From positions 30 to 64,029 of the forward strand of contig NZ_DAIUJO010000003.1 of the NCBI RefSeq assembly GCF_036848755.1: a stretch of DNA of 64,000 nt, in the 5' to 3' direction. Both the position numbers and the translations under genes were made by a program. This DNA comes from Sinomonas sp. GTDB lineage: Bacteria > Actinomycetota > Actinomycetes > Actinomycetales > Micrococcaceae. A model generated the notes under the pieces. It searched no databases and had not been told where the DNA came from. It was given only the letters and a program-made list of their open reading frames with translations. Positions 1 through 64,000 of the stretch are shown one piece after another. How positions within the stretch are numbered: the stretch's first letter is position 1; the number at the start of each line of letters is the position of its first letter.

Positions 1-32
1 GCCACACCCACACCGTGAAACTGCTGGTTCAT
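1..32 (-). CDS. 5' end of an unidentified CDS running off the left edge (MNQQFHGVGVA...)
   Basis: There is an ATG (plus-strand CAT at 30-32) with a GAGGAT Shine-Dalgarno-like motif just upstream on the minus strand. The gene is divergent from the TetR gene. It is too short to identify. Confidence 0.3.
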   Translation of the reverse strand, partial: MNQQFHGVGV

Positions 33-94
33 TGGGGATCCTCTCGGTCTGGGCATAGGCCCGATGGCGGTTAGCTCCGCGTTACCTTAGTCGC

Positions 95-109
95 TATAGC
101 GTTGCTATA
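95..109. promoter_or_regulatory. Perfect 15-bp palindrome TATAGCGTTGCTATA, copy 1; candidate TetR operator
   Basis: The identical 15-mer recurs at 175-189. Both copies lie in the divergent region between the left-edge CDS and the TetR gene. Confidence 0.5.
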
Positions 110-174
110 CAAGCAGGTTTCGTGATTCTCACCACAGCCTCTTCGGCTGTGATCCAGATCACTATTATCTCTTG

Positions 175-189
175 TATAGCGTTGCTATA
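175..189. promoter_or_regulatory. Perfect 15-bp palindrome TATAGCGTTGCTATA, copy 2; candidate TetR operator
   Basis: This is an exact repeat of 95-109. It lies 19 bp upstream of ATG 208, which argues against the ORF-track start at 172. Confidence 0.5.
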
Positions 190-207
190 TCGGTTACGCT
201 AGCGGTC

Positions 208-1068
208 ATGCGTGAGACGGAAGTGGGCGTCGCCGGCGACGCCCAGGACGGGGAGCCTGCGAAGGCCTCCCCCCGTGAGCGGCTCATCACGGCCGCCATG
301 GAACTGCTTGCGGCGTCGGACGGCAAGCCGGTTTCCACGCGTCAGATCACGGAAGTCGCCGGGGTGACAGCGCCCACGCTCTATCACCACTTCGGCGACA
401 AGGACGGGCTCATGGAAGCCGTCGTGGCCAGAGGCTTCGAGGAGTTCGTCCAGCGTGAGGGGAACATCGAGCGATCGGCCAGCCCGATCCTCGACGTCCA
501 GCGGCTATGGGACATCCACGTGCACTTCGGGCTGTCCCACGCCCAGCTGTACACCCTCATGTTCGGCAACGCGGGTCCCGGCCGTCGTCCAGTCCTCGTC
601 GAGGAGGCTGAGCACCTCCTCGAACGGGAGATGGCGCGGGCGGCTGCCGCGGGCCAGCTCGGCGTGCCGCCGGCGCAAGCGGCGCGGGCAGTCCTGGCCG
701 CCAACATCGGGGTGACCCTCATGCTGTTGGCGGACGAGCAGGACGAACCTCTCACGGGAGGCGATATCGCGACTCTGCCGCTCTCCGCGCAGACGCGCGA
801 CGCCGTCCTCCGCTCTGTCGTCTCGGACCCGTCGTTTGTCGACGAGCCCGAGCGGGGAGCGATCGCTGGGGGCCAGCCGTCCTACGTTGCGGCTGCGATC
901 GCCCTCAACGCCACGCTCGAGTCCTCGCACCCGGAGCAGCTCTCCGGGACCGAGATGCGGCTCTTCCTCGAATGGCTCCACCGGCTCTCCAATACACCGG
1001 AGAACGGCAGGAACCGCGGGGGCGGCCAACCTCCCACTACCCCCGGCGGCCCGCGGGCTGCCTCCTGA
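208..1068 (+). CDS. TetR/AcrR-family transcriptional regulator
   Basis: It has an N-terminal HTH ('RERLITAAMELLAASDGKPVSTRQITEVAGVTAPTLYHHFGDKDGL'). I chose the start at ATG 208 (MRETEV), downstream of the operator-like palindrome. Confidence 0.85.
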   Translation: MRETEVGVAGDAQDGEPAKASPRERLITAAMELLAASDGKPVSTRQITEVAGVTAPTLYHHFGDKDGLMEAVVARGFEEFVQREGNIERSASPILDVQRLWDIHVHFGLSHAQLYTLMFGNAGPGRRPVLVEEAEHLLEREMARAAAAGQLGVPPAQAARAVLAANIGVTLMLLADEQDEPLTGGDIATLPLSAQTRDAVLRSVVSDPSFVDEPERGAIAGGQPSYVAAAIALNATLESSHPEQLSGTEMRLFLEWLHRLSNTPENGRNRGGGQPPTTPGGPRAAS

Positions 1069-1085
1069 CACGAAAGCAGGGAACC

Positions 1086-3128
1086 ATGTCGACCACCGCA
1101 GCCCCCTCGAGGCTCCACGCCACGCGGGCCGGGGTGCAGAAATTCGGCACCTTCCTCTCGGGCATGATCATGCCGAATATCGGTGCCTTCATCGCCTGGG
1201 GCCTCATTACCGCCATCTTCATCCAGCAGGGCTGGCTCCCTGTCGGTGCGCTCGGCGGCTTCGGCACGAATCCAGCCACGGGGACGACCTATACGGGCCT
1301 CGTGGGCCCGATGATCACGTACCTCCTTCCGCTGCTCATCGCCTACACCGGCGGCAAGATGGTCTATGACACGCGCGGCGGCGTCCTCGGCGCCATCGGC
1401 ACGATGGGCGTCGTCGTGGGCACGAACATTCCGATGTTCATCGGTGCCATGATCATGGGTCCGCTCGGGGGCTGGACCATGAAGAAGATCGACGCGATCT
1501 GGGACGGAAAGATCCGCCCCGGCTTCGAGATGCTGGTCAACAACTTCTCCGCAGGCATCTGGGGTGCCATCCTCGCCCTCTTCGGCTTCTTCGCCATCGA
1601 CCCGGTGGTCACGACCTTCAGCGCGGCCGCGGGCAATGCAGTGCAGTTCATGGTCAGCCACGGGATCCTCCCGCTCACGTCCATCTTCATCGAGCCGGCC
1701 AAGGTCCTGTTCCTCAACAACGCTGTCAACCACGGCGTCCTGACGCCGCTGGGCATCCAGCAGTCCGCAGCCCAGGGCAAGTCGATCCTCTTCCTGCTCG
1801 AGGCGAACCCGGGCCCGGGCCTCGGGGTCCTGCTCGCCTACATGTTCTTCGGCAAGGGCGCGGCCAAGGCCTCCGCTCCGGGTGCCGCGCTGATCCAGTT
1901 CATCGGCGGCATCCACGAGATCTACTTCCCGTACATCCTCATGCGCCCGCTGCTCATCCTCGCGACCATCGGCGGCGGGATGACGGGCATCGCGACCCTC
2001 GCGCTCACGCACTCCGGCCTCGTCGCCCCGGCCGCCCCGGGATCGATCATCGCGGTCCTCGCACAGACCGCGCGGGACAGCTACGTCGGCGTCGTCCTCG
2101 CGGTGGTCCTCGCCTGCGCGGTCTCGTTCGCGATCGCCTCGATCATTCTGAGAGCGGCGAAGAACAGGGAAGAGGAAGGCGACCTCGCGGCGGCCACAGC
2201 GAGCATGGAAGGCATGAAGGGCCGCAAGTCGATGGCTTCGACCCTCCTCGGCCGCGGCGCCGCGGGGGCGGCTGGCGGGGTCGGGACGGCTACCCTGACG
2301 GGCACCGAGATCAAGAACATCGTCTTCGCGTGCGACGCCGGAATGGGTTCGAGTGCGATGGGTGCGTCGGTGCTGCGCAACAAGATCCGGGCCGCAGGGC
2401 ACAAGGACGTCAAGGTCACCAACCAGTCGATCGCGAACCTGACGGACACCTATGACATGGTGGTCGTCCACCAGGATCTCGCGCTCAGGGCAGAGGAGAA
2501 GACGCCGAGTGCCCAGCTCGTGACCGTCGACAACTTCATGGGCAGCCCGAAGTACGACGAGATCGTCGCCCTGCTCGACGAGCAGTCCGCGACCGAGCCC
2601 GTGCCGTTCGAAGGCGTGGCAGCCAAGACCGAGCCCGCCTCGGAGGAGGAGGCCGCCGCATTCCATGTGCCGGTACCCCACGCGCACACCGAGACCAAGC
2701 AGGTCCTGAAGCCCGAGTCGGTCGTCCTTGCGGGCGCGAGCGTGGACATGGCTGGCGCTATCGAGGAGGCGGGGCGCCTGCTCAAGGCGGTGGGAGCGGT
2801 CGACGACGAGTACATCGCGTCGATGCACGAGCGTGAGCGGTCGGTCTCGACGTTCATGGGCAACGGACTTGCCATTCCGCACGGCACGAACGAGGCCAAG
2901 GGGCACATCGCGTCCTCCGCGCTGACCTTCGTCCGCTACGACCAGCCGATCGACTGGCAGGGGAAGCCAGTGACGTTCGTCATCGGCATCGCAGGGAAGG
3001 ACAAGGAGCACTTGGGGATCCTCGCGAAGGTCGCGAAGGTCTTCGGTGACCGCGAGCAGGTGGCCCGGCTGGAGAAGGCGCAGACCGTCAACGAGGTGCT
3101 CGACATCTTCGGAAAGGTGAATGCATGA
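1086..3128 (+). CDS. mtlA: PTS mannitol-specific EIICBA component
   Basis: The IIC N-terminus is 'GVQKFGTFLSGMIMPNIGAFIAWGLITAIF', the IIB Cys motif is 'FACDAGMGSSAMGAS', and the IIA His motif is 'IPHGTNEAKGH'. I chose ATG 1086 (MSTTAAP) rather than 972. Confidence 0.92.
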   Translation: MSTTAAPSRLHATRAGVQKFGTFLSGMIMPNIGAFIAWGLITAIFIQQGWLPVGALGGFGTNPATGTTYTGLVGPMITYLLPLLIAYTGGKMVYDTRGGVLGAIGTMGVVVGTNIPMFIGAMIMGPLGGWTMKKIDAIWDGKIRPGFEMLVNNFSAGIWGAILALFGFFAIDPVVTTFSAAAGNAVQFMVSHGILPLTSIFIEPAKVLFLNNAVNHGVLTPLGIQQSAAQGKSILFLLEANPGPGLGVLLAYMFFGKGAAKASAPGAALIQFIGGIHEIYFPYILMRPLLILATIGGGMTGIATLALTHSGLVAPAAPGSIIAVLAQTARDSYVGVVLAVVLACAVSFAIASIILRAAKNREEEGDLAAATASMEGMKGRKSMASTLLGRGAAGAAGGVGTATLTGTEIKNIVFACDAGMGSSAMGASVLRNKIRAAGHKDVKVTNQSIANLTDTYDMVVVHQDLALRAEEKTPSAQLVTVDNFMGSPKYDEIVALLDEQSATEPVPFEGVAAKTEPASEEEAAAFHVPVPHAHTETKQVLKPESVVLAGASVDMAGAIEEAGRLLKAVGAVDDEYIASMHERERSVSTFMGNGLAIPHGTNEAKGHIASSALTFVRYDQPIDWQGKPVTFVIGIAGKDKEHLGILAKVAKVFGDREQVARLEKAQTVNEVLDIFGKVNA

Positions 3129-4336
3129 GTTCCGAGGCCGCTTCGGCGCAGAAGGCGTCGGCAGCCCCTTCGGCCGTCCACTTCGGGGCGGGGAACATAG
3201 GCCGTGGGTTCGTGGGCCTCCTGCTCCATGAGGCGGGCTACGAACTCGTCTTCGCCGACGTCGCGGCGCCGCTCATCGACGCCCTCCAGGCCACGCCCTC
3301 GTACACCGTGCACGAGGTGGGCGAGGGCGGCCGGGACCACGTCGTGGACCGCTACACGGCCGTCAACTCCGGAACGGCGGAGGCGGAGCTCGTCGAGCGG
3401 ATCGCGCGCGCCGAGATCGTGACGACCGCGGTGGGCCCGAACATCCTCAAGTTCGTGGCCCCCACGATCGCGCGGGGGATCGCCGCGCGGCTCCCGGACG
3501 CTCCGCGGCTCGCTGTCATGGCGTGCGAGAACGCGATCAATGCGACCGACCTCCTCGAGGCCGAGGTGCGCGTGGCGGCTGGATCCGAGGGACTCTCCGA
3601 CGCGGACGTAGACAGCAGGGCGCTCTTCGCCAACACGGCGGTGGACAGGATCGTTCCTGCCCAGGCCCCGGGCGGCGGCCTCGACGTCCGGGTCGAGCCC
3701 TACTTCGAATGGGCCGTCGAGCGCGGCCCGTTCGGCGAGGAGGCCCCGGAGATCCCGGGCGTCACGTGGGTAGACTCGCTCGGACCGTACATCGAGCGGA
3801 AGCTCTTCACGGTGAACACGGGGCACGCGGCCGCAGCCTACTTCGGCCGTGCCGCCGGGAAGGAGAAGATCGCCGAAGCGATCGCGGACCCGTCCATCCG
3901 CACGAAGGTCGAGGCGGTGCTCGCCGAGACGAAGTCGCTGCTTGTCGCCAAGTACGGCTTCGCCCCCGACGAGCAGGAGGCGTACATTCGCAAGATCCTG
4001 GGCCGGTTCGCGAACGCGGAGCTCCCCGACACGGTCGACCGCGTCGGCCGAGCGCCGCTTCGCAAGCTCAGCCGTCACGAGCGCTTCGTGGGGCCGGCGG
4101 CGGAGCTCGCAGAGCGGGGCCTCCCGGCGGATGGCCTGCTCGAGGCAATGGGCGCGGCGCTGCGCTTCGACGCAGCGGACGACGACGAAGCGCAGCGCCT
4201 TCAGGCGGTCCTGGCCGGCGAGGCGAGCGACGTGGAGGTCGCGGAAGAGCTCTCAGGGCTCGACGCGGACCACCCGCTGCACGACGCCGTCGTCCGTCTC
4301 GTCGAACAGGCGCGCGCGGTGCGGACGCCGCACTAA
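3125..4336 (+). CDS. mtlD: Mannitol-1-phosphate 5-dehydrogenase
   Basis: It has the Rossmann motif 'VHFGAGNIGRGFVGLLLHEAGYELVFADV'. An ATGA overlap with the mtlA stop indicates translational coupling. Confidence 0.9.
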   Translation: MSSEAASAQKASAAPSAVHFGAGNIGRGFVGLLLHEAGYELVFADVAAPLIDALQATPSYTVHEVGEGGRDHVVDRYTAVNSGTAEAELVERIARAEIVTTAVGPNILKFVAPTIARGIAARLPDAPRLAVMACENAINATDLLEAEVRVAAGSEGLSDADVDSRALFANTAVDRIVPAQAPGGGLDVRVEPYFEWAVERGPFGEEAPEIPGVTWVDSLGPYIERKLFTVNTGHAAAAYFGRAAGKEKIAEAIADPSIRTKVEAVLAETKSLLVAKYGFAPDEQEAYIRKILGRFANAELPDTVDRVGRAPLRKLSRHERFVGPAAELAERGLPADGLLEAMGAALRFDAADDDEAQRLQAVLAGEASDVEVAEELSGLDADHPLHDAVVRLVEQARAVRTPH

Positions 4337-4369
4337 GTTCCCCGGGCAGTCCCCTGCGGAGCAAAAGCA

Positions 4370-4405
4370 AAAGGGCCGCCTCCCCGTTCGGGGAGGCGGC
4401 CCTTT
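4370..4405. terminator. 16-bp perfect stem hairpin (AAAGGGCCGCCTCCCC-GTTC-GGGGAGGCGGCCCTTT), probably a bidirectional terminator
   Basis: The inverted repeat was read directly, 34 bp after the mtlD stop. T-rich flanks occur on both strands. Confidence 0.8.
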
Positions 4406-4556
4406 GCTCTAGCTAGTTAAACCTGCATCGCGCCGTTGAGATGCAGGTCACGTTTTCGAGTCTAGGCAGGTGCTCACAGCGAATCAAAGCCGAAACAAAC
4501 CATCGATGCCAATTTGAAACATTCTCTTTGAGGCATCTCGGGTGCAGGAGCCACCC

Positions 4557-4622
4557 GTCGGGCACAACAACCGCCGGGCACAGCAAACCCGCCGGGCACA
4601 GCCACGCGTCGGGCATCAAAAG
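4557..4622. repeat. Four direct copies of a GYCGGGCAYA-containing unit with a 16-18 bp period
   Basis: The units are gtcgggcacaacaacc / gccgggcacagcaaaccc / gccgggcacagccacgc / gtcgggcatcaaaagc. They sit in the convergent mtlD/phosphoesterase intergenic region. Confidence 0.6.
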
Positions 4623-4674
4623 CGAGGCCCCCGCTGCGCCTGGGGCGCAACGGGGGGCCGGGAGGCCGATCGGG

Positions 4675-6372
4675 CTAGCTGCAGGAGCCGCCCTGGCCGA
4701 GATGCTGGCCGCTGTTGCCGGCGCAGTAGGCCGCCTGGACCACCGAACCGTTCGCGGGGTTGAGGATCAGTCCGTCGCGGCGGAGGTGGGTGAAGTCGAA
4801 CATGTTCCCGAGCGAGCCTGCGAGCTGGTCGAACGAGCTGTCGCCGAGACGGCCGAGGTTCCAGTTGTCCTCGATGAAGCGGAGGATCGACGACTGCTGG
4901 GTCTGCGTGTGGTCGACGAAGTTCCGCTTGGCGTACGGCGAGATCACGAGAAGCGGAAGGCGCTGCCCGGGACCGCAGCGGTCCTGGTAGCCGCCGAGCA
5001 CGGGGGTCCCGGCCTTCGCGGCGTCGAGGCACCACGCGGCGTCGTTCGCCGGGTCGTTCGAGGCGTTCTTGACCTGGGCGGCGACGTGGTCGTACCAGCC
5101 GTCGGAGTCGTCGTAGGCGAGGACGATCGCCGTCGAATCCCAGTTCTTGGACTTCTGGATCGAGTTGATCTCGTTCACCACGAACTGCTGCTCGTCGATC
5201 GGATCCGAGTTGGAAGCGTGCCCGTCCTGGTAGGAAGGAGCCTTGAGGAAGGACACGGCCGGCATGTTGTCAGTGTTCACGACCTTGTCGAAGGCCGTCA
5301 TGTCGTACTGGTGGTTCGCCTGGCCGTTGTGGCCGATCTCAGCGTCGCTCGCCGGCGGGAGGTGGTGCGGGTTGGCCGTCGAGGCGTAGTACTGGAACGG
5401 CTCGTGGTGCGGGCTGTAGTCGGTCGAGGAGACGCCCGCGACGTTCGTGTGCTTCGTGGTGCACTGGGCGTAGTCCGTGCCGCTGATCGTCTTGCTGCCC
5501 TGCGGCGTGAAGCCACCCTGGAACCAGCCCCACGAGACTCCTTGGGCGTTGAGCAGGTCGCCGACGTTCTTGCCCTGCATCGCAGCGAGGGCGTACGGCG
5601 AACCGTTGCGGCTGTTGTCGGAGCAGTCGTCGTAGGCCGGGTCGGGGTCCCCGGTGACGGTGCCGACGCCTTGGGCGTTCGGCGACTTCACCGTGTAGGA
5701 ATCCGGCGTCGAGGTCTGCTTGCCGGTGAGCGCGTCGATGCTCGTCACGCCGTGGGTCTGGCCCGAGACGAGGTTCAGGGCCCCCGGCGTCGAGGGGCCG
5801 AACTCGTCGTCGTAGCTGTTGTCGCTCATAGCGAAGTGCTGGGCGTAGTTCCACATGCCCGTCACCGTGTTGCCGTCGTAGTAGCCCATGGTGAGGCCCG
5901 GCGCCTGGTACCGGGGGGCGCCGCACGTGTCCGTGCTCGTGTACTGGACGAACTTGTTGAGGAGCCCGCCGTTGTAGGCCTGCTGCTCAGGGGTGTAGGC
6001 GTGGTCCTGATCGCACGTTACCGCCTGGCCGGGGGTCAGGCGGAACGGCTGCACCGAGTTCGGGTTGTTGGGCGCGAGGAGGCCCGCGTTCGCGAGGGTG
6101 TTGACGTTCTTCGGCGTGTTCGGCGCGGCCGTGAAGGACGACGCCGGGGCGCCGCTTCCCTGAAGCGTCTCGCCAGCCGTGTTGGCGGCGTTGGGGTAGG
6201 TCGCGAAGTAGTGGTCGAACGAGACGTTCTCGCCGAAGATGACGACGACGTGCTTGATGGGAGTGGTAGTCGAGGCCTGTGCGGGCAGGGCGGCTGCGAT
6301 AGCGCCGCCCGACGCCACGACGAGCCCGAGCGCGCTCGCCGCGGCGGCGGAGCGAATGCTGAACTTCGGCAT
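4675..6372 (-). CDS. Secreted phosphoesterase-family protein (non-haemolytic phospholipase C / AcpA acid-phosphatase type)
   Basis: It has a signal peptide ('MPKFSIRSAAAASALGLVVASGGAIAAALPAQAS') followed by 'IKHVVVIFGENVSFDHYFATYP', which is typical of the phosphoesterase family. Confidence 0.8.
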   Translation of the reverse strand: MPKFSIRSAAAASALGLVVASGGAIAAALPAQASTTTPIKHVVVIFGENVSFDHYFATYPNAANTAGETLQGSGAPASSFTAAPNTPKNVNTLANAGLLAPNNPNSVQPFRLTPGQAVTCDQDHAYTPEQQAYNGGLLNKFVQYTSTDTCGAPRYQAPGLTMGYYDGNTVTGMWNYAQHFAMSDNSYDDEFGPSTPGALNLVSGQTHGVTSIDALTGKQTSTPDSYTVKSPNAQGVGTVTGDPDPAYDDCSDNSRNGSPYALAAMQGKNVGDLLNAQGVSWGWFQGGFTPQGSKTISGTDYAQCTTKHTNVAGVSSTDYSPHHEPFQYYASTANPHHLPPASDAEIGHNGQANHQYDMTAFDKVVNTDNMPAVSFLKAPSYQDGHASNSDPIDEQQFVVNEINSIQKSKNWDSTAIVLAYDDSDGWYDHVAAQVKNASNDPANDAAWCLDAAKAGTPVLGGYQDRCGPGQRLPLLVISPYAKRNFVDHTQTQQSSILRFIEDNWNLGRLGDSSFDQLAGSLGNMFDFTHLRRDGLILNPANGSVVQAAYCAGNSGQHLGQGGSCS

Positions 6373-6450
6373 CTGGAATTGGTCCTTCAGGTCGTTGGAA
6401 GAGGGGTCCCCGGAAAGACCCTAGACCTGTGAAAAGCCTGTGATGCCCGA

Positions 6451-6483
6451 GTTCTGAATCAGTTCAACAAGAGTTCACCCTTC
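6451..6483 (+). promoter_or_regulatory. Three tandem 11-nt direct repeats (GTTCTGAATCA GTTCAACAAGA GTTCACCCTTC); PHO-box-like
   Basis: The period is exactly 11 nt with a GTTCAYY core. The repeats lie 79-111 nt upstream of the phosphoesterase start codon and overlap the stop of the TetR gene. Their orientation is opposite to the phosphoesterase gene. Confidence 0.35.
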
Positions 6484-7134
6484 TTGAACCCGGCCGTCCG
6501 CCCTCAGCCCGTCGAACAGGACCGCGACCACGTCGTCGGCGAGCTTCTCCGGCGTGAGCGATCCTCCCGGGCGGTACCACTCGACGATGGAGTTGATCGT
6601 GCCGAAGAGGAGTCGCGACACGGTGCGGGGGTCGACGTCGCTCCGCACCGTGCCCTCGGCCCGTGCCTCCTCGATGAGCTCGGCGACCTGCCGGTCGAAG
6701 CCGCGACGCCGCTCGAGCGCGCGCCGCTCGGTCTCGGTGTTGCCCCGCAGGCGGAGGAGAAGCGTCACGAACGGCAGCCGCTCGGTGAGGACGCTGACGG
6801 TCGAGCGCACGACGAACTCTAGCCGGTGTTCGGCCGTGCCCTCCTTGGTCTCGGGGGCCTCCCACACGGACTCGAGGCCGCCGAGTGCCTGCTCGAGCGC
6901 GAGCGCGAGCAGGTCCTCCTTCGAGGGAACGTGGTGGTAGATGGCTGACTTCGAGATCCCGAGGTTCTCCGCGAGGATCCCCATCGACGTCGCGTCGTAG
7001 CCATGCCGGTTGAAGACCTCGACGGCGACGTTCAGCACGGACTGCTGGTCGTAGCCGGGCCGCCCCCGGCGCCCGGACGGCGCCGGTCCGGGGGCATCGG
7101 GGCCGGGGGTCTTGGTTGCGGCGGGGGAAGGCAT
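6475..7134 (-). CDS. TetR-family regulator, probably the phenylacetate regulon repressor (PaaR-like)
   Basis: It has the HTH 'VLNVAVEVFNRHGYDATSMGILAENLGISKSAIYHHVPSKEDLL'. It lies immediately downstream of paaK on the same strand. Confidence 0.75.
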   Translation of the reverse strand: MPSPAATKTPGPDAPGPAPSGRRGRPGYDQQSVLNVAVEVFNRHGYDATSMGILAENLGISKSAIYHHVPSKEDLLALALEQALGGLESVWEAPETKEGTAEHRLEFVVRSTVSVLTERLPFVTLLLRLRGNTETERRALERRRGFDRQVAELIEEARAEGTVRSDVDPRTVSRLLFGTINSIVEWYRPGGSLTPEKLADDVVAVLFDGLRADGRVQEG

Positions 7135-7156
7135 GGGTTCGAGTCTAGGCCGAGGC

Positions 7157-8497
7157 TCAGCCCTGACGGCGGAGATCGTAGATGCGGCGCAGCTTTCCGT
7201 TCGAGCGCTCGAGCGATCCGGGCTCGACGACGTCGATGCGGCACGAGGAACCGATGTGGACCTTGATCTGCTGGCGAAGTGCCGCCGCCGCCGAGGTGCG
7301 CTGCTCCGCCGTCGTGCCCTCCCGGGGCTCGATCTTCACGGTGAGCTCGTCCATGCGGTGGGGGCGGGTGATTTCGAGCTGGAAGTGTGGGCTCAGCTCC
7401 GGGATCCGCAGCGCGATCTCCTCGATCTGGGACGGGAAGAGGTTCACGCCGCGGAGGATGATCATGTCGTCGCTGCGGCCTGAGATGCGGCCCATGCGGC
7501 GATGGCCGGGGCGCGTCGTGCCGGGCTGGAGGGTCGTGAGGTCCTTCGTCCGGTAGCGGATGATCGGCAAGGCCTGCTTCGTGAGGGACGTGAAGACGAG
7601 CTCCCCCGTCTCACCGTCGGCCTTGGTCTTGGTGAGGTCGAATGGGTCGACAATCTCGGGGCGGAAGTGGTCCTCCCAGATGTGGCTCCCGTCCTGGGTC
7701 TCGACCGACTCGCCGGCGACGCCCGGGCCCATCACCTCCGAGAGGCCATAGATGTCGCAGGCCTTGAGGTCGAACATCTCCTCGAGTTCGCGGCGCATCT
7801 CCTGGGTCCAGGGCTCGGCCCCGAGCACTGCGAACTTGAGCGAGGTCGCCCGCGGGTCAAGCCCCTTGTGGATCATCGAGTCGCCGATGGTGAGGAGATA
7901 GGTCGGCGTGCAGAGGATCGCGTCGGGAGCGAAGTCGCCGATGAGCTGGATCTGCTTCTCGGTTTGACCGCCGGACATCGGGATGACCGTCGCGCCGAGC
8001 TTCTCCGCGCCTGCGTGGGCGCCGAGTCCGCCGGTGAAGAGCCCATAGCCGTAGGCGTTGTGCACCTTCATGCCGGGGCGGACGCCGGACGCGCGGAGGC
8101 AGCGGGCCACGAGCGTGGCCCAGTTGTCGAGGTCGTGCTTGGTGTAGCCGACGACGGTCGGGCGGCCGGTCGTGCCCGAGCTCGCGTGGATGCGGGCCAC
8201 TTGGTCCATCGGGACGGCGAACATGCCGAAGGGGTACTCCTTGCGGAGGTCTTCCTTGGTCGTGAAGGGAAAGTTGGACAGGTCGGCGAGCTCCTTGAGG
8301 TCGTTCGGGTGCACCCCGGCCTCGTCGAACTTGCGCTTGTAGAGCGGAACCCTGCGGTATGCGTAGTCCAAGGTCTCCTGGAGGCGTGTGAGCTGGAGCG
8401 ACTCGATCTGGTCGCGCGACATCGTCTCCTCGGCGTCGAGGATCGCGGGGCCGAACGCTGAGGTTTGGGGGGACTCTGGGGCGGCGGTCTGGGTCAC
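7157..8497 (-). CDS. paaK: Phenylacetate-CoA ligase
   Basis: It contains 'LQLTRLQETLDYAYRRVPLYKRKFDEAGVHPNDLKELADLSNFPFTTKEDLR' and 'IHASSGTTGRPTVV'. Confidence 0.92.
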   Translation of the reverse strand: MTQTAAPESPQTSAFGPAILDAEETMSRDQIESLQLTRLQETLDYAYRRVPLYKRKFDEAGVHPNDLKELADLSNFPFTTKEDLRKEYPFGMFAVPMDQVARIHASSGTTGRPTVVGYTKHDLDNWATLVARCLRASGVRPGMKVHNAYGYGLFTGGLGAHAGAEKLGATVIPMSGGQTEKQIQLIGDFAPDAILCTPTYLLTIGDSMIHKGLDPRATSLKFAVLGAEPWTQEMRRELEEMFDLKACDIYGLSEVMGPGVAGESVETQDGSHIWEDHFRPEIVDPFDLTKTKADGETGELVFTSLTKQALPIIRYRTKDLTTLQPGTTRPGHRRMGRISGRSDDMIILRGVNLFPSQIEEIALRIPELSPHFQLEITRPHRMDELTVKIEPREGTTAEQRTSAAAALRQQIKVHIGSSCRIDVVEPGSLERSNGKLRRIYDLRRQG

Positions 8498-8530
8498 GGT
8501 GTCTCTCTCCGTAGTGGCCAGGGGATGGGG

Positions 8531-8596
8531 TGGGGGTTGCGGCAGCTTGGTGGGGGTTGCGGCAGCTTGGTGGGGGTTGCGGCAGCTTGGTGGGGT
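8531..8596. repeat. Tandem repeat: 20-bp unit TGGGGGTTGCGGCAGCTTGG, three perfect copies plus a partial fourth
   Basis: The repeat was read directly. It fills most of the paaI-paaK intergenic spacer. Confidence 0.9.
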
Positions 8597-8600
8597 GGCG

Positions 8601-9137
8601 TCAGCGCTGGGGGATCGTGCGCGAGCGGCCGCGGAATTCGGCGATGAGGCGGCCGGAGGTGTCTGCGTCTGGTGACGCGAAGACCTGGACGTCGTAGAGC
8701 CCGCTGCGCCCGGCTTGGGCGCGGCGGGCCGCGACGGCCGTGATGCGCTCGCCGACGTGGGCGGGAGCGAGGAATTTGACGCCGACGCCGGCGGCGACGG
8801 TGATCGTGCCGGCCTGGCCCTCGTCGGGCGTGTGGGGGTTGCAGGCGAGGGCGAAGGCTGAGTCCGCGATGGCGAAGATCATTCCGCCATGGGCGATGCC
8901 GAATCCGTTGAGCATCTCGCGCCGAAGGGTGGTCGCGACCGTGGCGCTGCCGTCGCCGAGGGCGAGCACTTCGAGGCCCATCCATTCGGTCGCGTAGTCG
9001 TCGGTAAGGATCGGGTGGGCCAAGGATTCCGGGTGGGCCAAGGATTCCGGGTGGCCGGGCGACTCGGGGCGCACCGGGGTCTCCGGTTGGTCCAGCTCGG
9101 CCTGGGTCTCCGTCTCGGCAGGAGCAGCGTCGCTCAT
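8601..9137 (-). CDS. paaI: Hydroxyphenylacetyl-CoA thioesterase (hotdog fold) with an acidic, Pro-rich repeat N-terminal extension
   Basis: It contains 'MLNGFGIAHGGMIFAIADSAFALACN'. I chose ATG 9137 (MSDAAP, GAGGTA upstream) over the TTG at 9152. An 18-bp in-frame repeat lies at 9013-9055 (HPESLA). Confidence 0.85.
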   Translation of the reverse strand: MSDAAPAETETQAELDQPETPVRPESPGHPESLAHPESLAHPILTDDYATEWMGLEVLALGDGSATVATTLRREMLNGFGIAHGGMIFAIADSAFALACNPHTPDEGQAGTITVAAGVGVKFLAPAHVGERITAVAARRAQAGRSGLYDVQVFASPDADTSGRLIAEFRGRSRTIPQR

Positions 9138-9156
9138 AGGGGTACCTCGCAATTCT

Positions 9157-9178
9157 TTACCGAATGTTCATTAGGTAA
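9157..9178. promoter_or_regulatory. Imperfect palindrome TTACCGAATG-TT-CATTAGGTAA; candidate PaaR operator upstream of paaI
   Basis: The arms match at 9 of 10 positions. The motif TTACCGAnnGTTCnTT is shared with a site upstream of paaA (reverse complement of 22800-22820). Confidence 0.45.
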
Positions 9179-9208
9179 TCCCATGCGCGACGATGTGTCA
9201 AGACACAC

Positions 9209-9257
9209 AAAGAGCAGCCGCCCGGCGAAGCCATGCTTCGCCGGGCGGCTGCTCTTT
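9209..9257. terminator. 22-bp perfect stem hairpin; terminator of the MFS gene
   Basis: The sequence is AAAGAGCAGCCGCCCGGCGAAG-CCATG-CTTCGCCGGGCGGCTGCTCTTT, directly after the MFS stop. Confidence 0.85.
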
Positions 9258-9259
9258 GC

Positions 9260-10666
9260 TCATGCGGTCCTCTGCCGCCTTGTCCCGATCCCGACGACGG
9301 CGGCCAACGCGAGGGCGGAGAGGATGGTCGCTGCCCAGAAGCCGGCGCGGCCGCCGACCGTGAAATCTCCCGGCGCGGCGAAGGCCGCGAAGGTCGACGC
9401 AACGATGGCGAGCCCGACGGCGCCCCCGAGCTGCTGCATCGTCTGGAAGAGCCCGGACGCGGCCCCCGCATGCTCTGGCTCGACGTCGCGCAGCGCGAGC
9501 GTCGTGAGTGGCATGAACGTCATCCCCGCCGAGATCCCCGTCGTGACGAGGGCCGCCGCGACCACGGCGAAATTCGTGGTCGAGCTGATCTGGGTGAGGG
9601 GCAGGAAAGCGACGACGCGCAGGGCTGCGCCGACGATGACGAGCGGGACAGCGCCGATCCTCTCGACGAGCCGAGGGATGACCCGCGACATCGCGAAGAT
9701 GCTCAGGGGCATGGGGAGGAACGCGAGCCCGGTCACGAGGGGCGTGAAGTGCAGTTGGTCCTCGAGGTATTGGACCATGAGGAAGAACATGGCCAGCATG
9801 CCGCCGTAGGTCGCAGCCATGGCGGCCAGCGCTCCGACCCGGCTCGGGCTGCGCAGGAGCTGCGGCCGGAGGAGGGGGTGGGGAACGCGGCGCTCGGTGA
9901 AGGCGAGGAGGCCGATGAGCGCTGCTCCGATCCCGAAGCCCCCGACCGTCCTGGGGCCGAGCCAGCCGTAGTCGGGCGCCTGGATGAGGGCCCACACGAT
10001 CGCGACGGCGCCTCCGGTGGCGGTGACGGCGCCGACCACATCGAATCGACCGGGCCTGCGGGGCGTTTCCCCGACGAGGCGCGGCACGGCGACGAGCACG
10101 AGGAGGCCGATGGGGACGTTGATGAAGAGGGTCCATCGCCAGTTGACCGTGTCCGTGAGCACGCCGCCGAGGATGAGCCCGATCGCACCGCCCATCGAGG
10201 CGATCGCCGAGAACAGGGCGAGCGCGCGATTGCGAGAGCCCTCGTCCGGAGCGTTCGTCGTGATGAGGGCGAGCACGCTCGGGGCGGCGAACGCGGCGCC
10301 AAGGCCCTGCAGGGCCCGCGCAACGACGAGGAGGGCTGGCGAGGTGGCCACGCCGCCCAGGAGGGAGAACAGGGTGAAGGCAGCCACGCCGATCAGGAAC
10401 GTGCGTCGCCTGCCGACGACGTCCCCTATCCGGCCGCCGAGAAGCAGGAGGCCGCCGAACGCGACGGCGTAGCCGTTGAGGACCCAGCTGAGGTCGGAAC
10501 GGGAGAAATGGAGATCGGTCGCGATGTGCGGGAGGGCAACGTTCACGACCGTGGCGTCGAGGACGAGCATGAGCTGGGCGAGCATGACGAGCCAGAGGCC
10601 GGTGTTGCCGGAGCGGCGGGAGGACGTGGCCGAGTTGGGTGCGCGAGTGGCGGTGATGGGTGGCAT
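9260..10666 (-). CDS. MFS transporter, DHA2 (EmrB/QacA-like, 14-TMS) drug-efflux type
   Basis: It contains 'LVLDATVVNVALPHIATDLHFSRSDLSWVLNGYAVAFGGLLLLGGRIGDVVGRRR'. Confidence 0.85.
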   Translation of the reverse strand: MPPITATRAPNSATSSRRSGNTGLWLVMLAQLMLVLDATVVNVALPHIATDLHFSRSDLSWVLNGYAVAFGGLLLLGGRIGDVVGRRRTFLIGVAAFTLFSLLGGVATSPALLVVARALQGLGAAFAAPSVLALITTNAPDEGSRNRALALFSAIASMGGAIGLILGGVLTDTVNWRWTLFINVPIGLLVLVAVPRLVGETPRRPGRFDVVGAVTATGGAVAIVWALIQAPDYGWLGPRTVGGFGIGAALIGLLAFTERRVPHPLLRPQLLRSPSRVGALAAMAATYGGMLAMFFLMVQYLEDQLHFTPLVTGLAFLPMPLSIFAMSRVIPRLVERIGAVPLVIVGAALRVVAFLPLTQISSTTNFAVVAAALVTTGISAGMTFMPLTTLALRDVEPEHAGAASGLFQTMQQLGGAVGLAIVASTFAAFAAPGDFTVGGRAGFWAATILSALALAAVVGIGTRRQRTA

Positions 10667-10696
10667 GAGGGGTGTCCTATTCGGCGTACACTAAGT

Positions 10697-10738
10697 GGAG
10701 AGATGCTCCGATTAGAAATATACGGAGAGTGTCTCCGT
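10697..10738. promoter_or_regulatory. Two related palindromes (GGAGAGATGCTCC and ACGGAGAGTGTCTCCGT); candidate TetR operators
   Basis: They lie in the divergent MFS/TetR intergenic region. Both share the GGAGA-n3/4-CTCC form. Confidence 0.45.
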
Positions 10739-10762
10739 TTTGCAACCGTCTGAGAGGGAGTA

Positions 10763-11344
10763 GTGGTTCCTGTGCGCGCTGACGCTCGCCGCAACCGCGA
10801 TCGGATCGTCGAAGTCGCTCGGGGCCTCTTCCGCACGAAGGGCTACGACGCCGTCTCGATGGACGAGGTCGCGAAGGCGGCGGAGGTGGGCACCGGCACG
10901 CTCTACCGGCACTTCCCCACGAAGGAGGACCTCTACGACGCGGTGCTCGAAGCGTGGGCTGACCGGGTCAACGCGGCCGTCGAGCGAGCCCTGTCCCTCG
11001 AGGCCCCGTCCCGTGAGCGGCTGTTGGCCTGGCTGACGGACTTTGCGGCGATGCTGACTGAGCACAAGGGGGCGGCGGCGCGAATCACTGCCGCGCTCGG
11101 AGACCCGGGGTCGCCGTTCGCGACGAAGTGCCAAACGTACCTCGGCGCCAATCAGCGCATCATCGAGGGGCTGGGGTCTGCCGTGCGGACAGGGGTCGAT
11201 CCGATGCAGATCAGCCGGCTCGTGGGCGGCGTCGCGGCGGTGGCGGACAACAGCGAGATCTCTCCGGACGCTCTCGCCTCGATGCTCGCGATCGTGGCAG
11301 ACGGGCTGCTTGCCCCCGAGGGCGCGAATCTCGCGAGCCGGTAA
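10763..11344 (+). CDS. TetR-family transcriptional regulator (divergent from the MFS efflux gene)
   Basis: It has the HTH 'IVEVARGLFRTKGYDAVSMDEVAKAAEVGTGTLYRHFPTKEDL'. The start is GTG, at either 10763 or 10772. Confidence 0.85.
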   Translation: MVPVRADARRNRDRIVEVARGLFRTKGYDAVSMDEVAKAAEVGTGTLYRHFPTKEDLYDAVLEAWADRVNAAVERALSLEAPSRERLLAWLTDFAAMLTEHKGAAARITAALGDPGSPFATKCQTYLGANQRIIEGLGSAVRTGVDPMQISRLVGGVAAVADNSEISPDALASMLAIVADGLLAPEGANLASR

Positions 11345-11393
11345 CGCCGCGCAGCCGGGCGGCCACGCGGGCTTTCGGTGCGAGGATGGGTCC

Positions 11394-13472
11394 ATGTCCA
11401 AGGGGATCTACGTGAGCGCCACGACGCCAGGCTCGGGCAAGTCTCTCGTGGCGTTGGGCCTTGCGGAGGCCCTCCACAGCCACACTGACCGAATCGGATT
11501 CTTCAAGCCTGTTGTCGCGGGGGAGGACCCCGACGAGGATCCCATGGTGTCACTCATCCGGTCCCGCTACGGACTCAGCCCTGACGTGTGCCGTGGGGGT
11601 CTCACCGCCCGCGAGGTCCGGAAGTACCTCGCGGAGGGGCAGCGGGAAGAGATCGGCGCCCGGAGCGTGGACCTCTTCTCGGAGATTGCCTCGCGGTGCG
11701 ACATCGTCATCGTCGAGGGCACAGACCTCACGGGCCAGGACTCGGCCGTCGAATTCGCGCTCAACGCGCGCCTCGCGAACGACCTCGGCTGCCCCATGGT
11801 CGCCGTCGTGACCGGGCGCGACCGGACCCCCGAGGAGATCGCGGACGCCGTCGACGTCGCCCGCAAGGAGCTCTACGCGGCACACTGCAGCCTTCTGATC
11901 ATGATGGTCAACCGCGCCGACGCCGAACACCTCGACGAGATCTCGGCCGCGATCCGGCCAGGCCTCTCCCACAGACCGGTGTACGTCCTGCCGGAGATCG
12001 ACGAGATCTCACGGCCGACGACGGGCGAGGTCTCGAGGGCGCTCGCGCTCCGCCAGATCGCGGGGAGCGCGGACATGGAGCGGGAAGTGCGGGGCGTCAA
12101 AGTCGCCGCGATGAGCGTCGCGAACTTCATCGGCGCCCTCGCGACCGGCGACCTCGTCATCGTCCCGGGGGACAGGGCCGACATCATGGTCGGTGCCCTC
12201 GCCTCGACCTTCTCGCCGGAATTCCCCGTCCCCTCCGCCATGATCCTCACGGGCGGCCTCTCGCCTGACGAGCACGTCCTCCCGCTCCTGGCCGCGGCGC
12301 CATTCCCCGTCTTCTCATATCCGGGCGACACCTACCATGCTGCGCGCGACGTCTCGTTGGTGCGCAGCGAGATCTGGTCGGGGCAGCGCCGCAAGGTCGC
12401 CTCAGCGCTCGGGGCCTGGGCGAAGAGGGTCGACGACGACGAGATCCTCGAGCGGCTCAACCTGCCCCGCCCCGAGACGATGACGCCGCTGCGCTTCCTC
12501 CACGAGCTCATCGGCCGCGCGCGGGCCGACAGGCGGCACATCGTCCTGCCGGAAGGGTCCGACGTCCGCATCCTGCGTGCGGCAGAGATCCTGCACCGGC
12601 GCGACGTGTGCGATCTGACCCTCCTCGGAAACGACGCACAGGTGCGCGAGATCGCGGGGGCCAACGGGGTCTCGCTCAACGGCCTCCGGATCATCGACCC
12701 AGCGACGAGCCCCCTGCGGGAGCGCTTCGCGCAGGAGTACGCCCGCCTGCGGGCGCATCGGGGGGTCGACGTGCCGCGGGCCCTCGAAGCCATGCTCGAC
12801 GTGAGCTACTTCGGGACCATGATGGTCCAGCTCGGCATCGTCGACGGCATGGTCTCGGGCGCCGCCCACACGACAGCCCACACCATCCGTCCGGCCCTCG
12901 AGTTCGTCAAGACGCGGGCTGGGGTGAAGATTGTCTCCTCGGTGTTCTTCATGCTCCTGCCGGACCGCGTGCTGGTCTACGGCGACTGCGCCGTCAACCC
13001 GGAACCGGACGCGGAGGAACTGGCCGACATCGCCATCGCCTCGGCCGAGACGGGCTCCCAGTTCGGGGTCGAGCCCCGCATTGCGATGCTGAGCTACTCG
13101 ACGGGAGGCTCGGGCGCGGGTGCGACCGTCGACAAGGTGCGGCGCGCAACCGAGCTGGTCCGGGCGCGTCGGCCTGATCTGGCGGTCGAAGGGCCGATCC
13201 AGTATGACGCCGCCGTCGACGCCTCGATTGCGGCGGCCAAGCTGCCCGGTTCGTACGTCGCGGGGCAGGCGACCGTCTTCATCTTCCCCGACCTCAACAC
13301 CGGCAACAACACCTACAAGGCCGTCCAGCAGTCCGCCGGAGCCGTCGCCGTCGGCCCTGTCCTGCAGGGGCTCCGCAAGCCGGTCAACGACCTCTCGCGC
13401 GGCTGCACGGTCGAGGACATCGTCAACACGGTCGCGATCACGGCCGTCCAGGCACAGTCAAGCCACCGCTAG
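11394..13472 (+). CDS. pta: Phosphate acetyltransferase (long form with an N-terminal DRTGG/AAA-like domain)
   Basis: It begins 'MSKGIYVSATTPGSGKSLVALGL' and its C-terminal PTA domain contains 'SGAAHTTAHTIRPAL'. I chose ATG 11394 rather than 11310. Confidence 0.9.
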   Translation: MSKGIYVSATTPGSGKSLVALGLAEALHSHTDRIGFFKPVVAGEDPDEDPMVSLIRSRYGLSPDVCRGGLTAREVRKYLAEGQREEIGARSVDLFSEIASRCDIVIVEGTDLTGQDSAVEFALNARLANDLGCPMVAVVTGRDRTPEEIADAVDVARKELYAAHCSLLIMMVNRADAEHLDEISAAIRPGLSHRPVYVLPEIDEISRPTTGEVSRALALRQIAGSADMEREVRGVKVAAMSVANFIGALATGDLVIVPGDRADIMVGALASTFSPEFPVPSAMILTGGLSPDEHVLPLLAAAPFPVFSYPGDTYHAARDVSLVRSEIWSGQRRKVASALGAWAKRVDDDEILERLNLPRPETMTPLRFLHELIGRARADRRHIVLPEGSDVRILRAAEILHRRDVCDLTLLGNDAQVREIAGANGVSLNGLRIIDPATSPLRERFAQEYARLRAHRGVDVPRALEAMLDVSYFGTMMVQLGIVDGMVSGAAHTTAHTIRPALEFVKTRAGVKIVSSVFFMLLPDRVLVYGDCAVNPEPDAEELADIAIASAETGSQFGVEPRIAMLSYSTGGSGAGATVDKVRRATELVRARRPDLAVEGPIQYDAAVDASIAAAKLPGSYVAGQATVFIFPDLNTGNNTYKAVQQSAGAVAVGPVLQGLRKPVNDLSRGCTVEDIVNTVAITAVQAQSSHR

Positions 13473-13495
13473 ATCCAAACCCTCCGGGAGCCGCC

Positions 13496-14662
13496 ATGCT
13501 CGTCCTCGTCATCAACTCGGGTTCATCGTCGCTCAAGTACCAGCTTCGCGATGTCGCGGCAGGGGAGGTCCTCGCAGAGGGGATGGTGGATCGGATCGGA
13601 TTCCCCGAAGAGGGCGGCGAGCTCGAGGTCCCGGACCACGAGGCGGCGCTCGACCTCGTCGATGCTGCTCTCCACGAGGCCTTGGCGGGGCGCCGGATCG
13701 ACGCCGTGGGGCACCGCGTGGTCCACGGGGGAGAGCGCTTCGGCGATCCGGTCCTCATCGACAACGAGATCACGCGCTCGATCGAGCGGCTCAACCCGCT
13801 CGCGCCCCTGCACAATCCCGCGAACGTCCTGGGAATCCGGGCCATTGCGGACAAATGGCCGGACGTCCCCCAAGTGGCCGTGTTCGACACGGCGTACCAC
13901 CGCACCATTCCCGAACGGGCCTGGCGCTACGCCGTCCCCGACTGGCTCTACACGCGACACGGGATCCGCCGCTATGGCTTCCACGGGACATCGCACCAGT
14001 ACGTGGCAGGGCGCGCCGCTGCGCTCCTGGGCATCGACCCGGCGGCGTTCGACGGCGTCGTCCTCCACCTCGGCAATGGGGCGTCGGCCACGGCCGTCCA
14101 AGGTGGTCGTTCGATCGACACCTCGATGGGCTTCACGCCGCTCGAGGGGCTCGTCATGGGCACCCGGTCGGGGGATGTCGACCCGTCGATCCTCGTCTTC
14201 CTCGGGCGCCTGGGGATGACCCCGGACGAGATCGACGATCTGCTCAACCGTGAGTCGGGCCTCAAGGCGCTCGGCGGCTCCAACGACATGCGGACGCTGG
14301 TCGAGTCCGCCGAGCGGGGTGACGCCAAGGCCCGGCGGGCCCTGGACGTCGCTTCCTACCGGCTCGCCAAGTACGTCGGCGCCTACCACGTCGCTGTCGG
14401 AGGCGCGAGGGCCATCGTGTTCACGGCCGGGATCGGGGAGAACTCCTCCGTCTTCAGGGGGCTCGTGGCCGAGCGGCTCGGCGCGCTGGGCGTCGTCTTG
14501 GACGCGGCCGCGAATGCTGCTCGCTCGTCCGAGCCGAGGGCCGTCTCGGCGGCCGAGTCGGCCATCCCGGTCCTCGTCGTGCCCACCGACGAAGAACGCG
14601 CGATTGCCGAGGCCACGGCGGCCGTCGTCACCGCCGCCGTGGGCGGCCAGATGCCGCGCTGA
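13496..14662 (+). CDS. ackA: Acetate kinase
   Basis: It begins 'MLVLVINSGSSSLKYQL' and contains 'HRVVHGGERF' and 'FTAGIGENS'. Confidence 0.92.
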   Translation: MLVLVINSGSSSLKYQLRDVAAGEVLAEGMVDRIGFPEEGGELEVPDHEAALDLVDAALHEALAGRRIDAVGHRVVHGGERFGDPVLIDNEITRSIERLNPLAPLHNPANVLGIRAIADKWPDVPQVAVFDTAYHRTIPERAWRYAVPDWLYTRHGIRRYGFHGTSHQYVAGRAAALLGIDPAAFDGVVLHLGNGASATAVQGGRSIDTSMGFTPLEGLVMGTRSGDVDPSILVFLGRLGMTPDEIDDLLNRESGLKALGGSNDMRTLVESAERGDAKARRALDVASYRLAKYVGAYHVAVGGARAIVFTAGIGENSSVFRGLVAERLGALGVVLDAAANAARSSEPRAVSAAESAIPVLVVPTDEERAIAEATAAVVTAAVGGQMPR

Positions 14663-14665
14663 AGG

Positions 14666-16840
14666 CTAGGCGATCGGCTCGCGGGCCCCGAGCCCGTCCG
14701 CGATGAACGCGTAGTCCCATGCGCGGTCCTTCCACTCCTCGTACCGTCCCGAGGCGCCGCCGTGCCCGGCGACCATCTCGGTCTTGAGCACGATCGGCTG
14801 CCCGCTCGTCGAGGCCTCCCGCAGCGCCTGCACCCACTTCGCCGGCTCGACGTACAGCACTCGCGTGTCGTTGAAGGAGGTCACCGCCGCGACCCGGGGG
14901 TAGGGGGCCGGGCGCACGTTCTCGTACGGCGTGTACGACTTCATGTATGCGTACACCTCCGGATCCTCGATCGGGTTGCCCCACTCCTCCCACTCGAGGG
15001 CCGAGAGCGGCAGCTCGGGGTTGAGGATCGTCGTGAGGGCGTCCACGAACGGGACCTCCGCGACGGCCACGGCGTACTTCTCGGGCGCGAGGTTGAGCAC
15101 GGCCCCGATCAGCAGGCCGCCCGCAGATCCTCCCATGCAGCCGATCCGGGCCGGATCTGCCCAGCCCGACGAGACGACCCAGTCCGTCGCGGCGACGAAG
15201 TCGCTGAACGTGTTCTTCTTGCGCAGCTTCTTGCCGTCCTCGTACCACCGGCGGCCGAGCTCGCCGCCGCCCCGGATGTGGGCGATCACGAACACGATGC
15301 CACGGTCGAGGAGGCTCAGCCGTGCGATCCCGAACGCAGGATCCATGCTGACCTCGTAGGAGCCGTAGCCGTAGACGAGGGCCGGGTTCGTCCCGTCTGG
15401 ATGCACCGACGCGTGCCGCAGGATCGACAGCGGGACGTGAGCCCCGTCGTCGGCCGTGGCCCACGCGCGCTCGGCGACGTAGTCGCTGGGGTCGTAGCCC
15501 CCGAGCACGGGCGTCTCCTTCCGCAGGAGCAGTTCGCCGCTCGCCAGGACGTAGTCGTAGATCCGCGGTGGGGTGAAGAACGAGGTGTAGCGGACGCGCA
15601 CGACGGGTGAGCGGTAGTCCGAGGAGCTTGCCGCGGCCGTGTAGAGCTCCTCGCCGAACGCGGGCTCCGCGAACGACGGCGCTCCGCCGCCCAGGACGTC
15701 GTCGAGCGTGGCGAAGCGGACGGTTTCGATCGTGTTGCGCCGCAGCGAGAGGAGGAGATGGGTCGAGGTGACGTCGGCGCCTTCGATCTTGACGGCGTCG
15801 TCGTGGTCGACGACGGTGCGCCACTCCTGCTCGGCCAGCGGCTTCGCGAACTCGGTGAGGGGCGCTACGGAGACCATGTTGTTGAAGGCCTGCCCCTTTC
15901 CCCTTCCCTCGCCGGAGCCCTCGGGACCGCCGTTGTGCACGAGCAGGACGTGGGCCGCGCCGCCGTGCTCGAAGACCTCGGCGCTGTGCAGAATGCGTTC
16001 GCCGCGGGGGACGAGGACGGTGAGCTCGGCTGCGGGGTCCATGAGGTCGAGGCACCGAGTCTCGCTGTACTCCGAGTTGCCGATGCTGACGAGCAGCCAT
16101 CGGCGATCGGACGAGAGGTCGATCGACGTCCACTGCGCCACGTCGTCCTCCTCGTACAGCACCTCGTCCCGGTCGACGGGCGTGCCGAGCGTGTGGACAC
16201 GGACCTGGAACGGCCGCCAGGACTCGTCTGCCACGACGTAGAAGAGGCGGCGTCCGTCGGGCGAGAACTCGAGTCCGTAGAAGACGCTATCGATCACTTC
16301 GGGGAGGTGCTCGCCCGTGCGCAGGTCCTTGATCCGCAGCGTGAACGTCTCGTCGCCCGTGTGGTCCACCGCGTACGCGTAGAGGTGCCCATCGCGAGTG
16401 AGCGCGGCCCCGCCCAGGGCGAAGAAGGGGTGCCCCTCCGCCTCGGCGTTCCCGTCCAGGAGCACCTGCTCGCCCTCGAGGGCGACCCCGGGGACCAGGG
16501 CGGGCGGCGTCCAGGTGTCGAGCTCCGCCTCCACGCGGCAGTAGACGGGATACTGGCTGCCCTCGACGGTGCGGGAGTAGTACCACCAGTCGTCGAGCCG
16601 GCTCGGGACCGAGAGGTCCGTTTCCTGGGTGCGGCGCTTGATCTCGTCGAAGATGGCGTCGCGGAGGGGCTGCTGATCCTCGGTGATGCGCTCGGTGTAC
16701 GCGTTCTCCGCTTCGAGGTGCCCCACGACGTCCGGGCTGTCCTTGTCCCTCAGCCATTCGTACGGATCGACGAAGACGTCGCCGTGGCGCTCCCGGCGGG
16801 CAGGTACCTTGCGGGCGACAGGTGGCACATCAGCACTCAT
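14666..16840 (-). CDS. ptrB: S9A prolyl-oligopeptidase family peptidase, oligopeptidase B type
   Basis: It contains 'FVDPYEWLRDKDSPDVVGHLEAENAYTE' and the catalytic Ser motif 'GGSAGGLL'. Confidence 0.85.
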   Translation of the reverse strand: MSADVPPVARKVPARRERHGDVFVDPYEWLRDKDSPDVVGHLEAENAYTERITEDQQPLRDAIFDEIKRRTQETDLSVPSRLDDWWYYSRTVEGSQYPVYCRVEAELDTWTPPALVPGVALEGEQVLLDGNAEAEGHPFFALGGAALTRDGHLYAYAVDHTGDETFTLRIKDLRTGEHLPEVIDSVFYGLEFSPDGRRLFYVVADESWRPFQVRVHTLGTPVDRDEVLYEEDDVAQWTSIDLSSDRRWLLVSIGNSEYSETRCLDLMDPAAELTVLVPRGERILHSAEVFEHGGAAHVLLVHNGGPEGSGEGRGKGQAFNNMVSVAPLTEFAKPLAEQEWRTVVDHDDAVKIEGADVTSTHLLLSLRRNTIETVRFATLDDVLGGGAPSFAEPAFGEELYTAAASSSDYRSPVVRVRYTSFFTPPRIYDYVLASGELLLRKETPVLGGYDPSDYVAERAWATADDGAHVPLSILRHASVHPDGTNPALVYGYGSYEVSMDPAFGIARLSLLDRGIVFVIAHIRGGGELGRRWYEDGKKLRKKNTFSDFVAATDWVVSSGWADPARIGCMGGSAGGLLIGAVLNLAPEKYAVAVAEVPFVDALTTILNPELPLSALEWEEWGNPIEDPEVYAYMKSYTPYENVRPAPYPRVAAVTSFNDTRVLYVEPAKWVQALREASTSGQPIVLKTEMVAGHGGASGRYEEWKDRAWDYAFIADGLGAREPIA

Positions 16841-16940
16841 GTGTTCACCCTAGCGATTCGTGCTCTCCACGGAGTGCGGGCTTGCGCACCACTGATTTCT
16901 ACTGATTTTTGGGGCGCGACCACTGAGACCGCCGCTGCGC

Positions 16941-18044
16941 TCAGTTGCCGTTTGCGAGACCGTTCGCGTCGACGTACTGGGGGACAGTGCCCTGCGCCAT
17001 TGCCGTGGCGAGCGCCGCCGTGGCCGCTTGATTCACGAGCACGATCGATTGGCCGTCCGTCGACCAGCCCGTCCCGTTGGTCGGAAGCGTGAACGTGATG
17101 AGGTCCTTCGGCCGCACTTTGACGAGCTCAACCCCGAGGGAAGCCACGGCCGACGCAGTGAAGCCCGAATCAACCGTCAGATACGGCGAGAACTCGTTGA
17201 CCACGTTGGCGAGCGTGACCGGATTCGCGAGCGTCTGCGGAGTGGCGATCTTCGAGGCGAGGGCCTTCATGAAGGTCTGCTGGTCCCGCACCCGCTGGTA
17301 GTCGCCGTCGGCGAACGCGTAGCGTTCGCGCACGAACGCGAGCGCCTGCTCGCCGTTCATCGTCTGCGGCCCGGCGTTGAAGTGGATGGTGGAGGTCTGG
17401 CCGGCTGTGAACGCCTTCGGGACGTTCACGGTCACGCCGCCGACGGCGTCGGTGAGCCCCTTGAACCCCGCGAAGTCCACGAAGACCACGTGGTCGAGGC
17501 GCTGCCCGAGCAGGGATTCGACGGTCTGCACCATGAGCGGCACGCCCCCGAACGCGAGTCCGGCGTTGATCTTGGCGGAGCCGTGACCGGGGATGGGGAC
17601 CCAGAGGTCGCGCATGATCGAGATGACGTAGACCTGCTGCCGGTCCGCCGGGATGTGCACGAGCATCATCGTGTCGGAGCGCTGGTCGGACGGGGCACCG
17701 GACTCTGCGGTCGCGCCCGTTGCCCCGCGGCTGTCGGATCCGACGAGCAGGATGTTCACTGGGGTCTTGCCGTCCGTCCCCGGACGGGGTTCGGAAGGAC
17801 GGGACGATTCCTCAGGGAACGCGTTGGGGATCTTCTTGGTGTTCGTATCGAAGCTCTGGGAGAGACTCCCGAGGTACACGATGGCGGCGACTGCCGCGAG
17901 CACGACGACGAGCAGCGCACCCAGCAGGACGGCCGCCGCCGTGCGCTTCCTCTTCCTCCGCGGCCGGGACCGACTCGCCGCCGAGGCTGACGTGCGGGAA
18001 GCATCGGGCGCTTGGACGGCGGGCTCACTGTCGTCGGTGGTCAC
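16941..18044 (-). CDS. LytR-CpsA-Psr (LCP) family cell-wall glycopolymer ligase
   Basis: It contains 'NILLVGSDSRG...SDTMMLVHIPADRQQVYVISIMRDLWVPIPGHGSAKINAGLAFGG'. I chose GTG 18044, preceded by GAAGGAGG, over the ORF-track start at 18188. It has an N-terminal TM segment. Confidence 0.85.
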   Translation of the reverse strand: MTTDDSEPAVQAPDASRTSASAASRSRPRRKRKRTAAAVLLGALLVVVLAAVAAIVYLGSLSQSFDTNTKKIPNAFPEESSRPSEPRPGTDGKTPVNILLVGSDSRGATGATAESGAPSDQRSDTMMLVHIPADRQQVYVISIMRDLWVPIPGHGSAKINAGLAFGGVPLMVQTVESLLGQRLDHVVFVDFAGFKGLTDAVGGVTVNVPKAFTAGQTSTIHFNAGPQTMNGEQALAFVRERYAFADGDYQRVRDQQTFMKALASKIATPQTLANPVTLANVVNEFSPYLTVDSGFTASAVASLGVELVKVRPKDLITFTLPTNGTGWSTDGQSIVLVNQAATAALATAMAQGTVPQYVDANGLANGN

Positions 18045-18134
18045 GGTGCCTCCTTCTGTGGCCCGGGCGGTGGATACGATCAGTCTGCCCTGAGGGCTGG
18101 CTGGGAGCCGTTGGACGGTTCGCATGGAAGGGAA

Positions 18135-18428
18135 ATGATGCCGATCTGGCACAGGAATGAGCTCGTCGCCGAGGTCCTCGGCGAGCAAGGCGAACGGGTC
18201 GCGCTGCTCAATCTGCGCGCGAATCGGCCCGTCGTCCTGAGGGGTTCGGCGGCGGTCATCTGGTCGCTCATCGACGGGGTGCGCTGTGACAGGGACATAC
18301 TCGCCGCGCTGCGTGAAGAGTATGGGACCGAGGCCCCGCCAGATCTCGAGGTGCAGCTCGCTGCGTTCCTCTGCCAGCTCGCCGAGCTCGGGCTCGTCGA
18401 GCCGCCAGTGCCGGAGTCAGCGCCATGA
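18135..18428 (+). CDS. PqqD-family protein (RiPP-recognition-element-like peptide-binding protein)
   Basis: It contains 'VVLRGSAAVIWSLIDGVRCDRDILAALREEYGTEAPPDLEVQLAAFLCQLAELGLV'. The start is ATG 18135/18138, after GGAAGGGA. Its stop overlaps the next start (ATGA). Confidence 0.75.
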   Translation: MMPIWHRNELVAEVLGEQGERVALLNLRANRPVVLRGSAAVIWSLIDGVRCDRDILAALREEYGTEAPPDLEVQLAAFLCQLAELGLVEPPVPESAP

Positions 18429-19642
18429 GGCTCAGGATCCTCGGCGCCTCCCTCACGGTCGTCTTCGAGGGCCGCGTGAGCCCTGCCCAGCGGGCCTTGC
18501 TGCGCCGAGCCTGGTCGCGGTGCCTCGAGGACGGCGAGGGCACAGCGTCTGCTGAGAGGGGCGACGGCGACTGCACCGGCGGCGACAGCCCCGGCGGCGA
18601 CGGCATCGGCGGCGACGGCATCGGCGGCGCTGTTCCGTTCCGTGCGCGCATCCTGACCGGTTCCGGCGTCGTCCCGGTCGCGGGGGGAACGTTTGCGCGC
18701 TTTGCCGCGGAGCTCACGAGCGCCCTGACCTTCGCAGCGATCGAGCGGCGCAGCGGCGAACTGCTCATGCTGCACGCTTCGGGCCTTGCAGATCCGGGCA
18801 CGGGCCGCACCGTTGCGCTCGTGGGGCCCTCCGGAGTGGGCAAGACGACCGCGACCCGGGCACTCGCCAACGAGCTGGGCTACGTGAGCGACGAGACGGT
18901 CGGCGTCGAGCCGTCGGGCGCGGTCGTCCCGTACGCCAAGCCGCTCTCACTCATCGTCGAGGAGCCGCCCGCACCCAAACGCCAGCTCGGCCCGGACGAG
19001 CTCGGTCTCCGCAGGGCGCCCTCGGAGGGGAGGCTCGGCGCCGTCGTCCTGCTCGAGCGACGCGCAAGCCGACCTGGGGGGCGGGCGGAGGTGCGACGGC
19101 TCGGCCACGCGGAGGCGATCGTGGGCCTCGCGCCGCACACCTCGTCGATCGGAAAGCTGCGCGCCCCACTCCAGCAGCTCTGCCGGATGCTCGACGCGTG
19201 CGGCGGGGCCGTCCGGGCGGTCTACAGCGAGGCCGACGAGCTCGCGGGCCTCATCCCAGGCCTCCTCGCCCGGGCCGCCGTCGCGGGCGGGTGGGAACCC
19301 GCCGTCGTCCCCGACCGAAGGGCGGACGACGGCGCCCTCGCGCCAGTGGATCAGCCGCCAGCGATCCTGCCGCGCGGGTACCTGCGGCGGGGCGACGTCG
19401 TCGACGCCGTCGAGATCGCGATCCCCGATGGTGGGAGCGACCTGCTCGTCATGGTGGGCCAGCAGGTCGTCCGGCTCGGCGGCATCGCCCCGGCGATCTG
19501 GCGTGCGCTGCGCGCGCCGGCCCGGATCGAAGCCCTCGCGGAGCGGATTGCGCCGGAGGTCGGCCTCCCGCCCGGTTACGCCGGGGCGCTCTCCCACGCA
19601 GTCGAGGAACTCAGTAACTACGGGGTGCTCCTACGGAGCTGA
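18425..19642 (+). CDS. HPr-kinase-like P-loop kinase fused to a C-terminal PqqD-like domain
   Basis: The block 'LMLHASGLADPGTGRTVALVGPSGVGKTTATRALANELGYVSDE' resembles the HprK/P C-terminal P-loop block. The C-terminal ~85 aa ('VVRLGGIAPAIWRALRAPARIEALAERIA...AVEELSNYGVL') look PqqD-like. A GGDxx pentapeptide repeat is encoded at nt 18578-18622. Confidence 0.7.
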   Translation: MRLRILGASLTVVFEGRVSPAQRALLRRAWSRCLEDGEGTASAERGDGDCTGGDSPGGDGIGGDGIGGAVPFRARILTGSGVVPVAGGTFARFAAELTSALTFAAIERRSGELLMLHASGLADPGTGRTVALVGPSGVGKTTATRALANELGYVSDETVGVEPSGAVVPYAKPLSLIVEEPPAPKRQLGPDELGLRRAPSEGRLGAVVLLERRASRPGGRAEVRRLGHAEAIVGLAPHTSSIGKLRAPLQQLCRMLDACGGAVRAVYSEADELAGLIPGLLARAAVAGGWEPAVVPDRRADDGALAPVDQPPAILPRGYLRRGDVVDAVEIAIPDGGSDLLVMVGQQVVRLGGIAPAIWRALRAPARIEALAERIAPEVGLPPGYAGALSHAVEELSNYGVLLRS

Positions 19643-19658
19643 GATCGGCGGGGTTTAG

Positions 19659-21329
19659 ATGAACCTTGTGCAAAATTCACTCCCAGTCGACAAGACCGCG
19701 CCAGACAAGGCTGTGTCCGACCCCGCTGTGTCCGACCCCGCTGTGTCAGGCACCGCCGTGTCAGGCACCGCCGTGTCAGGCACCGCCGTGTTCGACCCAG
19801 CCGCGTTCGACCCCGCCGCGGACGGGCGGGGCATGGCCCTCGCGGACTACCTCTTGGTCGCCCGCAGGTATTGGCTCGGGATCCTGCTCTTCGTCGCCGT
19901 CGCCACGTCGGGGGCGTTCGGCTGGTACCTCGTGCAGCCTCGGGTCTACGAGGCCCAGTCGAACGGGATGGTCGTCACCGGCGGCTCGGATAACCTGAAC
20001 CTCTCCCTCGCGGGGGACAACCTCTCGAAGTCCAAGGCGAAGAGCTACCGCTCGCTCGCCGAGTCGCTCCTCGTCGCCGAGCGCGTGGTCAAGGCACTCG
20101 GCATCAGTGCGTCCCCCCAAGCGGTCGCGGGCACCGTCAAGGTCGTGGTCCCGGTCGATTCTGCGGAGCTGCAGGTGACGGCGACTTCGTCGGACCCCGA
20201 GCAGGCCAAGGAAGTCGCGGATGCGTGGGTCTCGGCGCTCGCAGCGCAGGTCTACGAGATCGAGAAATCGATGTCGAGCGCGGGAGCGGAGCCCGCCACG
20301 AAGGTGGTGCCGCTTGCGAAGGCAACGGTCCCGACTGCGCCGGTCTCGCCGAACCTCCGGCTCGCCCTCGGTGCGGGGGCGGCGGGCGGCCTGGCGCTCG
20401 GACTCGGCTACGCCCTCGTGCGCAATCTGCTGGACCGCAGGATCAGGGCTGCTGCAGAGATCGAGCGGCGCTTCCGCGTGCCGGTCATCGGCACGCTCCC
20501 ACGGGACAGGCGCCTTGTCAGCGAGACCCGCATCCTGGACGTCCACGGCACGGGTGCCGGGCACGCGATGGGCGAGGCGCTGCGAGAACTGCGGACGAAT
20601 CTGCACTTCATCGACGTCGACAGTCCGCCGCGGGTGCTCCTCGTGACGAGTTCGCTGCCATCCGAAGGCAAGTCCACCGTCATTGGCAATCTTGCCGCAA
20701 CCATCGCTGCCGCGGGTGAGGGCGTCATCGTCGTCGACGCAGACCTGCGCCGGCCGACGGCGCACCAGGTCTTCGGAGTGACGGGGGACGTGGGCGTGAC
20801 GGACGTCCTCACGGGCCGAGCCACGATCGACGAGGTCCTGCAGGACTGGGGCCCGATGCCGCAGCTCAAGGTGCTCGCGGCAGGTCGCATCCCGCCGAAC
20901 CCGTCGGAGCTGCTCGGCTCGCGCGCGATGCAGCACCTCCTCAAGGAGCTATCCCAACGGGCCGTCGTGCTCATCGACACTCCGCCGCTCCTGCCGGTCA
21001 CCGACGCCGCGGTCCTCTCTCGCGCGGCGGACGGGACGCTCGTCGTCGCCCGCGCGCGGAAGACGACGACGGACGGCCTCCAGCGCGCGCTCGGGAACTT
21101 GGCGCGCGTGCGAGGACGGGTCCTCGGGGTCATCCTGAACTGCGTCGCCACCAAGGGACCGGACACGTACAGCTACGGCTACTACGGCGCGTACTCGAGC
21201 AGGCCCGAGCGGCGGAGGGGCCGGAACGGTGCGCGTACGAGCGCCAACAGCGGCTCAGAGGGCGGGGCTCAGGTCTCGCCTGCGCCTGAGCCTGTCCCGG
21301 CATTCAGGGGAAGGCGTTCGGCGAGCTGA
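19659..21329 (+). CDS. Polysaccharide-biosynthesis tyrosine autokinase (Wzz chain-length domain fused to a CpsD/CapB BY-kinase)
   Basis: Walker A is 'SLPSEGKSTVIGNLA', A' is 'VIVVDADLRRP', B is 'VVLIDTPPLL', and the C-terminal Tyr cluster is 'YSYGYYGAYSS'. The canonical-looking N-terminus 'MALADYLLVARRYW' starts at 19833, so the 58-aa repeat extension from 19659 is uncertain. Confidence 0.88.
   Translation: MNLVQNSLPVDKTAPDKAVSDPAVSDPAVSGTAVSGTAVSGTAVFDPAAFDPAADGRGMALADYLLVARRYWLGILLFVAVATSGAFGWYLVQPRVYEAQSNGMVVTGGSDNLNLSLAGDNLSKSKAKSYRSLAESLLVAERVVKALGISASPQAVAGTVKVVVPVDSAELQVTATSSDPEQAKEVADAWVSALAAQVYEIEKSMSSAGAEPATKVVPLAKATVPTAPVSPNLRLALGAGAAGGLALGLGYALVRNLLDRRIRAAAEIERRFRVPVIGTLPRDRRLVSETRILDVHGTGAGHAMGEALRELRTNLHFIDVDSPPRVLLVTSSLPSEGKSTVIGNLAATIAAAGEGVIVVDADLRRPTAHQVFGVTGDVGVTDVLTGRATIDEVLQDWGPMPQLKVLAAGRIPPNPSELLGSRAMQHLLKELSQRAVVLIDTPPLLPVTDAAVLSRAADGTLVVARARKTTTDGLQRALGNLARVRGRVLGVILNCVATKGPDTYSYGYYGAYSSRPERRRGRNGARTSANSGSEGGAQVSPAPEPVPAFRGRRSAS
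19710..19820 (+). repeat. About seven tandem 15-bp units (in frame: AVSDP x2, AVSGT x3, AVFDP/AAFDP)
   Basis: The units were read directly: gctgtgtccgacccc x2, gcYgtgtcaggcacc x3, gccgYgttcgaccca/c x2. Confidence 0.9.
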
Positions 21330-21964
21330 CGCCGTTCCGCCTCCCTCAGCATCGCTCGGCTCTCGCCCGGGGCGCCGCGGCGGCGCCGGCGGGGGAGAGC
21401 GGCCCGAATCAGGGCGCTGACCGGCGGGAGGAGCTCCTCGACCATGCGCTCGTATGCCGGGGCATCCAGCCCGAACGGATCGGCGACGTCATTGAGGGAA
21501 GGATCGTCGAGGCGGACTTCGTGGCGGATCCTGTTGCCGTCGGCCACGTACCGCCGCCACGCATCCGGCACGGTTTCGCGGGTCGAGGGCCCTGGCAGGA
21601 TCTCGACGATGCGAGCGAACTCGCGCAGGGTGAACGTGCGTTTGAGGGCGGAGGGGGAGAGGGCGAGGACTGGGCTGCGGTGATCTTCGGCGAGGATCAG
21701 CACGAGGTCCGCCTCCGTGATGTGCCCCTGCGTGAGCTGCCGGGCTTCGAAGGCGTCGAGGCTCGAGCCGAGCCGGAGGGCGATCTCGGCCGATCTGGGA
21801 TGGGCCGGCTGGCCCGCAAGCGCTCTGACGCCCGCGCTCGTGACGGCAAACACCCCTGGGGCGGCCTCGTCGAGGCCGGACTGGAGCAGGCGCTCGGCCA
21901 GCGGCGACCGGCAGATGTTCCCGGTGCAGACGGCGAGGATGCGGAAGGGGGTTCCGTCGCTCAT
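21269..21964 (-). CDS. Low-molecular-weight protein-tyrosine phosphatase with an Arg-rich C-terminal tail
   Basis: It has the active-site motif 'ILAVCTGNICRSPLAERLL' (CX5R-S). Its 3' end overlaps the BY-kinase 3' end by 61 bp. Confidence 0.88.
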   Translation of the reverse strand: MSDGTPFRILAVCTGNICRSPLAERLLQSGLDEAAPGVFAVTSAGVRALAGQPAHPRSAEIALRLGSSLDAFEARQLTQGHITEADLVLILAEDHRSPVLALSPSALKRTFTLREFARIVEILPGPSTRETVPDAWRRYVADGNRIRHEVRLDDPSLNDVADPFGLDAPAYERMVEELLPPVSALIRAALPRRRRRGAPGESRAMLREAERRQLAERLPLNAGTGSGAGET

Positions 21965-21968
21965 CGCA

Positions 21969-22700
21969 TCACGCTAGCACCCCTACCCGCCAGACTGGCC
22001 AGACCTTGAGTGTCACACGCCCGACCACCGCGGAAGCGGGGACGGTCCGCATGCAGGGCTCGGGCGGGGACTGGCTCCGGCAGGCCAACGTCGAGTCGGC
22101 GGACGCCGAGCGATGGTCCCCGAGGAGCACGAGTTCGCCCGATGGAACGGTGAAGGCGCTGAAGCAGCGGGCGGAGCGCGGCGTCGTCGTGCAGTCGAGC
22201 CGTCCGGGCACGAAGGGGAGGTTGAGCGTGACGTAGGGCTCGTCGATCCCATGGCCATTGCGCTCGAGGCGCCCCTCGGCGTCGCAGCACGCTATGGTCT
22301 GCCCGCCCTGCGCAGCGATCCGCTTGACGAGATAGCTCTGATTCGATGGGCCGATGCCGGTGAGGTCGCCGAAACCCCTGGCCAGAGCCGGAAGCGCACC
22401 GTCGCGGCGACCGCCCACGTCGTCGTCTGCCTTTCCGCCGTCCCATCCGGGAGGCCGGGCCACGACGACGACGTCGCCCACGTGGGGCGAGTTGCCGAGC
22501 AGCGTCGACAGGCGATCTGCCAGGATCCAGTCCCCACCGCTTGGGCTGCCGAGGAGAGTCGGTTCCATGGAGGCGGTGGGGACGCGATACAGCTTCACGA
22601 GGTAGGCCTGAACGAGCGAAACGACGAGGAGGGCCACGAGGGCGTGGGCGGCGAAGTGCAGCCAAGCGGGCACGCTTCTGCGCTGCGGGCGGGGAGTCAT
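21969..22700 (-). CDS. lepB: Signal peptidase I (S26)
   Basis: It has an N-terminal TM segment, the Ser box 'VPTASMEPTL', the Lys box 'YLVKRIAAQGG', and 'LLGDHRSASADS'. It lies 4 bp upstream of the PTP gene. Confidence 0.85.
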   Translation of the reverse strand: MTPRPQRRSVPAWLHFAAHALVALLVVSLVQAYLVKLYRVPTASMEPTLLGSPSGGDWILADRLSTLLGNSPHVGDVVVVARPPGWDGGKADDDVGGRRDGALPALARGFGDLTGIGPSNQSYLVKRIAAQGGQTIACCDAEGRLERNGHGIDEPYVTLNLPFVPGRLDCTTTPRSARCFSAFTVPSGELVLLGDHRSASADSTLACRSQSPPEPCMRTVPASAVVGRVTLKVWPVWRVGVLA

Positions 22701-22799
22701 TCGCCGAAATTAGCAGCGACGCCCGCCACGGAGGACGGCACGGCGTGCTGTCTCGGTGGCCTCCACGGGCGGCTTGACGCCCGTTGGCCTGTCCACATA

Positions 22800-22820
22800 T
22801 TCTGAACGAACGGTCGGTAA
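22800..22820. promoter_or_regulatory. Candidate PaaR operator upstream of paaA (reverse complement TTACCGACCGTTCGTTCAGAA)
   Basis: It shares the half-site TTACCGAnnGTTCnTT with 9157-9178. It lies 18 bp upstream of the paaA start. Confidence 0.4.
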
Positions 22821-22837
22821 TTATTTGAGGAGGAGCT

Positions 22838-23833
22838 ATGGCAGCTGCGCCCCTGCAGCCCGTGCCCGCGGCGGCGTCCGCCGCAATGTCCCCAGAGGAC
22901 CGCGAGGGCCAGGCATCTTTTGACCGCATCATCGGCGAGGACTCCCGCATCGAGCCGACGGACTGGATGCCGGAGGCATACCGCAGGACGCTCACCCGGC
23001 AGATCTCGCAGCACGCGCACTCGGAGATCATCGGGATGCAGCCGGAGGCCAACTGGATCACGCGCGCGCCGAGCCTCAAGCGCAAGGCGATCCTGATGGC
23101 CAAGGTCCAGGACGAGGCCGGCCACGGTCTCTACCTCTACTCGGCTGCCGAGACGCTCGGCACGCCGCGGGACGTCCTCAACCAGCAGCTGCTGGACGGC
23201 AAGGCGAAGTACTCGTCGATCTTCAACTATCCGGCTCGCAGCTGGGCGGATATGGGAGCAATCGGCTGGCTCGTCGACGGCGCCGCGATCGCGAACCAGG
23301 TCCCCCTGTGCCGGGCGAGCTACGGTCCCTACGGACGCGCGATGGTGCGGATCTGCAAGGAGGAGTCGTTCCACCAGCGGCAGGGCTTCGAGATTCTCCT
23401 CGAGCTCTCCCGCGGCACTCCGGAGCAGAAGAAGATGGCGCAGGACGCCGTCAACCGCTTCTACGCGCCGGCCCTCATGATGTTCGGGCCGCCGGACGAC
23501 GACTCGCCCAACTCGAAGCAGTCCATGGCCTGGAACATCAAGCGGTTCTCGAACGACGAGCTGCGCCAGCGGTTCGTCGGCATGATCGCCGAGCAGGTCA
23601 AGGTCCTCGGGCTCACGCTCCCCGACCCGGAGCTCCGCTTCGACGAGGAGACGGGCAAGTGGATCCACATGGAGCTCGACTGGCAGGAATTCAAGGACGT
23701 CATCGCTGGGCGCGGGCCATGCAATGCCCAGCGCATGGCACGCCGCCGTGAGGCGCACGAAGACGGGACGTGGGTGCGCGAAGCTGCCAAGGCCTACGCC
23801 ATGAAGAAGATGCAGAAGGCGGGTGCCGCGTAG
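22838..23833 (+). CDS. paaA: 1,2-phenylacetyl-CoA epoxidase subunit A
   Basis: It contains '[47 protein letters not shown]'. There is a GAGGAGG Shine-Dalgarno motif. Confidence 0.93.
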
Positions 23834-24142
23834 ATGAACCAGCAGCCGATGAACCAGCACGCCAACATCTGGCCCCTCTGGGAGGTCTTCGTGCGCTCGA
23901 GCCGCGGACTCTCGCACGTCCACGCCGGTTCCCTGCACGCGCCCGACGCTGAGATGGCGCTGCGGAACGCCCGTGACCTCTATACGCGGCGGAACGAGGG
24001 CGTCTCGATCTGGGTCGTGCCCTCCGACGCGATCACGGCATCCGATCCCGACGCGAAGGGCTCCTTCTTCGAGTCCGCTCAGGGCAAGGACTACCGCCAC
24101 GCCACCTACTACACCAAGAGCGAAGGCGTGAAGCACCTGTGA
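23834..24142 (+). CDS. paaB: 1,2-phenylacetyl-CoA epoxidase subunit B
   Basis: It contains 'WPLWEVFVRSSRGLSHVHAGSLHAPDAEMALRNARDLYTRR'. Confidence 0.92.
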   Translation: MNQQPMNQHANIWPLWEVFVRSSRGLSHVHAGSLHAPDAEMALRNARDLYTRRNEGVSIWVVPSDAITASDPDAKGSFFESAQGKDYRHATYYTKSEGVKHL

Positions 24143-25005
24143 CCCCCACCCACGCCGCCCCAGACCACTCCCTCGACAGCTTCGGCGACGCCGCGGCGTC
24201 GGCCACGCGGGTCACCCCGGGCAACGCTCTGCGCCCCGAGGACATCGCGCTCCAGACGGAGCGGCCCAGCGAGGACGCCGCCCGGTACGCGCTGCGCCTC
24301 GGAGACGACTCGCTCGTCCTGGCCCAGCGGCTGGGCCACTGGATCTCCCGCGGCCCCGAGATCGAGGAGGACATAGCGCTCGGCAACATCGCCCTCGACC
24401 TCCTCGGCCACGCCCGCTCGTTCCTCACCTACGCAGGCCACGCGTGGGGCAAGACTGAGGACGACCTCGCGTACTGGCGCGAGGAGGAAGAGTTCCGTTC
24501 CGCGTGGATCTTCGAGCAGCCCAACGGCGACTTCGGGGTGACGATCGCGCGCCAGCTGGTCGTCGCCGTCTACCAGCGCCTCCTCTACGCGCGGCTCGTC
24601 GAGTCGACCGACCGGACGATCGCCGCCATCGCGGCGAAGGCGCTCAAGGAGGTCGACTACCACCGTGACCACGCGATTCAGTGGACGCTCCGCCTCGGCG
24701 ACGGAACGGACGAGTCGCACCGGCGCATGCAGGCCGCGGTCGAGCTCATGTGGCCCTATGTAGACGAGCTGTTCGACGACGATGAGCTCGTCGAGCGCGT
24801 CGGCGCGGCCGGGGTTCGTCCCTCGACGCTCCGCGCCGAGTTCGATGCCGAGCTCGCGGCGGTCCTCGACGAGGCCACGCTGAGCCTGCCCGCCGTGCCC
24901 CGCGCCCGCGGCGGGGGTCGCCGAGGCGAGCACACCGAGCACCTCGGCTACCTGCTCGCCGAGATGCAGGTGCTCGCGCGCAAGCATCCGGGCGCGACCT
25001 GGTAG
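24139..25005 (+). CDS. paaC: 1,2-phenylacetyl-CoA epoxidase subunit C
   Basis: Its position and overlap in the paaABCDE operon fit. It contains 'LRLGDDSLVLAQRLGHWISRGPEIEEDIALGNIALDLLGHAR'. Confidence 0.9.
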   Translation: MTPTHAAPDHSLDSFGDAAASATRVTPGNALRPEDIALQTERPSEDAARYALRLGDDSLVLAQRLGHWISRGPEIEEDIALGNIALDLLGHARSFLTYAGHAWGKTEDDLAYWREEEEFRSAWIFEQPNGDFGVTIARQLVVAVYQRLLYARLVESTDRTIAAIAAKALKEVDYHRDHAIQWTLRLGDGTDESHRRMQAAVELMWPYVDELFDDDELVERVGAAGVRPSTLRAEFDAELAAVLDEATLSLPAVPRARGGGRRGEHTEHLGYLLAEMQVLARKHPGATW

Positions 25006-25013
25006 GGGCTGCC

Positions 25014-25505
25014 GTGATCACGACCGACGACGACGTCGTCGCCCTCGCGGCGACCGTGAATGACCCCGAGATCCCGGTGCTGAGCATCCGGGACCTCGGG
25101 ATCCTCCGGGACGGGCGCCTCGAGGCCGACGGCACGGTGCGCCTCACCATCACCCCGACCTACTCGGGCTGTCCCGCCATGGACGCGATCCGCGACGACC
25201 TGCAGCGTGTCTTCCACGAGGCGGGGTACGAGCGGGTCCGCGTGAACCTCGTCCTCTCCCCGGCGTGGACCACCGACTGGATGACCCCGGAGGGCAAGGC
25301 CAAGCTCGAGGAGTACGGCATCGCCCCGCCCACGGGGGCGGCCAGCGTCCACGCCGGACCGGTTCGCCTTGGGCTCGCCGTCAAATGTCCGCGCTGCCAC
25401 TCGCTCAACACGCGCGAGCTCTCCCGCTTCGGTTCGACGTCCTGCAAGGCGCTCTACGTGTGCCAGGACTGCCGCGAGCCCTTCGACTACTTCAAGGTGC
25501 TGTAG
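25014..25505 (+). CDS. paaD: 1,2-phenylacetyl-CoA epoxidase subunit D (DUF59-type)
   Basis: It contains 'VNDPEIPVLSIRDLGILR' and a C-terminal Cys cluster 'CPRCHS...CQDC'. Confidence 0.9.
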   Translation: MITTDDDVVALAATVNDPEIPVLSIRDLGILRDGRLEADGTVRLTITPTYSGCPAMDAIRDDLQRVFHEAGYERVRVNLVLSPAWTTDWMTPEGKAKLEEYGIAPPTGAASVHAGPVRLGLAVKCPRCHSLNTRELSRFGSTSCKALYVCQDCREPFDYFKVL

Positions 25506-25525
25506 ATGACTTCGAGGTGTTCCCT

Positions 25526-26722
25526 ATGACCGACCAGTTGACCGAGGACGCCGAGGCGACCGGCCGCCGTCGTGCGTCCTTCCACCCGCTCGAGGTGAGC
25601 CAGGTCCGCCGTCTGACGAACGATGCGATCGAGGTGACGTTCGCCGTCCCCGCCGCGCTCGCCGACGAGTACGACTACATTCCGGGTCAGTACGTCGCGC
25701 TCCGCGCCCAGCTGCCCGAGGGCGGTCCGGAGGGCGAACCCAAGGAGGTCCGCCGGAGCTACTCGATCTGTGCCACGCCCGAGCGCTTCGAGGACGGCAG
25801 CAGCGAGATCCGGGTGGCCATCAAGAAGGACCTTGGCGGCGTCTTCTCGACGTGGGCCAACGAACACCTCGCGGCCGGCGACACGCTCGACGTCATGAGT
25901 CCGGCGGGGGCCTTCATCTCGAAGCACCGGATGACGGGCCTCAATGACCCGTCGAGCATCGATACGGACCGCGAGCACACGTTCGTCGCGGTCGCTGCCG
26001 GGTCCGGCATCACGCCGGTCATCGCGATCGCGAAGACCGTCCTCGCCGCGAACGAGAACGTCCGTTTCGACCTGGTCTACGCGAACAAGGCCGCGATGGA
26101 CGTCATGTTCGTCGAGGAGCTCGCCGACCTCAAGGACAAGTACCCGGCCCGCTTCGCCCTCCACCACGTCCTCTCGCGAGAGCAGCGCATCTCGCCCCTG
26201 CTCTCCGGCCGGGTCGATGCGGAGAAGCTCACCACGCTGCTCAACACCGTGATCCACGCCGACGACGTCGACGAGTGGTTCCTCTGCGGGCCTTTCGAGC
26301 TCGTCCAGCTGGTGCGGGACACGCTGTCGGCGCGCGGCGTCGAGCCCGAGAAGGTCCGCTTCGAACTCTTCACGACGGGCACTCCGACCCATCTCGAGGG
26401 GAACATCGGCAGGCCCATCGTGGAGGATGACTCGGGCAGGAACTTCGACATCGAGTTCCGCCTCGACGGACTCTCCGGCGTCGTCAAGAGCCCTGCCGCG
26501 GCGAACGAGACGATCCTCAACGCGGCCCTGCGCGTGCGCCCGGACGTCCCGTTCGCGTGCGCGGGCGGCGTGTGCGGCACGTGCCGGGCGAAGCTCGTCA
26601 AGGGCACGGTAGACATGGCGGAGAACTACGCGCTCGAGCCAGACGAGCTCGAGCGAGGGTACGTCCTGACCTGCCAGTCGCGCCCGACGTCCGACGCCGT
26701 GTCCGTGGACTTCGACGCCTGA
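25526..26722 (+). CDS. paaE: 1,2-phenylacetyl-CoA epoxidase reductase subunit E (FNR-like with a 2Fe-2S ferredoxin domain)
   Basis: It contains 'FHPLEVSQVRRLT...RSYSIC' and a C-terminal 'CAGGVCGTCRAKL'. I chose ATG 25526. Confidence 0.9.
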   Translation: MTDQLTEDAEATGRRRASFHPLEVSQVRRLTNDAIEVTFAVPAALADEYDYIPGQYVALRAQLPEGGPEGEPKEVRRSYSICATPERFEDGSSEIRVAIKKDLGGVFSTWANEHLAAGDTLDVMSPAGAFISKHRMTGLNDPSSIDTDREHTFVAVAAGSGITPVIAIAKTVLAANENVRFDLVYANKAAMDVMFVEELADLKDKYPARFALHHVLSREQRISPLLSGRVDAEKLTTLLNTVIHADDVDEWFLCGPFELVQLVRDTLSARGVEPEKVRFELFTTGTPTHLEGNIGRPIVEDDSGRNFDIEFRLDGLSGVVKSPAAANETILNAALRVRPDVPFACAGGVCGTCRAKLVKGTVDMAENYALEPDELERGYVLTCQSRPTSDAVSVDFDA

Positions 26723-26741
26723 TCCAGGAACTGAGGAGACC

Positions 26742-27524
26742 GTGATTTCACTCGCCATTGCTGACGGCGTCGCCGAGGTGGTCCTCGACGCTCCCCAGAA
26801 GCTCAACGCCGTCGACCCTGCGGCGCTCGCCGAGCTTTCCGAGGCGTACGACGACGCCGCTGCCGCCGCCTCCCGCGGCGAGGTGCGGGCCCTGCTCCTC
26901 CGCGGGGAGGGGCGCGCGTTCTGTGCGGGCCGGGACATCTCCGGCGTCGACCCCGCCGAGGATGACGTGCTCGGATATCTGGGCGGTACCGTGACGCCGC
27001 TCATGCAGAAGATGGCAGCGTTCCCCGCCCCGACCTTCGCCGCCGCCCAGGGGGCCACGCTCGGGGTGGGCCTCGGCCTCCTGCTGGCGACCGACGTCGT
27101 CTATGTCGCCGAAGACGCGAAGCTCGGCTCGCCGTTCGCCAACCTCGGAGCGACCCTCGACTCGGGCGGCCACTGGTACTTCACCGAGCGGCTCGGCATG
27201 CACCGCACCCTCGACCTCATCTACACGGCGGACCTTCTGACCGGTGCCGAGGCCGTGCGCGCAGGCCTGTTCAGCCGGGCCTTCCCCGCCGACGAGCTGC
27301 TCGAGCGCACCCGGCAGACCGTCCACCGGGTCGCGCAGGGCGCCACGAGCGCGTTCATCGCGTCGAAGGAGCTCGTCGCCCAGATCCGGGACCGGCGTCT
27401 GGGGCTGTGGGACTCGATGGACGCGGAGAACAAGGCGCAGGCCGCGCTGTGCGAGTCGGCGGACTACCGCGAGGGCTTCAAGGCCTTCCAAGAGAAGCGG
27501 AAGCCGGAGTTCTCGGGGCGGTAG
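26742..27524 (+). CDS. Enoyl-CoA hydratase/isomerase family protein (PaaG/PaaF-like)
   Basis: It has a crotonase fold ('LNAVDPAALAELSEAYDDA...LLRGEGRAFCAGRDISG'). It follows paaE. Confidence 0.8.
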   Translation: MISLAIADGVAEVVLDAPQKLNAVDPAALAELSEAYDDAAAAASRGEVRALLLRGEGRAFCAGRDISGVDPAEDDVLGYLGGTVTPLMQKMAAFPAPTFAAAQGATLGVGLGLLLATDVVYVAEDAKLGSPFANLGATLDSGGHWYFTERLGMHRTLDLIYTADLLTGAEAVRAGLFSRAFPADELLERTRQTVHRVAQGATSAFIASKELVAQIRDRRLGLWDSMDAENKAQAALCESADYREGFKAFQEKRKPEFSGR

Positions 27525-27549
27525 CCGGACCGGCCGGTAGTCTGGCCCG

Positions 27550-28968
27550 GTGACCGCCTCTCGAAGAGCTTCTCACCATACCCCCAACTCCAGCCACGAG
27601 ACCTCGGTCAACGTCGAGCTGAACCCTCTGTTCAGCCGGCCTGGCGAGGCGTCCGTCTTCCCGCGCTTCACCGTCCCCGAGGGCGAATCGCTGCCCTCGA
27701 CCGCTTATCAGATCGTCCACGACGACGCGATGCTCGACGGCAACGCTCGGCTCAACCTCGCGACCTTCGTGGGCACCTGGATGGAGCCCGAGGCCGGAAA
27801 GCTCTACGCCGAGACGGTCGACAAGAACATGATCGATCGGGACGAGTACCCCAAGACGGCGGAGATCGAGCACCGCTGCTGGCGGATGCTCGCAGACCTG
27901 TGGAACGCGCCGGATCCCACCGACACCATCGGCACGTCGACGGTGGGTTCCTCTGAGGCGTGCATGCTCGCGGGCCTCGCCCTCAAACGCCGCTGGCAGC
28001 ACGGGCGGCGCGATGCGGACAAGCCCACGGAGCGGCCGAACCTCGTCATGAGCTCAGCGGTTCAGGTGTGCTGGGAGAAGTTCTGCAACTACTTCGAAGT
28101 CGAGGCGCGCTACGTGCCGATATCGGAGGAGCACCGGGTGCTCGACGGCCACGGGCTCGAGCAGTACGTCGACGAGAACACCATTGGCGTCGTCGCGATC
28201 ATGGGCGTGACCTACACGGGCATGTACGAGCCCGTGCAGCAGATCTCCGAGGCGCTGGACGAGATCCAGGCCTCCAAGGGGTTCGACGTCCCGATCCACG
28301 TGGACGGCGCGTCCGGTGCGATGATTGCCCCGTTCCTGCAGCCAGAACTCACGTGGGACTTCCGCTTGCCCCGGGTCGTCTCGATCAATACGTCTGGGCA
28401 CAAGTACGGTCTCGTGTATCCAGGGCTCGGATGGGTTGTGTGGCGGAATACCGAAGCCTTGCCCGAGGATCTCGTGTTCCACGTGAGCTACCTCGGCGGC
28501 GACATGCCAACCTTTGCCCTGAACTTCTCCCGGCCCGGGGCGCAGGTGCTCCTGCAGTACTACCTGTTCCTGCGCCTCGGCATCGAGGGCTACCGCGCCG
28601 TCCACGCGGCGTGCCGGGAGGTCGCCGAATACCTGGCCCGGGAGATCGGCGCGATGGAACCCTTCGAGCTGTGGAATGACGGGTCCGACATCCCGGTCTT
28701 CGCCTGGAGCCTGCGCGAGGGCCACACGGACAAGTGGAACCTGCACCACCTCTCCGACCGCCTTCGGATGGAGGGGTGGCTCGTCCCTGCCTATCCCATG
28801 CCGGCCGGCCTCGAGGGCCTCACCGTGCAGCGCATCGTGGTACGCAACGGCTTCACGCGGGATCTTGCTGCGAGCTTCCTCGAGGATCTGCGCAACGCGG
28901 TCGAGTTCCTCGACTCGGCGGACGCTCCGTTCCCTGACCCGGGCCACGCCTCGGCGTTCCATCACTAG
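27550..28968 (+). CDS. gadB: Glutamate decarboxylase (PLP-dependent)
   Basis: It contains 'MLDGNARLNLATFVGTWMEPEA' and the PLP-Lys motif 'SINTSGHKYGLVYPGLGWVVWR'. Confidence 0.88.
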   Translation: MTASRRASHHTPNSSHETSVNVELNPLFSRPGEASVFPRFTVPEGESLPSTAYQIVHDDAMLDGNARLNLATFVGTWMEPEAGKLYAETVDKNMIDRDEYPKTAEIEHRCWRMLADLWNAPDPTDTIGTSTVGSSEACMLAGLALKRRWQHGRRDADKPTERPNLVMSSAVQVCWEKFCNYFEVEARYVPISEEHRVLDGHGLEQYVDENTIGVVAIMGVTYTGMYEPVQQISEALDEIQASKGFDVPIHVDGASGAMIAPFLQPELTWDFRLPRVVSINTSGHKYGLVYPGLGWVVWRNTEALPEDLVFHVSYLGGDMPTFALNFSRPGAQVLLQYYLFLRLGIEGYRAVHAACREVAEYLAREIGAMEPFELWNDGSDIPVFAWSLREGHTDKWNLHHLSDRLRMEGWLVPAYPMPAGLEGLTVQRIVVRNGFTRDLAASFLEDLRNAVEFLDSADAPFPDPGHASAFHH

Positions 28969-28980
28969 CCTTCGATTCCC

Positions 28981-29053
28981 GGCGCTCCTGCCCTGGCGTT
29001 CCATGGCGGGCGGTTCCTGCTCGGGCGGTTGCTGCCCTGGCGGTTGCTGAGCC
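28981..29053. repeat. About five degenerate tandem units of 14-15 bp (GGCGGTTSCTGNNCN)
   Basis: The repeats were read directly, downstream of gadB. The last units can also pair (GCTGCCCT ... AGGGCAGC, 29031-29064). Confidence 0.55.
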
Positions 29054-29111
29054 CGGAGGGCAGCAGCCAAGGGCACTCGAATGTTTATTTGATCGTTCGT
29101 TTGTCTTTCGA

Positions 29112-30752
29112 ATGCAACTTCGATACACTCGTTCCATGATGGGGGCGCGGACAGTTGCGAGGGGGAGGGTTGCCGCGGCGACAGGTGCGGTGGTGGACGG
29201 GCGTGGCGGTTCTCACGGCGAGGATTGGCGCGACGCGTTCAATGGTCTGCTGGGCCGACGCGAGGGCCCGTCGACAGATGAGATCAATTCCTTCCTTGCC
29301 CGGCTCGCTCTCTGTGGCGGCCTGAAGGATCTCCCGGGTCCGGAGCTCATCGATCGGCTTGATGCGCTCGAGAGATTGAAGGCGGCCGCCTCGGGGGAGC
29401 AGGCGCGAGTCCAAGTCGCGTTCGCCGAGCTGTGCGAGGCGGGCATCGATCCGCGCGCCGCTGCCCTCGAGAGTGCGACGGGCCGAAGCGCCGCGAGGAC
29501 TCGCGAACGATCGGCCGCGGCTCAGATAGCACTCGCGCGGAAGGTGTCGCCGTCCCGTGGGGCAAGGCTTCTGGCGATGTCGAAGCGGCTCGTCGGCGAG
29601 ATGCCCCACACCTTTCAGGCCTTGGCAGCAGGTCGCCTCACCGAGGAGCGGGCGCTTTTCGTCGCCGAGGGGGTCGAAGTCCTCTCGGCTGGCGCGCGCT
29701 CTGCCGTGGACGAGGATCTGGCCGGCGATCCGCGGCGATTCGAAGGCTTGGGGGATCGCGGAGTCCAGAATGCTGTACGCGCCGCGGTGGATGCCATTGA
29801 CGACGGCGCGGGCCTCGCCCGTGTGCGCAAGGCCGAGCAGGAGCGAAGGGTCACGGTCAGACGCCTTCCAGATGCTATGGCCCAGCTCACGGCGATCCTC
29901 CCGGTTGCGCAGGCCATCGCGGTCGGAGGGGCCCTCAGGGCGGAAGGTGGGGCCGCGCGGGCGGCGGGGGATGGGCGGACCATGGGGCAGATCGCAGCCG
30001 ATACCCTGGTCGAGCGTGTGACTGGCCAGTCCCACGCCGATGCTGTGCCGCTTCGTGTCGGCCTCGTCATGACGAGTTCTTCTCTGTTCGAGGGTGGCCG
30101 AGAGCCGGCGTTGCTCCAGGGCTATGGGACAGTTGCGGCCGGCCAGGCTCGCGCGATGGTCGCGGCGTCGTCGGGTGGTGGGAGCACTTCGCCGTCGATC
30201 GGCGCTGTTGCATCGGCCGCTCGTCCTTCGGTGAGCGCCGTGCCCAGAGCTGTCGAGTCGGGTGCTCGTCCTTCGGTGAGCGCCGTGCCCAGCGCCGCTT
30301 CCCTCGCCGGGGTCTGGCTTCGTCGGCTCTATCTTGATCCGTCAACCGGTGAGCTCGCCGCCATGGACTCCAAGTCCCGCCGCTTCCCCCGTGCACTTGC
30401 GCAGTTCATCGAGACCAGGGACCAAGTCTGCCGTCGTCCCTACTGTGAGGCTCCAATCCGGCACATCGACCACGTGGTGCCCGTCGCGTCAGGCGGGGAG
30501 ACGAGCGTCGAGAACGGCCAAGGGCTGTGCGAGGCCTGCAATCACGCGAAAGAATCCCTCGGCTGGGAGCACGCGGTGGTGGGGAGTGAAGAACCGGACG
30601 GAACCCGGGGTGACATCCTGACGGTCACGCCTACCGGTCATGAATACTTCTCGCCGCCGCCGACCTTGCCGGGTGCGCTCCCACGGACCCTGCCGCGGGA
30701 AGGGAGGCTGCCCCTGGAAGGGAGGCCGCCCCGGGAGTGGCGGGTCAGCTGA
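29112..30752 (+). CDS. DUF222 / HNH-endonuclease domain protein (REP13E12-like family)
   Basis: The N-terminus is DUF222-like ('ELIDRLDALERLKAAASGEQARVQVAFAE'). The HNH block is 'CRRPYCEAPIRHIDHVVPVASGGETSVENGQGLCEACNHAKE'. An internal 29-bp segment is duplicated at 45-bp spacing (30219-30247 and 30264-30292). Confidence 0.85.
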   Translation: MQLRYTRSMMGARTVARGRVAAATGAVVDGRGGSHGEDWRDAFNGLLGRREGPSTDEINSFLARLALCGGLKDLPGPELIDRLDALERLKAAASGEQARVQVAFAELCEAGIDPRAAALESATGRSAARTRERSAAAQIALARKVSPSRGARLLAMSKRLVGEMPHTFQALAAGRLTEERALFVAEGVEVLSAGARSAVDEDLAGDPRRFEGLGDRGVQNAVRAAVDAIDDGAGLARVRKAEQERRVTVRRLPDAMAQLTAILPVAQAIAVGGALRAEGGAARAAGDGRTMGQIAADTLVERVTGQSHADAVPLRVGLVMTSSSLFEGGREPALLQGYGTVAAGQARAMVAASSGGGSTSPSIGAVASAARPSVSAVPRAVESGARPSVSAVPSAASLAGVWLRRLYLDPSTGELAAMDSKSRRFPRALAQFIETRDQVCRRPYCEAPIRHIDHVVPVASGGETSVENGQGLCEACNHAKESLGWEHAVVGSEEPDGTRGDILTVTPTGHEYFSPPPTLPGALPRTLPREGRLPLEGRPPREWRVS

Positions 30753-30761
30753 CCCTTTGCT

Positions 30762-31214
30762 TCACCTCGTGTCGAGGTCTTCGAACACGAGGAACGTCTG
30801 CGTGTCCAGGACGCCCGGCATGTTCTGGAGTTGGTCGAAGACGACGCGGCGGAGGTCCGTGTTGTCGACGGCGCGCACGAGGAGGATGACGTCGAAGTCG
30901 CCGCCTACGAGGGCGATGTGGTGGATCTCTGGGATCGCCTTGAGCTGCTCGCGAAGCTCGCGCCATGAGTGCTGTCGGACTTTGAGGGTCACGTAGGCGC
31001 TCGACCGCAGCCCCGCCTTGAGCGGGTCCACGAGTGCCGTGTACTTCGTGATGATTCCTTGCTCTTGGAGCTTTGCGATTCGGTTGTAGGCGTGGGCCCG
31101 CGAGATGTGGACGTTCTCGGCGATGGTGGTGACCGAACGTCGGGCGTCCTCGGTGAGTTGGGCGAGGATCGCACGATCCACATCGTCCACGTGACCTCCT
31201 GTGATCTGGATCAT
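30762..31214 (-). CDS. Lrp/AsnC-family transcriptional regulator (BkdR-like by context)
   Basis: It contains 'DRAILAQLTEDARRSVTTIAENVHISRAHAYNRIAKLQEQGII'. It is divergent from the 2-oxoacid dehydrogenase operon. Confidence 0.88.
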   Translation of the reverse strand: MIQITGGHVDDVDRAILAQLTEDARRSVTTIAENVHISRAHAYNRIAKLQEQGIITKYTALVDPLKAGLRSSAYVTLKVRQHSWRELREQLKAIPEIHHIALVGGDFDVILLVRAVDNTDLRRVVFDQLQNMPGVLDTQTFLVFEDLDTR

Positions 31215-31322
31215 TCTCCCGGTTTCGTCTACAGATTAGCCGATTCTGGCTCCAACTTTCCAAGATTTCGCACACTCGTGGATACGAAAAGCCGTTCGGC
31301 GGATACTTGTGGCAACAAAGCT

Positions 31323-31357
31323 TGGCTCAGAACAGGACGTCTGGCTCAGGACAGGAC
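31323..31357. promoter_or_regulatory. Direct repeat TGGCTCAGRACAGGAC x2 (19-bp period) in the lrp/bkd divergent region
   Basis: The repeat was read directly. It ends 19 bp upstream of the E1-alpha start. Confidence 0.35.
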
Positions 31358-31375
31358 ATGCTGCGAGGAGGCATC

Positions 31376-32548
31376 ATGACGATTCCCGCGGAGGCCCAAG
31401 AGGCCGTCAAGCGCTTCGGGATCAGCATCGAGGACTATATGCTCCCGGTGCACGGTCAGATCCAGATTCTCTCGGAGGACGGGACGATGCGCCCCGAGGA
31501 CGAGCGTGGCTCGAGTCCCGGCCACCAATACCCGGTCCCGAGCGATACCGAGCTGCTCGAGGCGTATCGTCGCCTCGTCGTCGGACGCAGGGTCAACGAC
31601 CAGAACTCGGCGCTCGTGCGCCAGGGCCGGCTGGCCGTGTACCCGTCGAGCCATGGGCAGGAGGCCTGCCAGGTCGCGGCGGCTCTGTGCCTCCGCGATG
31701 GCGATTGGATGTTCCCGACGTACCGGGATGCGGTCGCGGTCATGACCCGGGGTGTCGACCCCGTAGAAGCCATGACCCTCTTCCGCGGAGACTGGCACGG
31801 CGGCTATGACCCGCACGAGCGGAACGTCGGCATCCAGAGCACTCCCCTTACGACTCAGCTCCTCCACGCAGTCGGCGTGGCCCACGCGGCCAAGCTCCGT
31901 GGAGAGGAGACCGTGGTCCTCGCGATGTGCGGCGACGGGGCGACGAGCGAAGGGGACTTCCACGAGGCCCTCAACTTTGCGGCCGTGTTCCGTCTCCCAG
32001 TCGTCTTCTTCGTGCAGAACAACCAATACGCGATCTCGGTGCCGCTCGCTCACCAGACCGTTGCGCCGTCACTCGCCCACAAGGCCGTGGGGTACGGGAT
32101 GGCCGGGGAGAGGGTCGACGGAAACGACGTCGTCGCTCTGCTCGCGGTCCTCGACCGCGCTGTGACCCTCGCCCGTGCGGGCTCGGGCCCACTTCTCGTC
32201 GAAGCCAACACCTATCGCATGCAGGCCCACACCAATGCCGACGACGCGACGCGCTATCGCAACGAAGCCGAGGTTCAGGCGTGGGCTGCCAAGGACCCCC
32301 TCAACCGCATGCGGCATTACCTCCGCTCGACGGGTCTGCTGACCGACGACGTCGAGTCCGCCTTTGCCGGCGACGCTGAAGATGTCGCCCAGCAGCTCCG
32401 CGAGGGTCTCAGCGCGGACCCCGAGCTCGACCCCCAAGAGCTGTTCCGCCACGTCTTCACGGAACCCACACCCCAGCTGCGCGAGCAGGCCGCCTTCCTG
32501 GCCGACGAACTCACGCGCGACGAGCAGTCAGGAAAGGAACTCCGATGA
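31376..32548 (+). CDS. bkdA: 2-oxoacid (branched-chain/pyruvate-type) dehydrogenase E1 alpha subunit
   Basis: It has the TPP-binding block 'MCGDGATSEGDFHEALNFAAVFRLPVVFFVQNNQYAIS'. I chose ATG 31376, after GAGGAGG. Confidence 0.85.
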   Translation: MTIPAEAQEAVKRFGISIEDYMLPVHGQIQILSEDGTMRPEDERGSSPGHQYPVPSDTELLEAYRRLVVGRRVNDQNSALVRQGRLAVYPSSHGQEACQVAAALCLRDGDWMFPTYRDAVAVMTRGVDPVEAMTLFRGDWHGGYDPHERNVGIQSTPLTTQLLHAVGVAHAAKLRGEETVVLAMCGDGATSEGDFHEALNFAAVFRLPVVFFVQNNQYAISVPLAHQTVAPSLAHKAVGYGMAGERVDGNDVVALLAVLDRAVTLARAGSGPLLVEANTYRMQAHTNADDATRYRNEAEVQAWAAKDPLNRMRHYLRSTGLLTDDVESAFAGDAEDVAQQLREGLSADPELDPQELFRHVFTEPTPQLREQAAFLADELTRDEQSGKELR

Positions 32549-33612
32549 GCACGGTCGCCGAGGCCGCCGCAGCGCGCGCGGCCGCAGACGCCGAGAGGAA
32601 AGACGGCCCCGAGCCTGTGACCTTCGCGAAGGCGCTCACCACGGCGATGGCGGACGCCATGCGCGAGGACGACGCCGTCGTCGTCTTCGGCGAGGACGTC
32701 GCCAAGCTGGGTGGTGTCTTCCGGATCACCGACGGTCTCATGTCCGAATTCGGAGAGAAGCGGTGCTTTGACACGCCCCTCGCAGAATCGGGGATTGTCG
32801 GCATGGCTCTGGGCATGGCGATGAACGGCATGCGGCCCATCGTCGAGATGCAGTTCGATGCTTTCGCGTACCCGGCTTTCGAGCAGATCGCGAGCCACGT
32901 CGCGAAGATGCACAACCGGACGCGGGGCCGCGTGCGCCTGCCCATGGTGATCCGGGTGCCGTACGCGGGGGGCATCGGCGGAGTCGAGCACCACTGCGAC
33001 TCCTCCGAGGCCTATTACGCCCACACACCGGGCCTCAAGGTCTTCACGCCGGCGACGGTCGCGGACGCCTACCGTCTGCTGCGCGAGGCTATCGCGAGCG
33101 ACGATCCGGTCGTGTTCATGGAACCCAAGAAGCTCTACTGGTCGAAGGAGGCCGTCGACCTCGCGGCCCTGCGAGCGGAGTTCGACGGCGGAGCGACACA
33201 GCGCGCCGAGGGGCGGGCCGTCGTCGCCCGCGCCGGCACGGACGCGACCCTCATCGCGTACGGCCCCGCGCTTCCCCCCGCGCTCGCGGCGGCCGAGGCC
33301 GCGGCCGTCGAGGGCCGCTCGGTCGAGGTCCTCGACCTGCGCACCATCGTCCCGTTCGACGATGAGACGATCGCGGCATCTGTCCGCAAGACCGGGCGCG
33401 TGGTCGTTGTGGCCGAGGCGCAGAGCTTCGCCTCGGTCGCATCCGAGATCGTCGCGCGCGTCCAGGAGCGCTGCTTTCACTCGCTCGCCGCGCCGGTCCG
33501 CCGGGTGGCCGGCTTCGACATCCCGTTCCCGCCGCCGAAGCTCGAGCATTGGTACCTGCCGAGCGTCGACCGCATCCTCGACGCCCTCGACGATCTCCAG
33601 TGGGAGGACTGA
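32545..33612 (+). CDS. bkdB: 2-oxoacid dehydrogenase E1 beta subunit
   Basis: It contains 'VVFGEDVAKLGGVFRITDGLMSEFGEKRCFDTPLAESGIVGMALGMAMNG'. Confidence 0.88.
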   Translation: MSTVAEAAAARAAADAERKDGPEPVTFAKALTTAMADAMREDDAVVVFGEDVAKLGGVFRITDGLMSEFGEKRCFDTPLAESGIVGMALGMAMNGMRPIVEMQFDAFAYPAFEQIASHVAKMHNRTRGRVRLPMVIRVPYAGGIGGVEHHCDSSEAYYAHTPGLKVFTPATVADAYRLLREAIASDDPVVFMEPKKLYWSKEAVDLAALRAEFDGGATQRAEGRAVVARAGTDATLIAYGPALPPALAAAEAAAVEGRSVEVLDLRTIVPFDDETIAASVRKTGRVVVVAEAQSFASVASEIVARVQERCFHSLAAPVRRVAGFDIPFPPPKLEHWYLPSVDRILDALDDLQWED

Positions 33613-34988
33613 TGACCGTGACCCGTGAATTCCTGCTTCCCGACCTGGGGGAAGGGCTGACCGAGGCCGAGCTCGTCCGCTGGCTCGTGGCAGTAGGAGA
33701 CTCGGTCGCCGTCGACCAGCCCGTCGTCGAGGTCGAGACGGCGAAGGCCGTGGTCGAGGTGCCCTCGCCCTACGCCGGCGTCGTCGCCGTCCTGCATGGG
33801 GAGCCGGGGGAGACCGTCGACGTCGGGCGACCCCTGATCAGCATCGATGAGGCTGATGCACGGGCGGCCACTGCTCAGGCTGATGCACGGGCGGCCACTG
33901 CCCGGGCAGCTGAGGCGTACCGCACGGAAGAACGGGCGGGGGCTTCTGGGGCGGGGTCCGGGAACGTCCTCATCGGCTACGGAACGTCGGAGGCGGCGGC
34001 GAGCGGGAGGAAGCGGCGCCGAAAGGGTGCTCCAGCCCCGATCCTGACCGCCCTGAACGGCACCCCGACGCATGCGCCGAAGGAAGCTATCCGGGTCGGG
34101 TCGCCGCTCGTGCGGCGGTTGGCCCGGGACCTCGGCGTCGACCTCCACTCGGTCAAGGGCTCGGGCCAGGACGGGCTCATACTGCGTCGTGACGTGGACC
34201 TGGCCGCCCAGTCGCGGCACCCGGCCGCGCCGGCAACCGTGCCGGACCTGCAACCGGCCGCCACGGACTCGGTCACGGGACTCGGGATCGCGTCGCGCAC
34301 CCCTGTCCGCGGCGTGCGGAAGGCGGTTGCGCAGGCGATGTCGCGCAGCCGCACCGAGATTCCCGAGGCGACCGTGTGGGTCGACGTCGATGCCACCGAG
34401 CTCGTGGCCCTTCGCGAAGGACTCAAGCGCCGAGAGCCCGAGCGCGCGCCCAGTCTCCTCGCGTTCATCGCCCGTTTCGCCCTCGCCGGACTCGAGAGGC
34501 ACCCCGAGCTCAATACCCGGGTCGAGACGAAGGAGGACGGGAGCCAGGAGATCGTCGCGTTCGACGGCGTGAACCTCGGATTCGCCGCCCAGACCGAGCG
34601 CGGACTCGTGGTGCCGAGCATCCGCGGGGCGCATCGCATGAGCGCCCGGAACCTCGACGCCGAGCTCCGCCGGCTCACGGCCCTCGCCCGCGACGGGAAG
34701 GCCGCCCCGGCTGACCTCACGGGAAGTACCTTCACACTCAACAACTACGGCGTCTTCGGTGTCGACGGGAGCGCCGCCATCATCAACTATCCCGAGGCCG
34801 CGATCCTCGGGGTGGGACGGATTCTCGACCGTCCTTGGGCCGTGGAAGGCCGCCTTGAAGTGCGGAAAGTCGTGCAGTTGACGCTCGTCTTCGACCACCG
34901 GGTCTGCGATGGCGGAACGGCCGGAGGCTTCCTGCGGTTCGTCGCTGACGCCGTCGAACATCCGGGCGGCATTCTCGCCGACCTCTGA
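33612..34988 (+). CDS. bkdC: Dihydrolipoamide acyltransferase E2 component
   Basis: The lipoyl domain contains 'FLLPDLGEGLTEAELVRWLV...VEVETAKAVVEV', and the catalytic block is 'LTLVFDHRVCDGG'. The start overlaps the E1-beta stop (TGATG). The linker carries a 27-bp tandem duplication (33851-33901). Confidence 0.88.
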   Translation: MTVTREFLLPDLGEGLTEAELVRWLVAVGDSVAVDQPVVEVETAKAVVEVPSPYAGVVAVLHGEPGETVDVGRPLISIDEADARAATAQADARAATARAAEAYRTEERAGASGAGSGNVLIGYGTSEAAASGRKRRRKGAPAPILTALNGTPTHAPKEAIRVGSPLVRRLARDLGVDLHSVKGSGQDGLILRRDVDLAAQSRHPAAPATVPDLQPAATDSVTGLGIASRTPVRGVRKAVAQAMSRSRTEIPEATVWVDVDATELVALREGLKRREPERAPSLLAFIARFALAGLERHPELNTRVETKEDGSQEIVAFDGVNLGFAAQTERGLVVPSIRGAHRMSARNLDAELRRLTALARDGKAAPADLTGSTFTLNNYGVFGVDGSAAIINYPEAAILGVGRILDRPWAVEGRLEVRKVVQLTLVFDHRVCDGGTAGGFLRFVADAVEHPGGILADL

Positions 34989-35052
34989 GCGCCCATGGCA
35001 GAATCGGACGCACGACCTGACAGACCAGCGTAGAAGTAAGGACGTACGGCGT

Positions 35053-35901
35053 ATGGATGAAAGGCCTCCAGTGTCTTCATGGCGCGACCTCGGCGGCGAG
35101 ACGTACTCGCTGAGCCTCGAGCCGCTTCGACTCAACATCGGCCTCGTCATCGGGACCGAGCGGGCCCTCGTGGTGGACACGGGGGAGGGGCCGCGGCAAG
35201 CACGGCTGATTTTCGAGGCGGTGCGCGAGAAGACCGGGCTGCCGCTCGTCGTCGTCAATACGCATGCCCACTACGACCACTACTTCGGCAACGCCGTGTT
35301 CGCGGCCGCGGGGGTCACGGAGTTCTGGGCGCACGAGAACGCGGCGCTCACTATGGCGACCCGCGGCGAGGAGGCCCGGGCCGAAATCGCGAGGGCCGAA
35401 GTAGCTGGCCGAGAGCCGGAGATGGCGGAGGGGAACGCCGATCACACGGAAATCGTCGTGCCCCAGGCGATCGTGCACGATCAGCCCGTGCTCGTGGACC
35501 TCGGCGGCCAGTCGGTCACGCTCTTCTACCTCGGGCGCGGCCACACCGATGGCGACCTTCTCGTTGGGACCTCCACGACGCTCTTCACCGGGGACCTCGT
35601 CGAAGAGGGCTCCTATCCCGAGTTCGGCGACGCCTACCCCGAGGAGTGGGCTGACGTGCTGCGGCACATCTCGGCGCTGCGCCACCGCTACGAGCACCTC
35701 GTTCCGGGCCACGGGGGGCTCTGCACGGACGTTGCCGTGCGCACGATGGCCGAGACGATGGCCACCGCCGTTCGCTCGGCGCGGCAGGCCACACGCGAAT
35801 CGCCCAACGACGCGACCAAGGCCATCCCGATCCTCCCGTACGGCCCCGAGCAGTCCAGACTGTTCATCAGCCGCCTCAGGGCGGCCAGCAGCCTGCACTA
35901 G
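35053..35901 (+). CDS. MBL-fold metallo-hydrolase
   Basis: It has the motif 'VVNTHAHYDHYFGN'. I chose ATG 35053 (MDERPP). Confidence 0.8.
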   Translation: MDERPPVSSWRDLGGETYSLSLEPLRLNIGLVIGTERALVVDTGEGPRQARLIFEAVREKTGLPLVVVNTHAHYDHYFGNAVFAAAGVTEFWAHENAALTMATRGEEARAEIARAEVAGREPEMAEGNADHTEIVVPQAIVHDQPVLVDLGGQSVTLFYLGRGHTDGDLLVGTSTTLFTGDLVEEGSYPEFGDAYPEEWADVLRHISALRHRYEHLVPGHGGLCTDVAVRTMAETMATAVRSARQATRESPNDATKAIPILPYGPEQSRLFISRLRAASSLH

Positions 35902-35934
35902 AGTGGCCTGCGGGGCAGGTACGAAAGGGGCGGG

Positions 35935-37284
35935 ATGGTCGACGACGGAACACAGCAGCGCACAGGCGACGGCGGTGCTTCCGCCACCTCAGCGCCGCCC
36001 GTGCCCCTGACGCGACGAGAGCTGCGCCGCCTGCGCGAAGCCGAGGAGGCCGCGCGGACGGAGCAGGCTCCTCCGGAACCGCTGCTTGCCCGGACAGGAG
36101 CGCCCGTGGCCGAGTCTGCGCCGTTCGAGCCTGCGCCGTTCGAGCCTGTGCCGTTCGAGCCTGCGCCGCTCGAGCCTGTGCCGTTTGAGCCTGTGCCGTT
36201 CGAGCCTGCGCCGGTGGAGCGAGGGCAGGTTGAGCCTGAGCCTGAGCCTGAGCCTGCGCCCGTCGAGCCCGGGCCGGCTGAGCCTGCGCCCGTCGGGCCT
36301 GCGCCCCTTGAGCCCGCGCAGGCTGAGTCTGACTCCCTGCCCACGGCCTCCTCCCTGGCCCCGACCGAGCAGCCAGCAGGGTTCATCAAGCCCTCCCAGG
36401 CTGCCCCGCCGCGCGGGGGCTTCCGTGGTTGGCTATACCGGCTCACCGGCGGCACGCTCAACCTCGGTCCGTCGCCCGCCGAGCGCGAGGATGCACAGCT
36501 CAACCGCCGCATCCGCCGTCGCCTTGACGGCAGTCGCAACACCGCGCTGCTCTCGATGAAAGGCGGCGTCGGCAAGACCTCGACGACGGTCGGCGTCGGC
36601 CTCACGCTGGCGAGCATCCGCTCGGGCAGCGTGTGCGCGATCGACGCGAATCCAGACGCCGGCGACCTCATAGAGCGTGCCCTCGGCGAGGGTGCCTACG
36701 AGTCGGAGCGCCAGCTCACGATCACGAGGCTCCTCCGCGAGCTCGGCGACAACGATTCACGCGTCGCGCTCGACGCCTATCTGCACGAGGTGCGGAGCCT
36801 GCGCCTGCTGGCAGGCGAGCAGGACCCCGACCTCTCCGACTCCCTCCGGGCCGAGGACTACGAACGGGTCTACTCGCTTGTGTCGCGCCACTACGGCGTG
36901 ACGCTCACGGATTGCGGCACAGGCGTGAGCCGGCCTGCCATGCGCGGGATCCTCGAACACGCAGACAACATCGTCGTTGCCGCCGGCTTCGCAGTGAGCG
37001 GGGCCAAGCGGGCGCGGGACACCCTCCTCTGGCTCTCCGCCCATGGCTTCGACCATCTGGCGAAGGAGGCGATCGTCGTCGTGACCGACAAGGACGATGT
37101 CTCGGCCCGCGTCGACAAGGCTGCCATCGAGGCCGCGCTGGCCGGGATGTGCCGCATGCTCATCAGCGTCCCCCACGACAAGGCCGTGGCCGACGGCGAC
37201 CTCGTGTCCCTCGAGGCCGTTCGCCCCGAGACGCGGCGGGCCTACAAGGAGATCGCCGCCGCAATCGTCGACGGCTACCGCTGA
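35935..37284 (+). CDS. MinD/ParA-family P-loop ATPase with a long Pro/Glu-rich repeat N-terminal region
   Basis: It has the deviant Walker A 'LLSMKGGVGKTSTTVGVGL'. The N-terminus is 'RRELRRLREAEE' followed by (PFEPA)x7 and PEPEPEPE. Confidence 0.8.
   Translation: MVDDGTQQRTGDGGASATSAPPVPLTRRELRRLREAEEAARTEQAPPEPLLARTGAPVAESAPFEPAPFEPVPFEPAPLEPVPFEPVPFEPAPVERGQVEPEPEPEPAPVEPGPAEPAPVGPAPLEPAQAESDSLPTASSLAPTEQPAGFIKPSQAAPPRGGFRGWLYRLTGGTLNLGPSPAEREDAQLNRRIRRRLDGSRNTALLSMKGGVGKTSTTVGVGLTLASIRSGSVCAIDANPDAGDLIERALGEGAYESERQLTITRLLRELGDNDSRVALDAYLHEVRSLRLLAGEQDPDLSDSLRAEDYERVYSLVSRHYGVTLTDCGTGVSRPAMRGILEHADNIVVAAGFAVSGAKRARDTLLWLSAHGFDHLAKEAIVVVTDKDDVSARVDKAAIEAALAGMCRMLISVPHDKAVADGDLVSLEAVRPETRRAYKEIAAAIVDGYR
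36118..36255 (+). repeat. In-frame tandem repeats inside the ParA-like CDS: 15-bp unit GCGCCGTTCGAGCCT x about 7, then GAGCCT x4
   Basis: The repeats were read directly. Confidence 0.9.
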
Positions 37285-37327
37285 CGCCCCACCCGGCTCG
37301 AAAAGGGTCGTCCGCTCAGACACGGAA

Positions 37328-37359
37328 CAGCACGGCTGCCCCCAATAGCAGCCGTGTTG
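37328..37359 (+). terminator. Hairpin (CACGGCTGC-n8-GCAGCCGTG) downstream of the ParA-like gene
   Basis: It has a 9-bp perfect stem with extensions, 44 bp after the stop. Confidence 0.55.
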
Positions 37360-37459
37360 CTCCGGTGGTGATCCGATCGATGATCCGATCAAGGTTTTAT
37401 CCAATGACTGGATATGAGAAGGCTAGCGGCCCAATCGGCCATGTGCAACGGGTGTTTGA

Positions 37460-37543
37460 GAACTGCGCCTGATTGTTTTAGGACTGGGCCTGATTGTTTT
37501 AGGACTGCGTCCGATTGTCTCAGGACTGGGGCCGATTGCGTGG
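37460..37543. repeat. Four tandem 21-bp direct repeats (GRACTGNGNCYGATTGYNTNR), iteron-like
   Basis: The units are 37460-80, 37481-501, 37502-22 and 37523-43. The last unit encodes the PAP2 C-terminus. The next three each carry an in-frame stop (TGA, TAA, TAA) in the PAP2 frame. Confidence 0.85.
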
Positions 37544-38443
37544 CACCGCTACCGCGAACAGCCACGTTGCCGCAATGCCGAGGAGGTACCCGCTGATCAC
37601 GATGAGCGAGAGTCCCGCCCAGAAGTAGTGCGTTGTACTGACGACGCCGGAGCCCGGAGCGATGCGGACAAGCATCACGACACCGAGTGCCGTCGCGGCG
37701 AGCCCCATCAGCAGGGGCACCGTGAGCCATACCCGCGACGATGCCCACGTGCTGCCGAATCCGTCCCAGGTGTTCCACCGTCCACCGGTCCTCAGCACGA
37801 GCCAGCCCGCCGGGGCCATGCACGCCCCGACGACGAGGAACGCAGCGACGACGTCCGCTGGACGATGCCACTGGTTGACGAGGGTTGCGCCCCCCGCTGC
37901 GACGGCGAACGTCGTGCCGGCGAAGGCGACGAAGGGTCGCTTGGCAGGTGAGCATACGAGGAAGACGGCAGCCGCGGCGGAGGCCGCCGCCGTCGTGTGG
38001 CCAGAGGGAAGCGAATTCTCCATGATCGTCTGGATGCCACGGAACGGGCGCGTGAAGACGTACGCCTTGAGCACGTGAGTCAGGACGTTCGCGGCTCCCG
38101 CCCCGGCCAACGCGATGAGCGCGCCCTGCCACCGCCGCTTGACGATCGCCGCGTAGAGCAGGCCGCCCAACCCGACGACGACGGCGAGGGTCGGCAGGGC
38201 GTCGAGAAAGCCGAGGGCCGCCTTGGTCGCCTTGCCGTACACGGCGACGGCTTCGTCGAGGGCGGATTCGTCGATGTACTGGCCCGTAGTCGTCCGCACG
38301 AAGAACCAGTAGGTTCCCACGACGCCCATCACCGAGGCAATGGTCGCCACGAGGAAGAGCCCCGGGCCTGCGACGACCTCGCGGCATGGAGCCGTGAGCC
38401 GTGCGGAAGCGGGCGTGCCGGCGTTCTCGCGGGTGGAAACCAT
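37520..38443 (-). CDS. PAP2-family membrane phosphatase
   Basis: It has the PAP2 motifs 'KAYVFTRP', 'LPSGHT' and 'WHRPADV', and multiple TM segments. Confidence 0.82.
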   Translation of the reverse strand: MVSTRENAGTPASARLTAPCREVVAGPGLFLVATIASVMGVVGTYWFFVRTTTGQYIDESALDEAVAVYGKATKAALGFLDALPTLAVVVGLGGLLYAAIVKRRWQGALIALAGAGAANVLTHVLKAYVFTRPFRGIQTIMENSLPSGHTTAAASAAAAVFLVCSPAKRPFVAFAGTTFAVAAGGATLVNQWHRPADVVAAFLVVGACMAPAGWLVLRTGGRWNTWDGFGSTWASSRVWLTVPLLMGLAATALGVVMLVRIAPGSGVVSTTHYFWAGLSLIVISGYLLGIAATWLFAVAVPRNRPQS

Positions 38444-38525
38444 GCCACCTAGCCTCGCACACGCCCCTGTGGACGGCCTGATGCCCGCTCGGCCCCGAGC
38501 TCTCAGGCAGCTCGGATAGGGTCGA

Positions 38526-39245
38526 GTGGTGGTTCAGGAATGGTGGACGGACTTCGTCGACGGCTTCACGCGCACCGCGCCGCTCACGGTGCCCGGCTAC
38601 GAGCTCGTGTGGCTGCTCGTCGGGGCGGCCGCGCTGTGCGTCGTGCCCGTGCTCTGGAGGTTCTTCGGTCGCTTCGTGACGATCGTGCACGAGCTCGGAC
38701 ACGCCTTTGCCGGTCTCGCCACGGGCATGCGCGTCACCGGGATCACCCTCCGCATGGACCAGGGCGGGACGACGCAGGGAATGGGGCGGGGCCGGGCCGT
38801 GTGGTTCGGATTCTGGGGCTACCCCGCACCCGCAGTCGTCGGCGCCGCCCTGGTGTGGGCCTCGTCGCAGGGCTGGGGGAGGGCGGCGCTCTCGGCCGCC
38901 CTCGTCGTGCTCGTGCTCACGTTCCTCTTCATCCGCAACGTGCAGGGCGCGCTCATCCTGCTCGGGGCCATCGTCGTCGTCGGGGCGCTCGTCGTCGCCG
39001 TCCCGCCGGACCTCCAGGGCCAGCTCGCGCTCGGGGCCGGCGTCGCCCTCGTGCTGGGGGCCGTGCGCGACTGGTGGAACCTCGTCTCGGTCCACACGAG
39101 CCGGCGCCGCGAGCTCGCAAGCTCGGACGCGTTCATCCTCTCGCGGAAGACGGGGGTTCCCGCCGCGGTCTGGCTGCTCTCCTTCGCCGTCGTCATCGGC
39201 TTGAGCGGCGCGGCGGCCTGGCTTGTGCTGAGGGTGGCGGCATGA
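38526..39245 (+). CDS. M50B-like membrane metallopeptidase
   Basis: It contains 'IVHELGHAFAGLATGMRVTGITL' (HExxH) and is a polytopic membrane protein. Confidence 0.75.
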   Translation: MVVQEWWTDFVDGFTRTAPLTVPGYELVWLLVGAAALCVVPVLWRFFGRFVTIVHELGHAFAGLATGMRVTGITLRMDQGGTTQGMGRGRAVWFGFWGYPAPAVVGAALVWASSQGWGRAALSAALVVLVLTFLFIRNVQGALILLGAIVVVGALVVAVPPDLQGQLALGAGVALVLGAVRDWWNLVSVHTSRRRELASSDAFILSRKTGVPAAVWLLSFAVVIGLSGAAAWLVLRVAA

Positions 39246-40261
39246 CGGCCGCCCGCTCTCCGCTGCCGCCGCTCGGCGAGCTCGAGGCGACCGCCGCCGT
39301 CGTCCGTCTTCCGCTGACCGTCAAGTTCCGCGGCGTCCTCGAGCGGGAGGCCCTCCTGCTCCGCGGCCCCGCAGGCTGGGGGGAGTTCTCCCCGTTCCTC
39401 GAGTACGACGACGTCGAATCCTCCCGCTGGCTCGCCTCGGCCATCGAGGCGGCCTGGGAAGGCTTCCCCGAGCCTCTCCGGGACACCGTGCCGGTCAACG
39501 CGACGGTGCCCGCTGTCGGTGCCGAACGCGTTCCCGAGATCCTCGCCAAGTACGGCGCGGTGCAGGCGGTCAAGGTCAAGGTCGCCGAACGCGGGCAGTC
39601 CCTCGAGGACGACGTCGCCCGCGTCGCAGCGGTCCGGGAGGCACTGCCCGATGCCGCCGTGCGGGTTGACGCGAACGCCGCCTGGACCGTCGACGAGGCC
39701 GTCGAGGCGCTCACGGCCCTCGCCCCGTTCGGGCTCGAATACGCCGAGCAGCCGGCAGCCGGGATCGAGGGACTCGCCGCAGTCCGGTCCCGCCTCGCCG
39801 CGTCCGGCCTCCGGCTCCCGATCGCGGCCGACGAAAGCGTCCGCAAAGTGGAGGACCCGCTCCGCGTGGCCCGTGCCGGTGCCGCGGACCTCATCATCGT
39901 GAAGGTCGCCCCGCTCGGTGGCGTGCGCCGGGCGCTTGAGATCGTGCGCGAGGCCGGTCTGCCCGCCGTCGTGAGCTCGGCGCTCGACACATCGGTGGGC
40001 CTCGCCGCGGGCGTCGCGCTGGCCGCGGCGCTCCCCGGGCTCCCGCACGCGTGCGGCCTCGGCACAGGGGCGCTGTTCGCGCATGACGTCGTGCGCTCGC
40101 CCTTGGTGCCCCGCGACGGCGTCCTGCCAGTCCGCGCGGTGTTCACCGGCGCAGCGACACCTGACCCTGAGCTGCTCAGGGAGCACGCCGCGGCAGCCGA
40201 CCGCCGCGCGTGGTGGCTCGACCGCCTGCGCCGCTGCTACGCGGTGCTGGCCGGAAGCTGA
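39242..40261 (+). CDS. menC: o-Succinylbenzoate synthase (enolase superfamily)
   Basis: It contains 'LPLTVKFRGVLEREALLLRGPAGWGEFSPFLEY', 'VKVKVAE' and 'RVDANAAW'. ATG 39242 overlaps the M50 stop. Confidence 0.85.
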   Translation: MTAARSPLPPLGELEATAAVVRLPLTVKFRGVLEREALLLRGPAGWGEFSPFLEYDDVESSRWLASAIEAAWEGFPEPLRDTVPVNATVPAVGAERVPEILAKYGAVQAVKVKVAERGQSLEDDVARVAAVREALPDAAVRVDANAAWTVDEAVEALTALAPFGLEYAEQPAAGIEGLAAVRSRLAASGLRLPIAADESVRKVEDPLRVARAGAADLIIVKVAPLGGVRRALEIVREAGLPAVVSSALDTSVGLAAGVALAAALPGLPHACGLGTGALFAHDVVRSPLVPRDGVLPVRAVFTGAATPDPELLREHAAAADRRAWWLDRLRRCYAVLAGS

Positions 40262-42954
40262 GCCCGCTGGCAGATGAGGTGCGCCACGAGGGCGGTCCAG
40301 CCCGTCTGATGCGACGCCCCGATCCCTGCGCCCGTGTCTCCGTGGAAGTACTCGCTGAACGTGGGGTGCGCGTCCCAGAGGGGGCCCGACGGGTGATGCC
40401 TGGGGGTGCTGGGGCGGCGCCCGCTTCCGTCTGGCCGGAAGAGCCGCACAAGCCGTTCCTCGAGCTCGTGGGCGACCTCTGAGAGGGGGAGCTTCGCGCC
40501 CGAGCCGCTCGGAAACTCGACCGCGAGCTCGGCTCCGGCGCCCTCAGCGTAGACCGCGAGGGCATCGGCCACGAGGACGTTGACCGGGAACCACACCGGT
40601 CCGCGCCAATTGGAATTGCCGCCGAACAGGCCGGAATCGGACTCGCCAGGGAGATACGTGATGCTCATGGGCTGCCCGGCGACGTCGACGGTGAAGGGCT
40701 CGCGATAGGCCGCCGACAGCGAGCGAAGGCCGTACGGCGAGAGGAACTCGCCCTCGTCGAGGAGCCGGGCTAGCACCCGTTCGAGCCGGTCGTCGTGCAG
40801 GACGGCGAGCGTGAGATGCGTCGGATCCGCGCCCTCCGGGGCGTCGCCGTTGCTCGCCTTCACAAGGGCCCCCGTCTGGTCCGGGCGGTGGCGCTGGAGC
40901 CAATGCAGGTTCTGGGCGAAGTCCGGGAGCAGCTTGACCGCCCACTCGGGCGTCACCGCAACCGCGAGGAGCGGAAGGAGTCCGACCATGCTGCGGATCG
41001 GCAGCCGCTCCTGACGGCCGTCCTCGCCCAACAGGACGTCGTAGAAGAAGCCGTCCTGTTCGTCCCACAGGGAGACCCCGCCGCTTCCGAACGTGTCCAT
41101 TGCCTGGGCGATGGCGAGGAAATGCTCAAGGAATTTGGTGGCGAGGTCGTCCCAGACGCGGTCATCGCGCGCCAGTTCGAGGGCGATGCGCATCATGGTG
41201 AGGCAGTAGAACCCCATCCAGCTTGTCGCGTCCGACTGCTCCAGACGGTGACCGGGCGGCAGGCCCTTCGACCGGTCGAAGGCCCCGATGTTGTCCATGC
41301 CGAGGAACCCGCCCTCGAAGAGATTCGAGCCGTCGGCGTCCTTCCGGTTGACCCACCACGAGAAATTCAGGAGCAGCTTTGCGAACACCCGCGTGAGGAA
41401 GTGCTTGTCCCGCGAGCCGTCGATGCAGTAGACCTGCCAGGCGGCCCATGCGTGGACGGGAGGGTTGACGTCGCCGAAGGCCCACTCGTACGCCGGGAGC
41501 TGCCCGTCGGGGTGCATCGCCCATTCGCGGCACAGCAGGACGAGCTGGTTCTTGGCGAAGTCCGGGTCAACATGGGCGAGCGCCACGCAGTGGAATGCGA
41601 GGTCCCACGAAGCGAACCACGGATATTCCCACTCGTCCGGCATCGAGATGACGTCCGCGAGCGCAAGCTGCCGCCAGCCGCTGTTGCGCCCCCACCCTGA
41701 CTGCCGGTCCGATGGAGGTGCAGGGAACGCCGGGTCGCCCTCAAGCCACTCGCGGACCGAGTAGCGGTAGTGCTGTTTGCCCCACAGGAGTCCAGCGAAG
41801 GCGCGACGGGCCACGAGCGCGTCCTCCGACGACGAGGATCCGCGACCCTCGCCGATGACCGACGCGTAGAACTCGTCCGCCTCGCGCTCGCGGTCCTCGA
41901 GCACGTCGTCGAAGCCGACGCCGAAGGGTTCGAGGGGAAGGCCCTCGCCGGTGAGGCGCAGCCGCACCGTGACGCTCGCTCCCGGGGCCACGGCCGGAAA
42001 ATGCCAGCGGATGCCCGTCTTCGTGCCCTCCTCGGCAGGGTTGAGCAGCGATCGGTCGCCGCGGACTATCGCGGCGTCGATGGCGTTCTTCGGGTGGGGC
42101 GAAGGGTTGGACGGCGCCGCGAAGAGGTCGACGTCGTTGCTTTCGTTGTCGCAGAACAGCACCTCGGGAGCTGAGACGCCGGGAGTGCTGTCGGCCGCCT
42201 CGGCGGCGAGCACATACCTTCCCAGGAATCCATGCGTCGCCTCGACGGCCACCACGCCGCCGGGGGAGAGCTCGGGCGCGCGCAGGCGGCGGATCTGGGG
42301 GCGCCGGCTGTCCCGCCCCCAGGCCCACGTGTTCCGGAACCAGAGCTGCGCAACGAGGTCGAGCGGCGCGGCATCCGGGCCGTGGTTGGTGGCCGTGACG
42401 GTGATGCACATATCGTCCGGCGAGGCCTTCGCATGCACCGTCTCGATGTCGAAGAACCGGTTCTCGGCGAGGATGCCGGTATCCGCGAGCTCGTATTCCG
42501 GCTCCGCCCGGGAGCGCGAGGCGTTGACGCGCACGAGCTCGTCGTAGGGGTACGCGGCCTGCGGGTAGCGGTAGAGCGTCTTCGCCCAGGAATGCGTCGG
42601 TGTCGCGTCGAGGTGCCACCAGTGCTCCTTGACGTCCTCTCCGTGGTTGCCCTGGCCGTTCGTGAGCCCGAAGTAGCGCTCTTTGAGACGGTCGTCCTGC
42701 CCGTTCCACAGCGCGATGCCGAGGTTGAGGAACCCGAAGCGGTCGCAGAGCCCGGCGATGCCGTCCTCGCCCCAGCGGTAGGCGCGCCGGTGGGCGTGGT
42801 CGAACGGGAAGAAGTCCCACGCGTCGCCATCGGCGGAGTAGTCCTCGCGGACCGTCCCCCACTGGCGGCCAGCGAGGTAGGGCCCCCACAGTCGCCAAGG
42901 ATCGGAATCCTCGGGCGACTCGGAAAGGCGGCGGTGTTCGGCGGTGTCCGGCAT
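40237..42954 (-). CDS. GH63-like (alpha/alpha)6-barrel glucosidase (MGH1-like glycoside hydrolase)
   Basis: It is a 905-aa protein containing 'WRLWGPYLAGRQWGTVREDYSADGDAWDFFPFDHAHRRAYRWGEDGIAG', which is typical of this family. The family-level call is from memory. Confidence 0.6.
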   Translation of the reverse strand: MPDTAEHRRLSESPEDSDPWRLWGPYLAGRQWGTVREDYSADGDAWDFFPFDHAHRRAYRWGEDGIAGLCDRFGFLNLGIALWNGQDDRLKERYFGLTNGQGNHGEDVKEHWWHLDATPTHSWAKTLYRYPQAAYPYDELVRVNASRSRAEPEYELADTGILAENRFFDIETVHAKASPDDMCITVTATNHGPDAAPLDLVAQLWFRNTWAWGRDSRRPQIRRLRAPELSPGGVVAVEATHGFLGRYVLAAEAADSTPGVSAPEVLFCDNESNDVDLFAAPSNPSPHPKNAIDAAIVRGDRSLLNPAEEGTKTGIRWHFPAVAPGASVTVRLRLTGEGLPLEPFGVGFDDVLEDREREADEFYASVIGEGRGSSSSEDALVARRAFAGLLWGKQHYRYSVREWLEGDPAFPAPPSDRQSGWGRNSGWRQLALADVISMPDEWEYPWFASWDLAFHCVALAHVDPDFAKNQLVLLCREWAMHPDGQLPAYEWAFGDVNPPVHAWAAWQVYCIDGSRDKHFLTRVFAKLLLNFSWWVNRKDADGSNLFEGGFLGMDNIGAFDRSKGLPPGHRLEQSDATSWMGFYCLTMMRIALELARDDRVWDDLATKFLEHFLAIAQAMDTFGSGGVSLWDEQDGFFYDVLLGEDGRQERLPIRSMVGLLPLLAVAVTPEWAVKLLPDFAQNLHWLQRHRPDQTGALVKASNGDAPEGADPTHLTLAVLHDDRLERVLARLLDEGEFLSPYGLRSLSAAYREPFTVDVAGQPMSITYLPGESDSGLFGGNSNWRGPVWFPVNVLVADALAVYAEGAGAELAVEFPSGSGAKLPLSEVAHELEERLVRLFRPDGSGRRPSTPRHHPSGPLWDAHPTFSEYFHGDTGAGIGASHQTGWTALVAHLICQRAQLPASTA

Positions 42955-43030
42955 GGCGTCAGTCTGCCACGGGCGTCTGACAGTCTTCGGGTGCCGACCC
43001 GAAGCACCGCAGCAAGCCTACGATGGACAT

Positions 43031-44734
43031 GTGACTTCTCTCGGCTCTCTCGAGGCCGCCCGCGAAGTGGTCTCCGGACTGCTCGCGGGCGGCGTCCGTC
43101 GCGTGGTCGTGTGCCCTGGGTCCCGCAGCGCCCCCCTCGCCTACGCGCTCGCCGAGGCCGAGGGCCGGGGACTGCTCGAGCTTGTCATCCGCATCGACGA
43201 GCGGGCGGGCGGCTTCACTGCGCTCGGTGCCGCACTCTCGTCGGGGCGTCCGACGGCGGTTCTCACCACGAGCGGGACGGCCGTGGGGAACCTGTTGCCC
43301 GCGGTGATGGAGGCGAACCACGCGGAGGTCCCGCTCGTCGTGCTCTCGGCCGACCGCCCGGCCGAACTCCATGGCACGGGGGCGAACCAGACGACCGAGC
43401 AGCTCGACCTCTTCGGCGAGCACGTGCGCTTCGCGACGTCCATCGCGGCGGGGGAGTCGCCGTCGTCGGCCGTGCGTACCGCGCTCAGTGCCGCGTCGGG
43501 GCTGCTGCCGGGGGTCCCCTCGGGCCCCGTCCAGGTCAATGTGTGCTTCCGGGAGCCGCTCGTCCCCGCCGGGGAGTGGGAGCCGGCGACGGCGGGCTGG
43601 CAGCAGCCGCCGACCGAGGGCTTCGCGTACCGGCGCCCTGCCGTCGCCGCGCTCGGGGGGCTCCCGCCCCGCCGGACGGTGGTCCTCGCCGGGCACGCGG
43701 CCGGGCCGCTCGCCGAGGCGTTCGCGGCCGCCCACGGGCTCCCGCTGCTCGCTGAGCCGTCGTCGAACGCCAGGTTCGGCTCGCACGCCGTCGGGCCCTA
43801 CCGTGTGCTGCTGGATGGGCACCCCGGCGACGGGATAGAGCGCGTCGTGCTGTTCGGCCGGCCCACGCTCAGCCGCCCCGTGACGGCGTTGCTGGCCCGG
43901 GAGGGCGTCGAGACGGCGCTGTACCACCCTCGGCCGGCGGCGTGGTTCGAGGAGGGACGGCGGCGCGAGCGGCTCGTCGAGGACCTCGACGAACTCTCCC
44001 ACTTCGCCGGTCGCGGCGCGGAAGGCTGGCTGGACACGTGGCTGCTCGCGGGCGCGAGCGCCCAGGAGGCCATCGACCGGCTCCTCGCGGGCTCGCCGCT
44101 CTCCGGTCCGAAGCTTGCGCAGCTCGTGTGGCAGCACGCCCGCGGCCAGCTCATGCTCGGCTCCTCGAACGGCATCCGGGACGTGGATCTCGCGGCGCCC
44201 CCGCCCGCCGAGCCCGGCGCCCGAGTGTTCGCCAACCGCGGGCTCTCAGGGATCGACGGAACCATCTCGAGCGCGACCGGGCTGTGGCTCGGAAACCGAC
44301 TCGAGACCACGCTCTTCCTCGGGGATCTCACGTTCCTCCACGACGCCGGGGGCCTGCTGCTCGGCGTGGGCGAGGCTGAGCCCTCGCTTCGGATCGTCGT
44401 GCTCAACGATGCCGGCGGGGCAATCTTCGGGCTCCTCGAGCACGGGCGCGTGGGCGGCGACGAGGCACGCCCCGGCGCCGCCGCCGCCGTCGAACGCCTC
44501 TTCGGCACGCCGCACAAGGCGGACCTGCGAGCGCTCGCGGCGGCCTATGGCATCCGGCACACGGCGGTGCGGACGACGGCGGAGGCCGCTTCCGCGCTTG
44601 CCGCGCCGCGCACGGGCGGCCGGGAGATCATCGAGGCACGGGTGGACCGTTCCGGACTGCGGGGGCTGCACGAACGGCTGCGTTCGGCGGTCACCGAATC
44701 CGTCTCCCCCCAGCACCGTTACGGGTACAGATAA
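43031..44734 (+). CDS. menD: SEPHCHC synthase (2-succinyl-5-enolpyruvyl-6-hydroxy-3-cyclohexene-1-carboxylate synthase)
   Basis: It contains 'VVVCPGSRSAPLAYAL', 'LTTSGTAVGNLLPAVMEA' and the TPP block 'GDLTFLHD'. GTG 43031 was chosen to avoid overlap with the divergent gene. Confidence 0.85.
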   Translation: MTSLGSLEAAREVVSGLLAGGVRRVVVCPGSRSAPLAYALAEAEGRGLLELVIRIDERAGGFTALGAALSSGRPTAVLTTSGTAVGNLLPAVMEANHAEVPLVVLSADRPAELHGTGANQTTEQLDLFGEHVRFATSIAAGESPSSAVRTALSAASGLLPGVPSGPVQVNVCFREPLVPAGEWEPATAGWQQPPTEGFAYRRPAVAALGGLPPRRTVVLAGHAAGPLAEAFAAAHGLPLLAEPSSNARFGSHAVGPYRVLLDGHPGDGIERVVLFGRPTLSRPVTALLAREGVETALYHPRPAAWFEEGRRRERLVEDLDELSHFAGRGAEGWLDTWLLAGASAQEAIDRLLAGSPLSGPKLAQLVWQHARGQLMLGSSNGIRDVDLAAPPPAEPGARVFANRGLSGIDGTISSATGLWLGNRLETTLFLGDLTFLHDAGGLLLGVGEAEPSLRIVVLNDAGGAIFGLLEHGRVGGDEARPGAAAAVERLFGTPHKADLRALAAAYGIRHTAVRTTAEAASALAAPRTGGREIIEARVDRSGLRGLHERLRSAVTESVSPQHRYGYR

Positions 44735-44742
44735 TCGCTGTG

Positions 44743-44800
44743 TGAAGCGTTGCGGGTACGGATACCCGGCTCCTGAAGCGTTGCGGGTACGAATACCCGC
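44743..44800. repeat. Two tandem ~31-bp modules TGAAGCGTTGCGGGTACGRATACCCG, each holding a small hairpin (CGGGTA-n4-TACCCG)
   Basis: The modules were read directly. A degenerate third copy overlaps the menD 3' end (about 44711-44735). Confidence 0.7.
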
Positions 44801-44837
44801 GGGGTAGTGCGGGCTCCCTCACAGGAAGACGCCTTGT

Positions 44838-44872
44838 CGCGGGGAAGGCGCGCTGAGAGCGTCTTCCCCGCG
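44838..44872. terminator. 10-bp perfect stem hairpin (CGCGGGGAAG-n15-CTTCCCCGCG) in the convergent menD/ABC intergenic region
   Basis: The hairpin was read directly. There is no clear U-tract. Confidence 0.45.
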
Positions 44873-44901
44873 AAAAGGCGTCGTGGGAATGCGTCGGGCG
44901 G

Positions 44902-45729
44902 TCAGAGGACCTTGCTGAGGAAGCTCCTCGTTCGCTCCTGCCGCGGGTTGGCGATGACGTCGCGGGGGTTGCCCGATTCGACGACGACGCCGCCGTCCAT
45001 GAAGGTCAGGGTGTCCCCGACCTCGCGGGCGAAGCCGATCTCATGGGTGACGACGACCATGGTCATGCCGGACTTGGCGAGGTCCTTCATGACGTTGAGG
45101 ACATCTCCGACGAGCTCGGGGTCGAGGGCGGAGGTGGGCTCGTCGAAGAGCATCAGCTCTGGATCCATGGCCAGAGCCCGGGCGATCGCGACGCGCTGCT
45201 GCTGGCCGCCGGAGAGCTGGGCCGGGTAGTGCTTGGCCCGGTCGGAGAGGCCGACGCGGTCGAGGAGCTCGAGGGCGCGCCTTCTGGCCACGGCCTTGTC
45301 CTGGCCCTTGACCTGGACGGGGGCCTCCATGATGTTCTCGAGGGCCGTCTTGTGGCCGAAGAGGTTGAAGCGCTGGAACACCATGCCGATGTTGCGGCGC
45401 TGGGCGGCGATCTCCTTCACGTGCAGCTCGTGGAGCTTGCCGCCCTTTTCGCGGTAGCCGATGAGCTCGTCCTTGACCCAGATCCGCCCCGCACTGATGG
45501 TCTCGAGGTGGTTGACGCAGCGCAGGAGGGTGGACTTGCCGGACCCGGACGGCCCGATGAGCACCGAGACCTCGCCCTGCTTGACGGTCATGTCGATCCC
45601 GCGCAGGACGTGGTGCTCCCCGAAGTACTTGTGGACGCTCTCGATCCGGACCAGATCCTTTGCGCCCTGCAGGGATGAGGGGGCGGAAAGAGGCTGGCTG
45701 TTCGGGCTCGTCTGGGCTGAGGCGCTCAT
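44902..45729 (-). CDS. Polar amino-acid ABC transporter ATP-binding protein
   Basis: It has Walker A 'GPSGSGKST', the signature '[15 protein letters not shown]' and Walker B '[12 protein letters not shown]'. Confidence 0.9.
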
Positions 45730-46733
45730 CGTCCGCTCTCCTCGATCGTGGGGCCGGCCGCGGTCGGACCCCCGGGGATGGCGTCGCCCGGGACCGAATC
45801 CGTACGTGCGGCCGCGGCCTTGGCCGCAGCCGGGTTCACGGCGGCAGCGGCGACGAGGTTGTCCACGCCCCTGCCGTAGTACTTCTCGATGTAGTGCTGG
45901 CCGACCATGAGGATGCTCGTGACCAGCAGGTACCAGGCGGCCGCCACGATCAGCAGCGGGATTGGCTGGTAGGTGCGGTTCGCCAACGCGTTCGTGACAA
46001 AAGTCAGGTCATAGGTGAACGGGACCGCGAGGACGAGGGAGGTCGTCTTGAGCATGCCGATCGTCTCGTTGCCTGTCGGCGGCACGATGACCCGCATTGC
46101 CTGGGGCAGGATGATCCGCCACATGACCTTCGTCCCACGCATTCCGAGGGCCTCGGCGGCTTCCATCTGACCCCTGTCTACGGACTTCAGGCCCGCTCGG
46201 AAGATCTCGGCGAGGTATGCGGATTCGTTGAGGCCGAGGCCCAGGACGGCGGGGATGAAGCCCTTCGACGGGTCGCTGAGGATGTAGGTGGCCAGTGCAG
46301 GTCCGAACGGGATGCCGAGCGAGATCGTGGGGTACAGCACCGTGACCAGACCCCAGAAGATCAGCTGGGTGTAGACCGGAGTGCCGCGGAAGAACCAGAC
46401 CCAGAACCATGACGACCAGCGCAGGATCGGGTTGTCCGACTGCCGCATGAACGCGAGGACAATTGCCAGGATGATGGCGAGGAGCATCGACAGGACGGTC
46501 AGGAGCAGGGTCCAGCCCACGCCCTGGACGACGTTGACGTCTCGGATGTAGGCAGCGACAGTACCCCACGCGAAGCGGGGGTTGGTGGCGAGGCTCTGGA
46601 CGGCCAGCGCGGCGAGGATGAGGATGATGGCGGCTGCGATCCACCGGCCCGGGTGGCGCACCGGAACTGCCTTGATCAGTTCCGGTGCGCCACCCCGAGT
46701 GGCCTCGGCGGTGTCCGCCTGGCGAGCAGTCAT
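45726..46733 (-). CDS. Amino-acid ABC transporter permease
   Basis: It has the His/Glu/Gln/Arg-type permease core '[34 protein letters not shown]'. I chose ATG 46733 (MTARQA). Confidence 0.88.
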
Positions 46734-46738
46734 GACGG

Positions 46739-47680
46739 TCACGAGGAGACGGACGGGTTGACCTCGGCCTTGGAGACGGCGCCGTCGGCGTTGTTCCACG
46801 TGTCGAGGATCTTCTTGTAGGTGCCATCGGAGATGAGCTTCGTCATCACCTTCTGGACGAGATCGGCGAGGGCCGTGTCGCTCTTGGCAACCGCGATGCC
46901 CTCCGGCGCCATCTCGGTCGTGTCGCCGACCTTCTCGAGCGCGCCGTTGGTCTGCTGGATCGCGTAGCTGATGACGGGCGAGTCTGCGGACATGGCGTCG
47001 AGCGCGCCGCTGACGAGCCGCGTGTTGAGGTCGGTCTGCGCGGCGAGGGAGACGATGTCGATCGCCTTCTTGCCCGACGAGGTGCACTTGTCGCTGAGCG
47101 CCTTGACCTCGTCAGCCTCGGTGGTACCAGTCTGGACGCCGACGGTCTTGCCGCAGACGTCGCTCGTCGAGAAGTTCTTCGGGTTGCCCTTCTGGACGGC
47201 CCATGCGACGCCCGCGTTGAAGTAGCTCACGAAGTTGACCGCCTTGAGGCGCTCGTTGGTGATCGTGAACGAGCTGATCCCGAGATCGTACTTCGGGCCG
47301 AGGGCGGGGAGGATGCCCGTGAAGTCGGCCGTCTGGACGTCCGCCTTGAGCCCGAGCGTCGCCGCGATCGCCTTCGCGAAGTCGACGTCGTAGCCCATCG
47401 GCGTGTGGTTGTCCGAGCCGCCGAGGAATTCGGCCGGCGCGTAGGTCGTGTCGGAACCGACGACGAGGGTGCCCTTGGACTTGATGGCAGCGGGCACCTG
47501 CGACGCCAGCGAATCGTCCTTCTGCACCGTGCTGGGATCGAAGCTGGCAGCGGCCGAACCCGAGCTGCTGGGCTGCGTGCCGCCGCCCGTCTCGGACGCG
47601 TTGGTGCAGGCGGTCAGTGCGAGCGCGCTGACCGCAAGGACCACGGCGCCCTTGGCGGCAAGCTTCGTGGAGAAAGTCAT
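46739..47680 (-). CDS. Amino-acid ABC transporter substrate-binding lipoprotein
   Basis: It has the lipobox 'LALTAC' and an SBP_bac_3-like body. I chose ATG 47680 (MTFSTKL). Confidence 0.85.
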   Translation of the reverse strand: MTFSTKLAAKGAVVLAVSALALTACTNASETGGGTQPSSSGSAAASFDPSTVQKDDSLASQVPAAIKSKGTLVVGSDTTYAPAEFLGGSDNHTPMGYDVDFAKAIAATLGLKADVQTADFTGILPALGPKYDLGISSFTITNERLKAVNFVSYFNAGVAWAVQKGNPKNFSTSDVCGKTVGVQTGTTEADEVKALSDKCTSSGKKAIDIVSLAAQTDLNTRLVSGALDAMSADSPVISYAIQQTNGALEKVGDTTEMAPEGIAVAKSDTALADLVQKVMTKLISDGTYKKILDTWNNADGAVSKAEVNPSVSS

Positions 47681-47892
47681 AAGTCGTCCCTTACTTGGAG
47701 GTACTGGCAAACAGGTGCTAGAGCGACATCCATCCTACCGGCTCCTGAGAGCATTGAGATGTTCGTCACATGCAACTTTCGTTTCCCCATTGGACAACGA
47801 AACGCGATCCAGCGCAAGCCCGATTCAGGGGGAAGATTCTGGAACCCCGGACGCAGGTGTCCGCCATCCCGGACGGACTCGGCCAGGCGGCG

Positions 47893-49215
47893 TCAGCGTT
47901 CGACGCCGAGTGCCTCGAGCATCGGGCGGAACTTCGCCCACGTCTCGGCGAGCTCAGCTTCCGGCAGCGAGCCCTCCACGATGCCGCAGCCCGCGTAGAG
48001 CCGGGCCGCCGTCGTGCCCTCTAAGACGCCTCCGCGCAGCGCGATGCCGAACTCGCCGTTGCCCGCGCCGTCGAGCCATCCGACCGGGCCCGCGTACGGC
48101 CCCCGGTCGAGCTCTTCGAGCTCCAGGATCAGGTCGCCTGCGACCTTGGTCGGCGTCCCGCAGACGGCAGCGGTCGGATGCAGGGCGTTGACGAGTGCGA
48201 GGGGCGTCGGGACGTGCCCCTCGATCTCGGCGAGCTCGGCCTTGACATCCGAGGCCAAGTGGAACACGTTGGGCAGCTCGAGGATGAACGGCTCGTCGTG
48301 GGCGTTGAGGGCCTCCGAGAACGGTTCGAGAGCGGTCGTGAGCGACTCGATGGCGATCTGGTGTTCGTGGCGCTGCTTGGGCGATCCCGCGAGGACCCGT
48401 TCCGCGTAGCCCGGCCCCGCGCCGTCGGCGTCGCGACGGTCGAGCGTCCCGGCGAGCACGCGCGCCTGCGCCGTGCGGCCCTCGACCTGGATCAGCATCT
48501 CGGGTGTCGCGCCGACGAGCCCGTCGACGCCGTATACCCAGCAGTCCCGGTAGGCCGACGCAAGCCGCCGGAGGACGCGCTCGCGGGGGATCCCGCCGTC
48601 GTCCTCTACCAGCACGTCCCGGGCGAGCACGAGCTTCTCGAGCTCGCCCGCGCGGATGTGCCGTACCCCGGACGCGACCGCGCCCATCCAGCGCTGCTCG
48701 CCGAGCCGTCCCGGCCGCACCCTGAGGTGGGCGCCGTTCGACGCCGCCGTCGCGGCGGTCGAGGTCCAACGTTCGACGCCGGCCCGCAGGTCCCGTTCGG
48801 ACGGGCGCCTGCCGTCCGCGGTGAGCTGGGTGGCCCACGCGCGGCCCTCCCTGATCCCGACGACGATCTCGGGCACAACGAGCCGTGACGCGTACTCGGA
48901 CGTCTGGGAGAACGCGAACGAGCCGAACGCGAGCGGGCCCGTCCCGGGATGCTGGAGCGCGTCGTCGACCTCGGCGTCGAGGGTGAGCTGCTTCCACCAC
49001 GCCTCTGCCTCGATGAAGCGGTCGGCGCCCGTCGCGGTGAAGCGGACGGCTTCGCCGAACCCCAGGTGGCCCTCGCCGCGCCGGACCCAGCAGAGGGCCT
49101 CGGGCCGGTTGAGCGCGCTCGCGAGGTCGTCGAAGGGGAAGCCGCCACGTGCGTCGACCCCGCGCTGGTCGACAGCGCCCAGATCGATGGTGAGGGCGCG
49201 CAAAGGGGAGCTCAT
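47893..49215 (-). CDS. menF: Isochorismate synthase
   Basis: It has the chorismate-binding C-terminus 'LHPTAAVCGTPT...LDRGPYAGPVGWLDGAGNGEFGIALR'. Confidence 0.85.
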   Translation of the reverse strand: MSSPLRALTIDLGAVDQRGVDARGGFPFDDLASALNRPEALCWVRRGEGHLGFGEAVRFTATGADRFIEAEAWWKQLTLDAEVDDALQHPGTGPLAFGSFAFSQTSEYASRLVVPEIVVGIREGRAWATQLTADGRRPSERDLRAGVERWTSTAATAASNGAHLRVRPGRLGEQRWMGAVASGVRHIRAGELEKLVLARDVLVEDDGGIPRERVLRRLASAYRDCWVYGVDGLVGATPEMLIQVEGRTAQARVLAGTLDRRDADGAGPGYAERVLAGSPKQRHEHQIAIESLTTALEPFSEALNAHDEPFILELPNVFHLASDVKAELAEIEGHVPTPLALVNALHPTAAVCGTPTKVAGDLILELEELDRGPYAGPVGWLDGAGNGEFGIALRGGVLEGTTAARLYAGCGIVEGSLPEAELAETWAKFRPMLEALGVER

Positions 49216-49970
49216 GATGCGTCAAGCGTACGCGCTGGCCTCCGGGCCGGCCGCGCCGGGCGCCGCTCGGGACCGGCCGGACGCCGGAAGAGCTCGGGCC
49301 GCGCGGCCTGGATCTGCTCGAGGTCGTCGAGGACGAAGCGCAGGTGGGCGCGCAGTTCGTCCCGCGCCCGCTCCAGGTTGCCCTCGGCGACGGCCTCGTG
49401 CACGCGTCGGTGGTCCGCGACGTACTCGCCGATGGACCGGTAGCCGCTCAGGCCGAGGTAGCGCGCGCGGTCGAGGTGGCCCTTCGCGCTCTGCACGGCT
49501 GTCCACGCCGACTCGTGGCCGGCGATCGCGAGGAGCGTCCGGTGGAACTGCTCGTCGAGGGGATAGAAGTCCTCCGGTCGCGTGCACGCGTCCTGCGCGG
49601 CGAGGATCTCCTCGACTTCCGCACCCTGCTCGGGCGTCCAGTGCTCGATGCACGCCTCGAGCGAGGCGACCTCGATGGCCTCGCGGACGAACTGGGCCTG
49701 ACGGACCATGTCGGGGTCGATGAGCGAGACGTAGCTGCCGCGCTGGGGTCGGATGTCCACGAGCCCCTCTTGCGCAAGGAGCAGGAGTGCCTCGCGCACC
49801 GGGGTGCGGCTGAGGTCGAGCCGGAGGGCGAGGTCATTCTCGCTGAGCAGCGCGCCGGGCGGTTCGTCTCCGCGGACGATAAGTTCGCGGATGTGCTCGT
49901 ACGCGAGCTCGCGGTTCGACGGCGGACGGGCGGCCGACGACGGCGGCGCGCCCGGGAGGGACGGGGCCAT
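49212..49970 (-). CDS. GntR-family (FadR/FCD subfamily) transcriptional regulator
   Basis: It contains 'LSENDLALRLDLSRTPVREALLLLAQEGLVDIRPQRGSYV'. Its stop overlaps the menF start (4 bp). I chose ATG 49970. Confidence 0.85.
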   Translation of the reverse strand: MAPSLPGAPPSSAARPPSNRELAYEHIRELIVRGDEPPGALLSENDLALRLDLSRTPVREALLLLAQEGLVDIRPQRGSYVSLIDPDMVRQAQFVREAIEVASLEACIEHWTPEQGAEVEEILAAQDACTRPEDFYPLDEQFHRTLLAIAGHESAWTAVQSAKGHLDRARYLGLSGYRSIGEYVADHRRVHEAVAEGNLERARDELRAHLRFVLDDLEQIQAARPELFRRPAGPERRPARPARRPARTLDAS

Positions 49971-50101
49971 GCGTCCAACATTAGGCGGCGCGAGGCGCGG
50001 ATGAGGCCCGGGCGCAGCCGACTTCAGGCGGGGCGGTCGACAAATCTGGTATGGCAGTGATTGAATGGGGGAAGCCGCCCCCATCCCCCAGGAGGAACCC
50101 C

Positions 50102-51118
50102 ATGAGCTTGGCCGTCGTCGTCCATGCAGCCGGTGATCTGCGCCTCGACCCCGTCGAGCCCCGCGAGCCGGGACCCCTCGAGGCTCTGGTTGCCATCGAG
50201 TACGGCGGGATCTGCGGAAGCGACCTGCACTACGTCAAGCACGGCGCGGCGGGCCTGAGCATCCTCAAGGACCCGATGGTCCTCGGCCACGAGGTGGCGG
50301 GCCGCGTTGCCGCCCTCGGCTCCGAGGTGACCGGCTTCGAGGTAGGCCAGGCGGTGGCCGTCCACCCTGCCATCGTGTGCGGCGAGTGCGAGTTCTGCAC
50401 CTCGGGGCGGCCGAACCTGTGCGGCAACGTGCACCACCTCGGCTCGGCCGCCTATTACCCCCACACGGAGGGCGCCTTCTCGGCGCTGACCGTGGTTCCC
50501 GCGAGCCAGCTTCGTGCCGTGCCCGATGGCGTGAGCACCCGCCTCGCTGCGGTCGCCGAACCGCTCGGCGTCGCCATCCACGCCGTGCGCCGCGCCGGCT
50601 CGATCGAAGGCAAGACCGTCCTCGTCAACGGCGCAGGGCCCATCGGCGCCCTCGTCGTCGCCGCCGCGCGCAAGGCGGGCGCCGCCCGCGTCGTCGCGAG
50701 CGACCTGGCTGCGGGCTCCCTCGCCATTGCGCGGCGCATGGGAGCGGACGACGTCGTCAACCTCGCCGAGGGCGGCACGCTGCCGGAGACCGATGTGGTG
50801 TTCGAGGCCTCGGGCGCGCCCGCCGCCGTCACGAGCGTCCTCCGAGCCGTGAAGCGTGGCGGGATCGTGGTGCAGGTCGGGAACCTTCCTGCGGGCCTCC
50901 TCGAGGTCTCGCTCGCCGAAGTCGTCTTCCGCGAGATCGACTACCGCGGGTCGTTCCGTTTCGTGGACGAGATCTCGACCGCACTCGAGTACCTCGCCGA
51001 CGGCCTCGACCTCGAGCCCATGCTCACTCACGAATACCCGGTGGAGGAGGCCGTCGAGGCGTTCCGCGTCGCGGGGGATCGCGGCACGGGTTCCTCGAAG
51101 GTGCTCCTTCGCTTCTGA
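50102..51118 (+). CDS. Zn-dependent medium-chain dehydrogenase (L-idonate 5-dehydrogenase / sorbitol dehydrogenase-like)
   Basis: It contains '[16 protein letters not shown]', 'GHEVAG' and '[10 protein letters not shown]'. ATG 50102 follows AGGAGGA. Confidence 0.75.
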
Positions 51119-51171
51119 GAGGTGGGGGTCCTGAGCGGCCGCGTCCGGAGGGTCGGCGGAAGTTTGGCAGA

Positions 51172-51945
51172 ATGGGCCGGGTGAGCACAGGCAAGAGGGC
51201 ATCGCTTCAGAAGGTTCCCGGCGACGTTGCGAGCATGTTCGACGACGTGGCGCCTCGCTACGACGTCGTCAACGACCTGCTCTCGCTGGGCCAGACGCGC
51301 AGGTGGCGCAAGGTCGTCTTCGACGCCGTCGGCGCGAAGCCCGGTCAGCGCGTGCTCGACCTGGCGGCTGGTACAGGCACGTCCGCGGAGCCGTACGCCG
51401 ACGCGGGCATCGAGGTCGTCGCATGCGACTTCTCGCTCGGCATGCTGCGCGTGGGCAAGCGCCGCCGTCCGGACATCGACTTCATCGCGGGCGACGCGAC
51501 GCGCCTGCCGTTCGCCGACAATTCGTTCGACGCCGTCACCATCTCGTTCGGCCTGCGCAACGTGAGCGAGCCGCACCGGGCGCTCCAGGAGATGCTGCGC
51601 GTCACCAAGCCGGGCGGCAAGCTCGTGGTCGCCGAGTTCTCCTCGCCCGTGAACCCGCTGTGGCGCACCATGTACCTCGAGTACCTCATGCGAGCCCTTC
51701 CGCCGATCGCGCGCAAGGCGTCCTCGAACCCGGACGCCTACGTCTACCTCGCGGAATCGATCCGCGCGTGGCCCGACCAGGACCACCTCGCGGACTGGAT
51801 CATGGAGGACGGCTGGGAGAACGTCGAGTACCGGAACCTCTCCGGCGGAATCGTCGCGGTGCATCGCGCCACTAAGCCGCTGCCGGCCGCGGCGCAGTCG
51901 GGGCCCGTGGAGAAGATCCGGCGCGCGCGGCGCGCGGCGGGCTGA
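51172..51945 (+). CDS. menG: Demethylmenaquinone methyltransferase (UbiE/MenG)
   Basis: It contains '[25 protein letters not shown]', the SAM motif 'VLDLAAGTG' and 'SFGLRNV'. Confidence 0.88.
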
Positions 51946-51952
51946 GGGGCGC

Positions 51953-53287
51953 ATGGAGGTCCTGATCGTCGGTGCCGGCCCGGCCGGCTCGACTGCGGCC
52001 CACTATCTCGCGCGCTCCGGCGTCGAGGTGACGGTGCTCGAGAAGACCCGTTTCCCCCGCGAGAAGGTGTGCGGCGACGGACTCACCCCTCGGGCCGTCC
52101 GCGAAATCCAGCTCCTCGGGCTGCCCCATGCCGCCGAGGACGGGTGGCGGCGCAACCGTGGCCTCCGTCTCGTTGCCGGCGGACGAACGATCGAGTTGCC
52201 GTGGCCCGGGGGCGGCGAGTTTCCCGACTACGGCCTCATCCGCACTCGGCTCGGGTTCGACGAGGCCCTTGCACGCCACGCCGAGGCGGCCGGCGCCAGG
52301 ATCCTCGAGGGGCACAGCGTCACCGAAGTCTTGACGGACGACGGCGGGCGGGTCGTGGGCGCGCGCGTGCAGCTCCTCGACGAGGACGGCAGGAAGACGG
52401 GGGAGACTCGGGACTTCCGGGCCGACGTCGTGCTCGCAGCCGACGGCAATTCCACCCGGGCCGCCGTGTCGCGGGGTCTCGCCAAGCGCGACGACCGGCC
52501 GCTCGGCGTCGCCTACCGCACCTACTTCCGCAGCCCGCGCCACGAGGACGACTGGATGGAGGGCTGGCTCGAGCTTCCCGGCCGCGACGGCAAGCCGCTC
52601 CCCGGCTACGGTTGGGTGTTCGGGGTCGGCGACGGCACGTCCAACGTGGGCTTGGGCATCCTCAACTCGTCCAAGGAGTTCGGCAGGCTCGACTACCGGC
52701 AGGTGCTCCGCGACTGGACCGCTTCGATGCCCCCGGAATGGGGGTTCACCGAGGCGAACCAGGCGGCCCCGGTCCGGGGCGCGGCCCTTCCCATGGGCTT
52801 CAACCGGACGCCTCACGTGGTGCCGGGCATGGCGCTCCTCGGCGACGCGGGCGGCATGGTGAGCCCGTTCAACGGAGAGGGCATCAGCTACGCCATGGAG
52901 TCCGGGCGCTACGCGGCGCAATTCCTCGTGGATGCAGCGGCAGCCCAGCGCTCGGCGGGTCTGGGGCGGCCGGCGGCGGACGACGTCGACCGTCGCCTCC
53001 GCGCCTACGCCGACTACGTGCGCAACCAGTGGGGGAGCCACTTCACGCTCGGCCGGACGTTCGCGGCGCTCATCGGCCGGCCCGCCGTCATGCGCCTCGC
53101 CCTGCGCACCGGAATGCCGGTCCCGGCGCTCATGCGCGTCGTCGTCCGTCTCCTCGCGAACCTCACCGAACCGCGAGGGGGAGGCCTTGAGGACCGCGCC
53201 ATCCGGCTCCTCGAGACGCTCACGCCCGCGACATCGAACCTGCATCTGCCCGGCCCGAAGTTAGGCTTGACCCGTGACGAACTCTGA
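51953..53287 (+). CDS. menJ: Geranylgeranyl-reductase family flavoprotein (menaquinone side-chain reductase MenJ-like)
   Basis: It contains 'VLIVGAGPAGSTAAHYLARSG' and 'KVCGDGLTPRAV'. It sits between menG and a polyprenyl synthase, the same order I recall from mycobacteria (not verified here). Confidence 0.65.
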   Translation: MEVLIVGAGPAGSTAAHYLARSGVEVTVLEKTRFPREKVCGDGLTPRAVREIQLLGLPHAAEDGWRRNRGLRLVAGGRTIELPWPGGGEFPDYGLIRTRLGFDEALARHAEAAGARILEGHSVTEVLTDDGGRVVGARVQLLDEDGRKTGETRDFRADVVLAADGNSTRAAVSRGLAKRDDRPLGVAYRTYFRSPRHEDDWMEGWLELPGRDGKPLPGYGWVFGVGDGTSNVGLGILNSSKEFGRLDYRQVLRDWTASMPPEWGFTEANQAAPVRGAALPMGFNRTPHVVPGMALLGDAGGMVSPFNGEGISYAMESGRYAAQFLVDAAAAQRSAGLGRPAADDVDRRLRAYADYVRNQWGSHFTLGRTFAALIGRPAVMRLALRTGMPVPALMRVVVRLLANLTEPRGGGLEDRAIRLLETLTPATSNLHLPGPKLGLTRDEL

Positions 53288-54374
53288 ACACAGTTGGACC
53301 CACGCGGGCCACGGCACTCAGGAGAGCGCCGAGCCCGCCCCGACCACGACGGCCATCGCCGCCGGGATCCAGCTGCCTGCGGGATTCGCCGCGATAGCGA
53401 GCGACCCTGACCTCGGCCCCGCTATCACAACGAGCATGGCTCGGGTCGAGAAGCGGCTGCGCGAGGCCATCGCGAATTCGGACCCGCTCGCGGACGCAAC
53501 GAGCCGCCACCTCGTCGAAGCCGGAGGAAAGCGGATTCGGCCCCTGCTCACGCTCCTGTGCTCGCACCTCGGCGACTGGACGCGGCCGGAGGTCCTGCAG
53601 GCCGCTGCCGTCGTCGAGCTCACGCACCTCGCGACGCTCTATCACGACGACGTGATGGACTCGGCGCCCTACCGGCGCGGCGCCCCGACCGCCCACGAGG
53701 TGTGGGGCAACACCGTCGCGATCCTCACCGGCGACCTCATCTTCGCGCGCGCCTCGATCCTCGTCTCGGAGCTCGGCGGCCGGGCCCTGTCGATTCAGGC
53801 CCGGACCTTCGAGCGGCTGTGCCTCGGGCAGTTGCACGAGACAGTGGGGCCGCGCGAGGACCAGGATCCCGTGGACCACTACCTCTCGGTACTCGCGGAC
53901 AAGACCGGATCGCTCATCGCGGCCTCGGGTCAGATGGGCGCGATCTTCGCGGGCGCCCCGGACGAGTACGAGGACGTGCTGGTCAAGTACGGCGAGAACG
54001 TGGGCGTCGCCTTCCAGCTCGCCGACGACGTGATCGACGTGACGGGGGGGAAGGTCACGTCCGGCAAGTCCGCCGGCACGGACCTCAGGGAAGGCGTGCC
54101 CACGCTGCCGGTGCTCCTCCTCCGGCGTGCGGCCGACGGCGGTGACGAGTCCGCCCGCGACGTCCTGCGGCTCATCGACGGCGACCTGACGAGCGACGAG
54201 GCCCTCGCCGAGGCAGTGGCGGCGCTCAGTGCGCATCCAGTGACCGCCGACTCGTGGGCTGCGGCGCGCGAGTGGGCGGACGCGGCGAAGGCTGCGCTCG
54301 CGCCGCTGCCCGAGGGGGTCGTCAAGCAGTCGCTCTCGGCGTTCGCGGACGCGGTCGTGGACCGCGACGCCTAG
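53274..54374 (+). CDS. Polyprenyl diphosphate synthase (heptaprenyl/GrcC1-type, menaquinone side chain)
   Basis: The first DDxxD motif is 'LYHDDVMD' and the second is 'FQLADDVID'. GTG 53274 overlaps the menJ-like 3' end. Confidence 0.85.
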   Translation: MTNSEHSWTHAGHGTQESAEPAPTTTAIAAGIQLPAGFAAIASDPDLGPAITTSMARVEKRLREAIANSDPLADATSRHLVEAGGKRIRPLLTLLCSHLGDWTRPEVLQAAAVVELTHLATLYHDDVMDSAPYRRGAPTAHEVWGNTVAILTGDLIFARASILVSELGGRALSIQARTFERLCLGQLHETVGPREDQDPVDHYLSVLADKTGSLIAASGQMGAIFAGAPDEYEDVLVKYGENVGVAFQLADDVIDVTGGKVTSGKSAGTDLREGVPTLPVLLLRRAADGGDESARDVLRLIDGDLTSDEALAEAVAALSAHPVTADSWAAAREWADAAKAALAPLPEGVVKQSLSAFADAVVDRDA

Positions 54375-54397
54375 AGGCCCCCACGGGTCAATCCCGA

Positions 54398-54470
54398 CGG
54401 CGTACGTTTGGCACGGCGGCGTACGTTTGGCACGGCGGCGTACGTTTGGCACGGCGGCGTACGTTTGAGC
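54398..54470. repeat. Tandem 19-bp direct repeat (CGTACGTTTGGCACGGCGG) x3 plus a partial fourth that runs into a palindrome (ACGTTTGAGCGCGCGCAAACGT)
   Basis: Units start at 54401, 54420, 54439 and 54458. An inverted, degenerate copy (GTGCCGAAAGTACGT) lies at about 54491-54505. Confidence 0.9.
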
Positions 54471-54533
54471 GCGCGCAAACGTGCGCCTTCGTGCCGAAAG
54501 TACGTTCTCGCCTCAAGGCGACCTTAAACGGTT

Positions 54534-54570
54534 GGGCCCTGGGTGGCGGCGATGCCGCTTCCCAGGGCCC
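54534..54570 (+). terminator. GC-rich hairpin (GGGCCCTGGG-n17-CCCAGGGCCC, with an inner GCGGC/GCCGC stem) followed by GTTTCCGTT
   Basis: The hairpin was read directly. It is a plausible terminator for the men operon. Confidence 0.65.
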
Positions 54571-54625
54571 GTTTCCGTTCGCACCCGAATCCACTGGAGG
54601 CTGAAGTGGATCCAGTAACAAGCTT

Positions 54626-54641
54626 ATGACAGATCTGTCAT
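54626..54641. promoter_or_regulatory. Perfect 16-bp palindrome ATGACAGATCTGTCAT in a locally AT-richer spacer
   Basis: The palindrome was read directly. It lies 51 bp downstream of the SUKH gene stop. Its function is unknown. Confidence 0.3.
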
Positions 54642-54691
54642 ATGTCTAGTCCCAGACCGTCAATTTTTTTCAGGTCTTCAGGAACAACCCC

Positions 54692-55132
54692 TCAGACGTG
54701 TTCCTCTTCGTCGTCCTCGGCGGCCGAGAAGACCCACTCGAACATGTCGAACGTGAACTCGGAGAAGGTGCCGTCCTCGGACACCCACTCGCCACGGGCA
54801 TTGTTCTTCCGGTAGACGATGGGGTCGGGGACTCGCAGGTCGCCCGAGCGGAAGCCCCACGTGAACTGCTCGTCCTCGTCCTCCAGGAACATAAGGAAGC
54901 CCTCTTCGTCGATCTCGAGTTCCTCCGGATCCCAGAAGTAGTGGTATGCCTCCATGAGCTCGGAGCTGCCGAGGGCGAGGTAGAACTCGCGCAGCGCCAG
55001 CGGGATTGTGAAGGCGTGCTCCTCGAGGGCCTCGTCGAGTTCGTCCTCGGAGATCCCGTCGCCCTGCTTCCACGGATCGCCGAGGTACTTGGGGACAAGC
55101 GCGCGGAACCTATCCAAGAACATGTCGCTCAT
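54692..55132 (-). CDS. SMI1/KNR4 (SUKH-1) family protein; immunity-protein-like
   Basis: It contains 'ISEDELDEALEEHAFTIPLALREFYLALGSSELMEAYHYFWDPEE' and is acidic. Its GC content is lower than that of its neighbours. Confidence 0.7.
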   Translation of the reverse strand: MSDMFLDRFRALVPKYLGDPWKQGDGISEDELDEALEEHAFTIPLALREFYLALGSSELMEAYHYFWDPEELEIDEEGFLMFLEDEDEQFTWGFRSGDLRVPDPIVYRKNNARGEWVSEDGTFSEFTFDMFEWVFSAAEDDEEEHV

Positions 55133-55190
55133 GTCTTCATCCTAGTCAGTCGGCCCAACCTCGGACCTTTGCCCCCGGTAGGCTCCCCCT

Positions 55191-55877
55191 ATGACCCAGC
55201 CGATCCTTGTCGCCTGCGCCCACGGAACCAGCAATCCCGACGGGAAAGCGGCGATCCTCGGGGTCGTCGAGGAACTCCGCGCGGCCCGACCGGACGTCAC
55301 AGTGCTCGACGCCTACGTCGACGTTCACGGCCCCGAGCTGCCCGCCGTCGTCGCAGGCCTCCCCGCGGAGCCGCCCGCCGTCGTCGTGCCGCTCCTCCTC
55401 AGCGTCGGCTACCACGTCAAGGTGGACATCGGGCGCGCGGTCAGGTCGCGCGAACGGACGACGGCGGCCGCGCCCCTCGGTCCCGACCCGCGCCTTGCGG
55501 AGGTGCTCGCCGCGCGGCTCGCCGACGCCGACCTGGGGCCGGACGACGCCGTCGTACTCGCCGCGGCAGGCTCGTCGAACCCGGCCGCAGCCGACGACGT
55601 CGAGCGTCTCGCCGACATGCTCCGGCACCTGATCCCGAACCGGATCCTGCCTGCCTACGGCGCAAGCGCCGAGCCGAGCGTGCCGGATGCCGTCGCGGAG
55701 CTCCGGGCCGAGGAAGTCGGCCGGATCGTCGTCGCGAGCTACCTCCTCGCGCCGGGCTACTTCCATGACCAGCTCGCGAAGGCGGGCGCCGATGCCGTTG
55801 CGCCGCCCCTGCTGCCTGCGCCCGAGGTCGCTCGGATCGCCCTCGACCGCTTCGACGCGGCCCTCGCCGCGCTGTGA
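55191..55877 (+). CDS. Sirohydrochlorin chelatase (CbiX/SirB family)
   Basis: It contains 'ILVACAHGTSNPDG' and 'VVVPLLLSVGYHV'. It lies next to the sulfite reductase cluster. Confidence 0.8.
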   Translation: MTQPILVACAHGTSNPDGKAAILGVVEELRAARPDVTVLDAYVDVHGPELPAVVAGLPAEPPAVVVPLLLSVGYHVKVDIGRAVRSRERTTAAAPLGPDPRLAEVLAARLADADLGPDDAVVLAAAGSSNPAAADDVERLADMLRHLIPNRILPAYGASAEPSVPDAVAELRAEEVGRIVVASYLLAPGYFHDQLAKAGADAVAPPLLPAPEVARIALDRFDAALAAL

Positions 55878-57115
55878 GCACAGCACCCGGAGAGGCGGGC
55901 ACCGCAAGGCTTCCGCATCGTGCGCCAGCCTCGCTGCTCTTCGTCCTCGTCTGCGCCATGGGCGTCGGCCCCCTGCTCAACTACGGGCTGAGCGCGGCGA
56001 GCCCCCTCGTGTTGCGCGACCTCGGGATCAGCCAATCCCAGTTCGGCCTCGTGGCCGGTGCCGTCTTCGCGAGCGCCGCCGTCAGCAGCGCGTGGCTCGG
56101 GCGGTTCAGCGACCGCGCGACGAGCCGGCAGCAGATCGTCCTCATCTTCGCGGGGACCGTCGTCGCCCTCGTGATCGCCGCGCTCGCGCAGAACTTCTGG
56201 GTGCTGCTGGTTGCCGTCATCCTCGCGGGACCGGCGCAGGCCATCTCGAACCCCACGACCAACAGGCTCATCGTGACAGCGGTCCCCCAGGCGCAGCGCT
56301 CCGGCTGGATAGGCATCAAGCAGTCGGGCGTTCAGGCGAGCCAGCTCTTCGCAGGCCTCTTCATCCCGGCTGTCTCGCTGTGGCTCGGGTGGCACGGCGC
56401 GTTCGCGCTCGCCGCGGTCGTCGCGGCGGGCCTCCTCTGGTATGGCCTGCGCAAGCTCCCCCGCGAGGCACCTCGACCGCTCGCGAAGGCAGCCCGCTCC
56501 GCGAGCGACAAGGAGCCGCTGCCCCTTCCGGTATGGCTCTTTGCCGCGTTCGCGTTCTTCTCGGGGCTGGGGATGCAGGCCACGAACGTCTACCTCCCGC
56601 TCTACGCCGTGCGCGCCCTCGACTTCCCGCTCGTCCTCGCCGGGGCCGCGGCCGGGGTCTCGGGCGTCGTCGGTGTCACAAGCCGCGTGATCTGGGGGCG
56701 CCAGATGGCGCAGGGGCGGCGCCCGTCGGGGATCCTCATCGCGCTCGCGGCCGGCGCCGTCCTCGGCGTCGCCTGCCTGCTCGCCGCTGGGGCGCTTCGC
56801 CAGCCCGCCCTCCTGTGGGCCGGCGTCGCCCTCCACGGGGCAACGGTCCTCGGCGCCAACGTCATCACGAACTCGGCCGTGCTCGTTGTGGTGCCCTCCG
56901 AGCGGGTCGGGACGGCCTCGGGCGTTCTCGCGATGGGGATGTACGCGGGCTTCGCGCTCGGGCCGTTCGTCATGGGCCTCCTCGCGGACGCCTCCGGGGG
57001 GTACGACGTCGGCTGGCTCACCGTGGGCACGGGCTACCTCGTCTGTGTCGTGGTAGCGCTGTGGCTGCGGCGCTACGGACGGACGCATCCCTGGACGGTC
57101 CTCACGACGCGCTGA
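55874..57115 (+). CDS. MFS transporter (12-TMS) embedded in the sulfur-assimilation cluster
   Basis: It is hydrophobic and polytopic. Its GTG start overlaps the cbiX stop by 4 bp. No substrate-specific motif was recognised. Confidence 0.7.
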   Translation: MSTAPGEAGTARLPHRAPASLLFVLVCAMGVGPLLNYGLSAASPLVLRDLGISQSQFGLVAGAVFASAAVSSAWLGRFSDRATSRQQIVLIFAGTVVALVIAALAQNFWVLLVAVILAGPAQAISNPTTNRLIVTAVPQAQRSGWIGIKQSGVQASQLFAGLFIPAVSLWLGWHGAFALAAVVAAGLLWYGLRKLPREAPRPLAKAARSASDKEPLPLPVWLFAAFAFFSGLGMQATNVYLPLYAVRALDFPLVLAGAAAGVSGVVGVTSRVIWGRQMAQGRRPSGILIALAAGAVLGVACLLAAGALRQPALLWAGVALHGATVLGANVITNSAVLVVVPSERVGTASGVLAMGMYAGFALGPFVMGLLADASGGYDVGWLTVGTGYLVCVVVALWLRRYGRTHPWTVLTTR

Positions 57116-57249
57116 GGCCCCGGGCTGGAAGTCCTCGCGGGCTCCGGTCCGTCAAGGGAGGTGACGCGAATACGAAGAAATGTGTCCCCCGGTGACATCG
57201 CATTGCACCTCTCTGGGGACACGCCCGGGGCGATCCGTACCCTCGAATC

Positions 57250-59037
57250 ATGACTGACACAGCCCTCACTGCGCGTTCCGGGGCTGCCCGCGCCGGGCAG
57301 CGACCCGACCAGCGTCCTGGCCAGGACTCGGAACGGGCGGCGCGACAGAGATCCTCCAAGCCCAATGGGCAGTGGAAGATCGACGGGACCGAGCCGCTCA
57401 ACGGCAATGAGGCCTGGAAGCAGGAAGACGGTGGCCTCAGCGTTCGCGAGCGCATCGAGAACATCTACGCCCAGGGCGGTTTCGACTCGATCGATCCCAC
57501 CGATCTCCACGGCCGCTTCCGCTGGTGGGGGCTCTACACCCAGCGCAAGCCGGGGATCGACGGCGGCAAGACGGCGACGCTTTCCCCCGAAGAGCTCGAA
57601 GACCGCTACTTCATGATGCGCGTGCGGATCGACGGCGGCGCCCTCACCACCGAACAGCTGCGCGTGATCGGCGGCATCTCGCGGGACTTCGCGCGCGGCA
57701 GCGCAGACATCACGGACCGTCAGAACATCCAGCTGCACTGGGTCGAGATCGAGAACGTCCCCGAGATCTGGCGCCGACTCGAGGGGGTCGGCCTGCGCAC
57801 GACCGAAGCGTGCGGCGACGTCCCGCGCGTCATCCTCGGCTCGCCGGTCGCCGGCATCGCTGCGGACGAGATCCTGGACCCCACCCCGCAGATCCGCGAG
57901 ATCGCGGACCGCTACATCGGCGACGAGAGCTTCGCGAACCTCCCGCGCAAATACAAGACCGCGATCACGGGCCACCCGAGCCAAGACGTGGTCCACGAGA
58001 TCAACGACTTCGCCCTCGTGGGCGTGGTCCACCCGGAGCTCGGCGCGGGCTACGACCTGTGGGTCGGCGGCGGCCTCTCGACGTCGGCGCACCTCGCCGT
58101 TCGCCTCGGCGCCTTCGTCGAGCCCGCGCGTGCGGCGGAGGTGTGGGCCGGCGTGACCAGCATCTTCCGCGACTATGGCTACCGGCGGCTCCGCAACCGC
58201 GCGCGTCTGAAGTACCTCGTGGCCGACTGGGGTGCCGAGAAGTTCCGGCATGTGCTCGAGACCGAGTACCTCGCGACGCCGCTCCCCGACGGGCCCGCCG
58301 CCGAGAAGCCGACGACCCCGGGCGACCACGTGGGCGTGCACCGCCAGAAGGACGGGCGCTTCTACGTCGGCGCGACTCCGACGGTGGGCCGCGTGTCGGG
58401 GGACGTCCTGCTGCAGCTCGCCGACCTCGTCGAGGCGCACGGCTCGCAGCGGCTCCGCACGACGCCGCACCAGAAGGTCGTCGTCCTCGACATCGAAGAG
58501 GACCGCGTCGACTCGCTCGTGGCCGGGCTCGAGGAACTGGGCCTCTACGCGAACCCGAGCCCCTGGCGGCGCTCGACGATCGCGTGCACGGGAATCGAGT
58601 TCTGCAAGCTCGCCATCGTGGACACGAAGGACACGGCGACCGAGGCGATCGCCGAGCTCGAGAAGCGGTTCTCGCCCGAGGGCGGCACGGGCGCCCCGGC
58701 CAACGAGCTCCTCAAGCCGCTGACTCTCCACATCAATGGCTGCCCGAACTCGTGCGCCCGCATCCAGACGGCGGACATCGGCCTCAAGGGCCAGCTGCTG
58801 CCCGACGGCGACGGCGGCCAGACGCCCGGCTTCCAGGTGCATCTCGGCGGCGGCCTCGCCTCGGAGACGCGCGAGGAGGCAGGCACCGGCCGCACCGTCC
58901 GGGGGCTCAAGGTGACGACCAAAGACCTGCCCGATTACGTCGAGCGCGTGACCAGGCGCTACCTCGCCGAGCGCGCCGACGAGAACCAGAGCTTCGCCGA
59001 GTGGGCCCTTGCGGCCGAGGAGGAGGCGCTCCAATGA
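57250..59037 (+). CDS. sirA: Ferredoxin-dependent sulfite reductase (nitrite/sulfite reductase family)
   Basis: It has two NiR/SiR repeats and the siroheme/4Fe-4S Cys motifs 'ACTGIEFCKLA' and 'INGCPNSCAR'. Confidence 0.88.
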   Translation: MTDTALTARSGAARAGQRPDQRPGQDSERAARQRSSKPNGQWKIDGTEPLNGNEAWKQEDGGLSVRERIENIYAQGGFDSIDPTDLHGRFRWWGLYTQRKPGIDGGKTATLSPEELEDRYFMMRVRIDGGALTTEQLRVIGGISRDFARGSADITDRQNIQLHWVEIENVPEIWRRLEGVGLRTTEACGDVPRVILGSPVAGIAADEILDPTPQIREIADRYIGDESFANLPRKYKTAITGHPSQDVVHEINDFALVGVVHPELGAGYDLWVGGGLSTSAHLAVRLGAFVEPARAAEVWAGVTSIFRDYGYRRLRNRARLKYLVADWGAEKFRHVLETEYLATPLPDGPAAEKPTTPGDHVGVHRQKDGRFYVGATPTVGRVSGDVLLQLADLVEAHGSQRLRTTPHQKVVVLDIEEDRVDSLVAGLEELGLYANPSPWRRSTIACTGIEFCKLAIVDTKDTATEAIAELEKRFSPEGGTGAPANELLKPLTLHINGCPNSCARIQTADIGLKGQLLPDGDGGQTPGFQVHLGGGLASETREEAGTGRTVRGLKVTTKDLPDYVERVTRRYLAERADENQSFAEWALAAEEEALQ

Positions 59038-59738
59038 GCAAGAGATCTCCTGAGGAGCTGCGCGCGCTCGCCGAGTCCGGCGCTGCGGAGCTCGGCTGGG
59101 ACGCGACCGCGGACGAGGTGATCGGCTGGGTGGCGAGGAACTTCGCCACCGAGGCAACCGCCGTCGCCTGTTCCATGGCGGACGCCGTGCTGCCCGCGCT
59201 CGTCGCGGAGCAGCTGCCGGGCGTCGACGTCCTCTTCCTCGACACGGGCTACCACTTCCCGGAGACGTACAAGACGAGGAACGACGTCGCCGAGAACCTC
59301 CGCGTGAACATCGTCGACGTTCTGCCGCAGCAGACGGTCGCCGAGCAGGACGCCGCCGAGGGAAAGGACCTCTTCTCCCGGGACCCAGCCCGGTGCTGTG
59401 CCCTGCGCAAGGTCGAGCCCCTGCACCGGTCCCTCGCGGGCTACGAGCTGTGGTTCACCGGCGTGCGCCGCGACGAGGCCCCCACGCGGACCAACACGCC
59501 CCTCGTGACGTACGACGAGAAGAACGGCCTCGTCAAGGTCAACCCGGTCGCACCGTGGTCGTTCGACCAGCTCGTCCAGTACTCCGAGGACAACCTCCTG
59601 CCGGTCAATCCCCTCCTTGCCCAGGGGTTCCTCTCCATCGGCTGCGCGCCGTGTACCCGCGCCGTAGCCCCAGGAGAAGACCCCCGAGCCGGCCGCTGGT
59701 CCGGCACCGACAAGACAGAATGCGGACTCCACGTATGA
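59034..59738 (+). CDS. cysH: Phosphoadenosine/adenosine phosphosulfate reductase
   Basis: It contains 'VLFLDTGYHFPETY' and the C-terminal 'ECGLH'. There is an ATGA overlap with sirA. Confidence 0.9.
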   Translation: MSKRSPEELRALAESGAAELGWDATADEVIGWVARNFATEATAVACSMADAVLPALVAEQLPGVDVLFLDTGYHFPETYKTRNDVAENLRVNIVDVLPQQTVAEQDAAEGKDLFSRDPARCCALRKVEPLHRSLAGYELWFTGVRRDEAPTRTNTPLVTYDEKNGLVKVNPVAPWSFDQLVQYSEDNLLPVNPLLAQGFLSIGCAPCTRAVAPGEDPRAGRWSGTDKTECGLHV

Positions 59739-60697
59739 GCGCTCTTACGACCGCCGCGGCCCCCGTGACCCCGGAGGCGGCATCGCCCGGAAACGCCGGA
59801 GCGACTCAGCTCGGTCTCCTCGACGCCCTCGAGGCCGAGTCGATCCACATCATCCGCGAGGTCGTCGCCGAGTTCGAGCGGCCCGCGATGCTGTTCTCCG
59901 GCGGCAAGGACTCCGTCGTCATGCTGCACCTCGCGGCGAAGGCGTTCTGGCCGGCGAAGATCCCGTTCCCCGTGCTGCACGTGGACACGGGACACAACTT
60001 CCCCGAGGTCCTCGACTTCCGCGACCGGACGGTCGCGCGGCTCGGGCTCAAGCTCGTGGTGGGCTCCGTGCAGGAGTACATCGACCGGGGCGAGCTCCAG
60101 GAACGAGCCGACGGGACGCGCAACCCGCTCCAGACCGTGCCCCTGCTGGATACGATCGCCGCGAACAAGTTCGACGCCGTGTTCGGCGGCGGCCGCCGTG
60201 ACGAGGACAAGGCCCGGGCCAAGGAGCGCATCCTCTCGCTCCGCGACGAGTTCGGCCAGTGGGACCCGCGCAACCAGCGGCCCGAGCTGTGGAACCTCTA
60301 CAACGGCCGCCACACCGTGGGCCAGCACGTGCGCGCGTTCCCGATCAGCAACTGGACCGAGCTCGACATCTGGCGCTACATCGAGCGCGAGGGCATCGAG
60401 CTGCCGAGCATCTACTACGCCCACGACCGCGAGGTGTTCCAGCGCGACGGCATGTGGCGCGCCGTGGGTGAGGTGAGCCTTCCGCGCGAGGGGGAGGACG
60501 TCGTCGTCCGCACCGTGCGCTACCGCACCGTGGGCGACATGTCGTGCACCGGCGCCGTGCTCTCGGACGCCTTCACAGTGGCCGACGTCGTGCGCGAGGT
60601 GGCGGCCTCCACGCTCACCGAGCGCGGGGCGACCCGTGCCGACGACAGGATTTCCGAGGCGGCCATGGAAGACCGCAAGAAGGACGGGTACTTCTGA
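59735..60697 (+). CDS. cysD: Sulfate adenylyltransferase subunit 2
   Basis: It contains 'MLFSGGKDSVVMLHLA' and 'HVDTGHNFPEV'. There is an ATGA overlap with cysH. Confidence 0.92.
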   Translation: MSALTTAAAPVTPEAASPGNAGATQLGLLDALEAESIHIIREVVAEFERPAMLFSGGKDSVVMLHLAAKAFWPAKIPFPVLHVDTGHNFPEVLDFRDRTVARLGLKLVVGSVQEYIDRGELQERADGTRNPLQTVPLLDTIAANKFDAVFGGGRRDEDKARAKERILSLRDEFGQWDPRNQRPELWNLYNGRHTVGQHVRAFPISNWTELDIWRYIEREGIELPSIYYAHDREVFQRDGMWRAVGEVSLPREGEDVVVRTVRYRTVGDMSCTGAVLSDAFTVADVVREVAASTLTERGATRADDRISEAAMEDRKKDGYF

Positions 60698-62070
60698 TGA
60701 CTGCCGCTCTTGAGGCAACCCTCGAGCAGGGAACGCTCTTCCGGTTTGCCACCGCCGGCTCGGTCGACGACGGCAAGTCCACGTTGGTGGGCCGCCTGCT
60801 CCACGACTCGAAGGCGATCCTCGCCGACCAGCTCGACGCCGTGGCCCGCACCTCGGAGGCACGCGGCTTCGGCGGGGACAACGCCGAAGGCACTCGCCGC
60901 CTCGACCTCGCCCTGCTGACCGACGGCCTCCGGGCCGAGCGCGAGCAGGGCATCACGATCGACGTCGCCTACCGCTATTTCGCGACCGACCGCCGCACGT
61001 TCATCCTCGCCGATTGCCCCGGCCACGTGCAGTACACGAAGAACACGGTCACGGGAGCCTCGACGGCCGACGCGGTCGTGCTCCTCATCGATGCGCGCAA
61101 GGGCGTGCTCGAGCAGACCCGGCGGCACCTCTCCGTCGCGGCGCTCCTGCGCGTGCCGCACGTCGTCGTCGCGGTCAACAAGATCGACCTCGTCGACTTC
61201 TCCGAGGCGGTCTTCGCATCGATCTCAGCCGACGTCGAGAGGGCCGCGAGGGAGCTGGGCCTGCGCGAGGCGGTTGCCGTCCCGGTGTCCGCGCTCGACG
61301 GCGACAACGTCGTCGACCGCTCCGGCCGCACGCCCTGGTACACCGGCCCGACCCTGATCGAGCTGCTCGAGGGGCTGCCGAGCACGGACGAACTGGCCGA
61401 CTCCCAGGAGCCATTCCGCTTCCCCGTCCAGACCGTCATCCGGCCGCAGGGCGCACTGGCTCCGGGCCTTTCGGACGCTGAGTTCCGGGACTACCGCGCG
61501 TACGCGGGCCAGGTCACCGAGGGCATTGTCCGCGTCGGCGACCGGGTCGCTGTCGTCACGCCGGGTCAGGCGGCGCGCGAGACTACGGTGGTCGGAATCG
61601 ACGTCGCTGGCCGCTCGCTCGCGGAAGCAGCCGCGCCGCTGTCCGTCGCGCTGCGCCTCGCCGACGAGTTCGACGTCGCGCGCGGCGACACGATCGCCGC
61701 CGCTGGGACGCTGCCCGAGAGCACGGCCGACCTGTACGGCTCTCTCTGCTGGCTCTCGACCAAGCCGCTGCGCGAGGGCGCGAAGGTCCTCGTGAAGCAC
61801 GGGACGTCGACGGTCCGGGCCCTGGTTCGCTCCGTCACGGGACGCCTGGACCTCGACTCCCTCGAGGTGACCCCCGCCTCCGGCCTCGAGCTCAACGACA
61901 TAGGCGAGGCTCAGCTTCGCCTGGCCGCCCCGCTCCCGCTCGAGCCCTATGCGGGGCATCGGCGGACCGGAGCGTTCCTCGTCATCGACCCGCAGGATGG
62001 AGCGACCCTCGCCGCAGGGATGGTCCGCGAGCACCCCGGGGATACCGAGGACGAGAGGTACTGGATCTAG
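60697..62070 (+). CDS. cysN: Sulfate adenylyltransferase subunit 1 (GTPase)
   Basis: It contains 'FATAGSVDDGKSTLVGRLL', 'DCPGH' and 'NKID'. There is a TGATG overlap with cysD. Confidence 0.92.
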   Translation: MTAALEATLEQGTLFRFATAGSVDDGKSTLVGRLLHDSKAILADQLDAVARTSEARGFGGDNAEGTRRLDLALLTDGLRAEREQGITIDVAYRYFATDRRTFILADCPGHVQYTKNTVTGASTADAVVLLIDARKGVLEQTRRHLSVAALLRVPHVVVAVNKIDLVDFSEAVFASISADVERAARELGLREAVAVPVSALDGDNVVDRSGRTPWYTGPTLIELLEGLPSTDELADSQEPFRFPVQTVIRPQGALAPGLSDAEFRDYRAYAGQVTEGIVRVGDRVAVVTPGQAARETTVVGIDVAGRSLAEAAAPLSVALRLADEFDVARGDTIAAAGTLPESTADLYGSLCWLSTKPLREGAKVLVKHGTSTVRALVRSVTGRLDLDSLEVTPASGLELNDIGEAQLRLAAPLPLEPYAGHRRTGAFLVIDPQDGATLAAGMVREHPGDTEDERYWI

Positions 62071-62071
62071 G

Positions 62072-62088
62072 CCCATCGTTTCGATGGG
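62072..62088 (+). terminator. Small hairpin CCCATCG-TTT-CGATGGG immediately after cysN
   Basis: The hairpin was read directly. The stem is short (7 bp). Confidence 0.35.
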
Positions 62089-62349
62089 AACCACGACGGC
62101 GCCTGCCACCCTCACGGGGGCGGGCGCTGTTTGGCAGAAACGGTCCCTTCTCCTCGTGTGTGACGCCGCATGACGTACGGTGAACGACCGTGACCGGGCT
62201 GTTGGGGCCCCGATTCCCCCTCCCTACGCTGGAATGCATGGTCCGCACCCACCGCCTCGTCAGCGCAGGGCGAATGCCCCGATGTCGGGCTCGTCGCTAG
62301 GCCCCCACCCGACCTTCCGACCCTTTTCAGCGAGACCCGAGGACTCACC

Positions 62350-63546
62350 ATGAGCAAGAGCCCTACCCCAGACGCGGAGACGCCGCAGCGCGTGCGCATC
62401 ACCGCCGAGAGCGACGCGACCCAGTCCAAGCGCGGCCGCGGCCTCACGATCGGCATCGGAGCAGCCGTCGTCCTCCTCCTGGGCGCCGGCGCCGCCCTCG
62501 CGACCGCGAACGCCCACCAGGCTCCGAGCCAGCCGAGCCAGTCCGCCATCGCCCAGACAGGCACCCCTGCAGCGCAGCTCCGGCTCGGGTACTTCGCGAA
62601 CGTGACCCACGCTCCCGCCGTCGTCGGCGTCCAGCAGGGCCTGATCGGCAACGCCCTCAAGGCAGCCGGCACCGGCAGCCTCACCACCCAGGTCTTCAGC
62701 GCGGGCCCTGCCGAGATCGAGGCGCTCAACGCCGGCGCCATCGACGCTGCCTACGTGGGCCCGAACCCGGCCATCAACTCCTTCGCGCAGAGCAAGGGCC
62801 AATCCGTCGTCGTCGTGGCGGGCGTCGCCGCAGGCGGCGCGCAGCTCGTCGTGCGCCCGGGCATCAACTCTGCCGCGGACCTCAAGGGCAAGACCCTCGC
62901 AACGCCCCAGCTCGGCAACACGCAGGACGTCGCGCTCCGCGCATGGCTCGCCAAGCAGGGCTACAAGACCACCCCGAACGGCTCGGGCGACGTCATCATC
63001 GACCCGACGGACAACGCGCAGACGCTCAAGCTCTTCCAGGCCGGAAAGCTCGACGGCGCGTGGCTTCCCGAGCCGTGGGCGTCCCGCCTCGTGCTCCAGG
63101 CCGGCGCGCACGTCCTGGTCGACGAGAAGACCCTCTGGGACGGCTCCCAGACCGGAAGGCCCGGGCTGTTCCCGACCACGGTGCTCGTGGTGAACAAGAA
63201 GTTCGCGGCCGACCACCCGCAGACGGTCGAGGCCCTCGTCAAGGGCGACGCCGCCGCGATCGACTGGCTCAACAAGACGAGCGCGACGCAGAAGGTCCAG
63301 GCGGTCAACGACGGGCTCAGGGCGGCGGCGGGGCAGGCCCTCCCCACGGACGTCGTCCAACGCGCCCTCGACAACATCACGTTCACGACCGACCCTCTGG
63401 CCGGTGCATACCCGAAACTGCTCCAGGACGGCGTCGACGCGGGCGTCTCAAAGACCGCCGACCTGCACGGCCTCTTCGACCTGAGCATCCTCAACCGCCT
63501 TCCGGGCGAAACCAAGGTCAGTGCGGCCGGGCTGGGCCAGGAGTAG
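62350..63546 (+). CDS. ABC transporter substrate-binding protein (NitT/TauT, aliphatic-sulfonate/nitrate type)
   Basis: It has an N-terminal signal/TM segment and 'LRLGYFANVTHAPAVVG', which is typical of the SsuA/NMT1-like fold. Confidence 0.75.
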   Translation: MSKSPTPDAETPQRVRITAESDATQSKRGRGLTIGIGAAVVLLLGAGAALATANAHQAPSQPSQSAIAQTGTPAAQLRLGYFANVTHAPAVVGVQQGLIGNALKAAGTGSLTTQVFSAGPAEIEALNAGAIDAAYVGPNPAINSFAQSKGQSVVVVAGVAAGGAQLVVRPGINSAADLKGKTLATPQLGNTQDVALRAWLAKQGYKTTPNGSGDVIIDPTDNAQTLKLFQAGKLDGAWLPEPWASRLVLQAGAHVLVDEKTLWDGSQTGRPGLFPTTVLVVNKKFAADHPQTVEALVKGDAAAIDWLNKTSATQKVQAVNDGLRAAAGQALPTDVVQRALDNITFTTDPLAGAYPKLLQDGVDAGVSKTADLHGLFDLSILNRLPGETKVSAAGLGQE

Positions 63547-63555
63547 GAGCAAGAC

Positions 63556-64000
63556 GTGTCGGTACTGCTGGAGAACCTCGGAAAACGCTTCGGCGACGGC
63601 GCCCCCGTGCTGGACGGCGTGAACGCCACCATCGACGCGGGCGAGTTCGTGGCCCTGCTGGGCGCCTCGGGCTGCGGCAAGTCGACGCTGCTGAACATCA
63701 TCGCCGGCCTCGAGCGCCCCAGTTCGGGGGCCCTCGAAGTCCCGGCAGACGGAGCCGCGTTCATGTTCCAGGACGCGGCCCTCTACCCATGGCTCACGGC
63801 CCGCGGCAACATCGAGCTCGCGCTCAGGCTGCGCGGCATCGGAAAGGCCGAGCGCAGGGCGCGCGCCACCGAACTCCTCGAGCTCGTGCATCTCGGCGAG
63901 GCCGCCGACAAGCGCCCCCACGAGCTCTCAGGCGGCATGCGCCAGCGCGTTGCTCTGGCCCGGGCCCTGAGCCAGGACCGTGAAGTCCTCCTCATGGACG
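63556..64000 (+). CDS. ABC transporter ATP-binding protein (NitT/TauT family), truncated by the window edge
   Basis: My own translation from GTG 63556 reads 'VSVLLENLGKRFGDGAPVLDGVNATIDAGEFVALLGASGCGKSTLLNI...HELSGGMRQRVALARAL'. It is absent from the ORF track because no stop lies inside the window. Confidence 0.85.
   Translation, partial: MSVLLENLGKRFGDGAPVLDGVNATIDAGEFVALLGASGCGKSTLLNIIAGLERPSSGALEVPADGAAFMFQDAALYPWLTARGNIELALRLRGIGKAERRARATELLELVHLGEAADKRPHELSGGMRQRVALARALSQDREVLLMD

What the first reader, a model, noticed from the sequence alone, without database searches (positions are those of the whole stretch)
18135..19642. Orphan RRE-kinase module: a PqqD-like protein coupled to an HprK-like kinase-PqqD fusion, inside a BY-kinase / LMW-PTP / LCP / LepB envelope locus
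Seen in the sequence: a 97-aa PqqD-like ORF (18135-18428) has a stop that overlaps (ATGA) the start of a 405-aa ORF. The core of that ORF, 'LMLHASGLADPGTGRTVALVGPSGVGKTTATRALA', looks like the HPr kinase/phosphorylase P-loop block, and its last ~85 aa look like a second PqqD-like domain. A Wzz-fused BY tyrosine autokinase follows 16 bp downstream. A lepB/LMW-PTP operon converges on it, and an LCP ligase gene diverges upstream.

Established knowledge: PqqD-like domains are RiPP recognition elements that bind leader peptides. HprK-like kinases phosphorylate precursor peptides in paeninodin-type lasso clusters. From memory (not checked here), PqqD plus HprK-related-kinase pairs have been catalogued as an uncharacterised 'HPr-rel' system in exopolysaccharide loci of other phyla.

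Inference: there is no lasso cyclase, B2 protease, radical-SAM enzyme, exporter or stand-alone short precursor ORF within several kb. The pair is therefore unlikely to make a classical RiPP. A two-RRE, peptide- or tail-directed Ser/Thr kinase feeding into tyrosine-kinase control of cell-wall glycopolymer attachment would, as far as I know, be undescribed in actinobacteria.
Basis: partly seen in the sequence, partly recalled or inferred. Interest (0 to 1): 0.75.

Follow-up and report, generated by a model that had tools for sequence, protein, structure and literature searches.

The report
RRE-guided HprK-like kinase beside tyrosine kinase
Two coupled genes in a Sinomonas-like actinobacterium encode a peptide-recognition protein and a serine-kinase-like enzyme carrying a second peptide-recognition domain; they belong to a large, unstudied family that is usually wired to polysaccharide tyrosine kinases and, in other genera, to a small secreted "client" protein that is missing here.

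Summary
ORF1 (18135-18428) is a PqqD-family RRE (Pfam 44 bits; model matches lasso RRE TbiB1, TM 0.79/0.87). Its stop overlaps (ATGA) the start of ORF2 (18425-19642). ORF2 has an HprK/PEPCK-fold P-loop core with invariant His-Lys-Asp-Glu and a C-terminal second RRE (hhalign 92% to ORF1). A Wzz-fused BY-kinase follows 16 bp later. LCP, LMW-PTP and LepB flank the trio.

ORF2 is not a member of TIGR04352 (20.8 vs 200 bits) or of Pfam Hpr_kinase_C. It belongs to a large uncharacterised actinobacterial family: 373 species genomes and 1,059 clusters at E<=1e-30.

In 80 related loci the kinase sits near these genes:
- a BY-kinase in 72;
- NTP_transf_5 in 49;
- an often unannotated ~200-aa gene with an RR..G.AW..P leader and a variable body in 59;
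- signal peptidase I in 24.

This resembles the RRE + HprK-like kinase + NTP-transferase + signal-peptidase module of Bacillota "linear polyphosphorylated peptides" (2026).

The window and all eight other Sinomonas loci lack the client, and the window also lacks NTP_transf_5. The substrate here is therefore unknown. The "orphan" reading holds for this locus. The tail-directed BY-kinase idea is neither shown nor excluded.

Verdict: a new variant of a known kind, of moderately high interest.

The parts
18135..18428 (+). ORF1: a discrete PqqD-family RiPP recognition element (RRE), 97 aa, translationally coupled to ORF2 through an ATGA overlap.
   Evidence: Pfam PqqD 44.1 bits. PDB profile: TbiB1 E 4e-6, PbaB1 0.007, LppB 0.05. 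AF2 pLDDT 83 with topology beta-beta-beta-beta-alpha3. Foldseek: TbiB1 TM 0.79/0.87, TfuB1, PqqD. dN/dS 0.28-0.36.
18425..19642 (+). ORF2: a 405-aa three-domain protein with an N-terminal alpha/beta domain, an HprK/PEPCK-fold P-loop kinase core and a C-terminal RRE.
   Evidence: AF2 pLDDT 89, pTM 0.87. The 50 best Foldseek matches listed are all PEPCK or HprK/P chains. 81 homologues; 1,059 clusters at E<=1e-30. dN/dS 0.35-0.38.
18554..18629 (+). Lineage-specific Gly/Asp-rich disordered insert in the N-domain of ORF2 (aa 44-67), encoded by 4.3 copies of a 15-bp tandem repeat.
   Evidence: pLDDT <50 for residues 44-67. The region is gapped in most homologues. TRF array 18565-18629.
18755..19324 (+). 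Kinase core (about aa 111-300). His117 is at 18773-18775, the Walker A motif GPSGVGKTT at 18824-18850 (Lys140), and Asp156-Glu157 at 18890-18895.
   Evidence: These residues are invariant in 28 homologues. TIGR04352 aligns to aa 106-176. Lasso tailoring kinases need His-Lys-Asp-Asp (PMC9266682).
19382..19639 (+). Second RRE, fused to the kinase (aa 320-405).
   Evidence: hhalign of A1 against A3: 92.4%, E 5e-7, covering ORF1 residues 5-92. TbiB1 hit E 2.2e-4. DSSP shows beta3 + alpha3. 6 of 28 homologues hit Pfam PqqD, the best at 4e-13.
19659..21329 (+). Wzz-fused BY tyrosine autokinase, 16 bp downstream of ORF2. Its N-terminal tail carries 7 copies of a 15-bp repeat (19713-19818). It has a C-terminal Tyr cluster and ends in ..PEPVPAFRGRRSAS.
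   Evidence: TIGR01007 163.6 bits. GNVR and AAA_31 domains. TRF. A BY-kinase lies within 10 kb of the kinase in 72/80 loci and within 300 bp in 49.
21269..21964 (-). LMW phosphotyrosine phosphatase. Its 3' end overlaps the 3' end of the BY-kinase gene by 61 bp (convergent).
   Evidence: Pfam LMWPc 83.6 bits. Translation. Near the kinase in 28/80 loci.
21969..22700 (-). Bacterial-type (Ser/Lys) signal peptidase I, located 4 bp upstream of the phosphatase gene.
   Evidence: Peptidase_S26 79 bits. TIGR02227 77.8 vs 47. SMEPT and KR boxes. Within 3 kb of the kinase in 23/80 loci and adjacent in 11.
16941..18044 (-). LCP (LytR-CpsA-Psr) ligase gene, divergent from ORF1 across a 90-bp intergenic region. 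This is context and may not belong to the module.
   Evidence: Pfam LytR_cpsA_psr 157.6 bits. GTG start at 18044 with an AAGGAG box. Present in only 15/80 related loci.

Best explanation
ORF1 and ORF2 form an RRE-guided peptide/protein serine-kinase module that is an accessory part of a BY-kinase polysaccharide locus.

Shown:
- ORF1 is a lasso-B1-like RRE.
- ORF2 is an HprK/PEPCK-fold P-loop enzyme. It keeps the His-Lys-Asp-(Asp/Glu) catalytic set of lasso-peptide tailoring kinases and carries its own RRE.
- The two genes are translationally coupled and lie 16 bp upstream of a BY-kinase gene.
- The family is large and usually operonic with a BY-kinase.
- In most genera the family is also operonic with a ~200-aa protein that has a conserved RR..G-x-A-W-x-x-P leader and a hypervariable beta-rich body. 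An NTP_transf_5 nucleotidyltransferase and a signal peptidase I often accompany them.

Inferred mechanism:
1. One or both RREs capture the W-x-x-P-x-[I/V] stretch of the client's leader in the cytoplasm. This stretch matches the [Y/W]xxPx[L/V/I] motif read by lasso and LPP RREs.
2. The RREs present the client to the kinase, which phosphorylates a Ser, possibly repeatedly.
3. Where present, NTP_transf_5 extends the phosphate with a sugar or nucleotide.
4. The leader is removed by signal peptidase I on export.

This would be an actinobacterial analogue of the LppB/LppK/LppN/LppS pathway.

In this Sinomonas lineage the locus is stripped to PqqD-kinase-BY-kinase plus lepB-PTP and LCP. The client is therefore encoded elsewhere, or the kinase has been retained for a second target within the polysaccharide machinery.
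For: Fold and motif. PMC9266682 gives the His-Lys-Asp-Asp requirement.

Family size: 373 genomes and 1,059 clusters at E<=1e-30.

Synteny within 10 kb in 80 loci:
- BY-kinase 72, NTP_transf_5 49, Bac_transf 41 (Pfam identities).
- A discrete PqqD in about 55.
- A leader-type ORF in 59. About 60 of 77 HMM hits lie on the kinase strand within 600 bp.
- The leader alignment has invariant RR, G, AW and P.
- A client with the same leader lies next to the kinase even in Nocardioides.

[quoted passage not shown] Their precursors are 35-200 aa with a conserved leader and a variable C-terminus. The RREs read WxxP/YxxP, and a BY-kinase gene has an accession number close to lppB.

Sinomonas-specific points:
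- ORF1's beta3/alpha1 segment (RPVVL.GSAAVIWSL.DG) is invariant among its 9 close homologues. Read by eye, it resembles the PqqD part of the Pseudarthrobacter-type protein P0119 (PVVLDGTAAAIWALIDG).
- Sinomonas sp. P47F7 has the same core inside a full Wzx/Wzy cluster with NTP_transf_5.
- dN/dS is below 0.4.
Against: - No client ORF and no NTP_transf_5 gene occur in the 64-kb window. No client occurs in any of the eight other Sinomonas loci held (seven from the genome scan plus P47F7).
- 21 of 80 loci lack the client. The Rathayibacter-type loci lack both the client and a discrete PqqD, yet keep kinase and BY-kinase together.
- The same leader also heads small proteins in prophage regions that have no RRE or kinase nearby. 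It may be a general Tat-like export signal, and its match to the RRE motif may be coincidental.
- The signal peptidase here is bacterial-type, not SipW-type.
- No MsbA-type exporter is present.
- The clients have no conserved C-terminal Ser, unlike paeninodin-type precursors.
- Binding and phosphorylation have not been tested. The kinase assignment rests on fold and motif only.
- The 80 loci are the best-scoring of 373 and are biased towards Micrococcaceae.
Confidence: 0.45

Rival explanations
1. The two RREs dock on a peptide segment of a protein in the locus, most plausibly the BY-kinase C-terminal tail around the Tyr cluster, or else the phosphatase or LCP. The kinase then phosphorylates Ser/Thr there and modulates Tyr autophosphorylation and so polysaccharide export or attachment.
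For: - Kinase plus BY-kinase is the most persistent pair: 72/80 loci, with 49 within 300 bp.
- The pair persists in Sinomonas and Rathayibacter loci that have no client.
- BY-kinases next to the kinase share a C-terminal ..P.P..RGRRSA(S) or ..GRRAR ending. Second BY-kinase copies in the same loci lack it.
- There is precedent for Ser phosphorylation beside the Tyr cluster of PtkA by PrkC (PMC4166321).
Against: - The Ser-rich N-tail is a lineage-specific repeat.
- The C-tail ending lacks a conserved Ser outside the Sinomonas and Paenarthrobacter types, and the shared ending may only reflect orthology.
- 8 of 80 loci have the kinase without a BY-kinase. Intrasporangiaceae and Allobranchiibius homologues sit in unrelated contexts.
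- No known RRE binds a tail of a folded enzyme.
- HprK/P showed no interaction with other kinases in the B. subtilis two-hybrid assays.
Confidence: 0.3
2. The RREs act as export-signal chaperones. They bind the Tat-like RR..AWxxP signal of secreted Ig-like proteins, as Tat proofreading chaperones do. The P-loop domain works as an ATPase or gate rather than as a modifying kinase.
For: The leader has an S-R-R-x-[VL]-[VL] n-region, a hydrophobic core and an A-x-A end. It also occurs outside the module, on prophage proteins. Signal peptidase I is often adjacent.
Against: The catalytic His and Asp-Glu of HprK-type phosphotransferases are invariant, which a simple ATPase would not need. The NTP_transf_5 partner points to chemistry on a phosphate. 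NCBIfam scans of four clients at E<=0.1 returned no Tat-signal family hit.
Confidence: 0.1
3. The enzyme phosphorylates a non-protein substrate, such as a sugar, polyprenol-linked intermediate or polymer of the polysaccharide pathway. The RRE domains serve only as protein-protein adaptors to the machinery.
For: The best fold matches are PEPCK, a small-molecule kinase. The genomic setting is polysaccharide biosynthesis: Bac_transf, GT4, Wzy and UDP-glucose dehydrogenase.
Against: There are two RREs per module, each closest to leader-binding lasso RREs. Sequence-level affinity is to HprK-related and ScmC families that pair with PqqD-like proteins. A client ORF is operonic in 59/80 loci.
Confidence: 0.08
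4. The pair serves, in trans, a classical lasso or other RiPP cluster located elsewhere in the genome. Alternatively, it is a decaying remnant.
For: ORF1's closest solved relatives are lasso B1 proteins. This locus has lost genes relative to Sinomonas sp. P47F7 and Arthrobacter sp. Leaf337.
Against: None of the Pfam-annotated loci (L083-L087) nor the recurrent neighbour families identified in the 80 loci includes a lasso cyclase or B2 protease. Both ORFs are intact, all catalytic residues are kept, and dN/dS is 0.28-0.38. PqqD-kinase synteny holds across 8 Sinomonas species; one of them, S. terricola (L012), lacks the BY-kinase.
Confidence: 0.05

Closest known systems
Linear polyphosphorylated peptide (LPP) clusters of Bacillota: LppB RRE, LppK HprK-like kinase, LppN NTP transferase, LppS SipW-like peptidase, LppD exporter (Popov et al., Nat Commun 2026, PMC13381572)
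   Same: Both have a discrete RRE plus an HprK-like kinase. Both are embedded in capsule/polysaccharide loci near a BY-kinase. In related actinobacterial loci there are also an NTP transferase, a signal peptidase I, and a 35-200-aa-class client with a conserved leader holding an aromatic-x-x-P-x-hydrophobic motif and a variable body.
   Different: Here the kinase carries a fused second RRE and an extra N-domain. The peptidase is bacterial-type (Ser/Lys), not archaeal SipW-type. There is no MsbA exporter. The leader is RR..G.AWxxP (Tat-like), not YxxPxVLxHQxIxFETxxS. The BY-kinase sits inside the operon. In this window the client and the NTP transferase are absent. Sequence similarity is very low (LppB E 0.05).
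Paeninodin-type lasso tailoring: PadeK/ThcoK/PsmK kinases with a B1 RRE and the PsmN nucleotidyltransferase
   Same: It is an HprK-family kinase with a catalytic His-Lys-Asp-acidic set. It has a leader-dependent peptide substrate, a WxxP leader motif, and a nucleotidyltransferase that decorates the phosphate.
   Different: No lasso cyclase or B2 protease is present anywhere in the loci. The clients have no conserved C-terminal Ser. The fourth catalytic residue is Glu, not Asp. The RRE is fused to the kinase.
NCBIfam 'HPr-rel-A system' (TIGR04352 HprK_rel_A, TIGR04353 PqqD_rel_X, TIGR04355 HprK_rel_B)
   Same: It pairs an HprK-related kinase with a PqqD-family chaperone. These are the best NCBIfam hits for both ORFs.
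   Different: The scores are far below the cut-offs (20.8 vs 200; 24.7 vs 35). The system is itself uncharacterised.
SynChlorMet cassette ScmC/ScmD (TIGR04249/TIGR04248; Pfam PF27840 'ScmC')
   Same: ScmC-like and PqqD-like proteins occur together. 9 of 28 family members weakly hit TIGR04249, and distant members carry a weak precomputed PF27840 hit.
   Different: The window protein has no PF27840 hit on record. There are no radical-SAM/SPASM partners. The phyla and the genomic context differ.
HPr kinase/phosphorylase and ATP-dependent PEP carboxykinase (PEPCK-like P-loop fold)
   Same: The fold of the core is shared (all 50 listed Foldseek matches). The LH.. + GxSGxGK[ST] + [AS]D[DE] motif order is also shared.
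   Different: There is no Pfam Hpr_kinase_C hit. TM-scores are modest (0.2-0.35 on the query). The protein has no HPr partner role and different flanking domains.

Membership tests
PqqD / RRE family (Pfam PF05402) | Score above the Pfam gathering threshold, plus the winged-helix beta3-alpha3 fold. | tested here: met
   ORF1 scores 44.1 bits against a threshold of 23.4. Fold matches to TbiB1, TfuB1 and PqqD have TM 0.67-0.87. ORF2 residues 320-405 are below threshold on their own (14.6 bits) but reach 92.4% by hhalign to ORF1.
PQQ biosynthesis PqqD (TIGR03859) | Equivalog score, plus pqqA/B/C/E neighbours. | tested here: not met
   The score is 18.4 bits against a cut-off of 46. No pqq genes were found in the window.
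HPr kinase/phosphorylase (Pfam Hpr_kinase_C) | Sequence match to the HprK C-terminal domain model. | tested here: not met
   ORF2 has no hit at E<=1. None of the 28 homologues hits at E<=0.01.
HPr kinase/phosphorylase (Pfam Hpr_kinase_C) | PEPCK-like P-loop fold. | tested here: met
   All 50 best Foldseek matches listed are PEPCK or HprK/P chains, E 1e-4 to 7e-3.
NCBIfam HPr-rel-A system (TIGR04352 / TIGR04353) | Scores above the curated cut-offs for the kinase A model and the PqqD_rel_X model. | tested here: not met
   ORF2 scores 20.8 vs 200 and ORF1 scores 24.7 vs 35. 25 of 28 homologues hit TIGR04352, but only weakly (best E 1.5e-6).
Lasso-peptide tailoring kinase (PadeK/ThcoK type) | Conserved catalytic His-Lys-Asp-Asp. 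| tested here: inconclusive
   H117, K140, D156 and E157 are invariant, so the fourth position is Glu. Equivalence was inferred from motif order and the TIGR04352 alignment, not from a structure-based alignment.
Lasso-peptide tailoring kinase (PadeK/ThcoK type) | Co-located lasso cyclase (C), B2 protease, and a precursor with a C-terminal Ser. | tested here: not met
   None was found in the window, among the recurrent neighbour families identified in the 80 related loci, or in loci L083-L087. Client C-termini are not Ser.
LPP biosynthetic cluster (PMC13381572) | A discrete RRE plus an HprK-like kinase in a capsule/polysaccharide locus. | tested here: met
   A BY-kinase, LMW-PTP and LCP are adjacent.
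LPP biosynthetic cluster (PMC13381572) | An archaeal-type (SipW-like) signal peptidase I acting as leader peptidase. | tested here: not met
   The peptidase is bacterial-type: TIGR02227 77.8 bits and Ser/Lys boxes.
LPP biosynthetic cluster (PMC13381572) | [quoted passage not shown] | tested here: not met
   tblastn with one NTP_transf_5 representative found nothing in the window at E<=1e-3. No MsbA-like exporter appeared in the Pfam scans of window ORFs. NTP_transf_5 is present in 49 of 80 related loci. No MsbA-like gene appeared among the neighbour families identified.
LPP biosynthetic cluster (PMC13381572) | A precursor with the YxxPxVLxHQxIxFETxxS leader. | tested here: not met
   The window has no client. 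Related loci carry a different leader, RR..G.AWxxP[IV].
LPP biosynthetic cluster (PMC13381572) | Serine (poly)phosphorylation of the precursor. | not testable with these tools
   This requires mass spectrometry of co-expressed proteins.
BY-kinase (Wzc-like, TIGR01007) | A score above the cut-off, a Wzz/GNVR N-domain and a C-terminal Tyr cluster. | tested here: met
   The score is 163.6 against 108. GNVR and AAA_31 domains are present. The tail reads YSYGYYGAY.

The most novel reading that the evidence does not exclude
The family is an actinobacterial protein-modification pathway. RRE-guided HprK-like kinases install phosphoserine, extended by NTP_transf_5, on small Ig-like secreted proteins so that these proteins become covalent acceptors or anchors for BY-kinase/Wzy-dependent polysaccharide. 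That would be a protein-anchored capsule. In Sinomonas the kinase would be re-targeted to the BY-kinase itself, giving a direct Ser-kinase input into tyrosine-kinase control.
Probability: 0.1. Interest if true: 0.85.

Novelty: new variant of a known kind. Interest (0 to 1): 0.62.

Why it matters
HprK-like kinases that work with RREs were until recently known only as lasso-peptide tailoring enzymes. In 2026 they were shown to define a separate class of phosphorylated linear peptides in Bacillota capsule loci, with unknown biological role.

This window shows that Actinomycetota have their own large version: at least 373 species and more than 1,000 sequence clusters. In this version the kinase carries a fused RRE and the BY-kinase sits inside the operon. 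The usual client is a ~200-aa leader-bearing protein that my composition-based gene caller missed, and no known protein family matches it.

If the model is right, it links RiPP-style leader recognition to protein-sized substrates and to polysaccharide tyrosine-kinase systems. It also gives a tractable route (Arthrobacter, Pseudarthrobacter) to the unanswered question of what these phosphorylated products do in capsule or biofilm biology.

The client-less Sinomonas locus is a natural experiment for asking whether the kinase has a second target in the polysaccharide machinery.

Tried and rejected
1. BY-kinase N-terminal tail as a conserved substrate: rejected. The AVSDP/AVSGT repeat is specific to this genome, and orthologues have tails of 10-25 aa.

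2. A hidden precursor in the window: none found.
- The intergenic gaps are too short.
- Regex and leader-HMM scans of all six frames of the window and of the eight other Sinomonas loci held (seven from the genome scan plus P47F7) found nothing; the best E-value in the window was 7.

3. The leader as a module-specific RiPP leader: weakened. A profile search starting from the leader found the same signal on small proteins in two prophage regions that have no RRE or kinase. That search returned only proteins of 112 aa or less, so it could not size the client family.

4. LepB as a SipW-like LPP peptidase: rejected. It is bacterial-type.

5. S9 prolyl oligopeptidase as a RiPP protease or lasso isopeptidase: dropped. 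It is a syntenic Micrococcaceae neighbour of LCP, present in only 11 of 80 loci.

6. Naming the clients: Pfam and NCBIfam gave nothing above threshold, only weak Ig-like hints.

7. The PDB sequence-profile search for the kinase core was swamped by generic P-loop/ABC hits. Only fold search was informative.

8. Zhu et al. 2016 (PMC4919450) is not held in the library, so the catalytic motif is cited through the review PMC9266682.

9. The promoter and terminator scan gave nothing useful in this 69% GC DNA.


Full report
**Organism and map**

The window is 69% G+C. The closest homologues of its proteins come from Sinomonas (Micrococcaceae).

Gene order around the finding:
- pta-ackA (+)
- S9 prolyl oligopeptidase (-)
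- LCP ligase, 16941-18044 (-)
- ORF1 PqqD, 18135-18428 (+)
- ORF2, 18425-19642 (+)
- Wzz-fused BY-kinase, 19659-21329 (+)
- LMW-PTP, 21269-21964 (-)
- LepB, 21969-22700 (-)
- paa genes (+)

**ORF1**

- It scores 44.1 bits on Pfam PqqD, above the gathering score of 23.4.
- A profile of ORF1 and its homologues finds lasso RRE TbiB1 first in the PDB (E 4e-6). Next come the paeninodin-type PbaB1, then LppB, PqqD and TfuB1.
- Its AF2 model (pLDDT 83) superposes on TbiB1 (TM 0.79/0.87) and TfuB1.
- ORF1 is therefore an RRE of the lasso-B1 kind. It is not a PQQ-pathway PqqD: TIGR03859 scores 18 against 46, and there are no pqq genes.

**ORF2**

- Sequence models see only a Walker A motif and a weak TIGR04352 (HprK-related kinase A) match at 20.8 bits. 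The cut-off is 200.
- With 27 homologues the AF2 model is confident (pLDDT 89, pTM 0.87).
- All 50 best Foldseek PDB matches listed are PEPCK or HprK/P chains. These are the two branches of the PEPCK-like P-loop fold.
- Invariant residues are His117, the GxSGxGKT loop (Lys140) and Asp156-Glu157. Lasso tailoring kinases depend on His-Lys-Asp-Asp (PMC9266682).
- Residues 320-405 form a beta3-alpha3 unit. It aligns to the whole of ORF1 by hhalign (92.4%, E 5e-7) and to TbiB1.
- Six of 28 homologues reach Pfam PqqD on their own.
- Residues 44-67 are a disordered Gly/Asp insert encoded by a 15-bp tandem repeat. Relatives lack it.
- The domain reading 'HprK-like kinase + second RRE' is therefore right. 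Membership of TIGR04352 or Pfam Hpr_kinase_C is not met.

**Family and context**

- Relatives occur in 373 species-representative genomes. They form 1,059 clusters (50% identity) at E<=1e-30.
- I analysed the 80 best loci, which are mostly Micrococcaceae and Microbacteriaceae, using tblastn and home-made HMMs.
- Within 10 kb of the kinase:

| Neighbour | Loci of 80 | Note |
|---|---|---|
| BY-kinase | 72 | 49 within 300 bp |
| NTP_transf_5 (PF14907) | 49 | |
| Bac_transf priming transferase | 41 | |
| LMW-PTP | 28 | |
| Signal peptidase I | 24 | 11 directly adjacent |
| LCP | 15 | |

- A discrete PqqD occurs in about 55 loci.

**An unexpected partner**

My composition-based gene caller missed an ORF of about 185-240 aa that lies immediately upstream of PqqD (Pseudarthrobacter and Arthrobacter) or immediately downstream of the kinase (Paenarthrobacter type).

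- Its N-terminus is conserved..LSEVLNAEVTSSEEGGFSRRRVVKGVAWSVPVIVTAIAAPAAAAS.. The invariant positions are RR, G, AW and P.
- The rest is hypervariable, Ser/Thr/Gly-rich and beta-rich, with only weak Ig-like hints.
- A leader HMM finds it in 59 of 80 loci. About 60 of 77 hits are on the kinase strand within 600 bp.
- A Nocardioides locus also has it.
- The stretch W-x-x-P-x-[I/V] matches the [Y/W]xxPx[L/V/I] motif that lasso and LPP RREs bind (PMC13381572).

**Comparison with what is known**

Popov et al. (Nat Commun 2026, PMC13381572) described 'linear polyphosphorylated peptide' clusters in Bacillota. These clusters:
- are embedded in capsule loci;
- have precursors of 35-200 aa with a conserved leader and variable C-termini;
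- lie near a BY-kinase, whose accession number is close to lppB.

Paeninodin-type lasso clusters use the same kinase and NTP-transferase pair. The actinobacterial family repeats this logic with different parts:
- a fused RRE on the kinase;
- the BY-kinase inside the operon;
- a bacterial-type peptidase;
- a Tat-like RR leader.

NCBIfam's uncharacterised HPr-rel-A system and the SynChlorMet ScmC/ScmD pair are further distant analogues. Pfam PF27840 is 'ScmC' and is recorded as a weak hit only on distant members. Three full-text searches found no paper on an actinobacterial system.

**This window specifically**

- The window and the seven Sinomonas loci from the genome scan lack the client and NTP_transf_5.
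- Sinomonas sp. P47F7 has the same core (LCP | PqqD-kinase-BY-kinase | PTP-LepB-Bac_transf). There it sits inside a full Wzx/Wzy cluster with NTP_transf_5, and still has no client.
- The window therefore holds the stripped core of a polysaccharide locus.
- The genes are not decaying. Catalytic residues are intact. dN/dS is 0.28-0.38 for ORF1 and ORF2, against 0.10-0.14 for the BY-kinase.
- ORF1's beta3/alpha1 segment is invariant among its 9 close homologues. By eye it resembles the PqqD part of a Pseudarthrobacter-type protein.

**Caveats**

- The same leader heads small proteins in two prophage regions that have no RRE or kinase. It may be a general export signal, and the motif match may be coincidental.
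- 21 of 80 loci lack a client.
- Rathayibacter-type loci keep only kinase + BY-kinase.
- Intrasporangiaceae homologues are instead coupled to an APH/fructosamine-kinase gene.
- An Allobranchiibius homologue is isolated.
The persistent adjacency, a shared C-terminal ..RGRRSA/..GRRAR ending and the PrkC-PtkA precedent all favour it. Its most obvious candidate tail, the N-terminal repeat, is lineage-specific.

**Verdict**

The best-supported mechanism is an RRE-guided Ser kinase acting on leader-bearing secreted proteins, built into BY-kinase polysaccharide loci (confidence 0.45). In Sinomonas the client would be either unlinked or replaced by a target within the machinery.

This is a new variant of a known kind, in a large and experimentally untouched family.

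Noticed in passing
window 18565-18629 and 19713-19818: Two neighbouring genes each carry an in-frame 15-bp tandem repeat. ORF2 has 4.3 copies (a Gly/Asp-rich insert) and the BY-kinase N-tail has 7.1 copies (AVSDP/AVSGT/AAFDP). Both are absent from the S. humi and S. susongensis orthologues, so they are recent expansions and may vary in length.
   Followed up: partly
L016-L064 (e.g. L022:9068-9628, L005:11330-11896, L058:8919-9626); L085:7141-7851: A family of ~185-240-aa ORFs with a conserved RR..G.AWxxP leader and a hypervariable beta-rich body lies next to PqqD or the kinase in 59 of 80 loci. A GC3-based gene caller missed many of them, and no Pfam or NCBIfam family matches. Some loci hold two or three copies (L056, L063, L073, L079).
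   Followed up: partly
L081:8001-8279 and L082:8001-8261: The same RR..GAAWSVPVIA..AAAS leader heads ~90-aa Cys-containing proteins (PIACT..DGT..LC). These are encoded in prophage early regions (M78/HTH repressor, ANT, YqaJ, HNH) of Microbacterium and Paeniglutamicibacter, with no RRE or kinase nearby.
   Followed up: partly
protein P0119: This 106-aa protein joins the client leader (MSEVLNAEV..AWSVPVIVTAIAAP) directly to the C-terminal two-thirds of PqqD. It looks like a deletion that removed the client body and the start of PqqD in one genome.
   Followed up: no
L086:7130-9182 and L087:7237-9716: In Intrasporangiaceae the kinase-RRE homologue overlaps or abuts the stop of an APH/fructosamine-kinase-family gene. 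No BY-kinase, PqqD or client is nearby, so this is a different wiring of the same enzyme. In L086 a chaplin-like repeat protein with an LAQTG sorting signal follows.
   Followed up: no
L053, L063, L072, L073, L079, L085 (e.g. L072:16343-17356, L085:6091-7113): A MauE-family membrane protein of about 340 aa recurs near the client genes in Microbacteriaceae and Nocardioides loci. Its role is unknown.
   Followed up: no
window 19659-21329; loci: BY-kinases adjacent to the kinase end in a conserved ..P.P..RGRRSA(S/G) or ..GRRA(R/K) motif after a variable linker. Second BY-kinase copies in the same loci end differently.
   Followed up: partly
window 29112-30752; L029/L033/L042/L045 around 7000-8900: An HNH endonuclease gene lies 7.5 kb downstream in the window. 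In several Arthrobacter loci a DUF222+HNH gene sits between the PTP/LCP block and the client-PqqD-kinase operon. This may mark a rearrangement hotspot.
   Followed up: no
window 14666-16840: An S9 prolyl oligopeptidase lies next to LCP. The pairing is conserved in several Micrococcaceae loci whether or not the kinase is adjacent, so it is probably unrelated housekeeping synteny.
   Followed up: partly
window 1-64000: No glycosyltransferase, Wzx/Wzy or priming transferase was found in the 64-kb window, even though a BY-kinase, LMW-PTP and LCP are present. Sinomonas sp. P47F7 has all of them around the same core (L084). This lineage seems to have lost or moved its polysaccharide synthesis genes while keeping the regulatory core.
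   Followed up: partly
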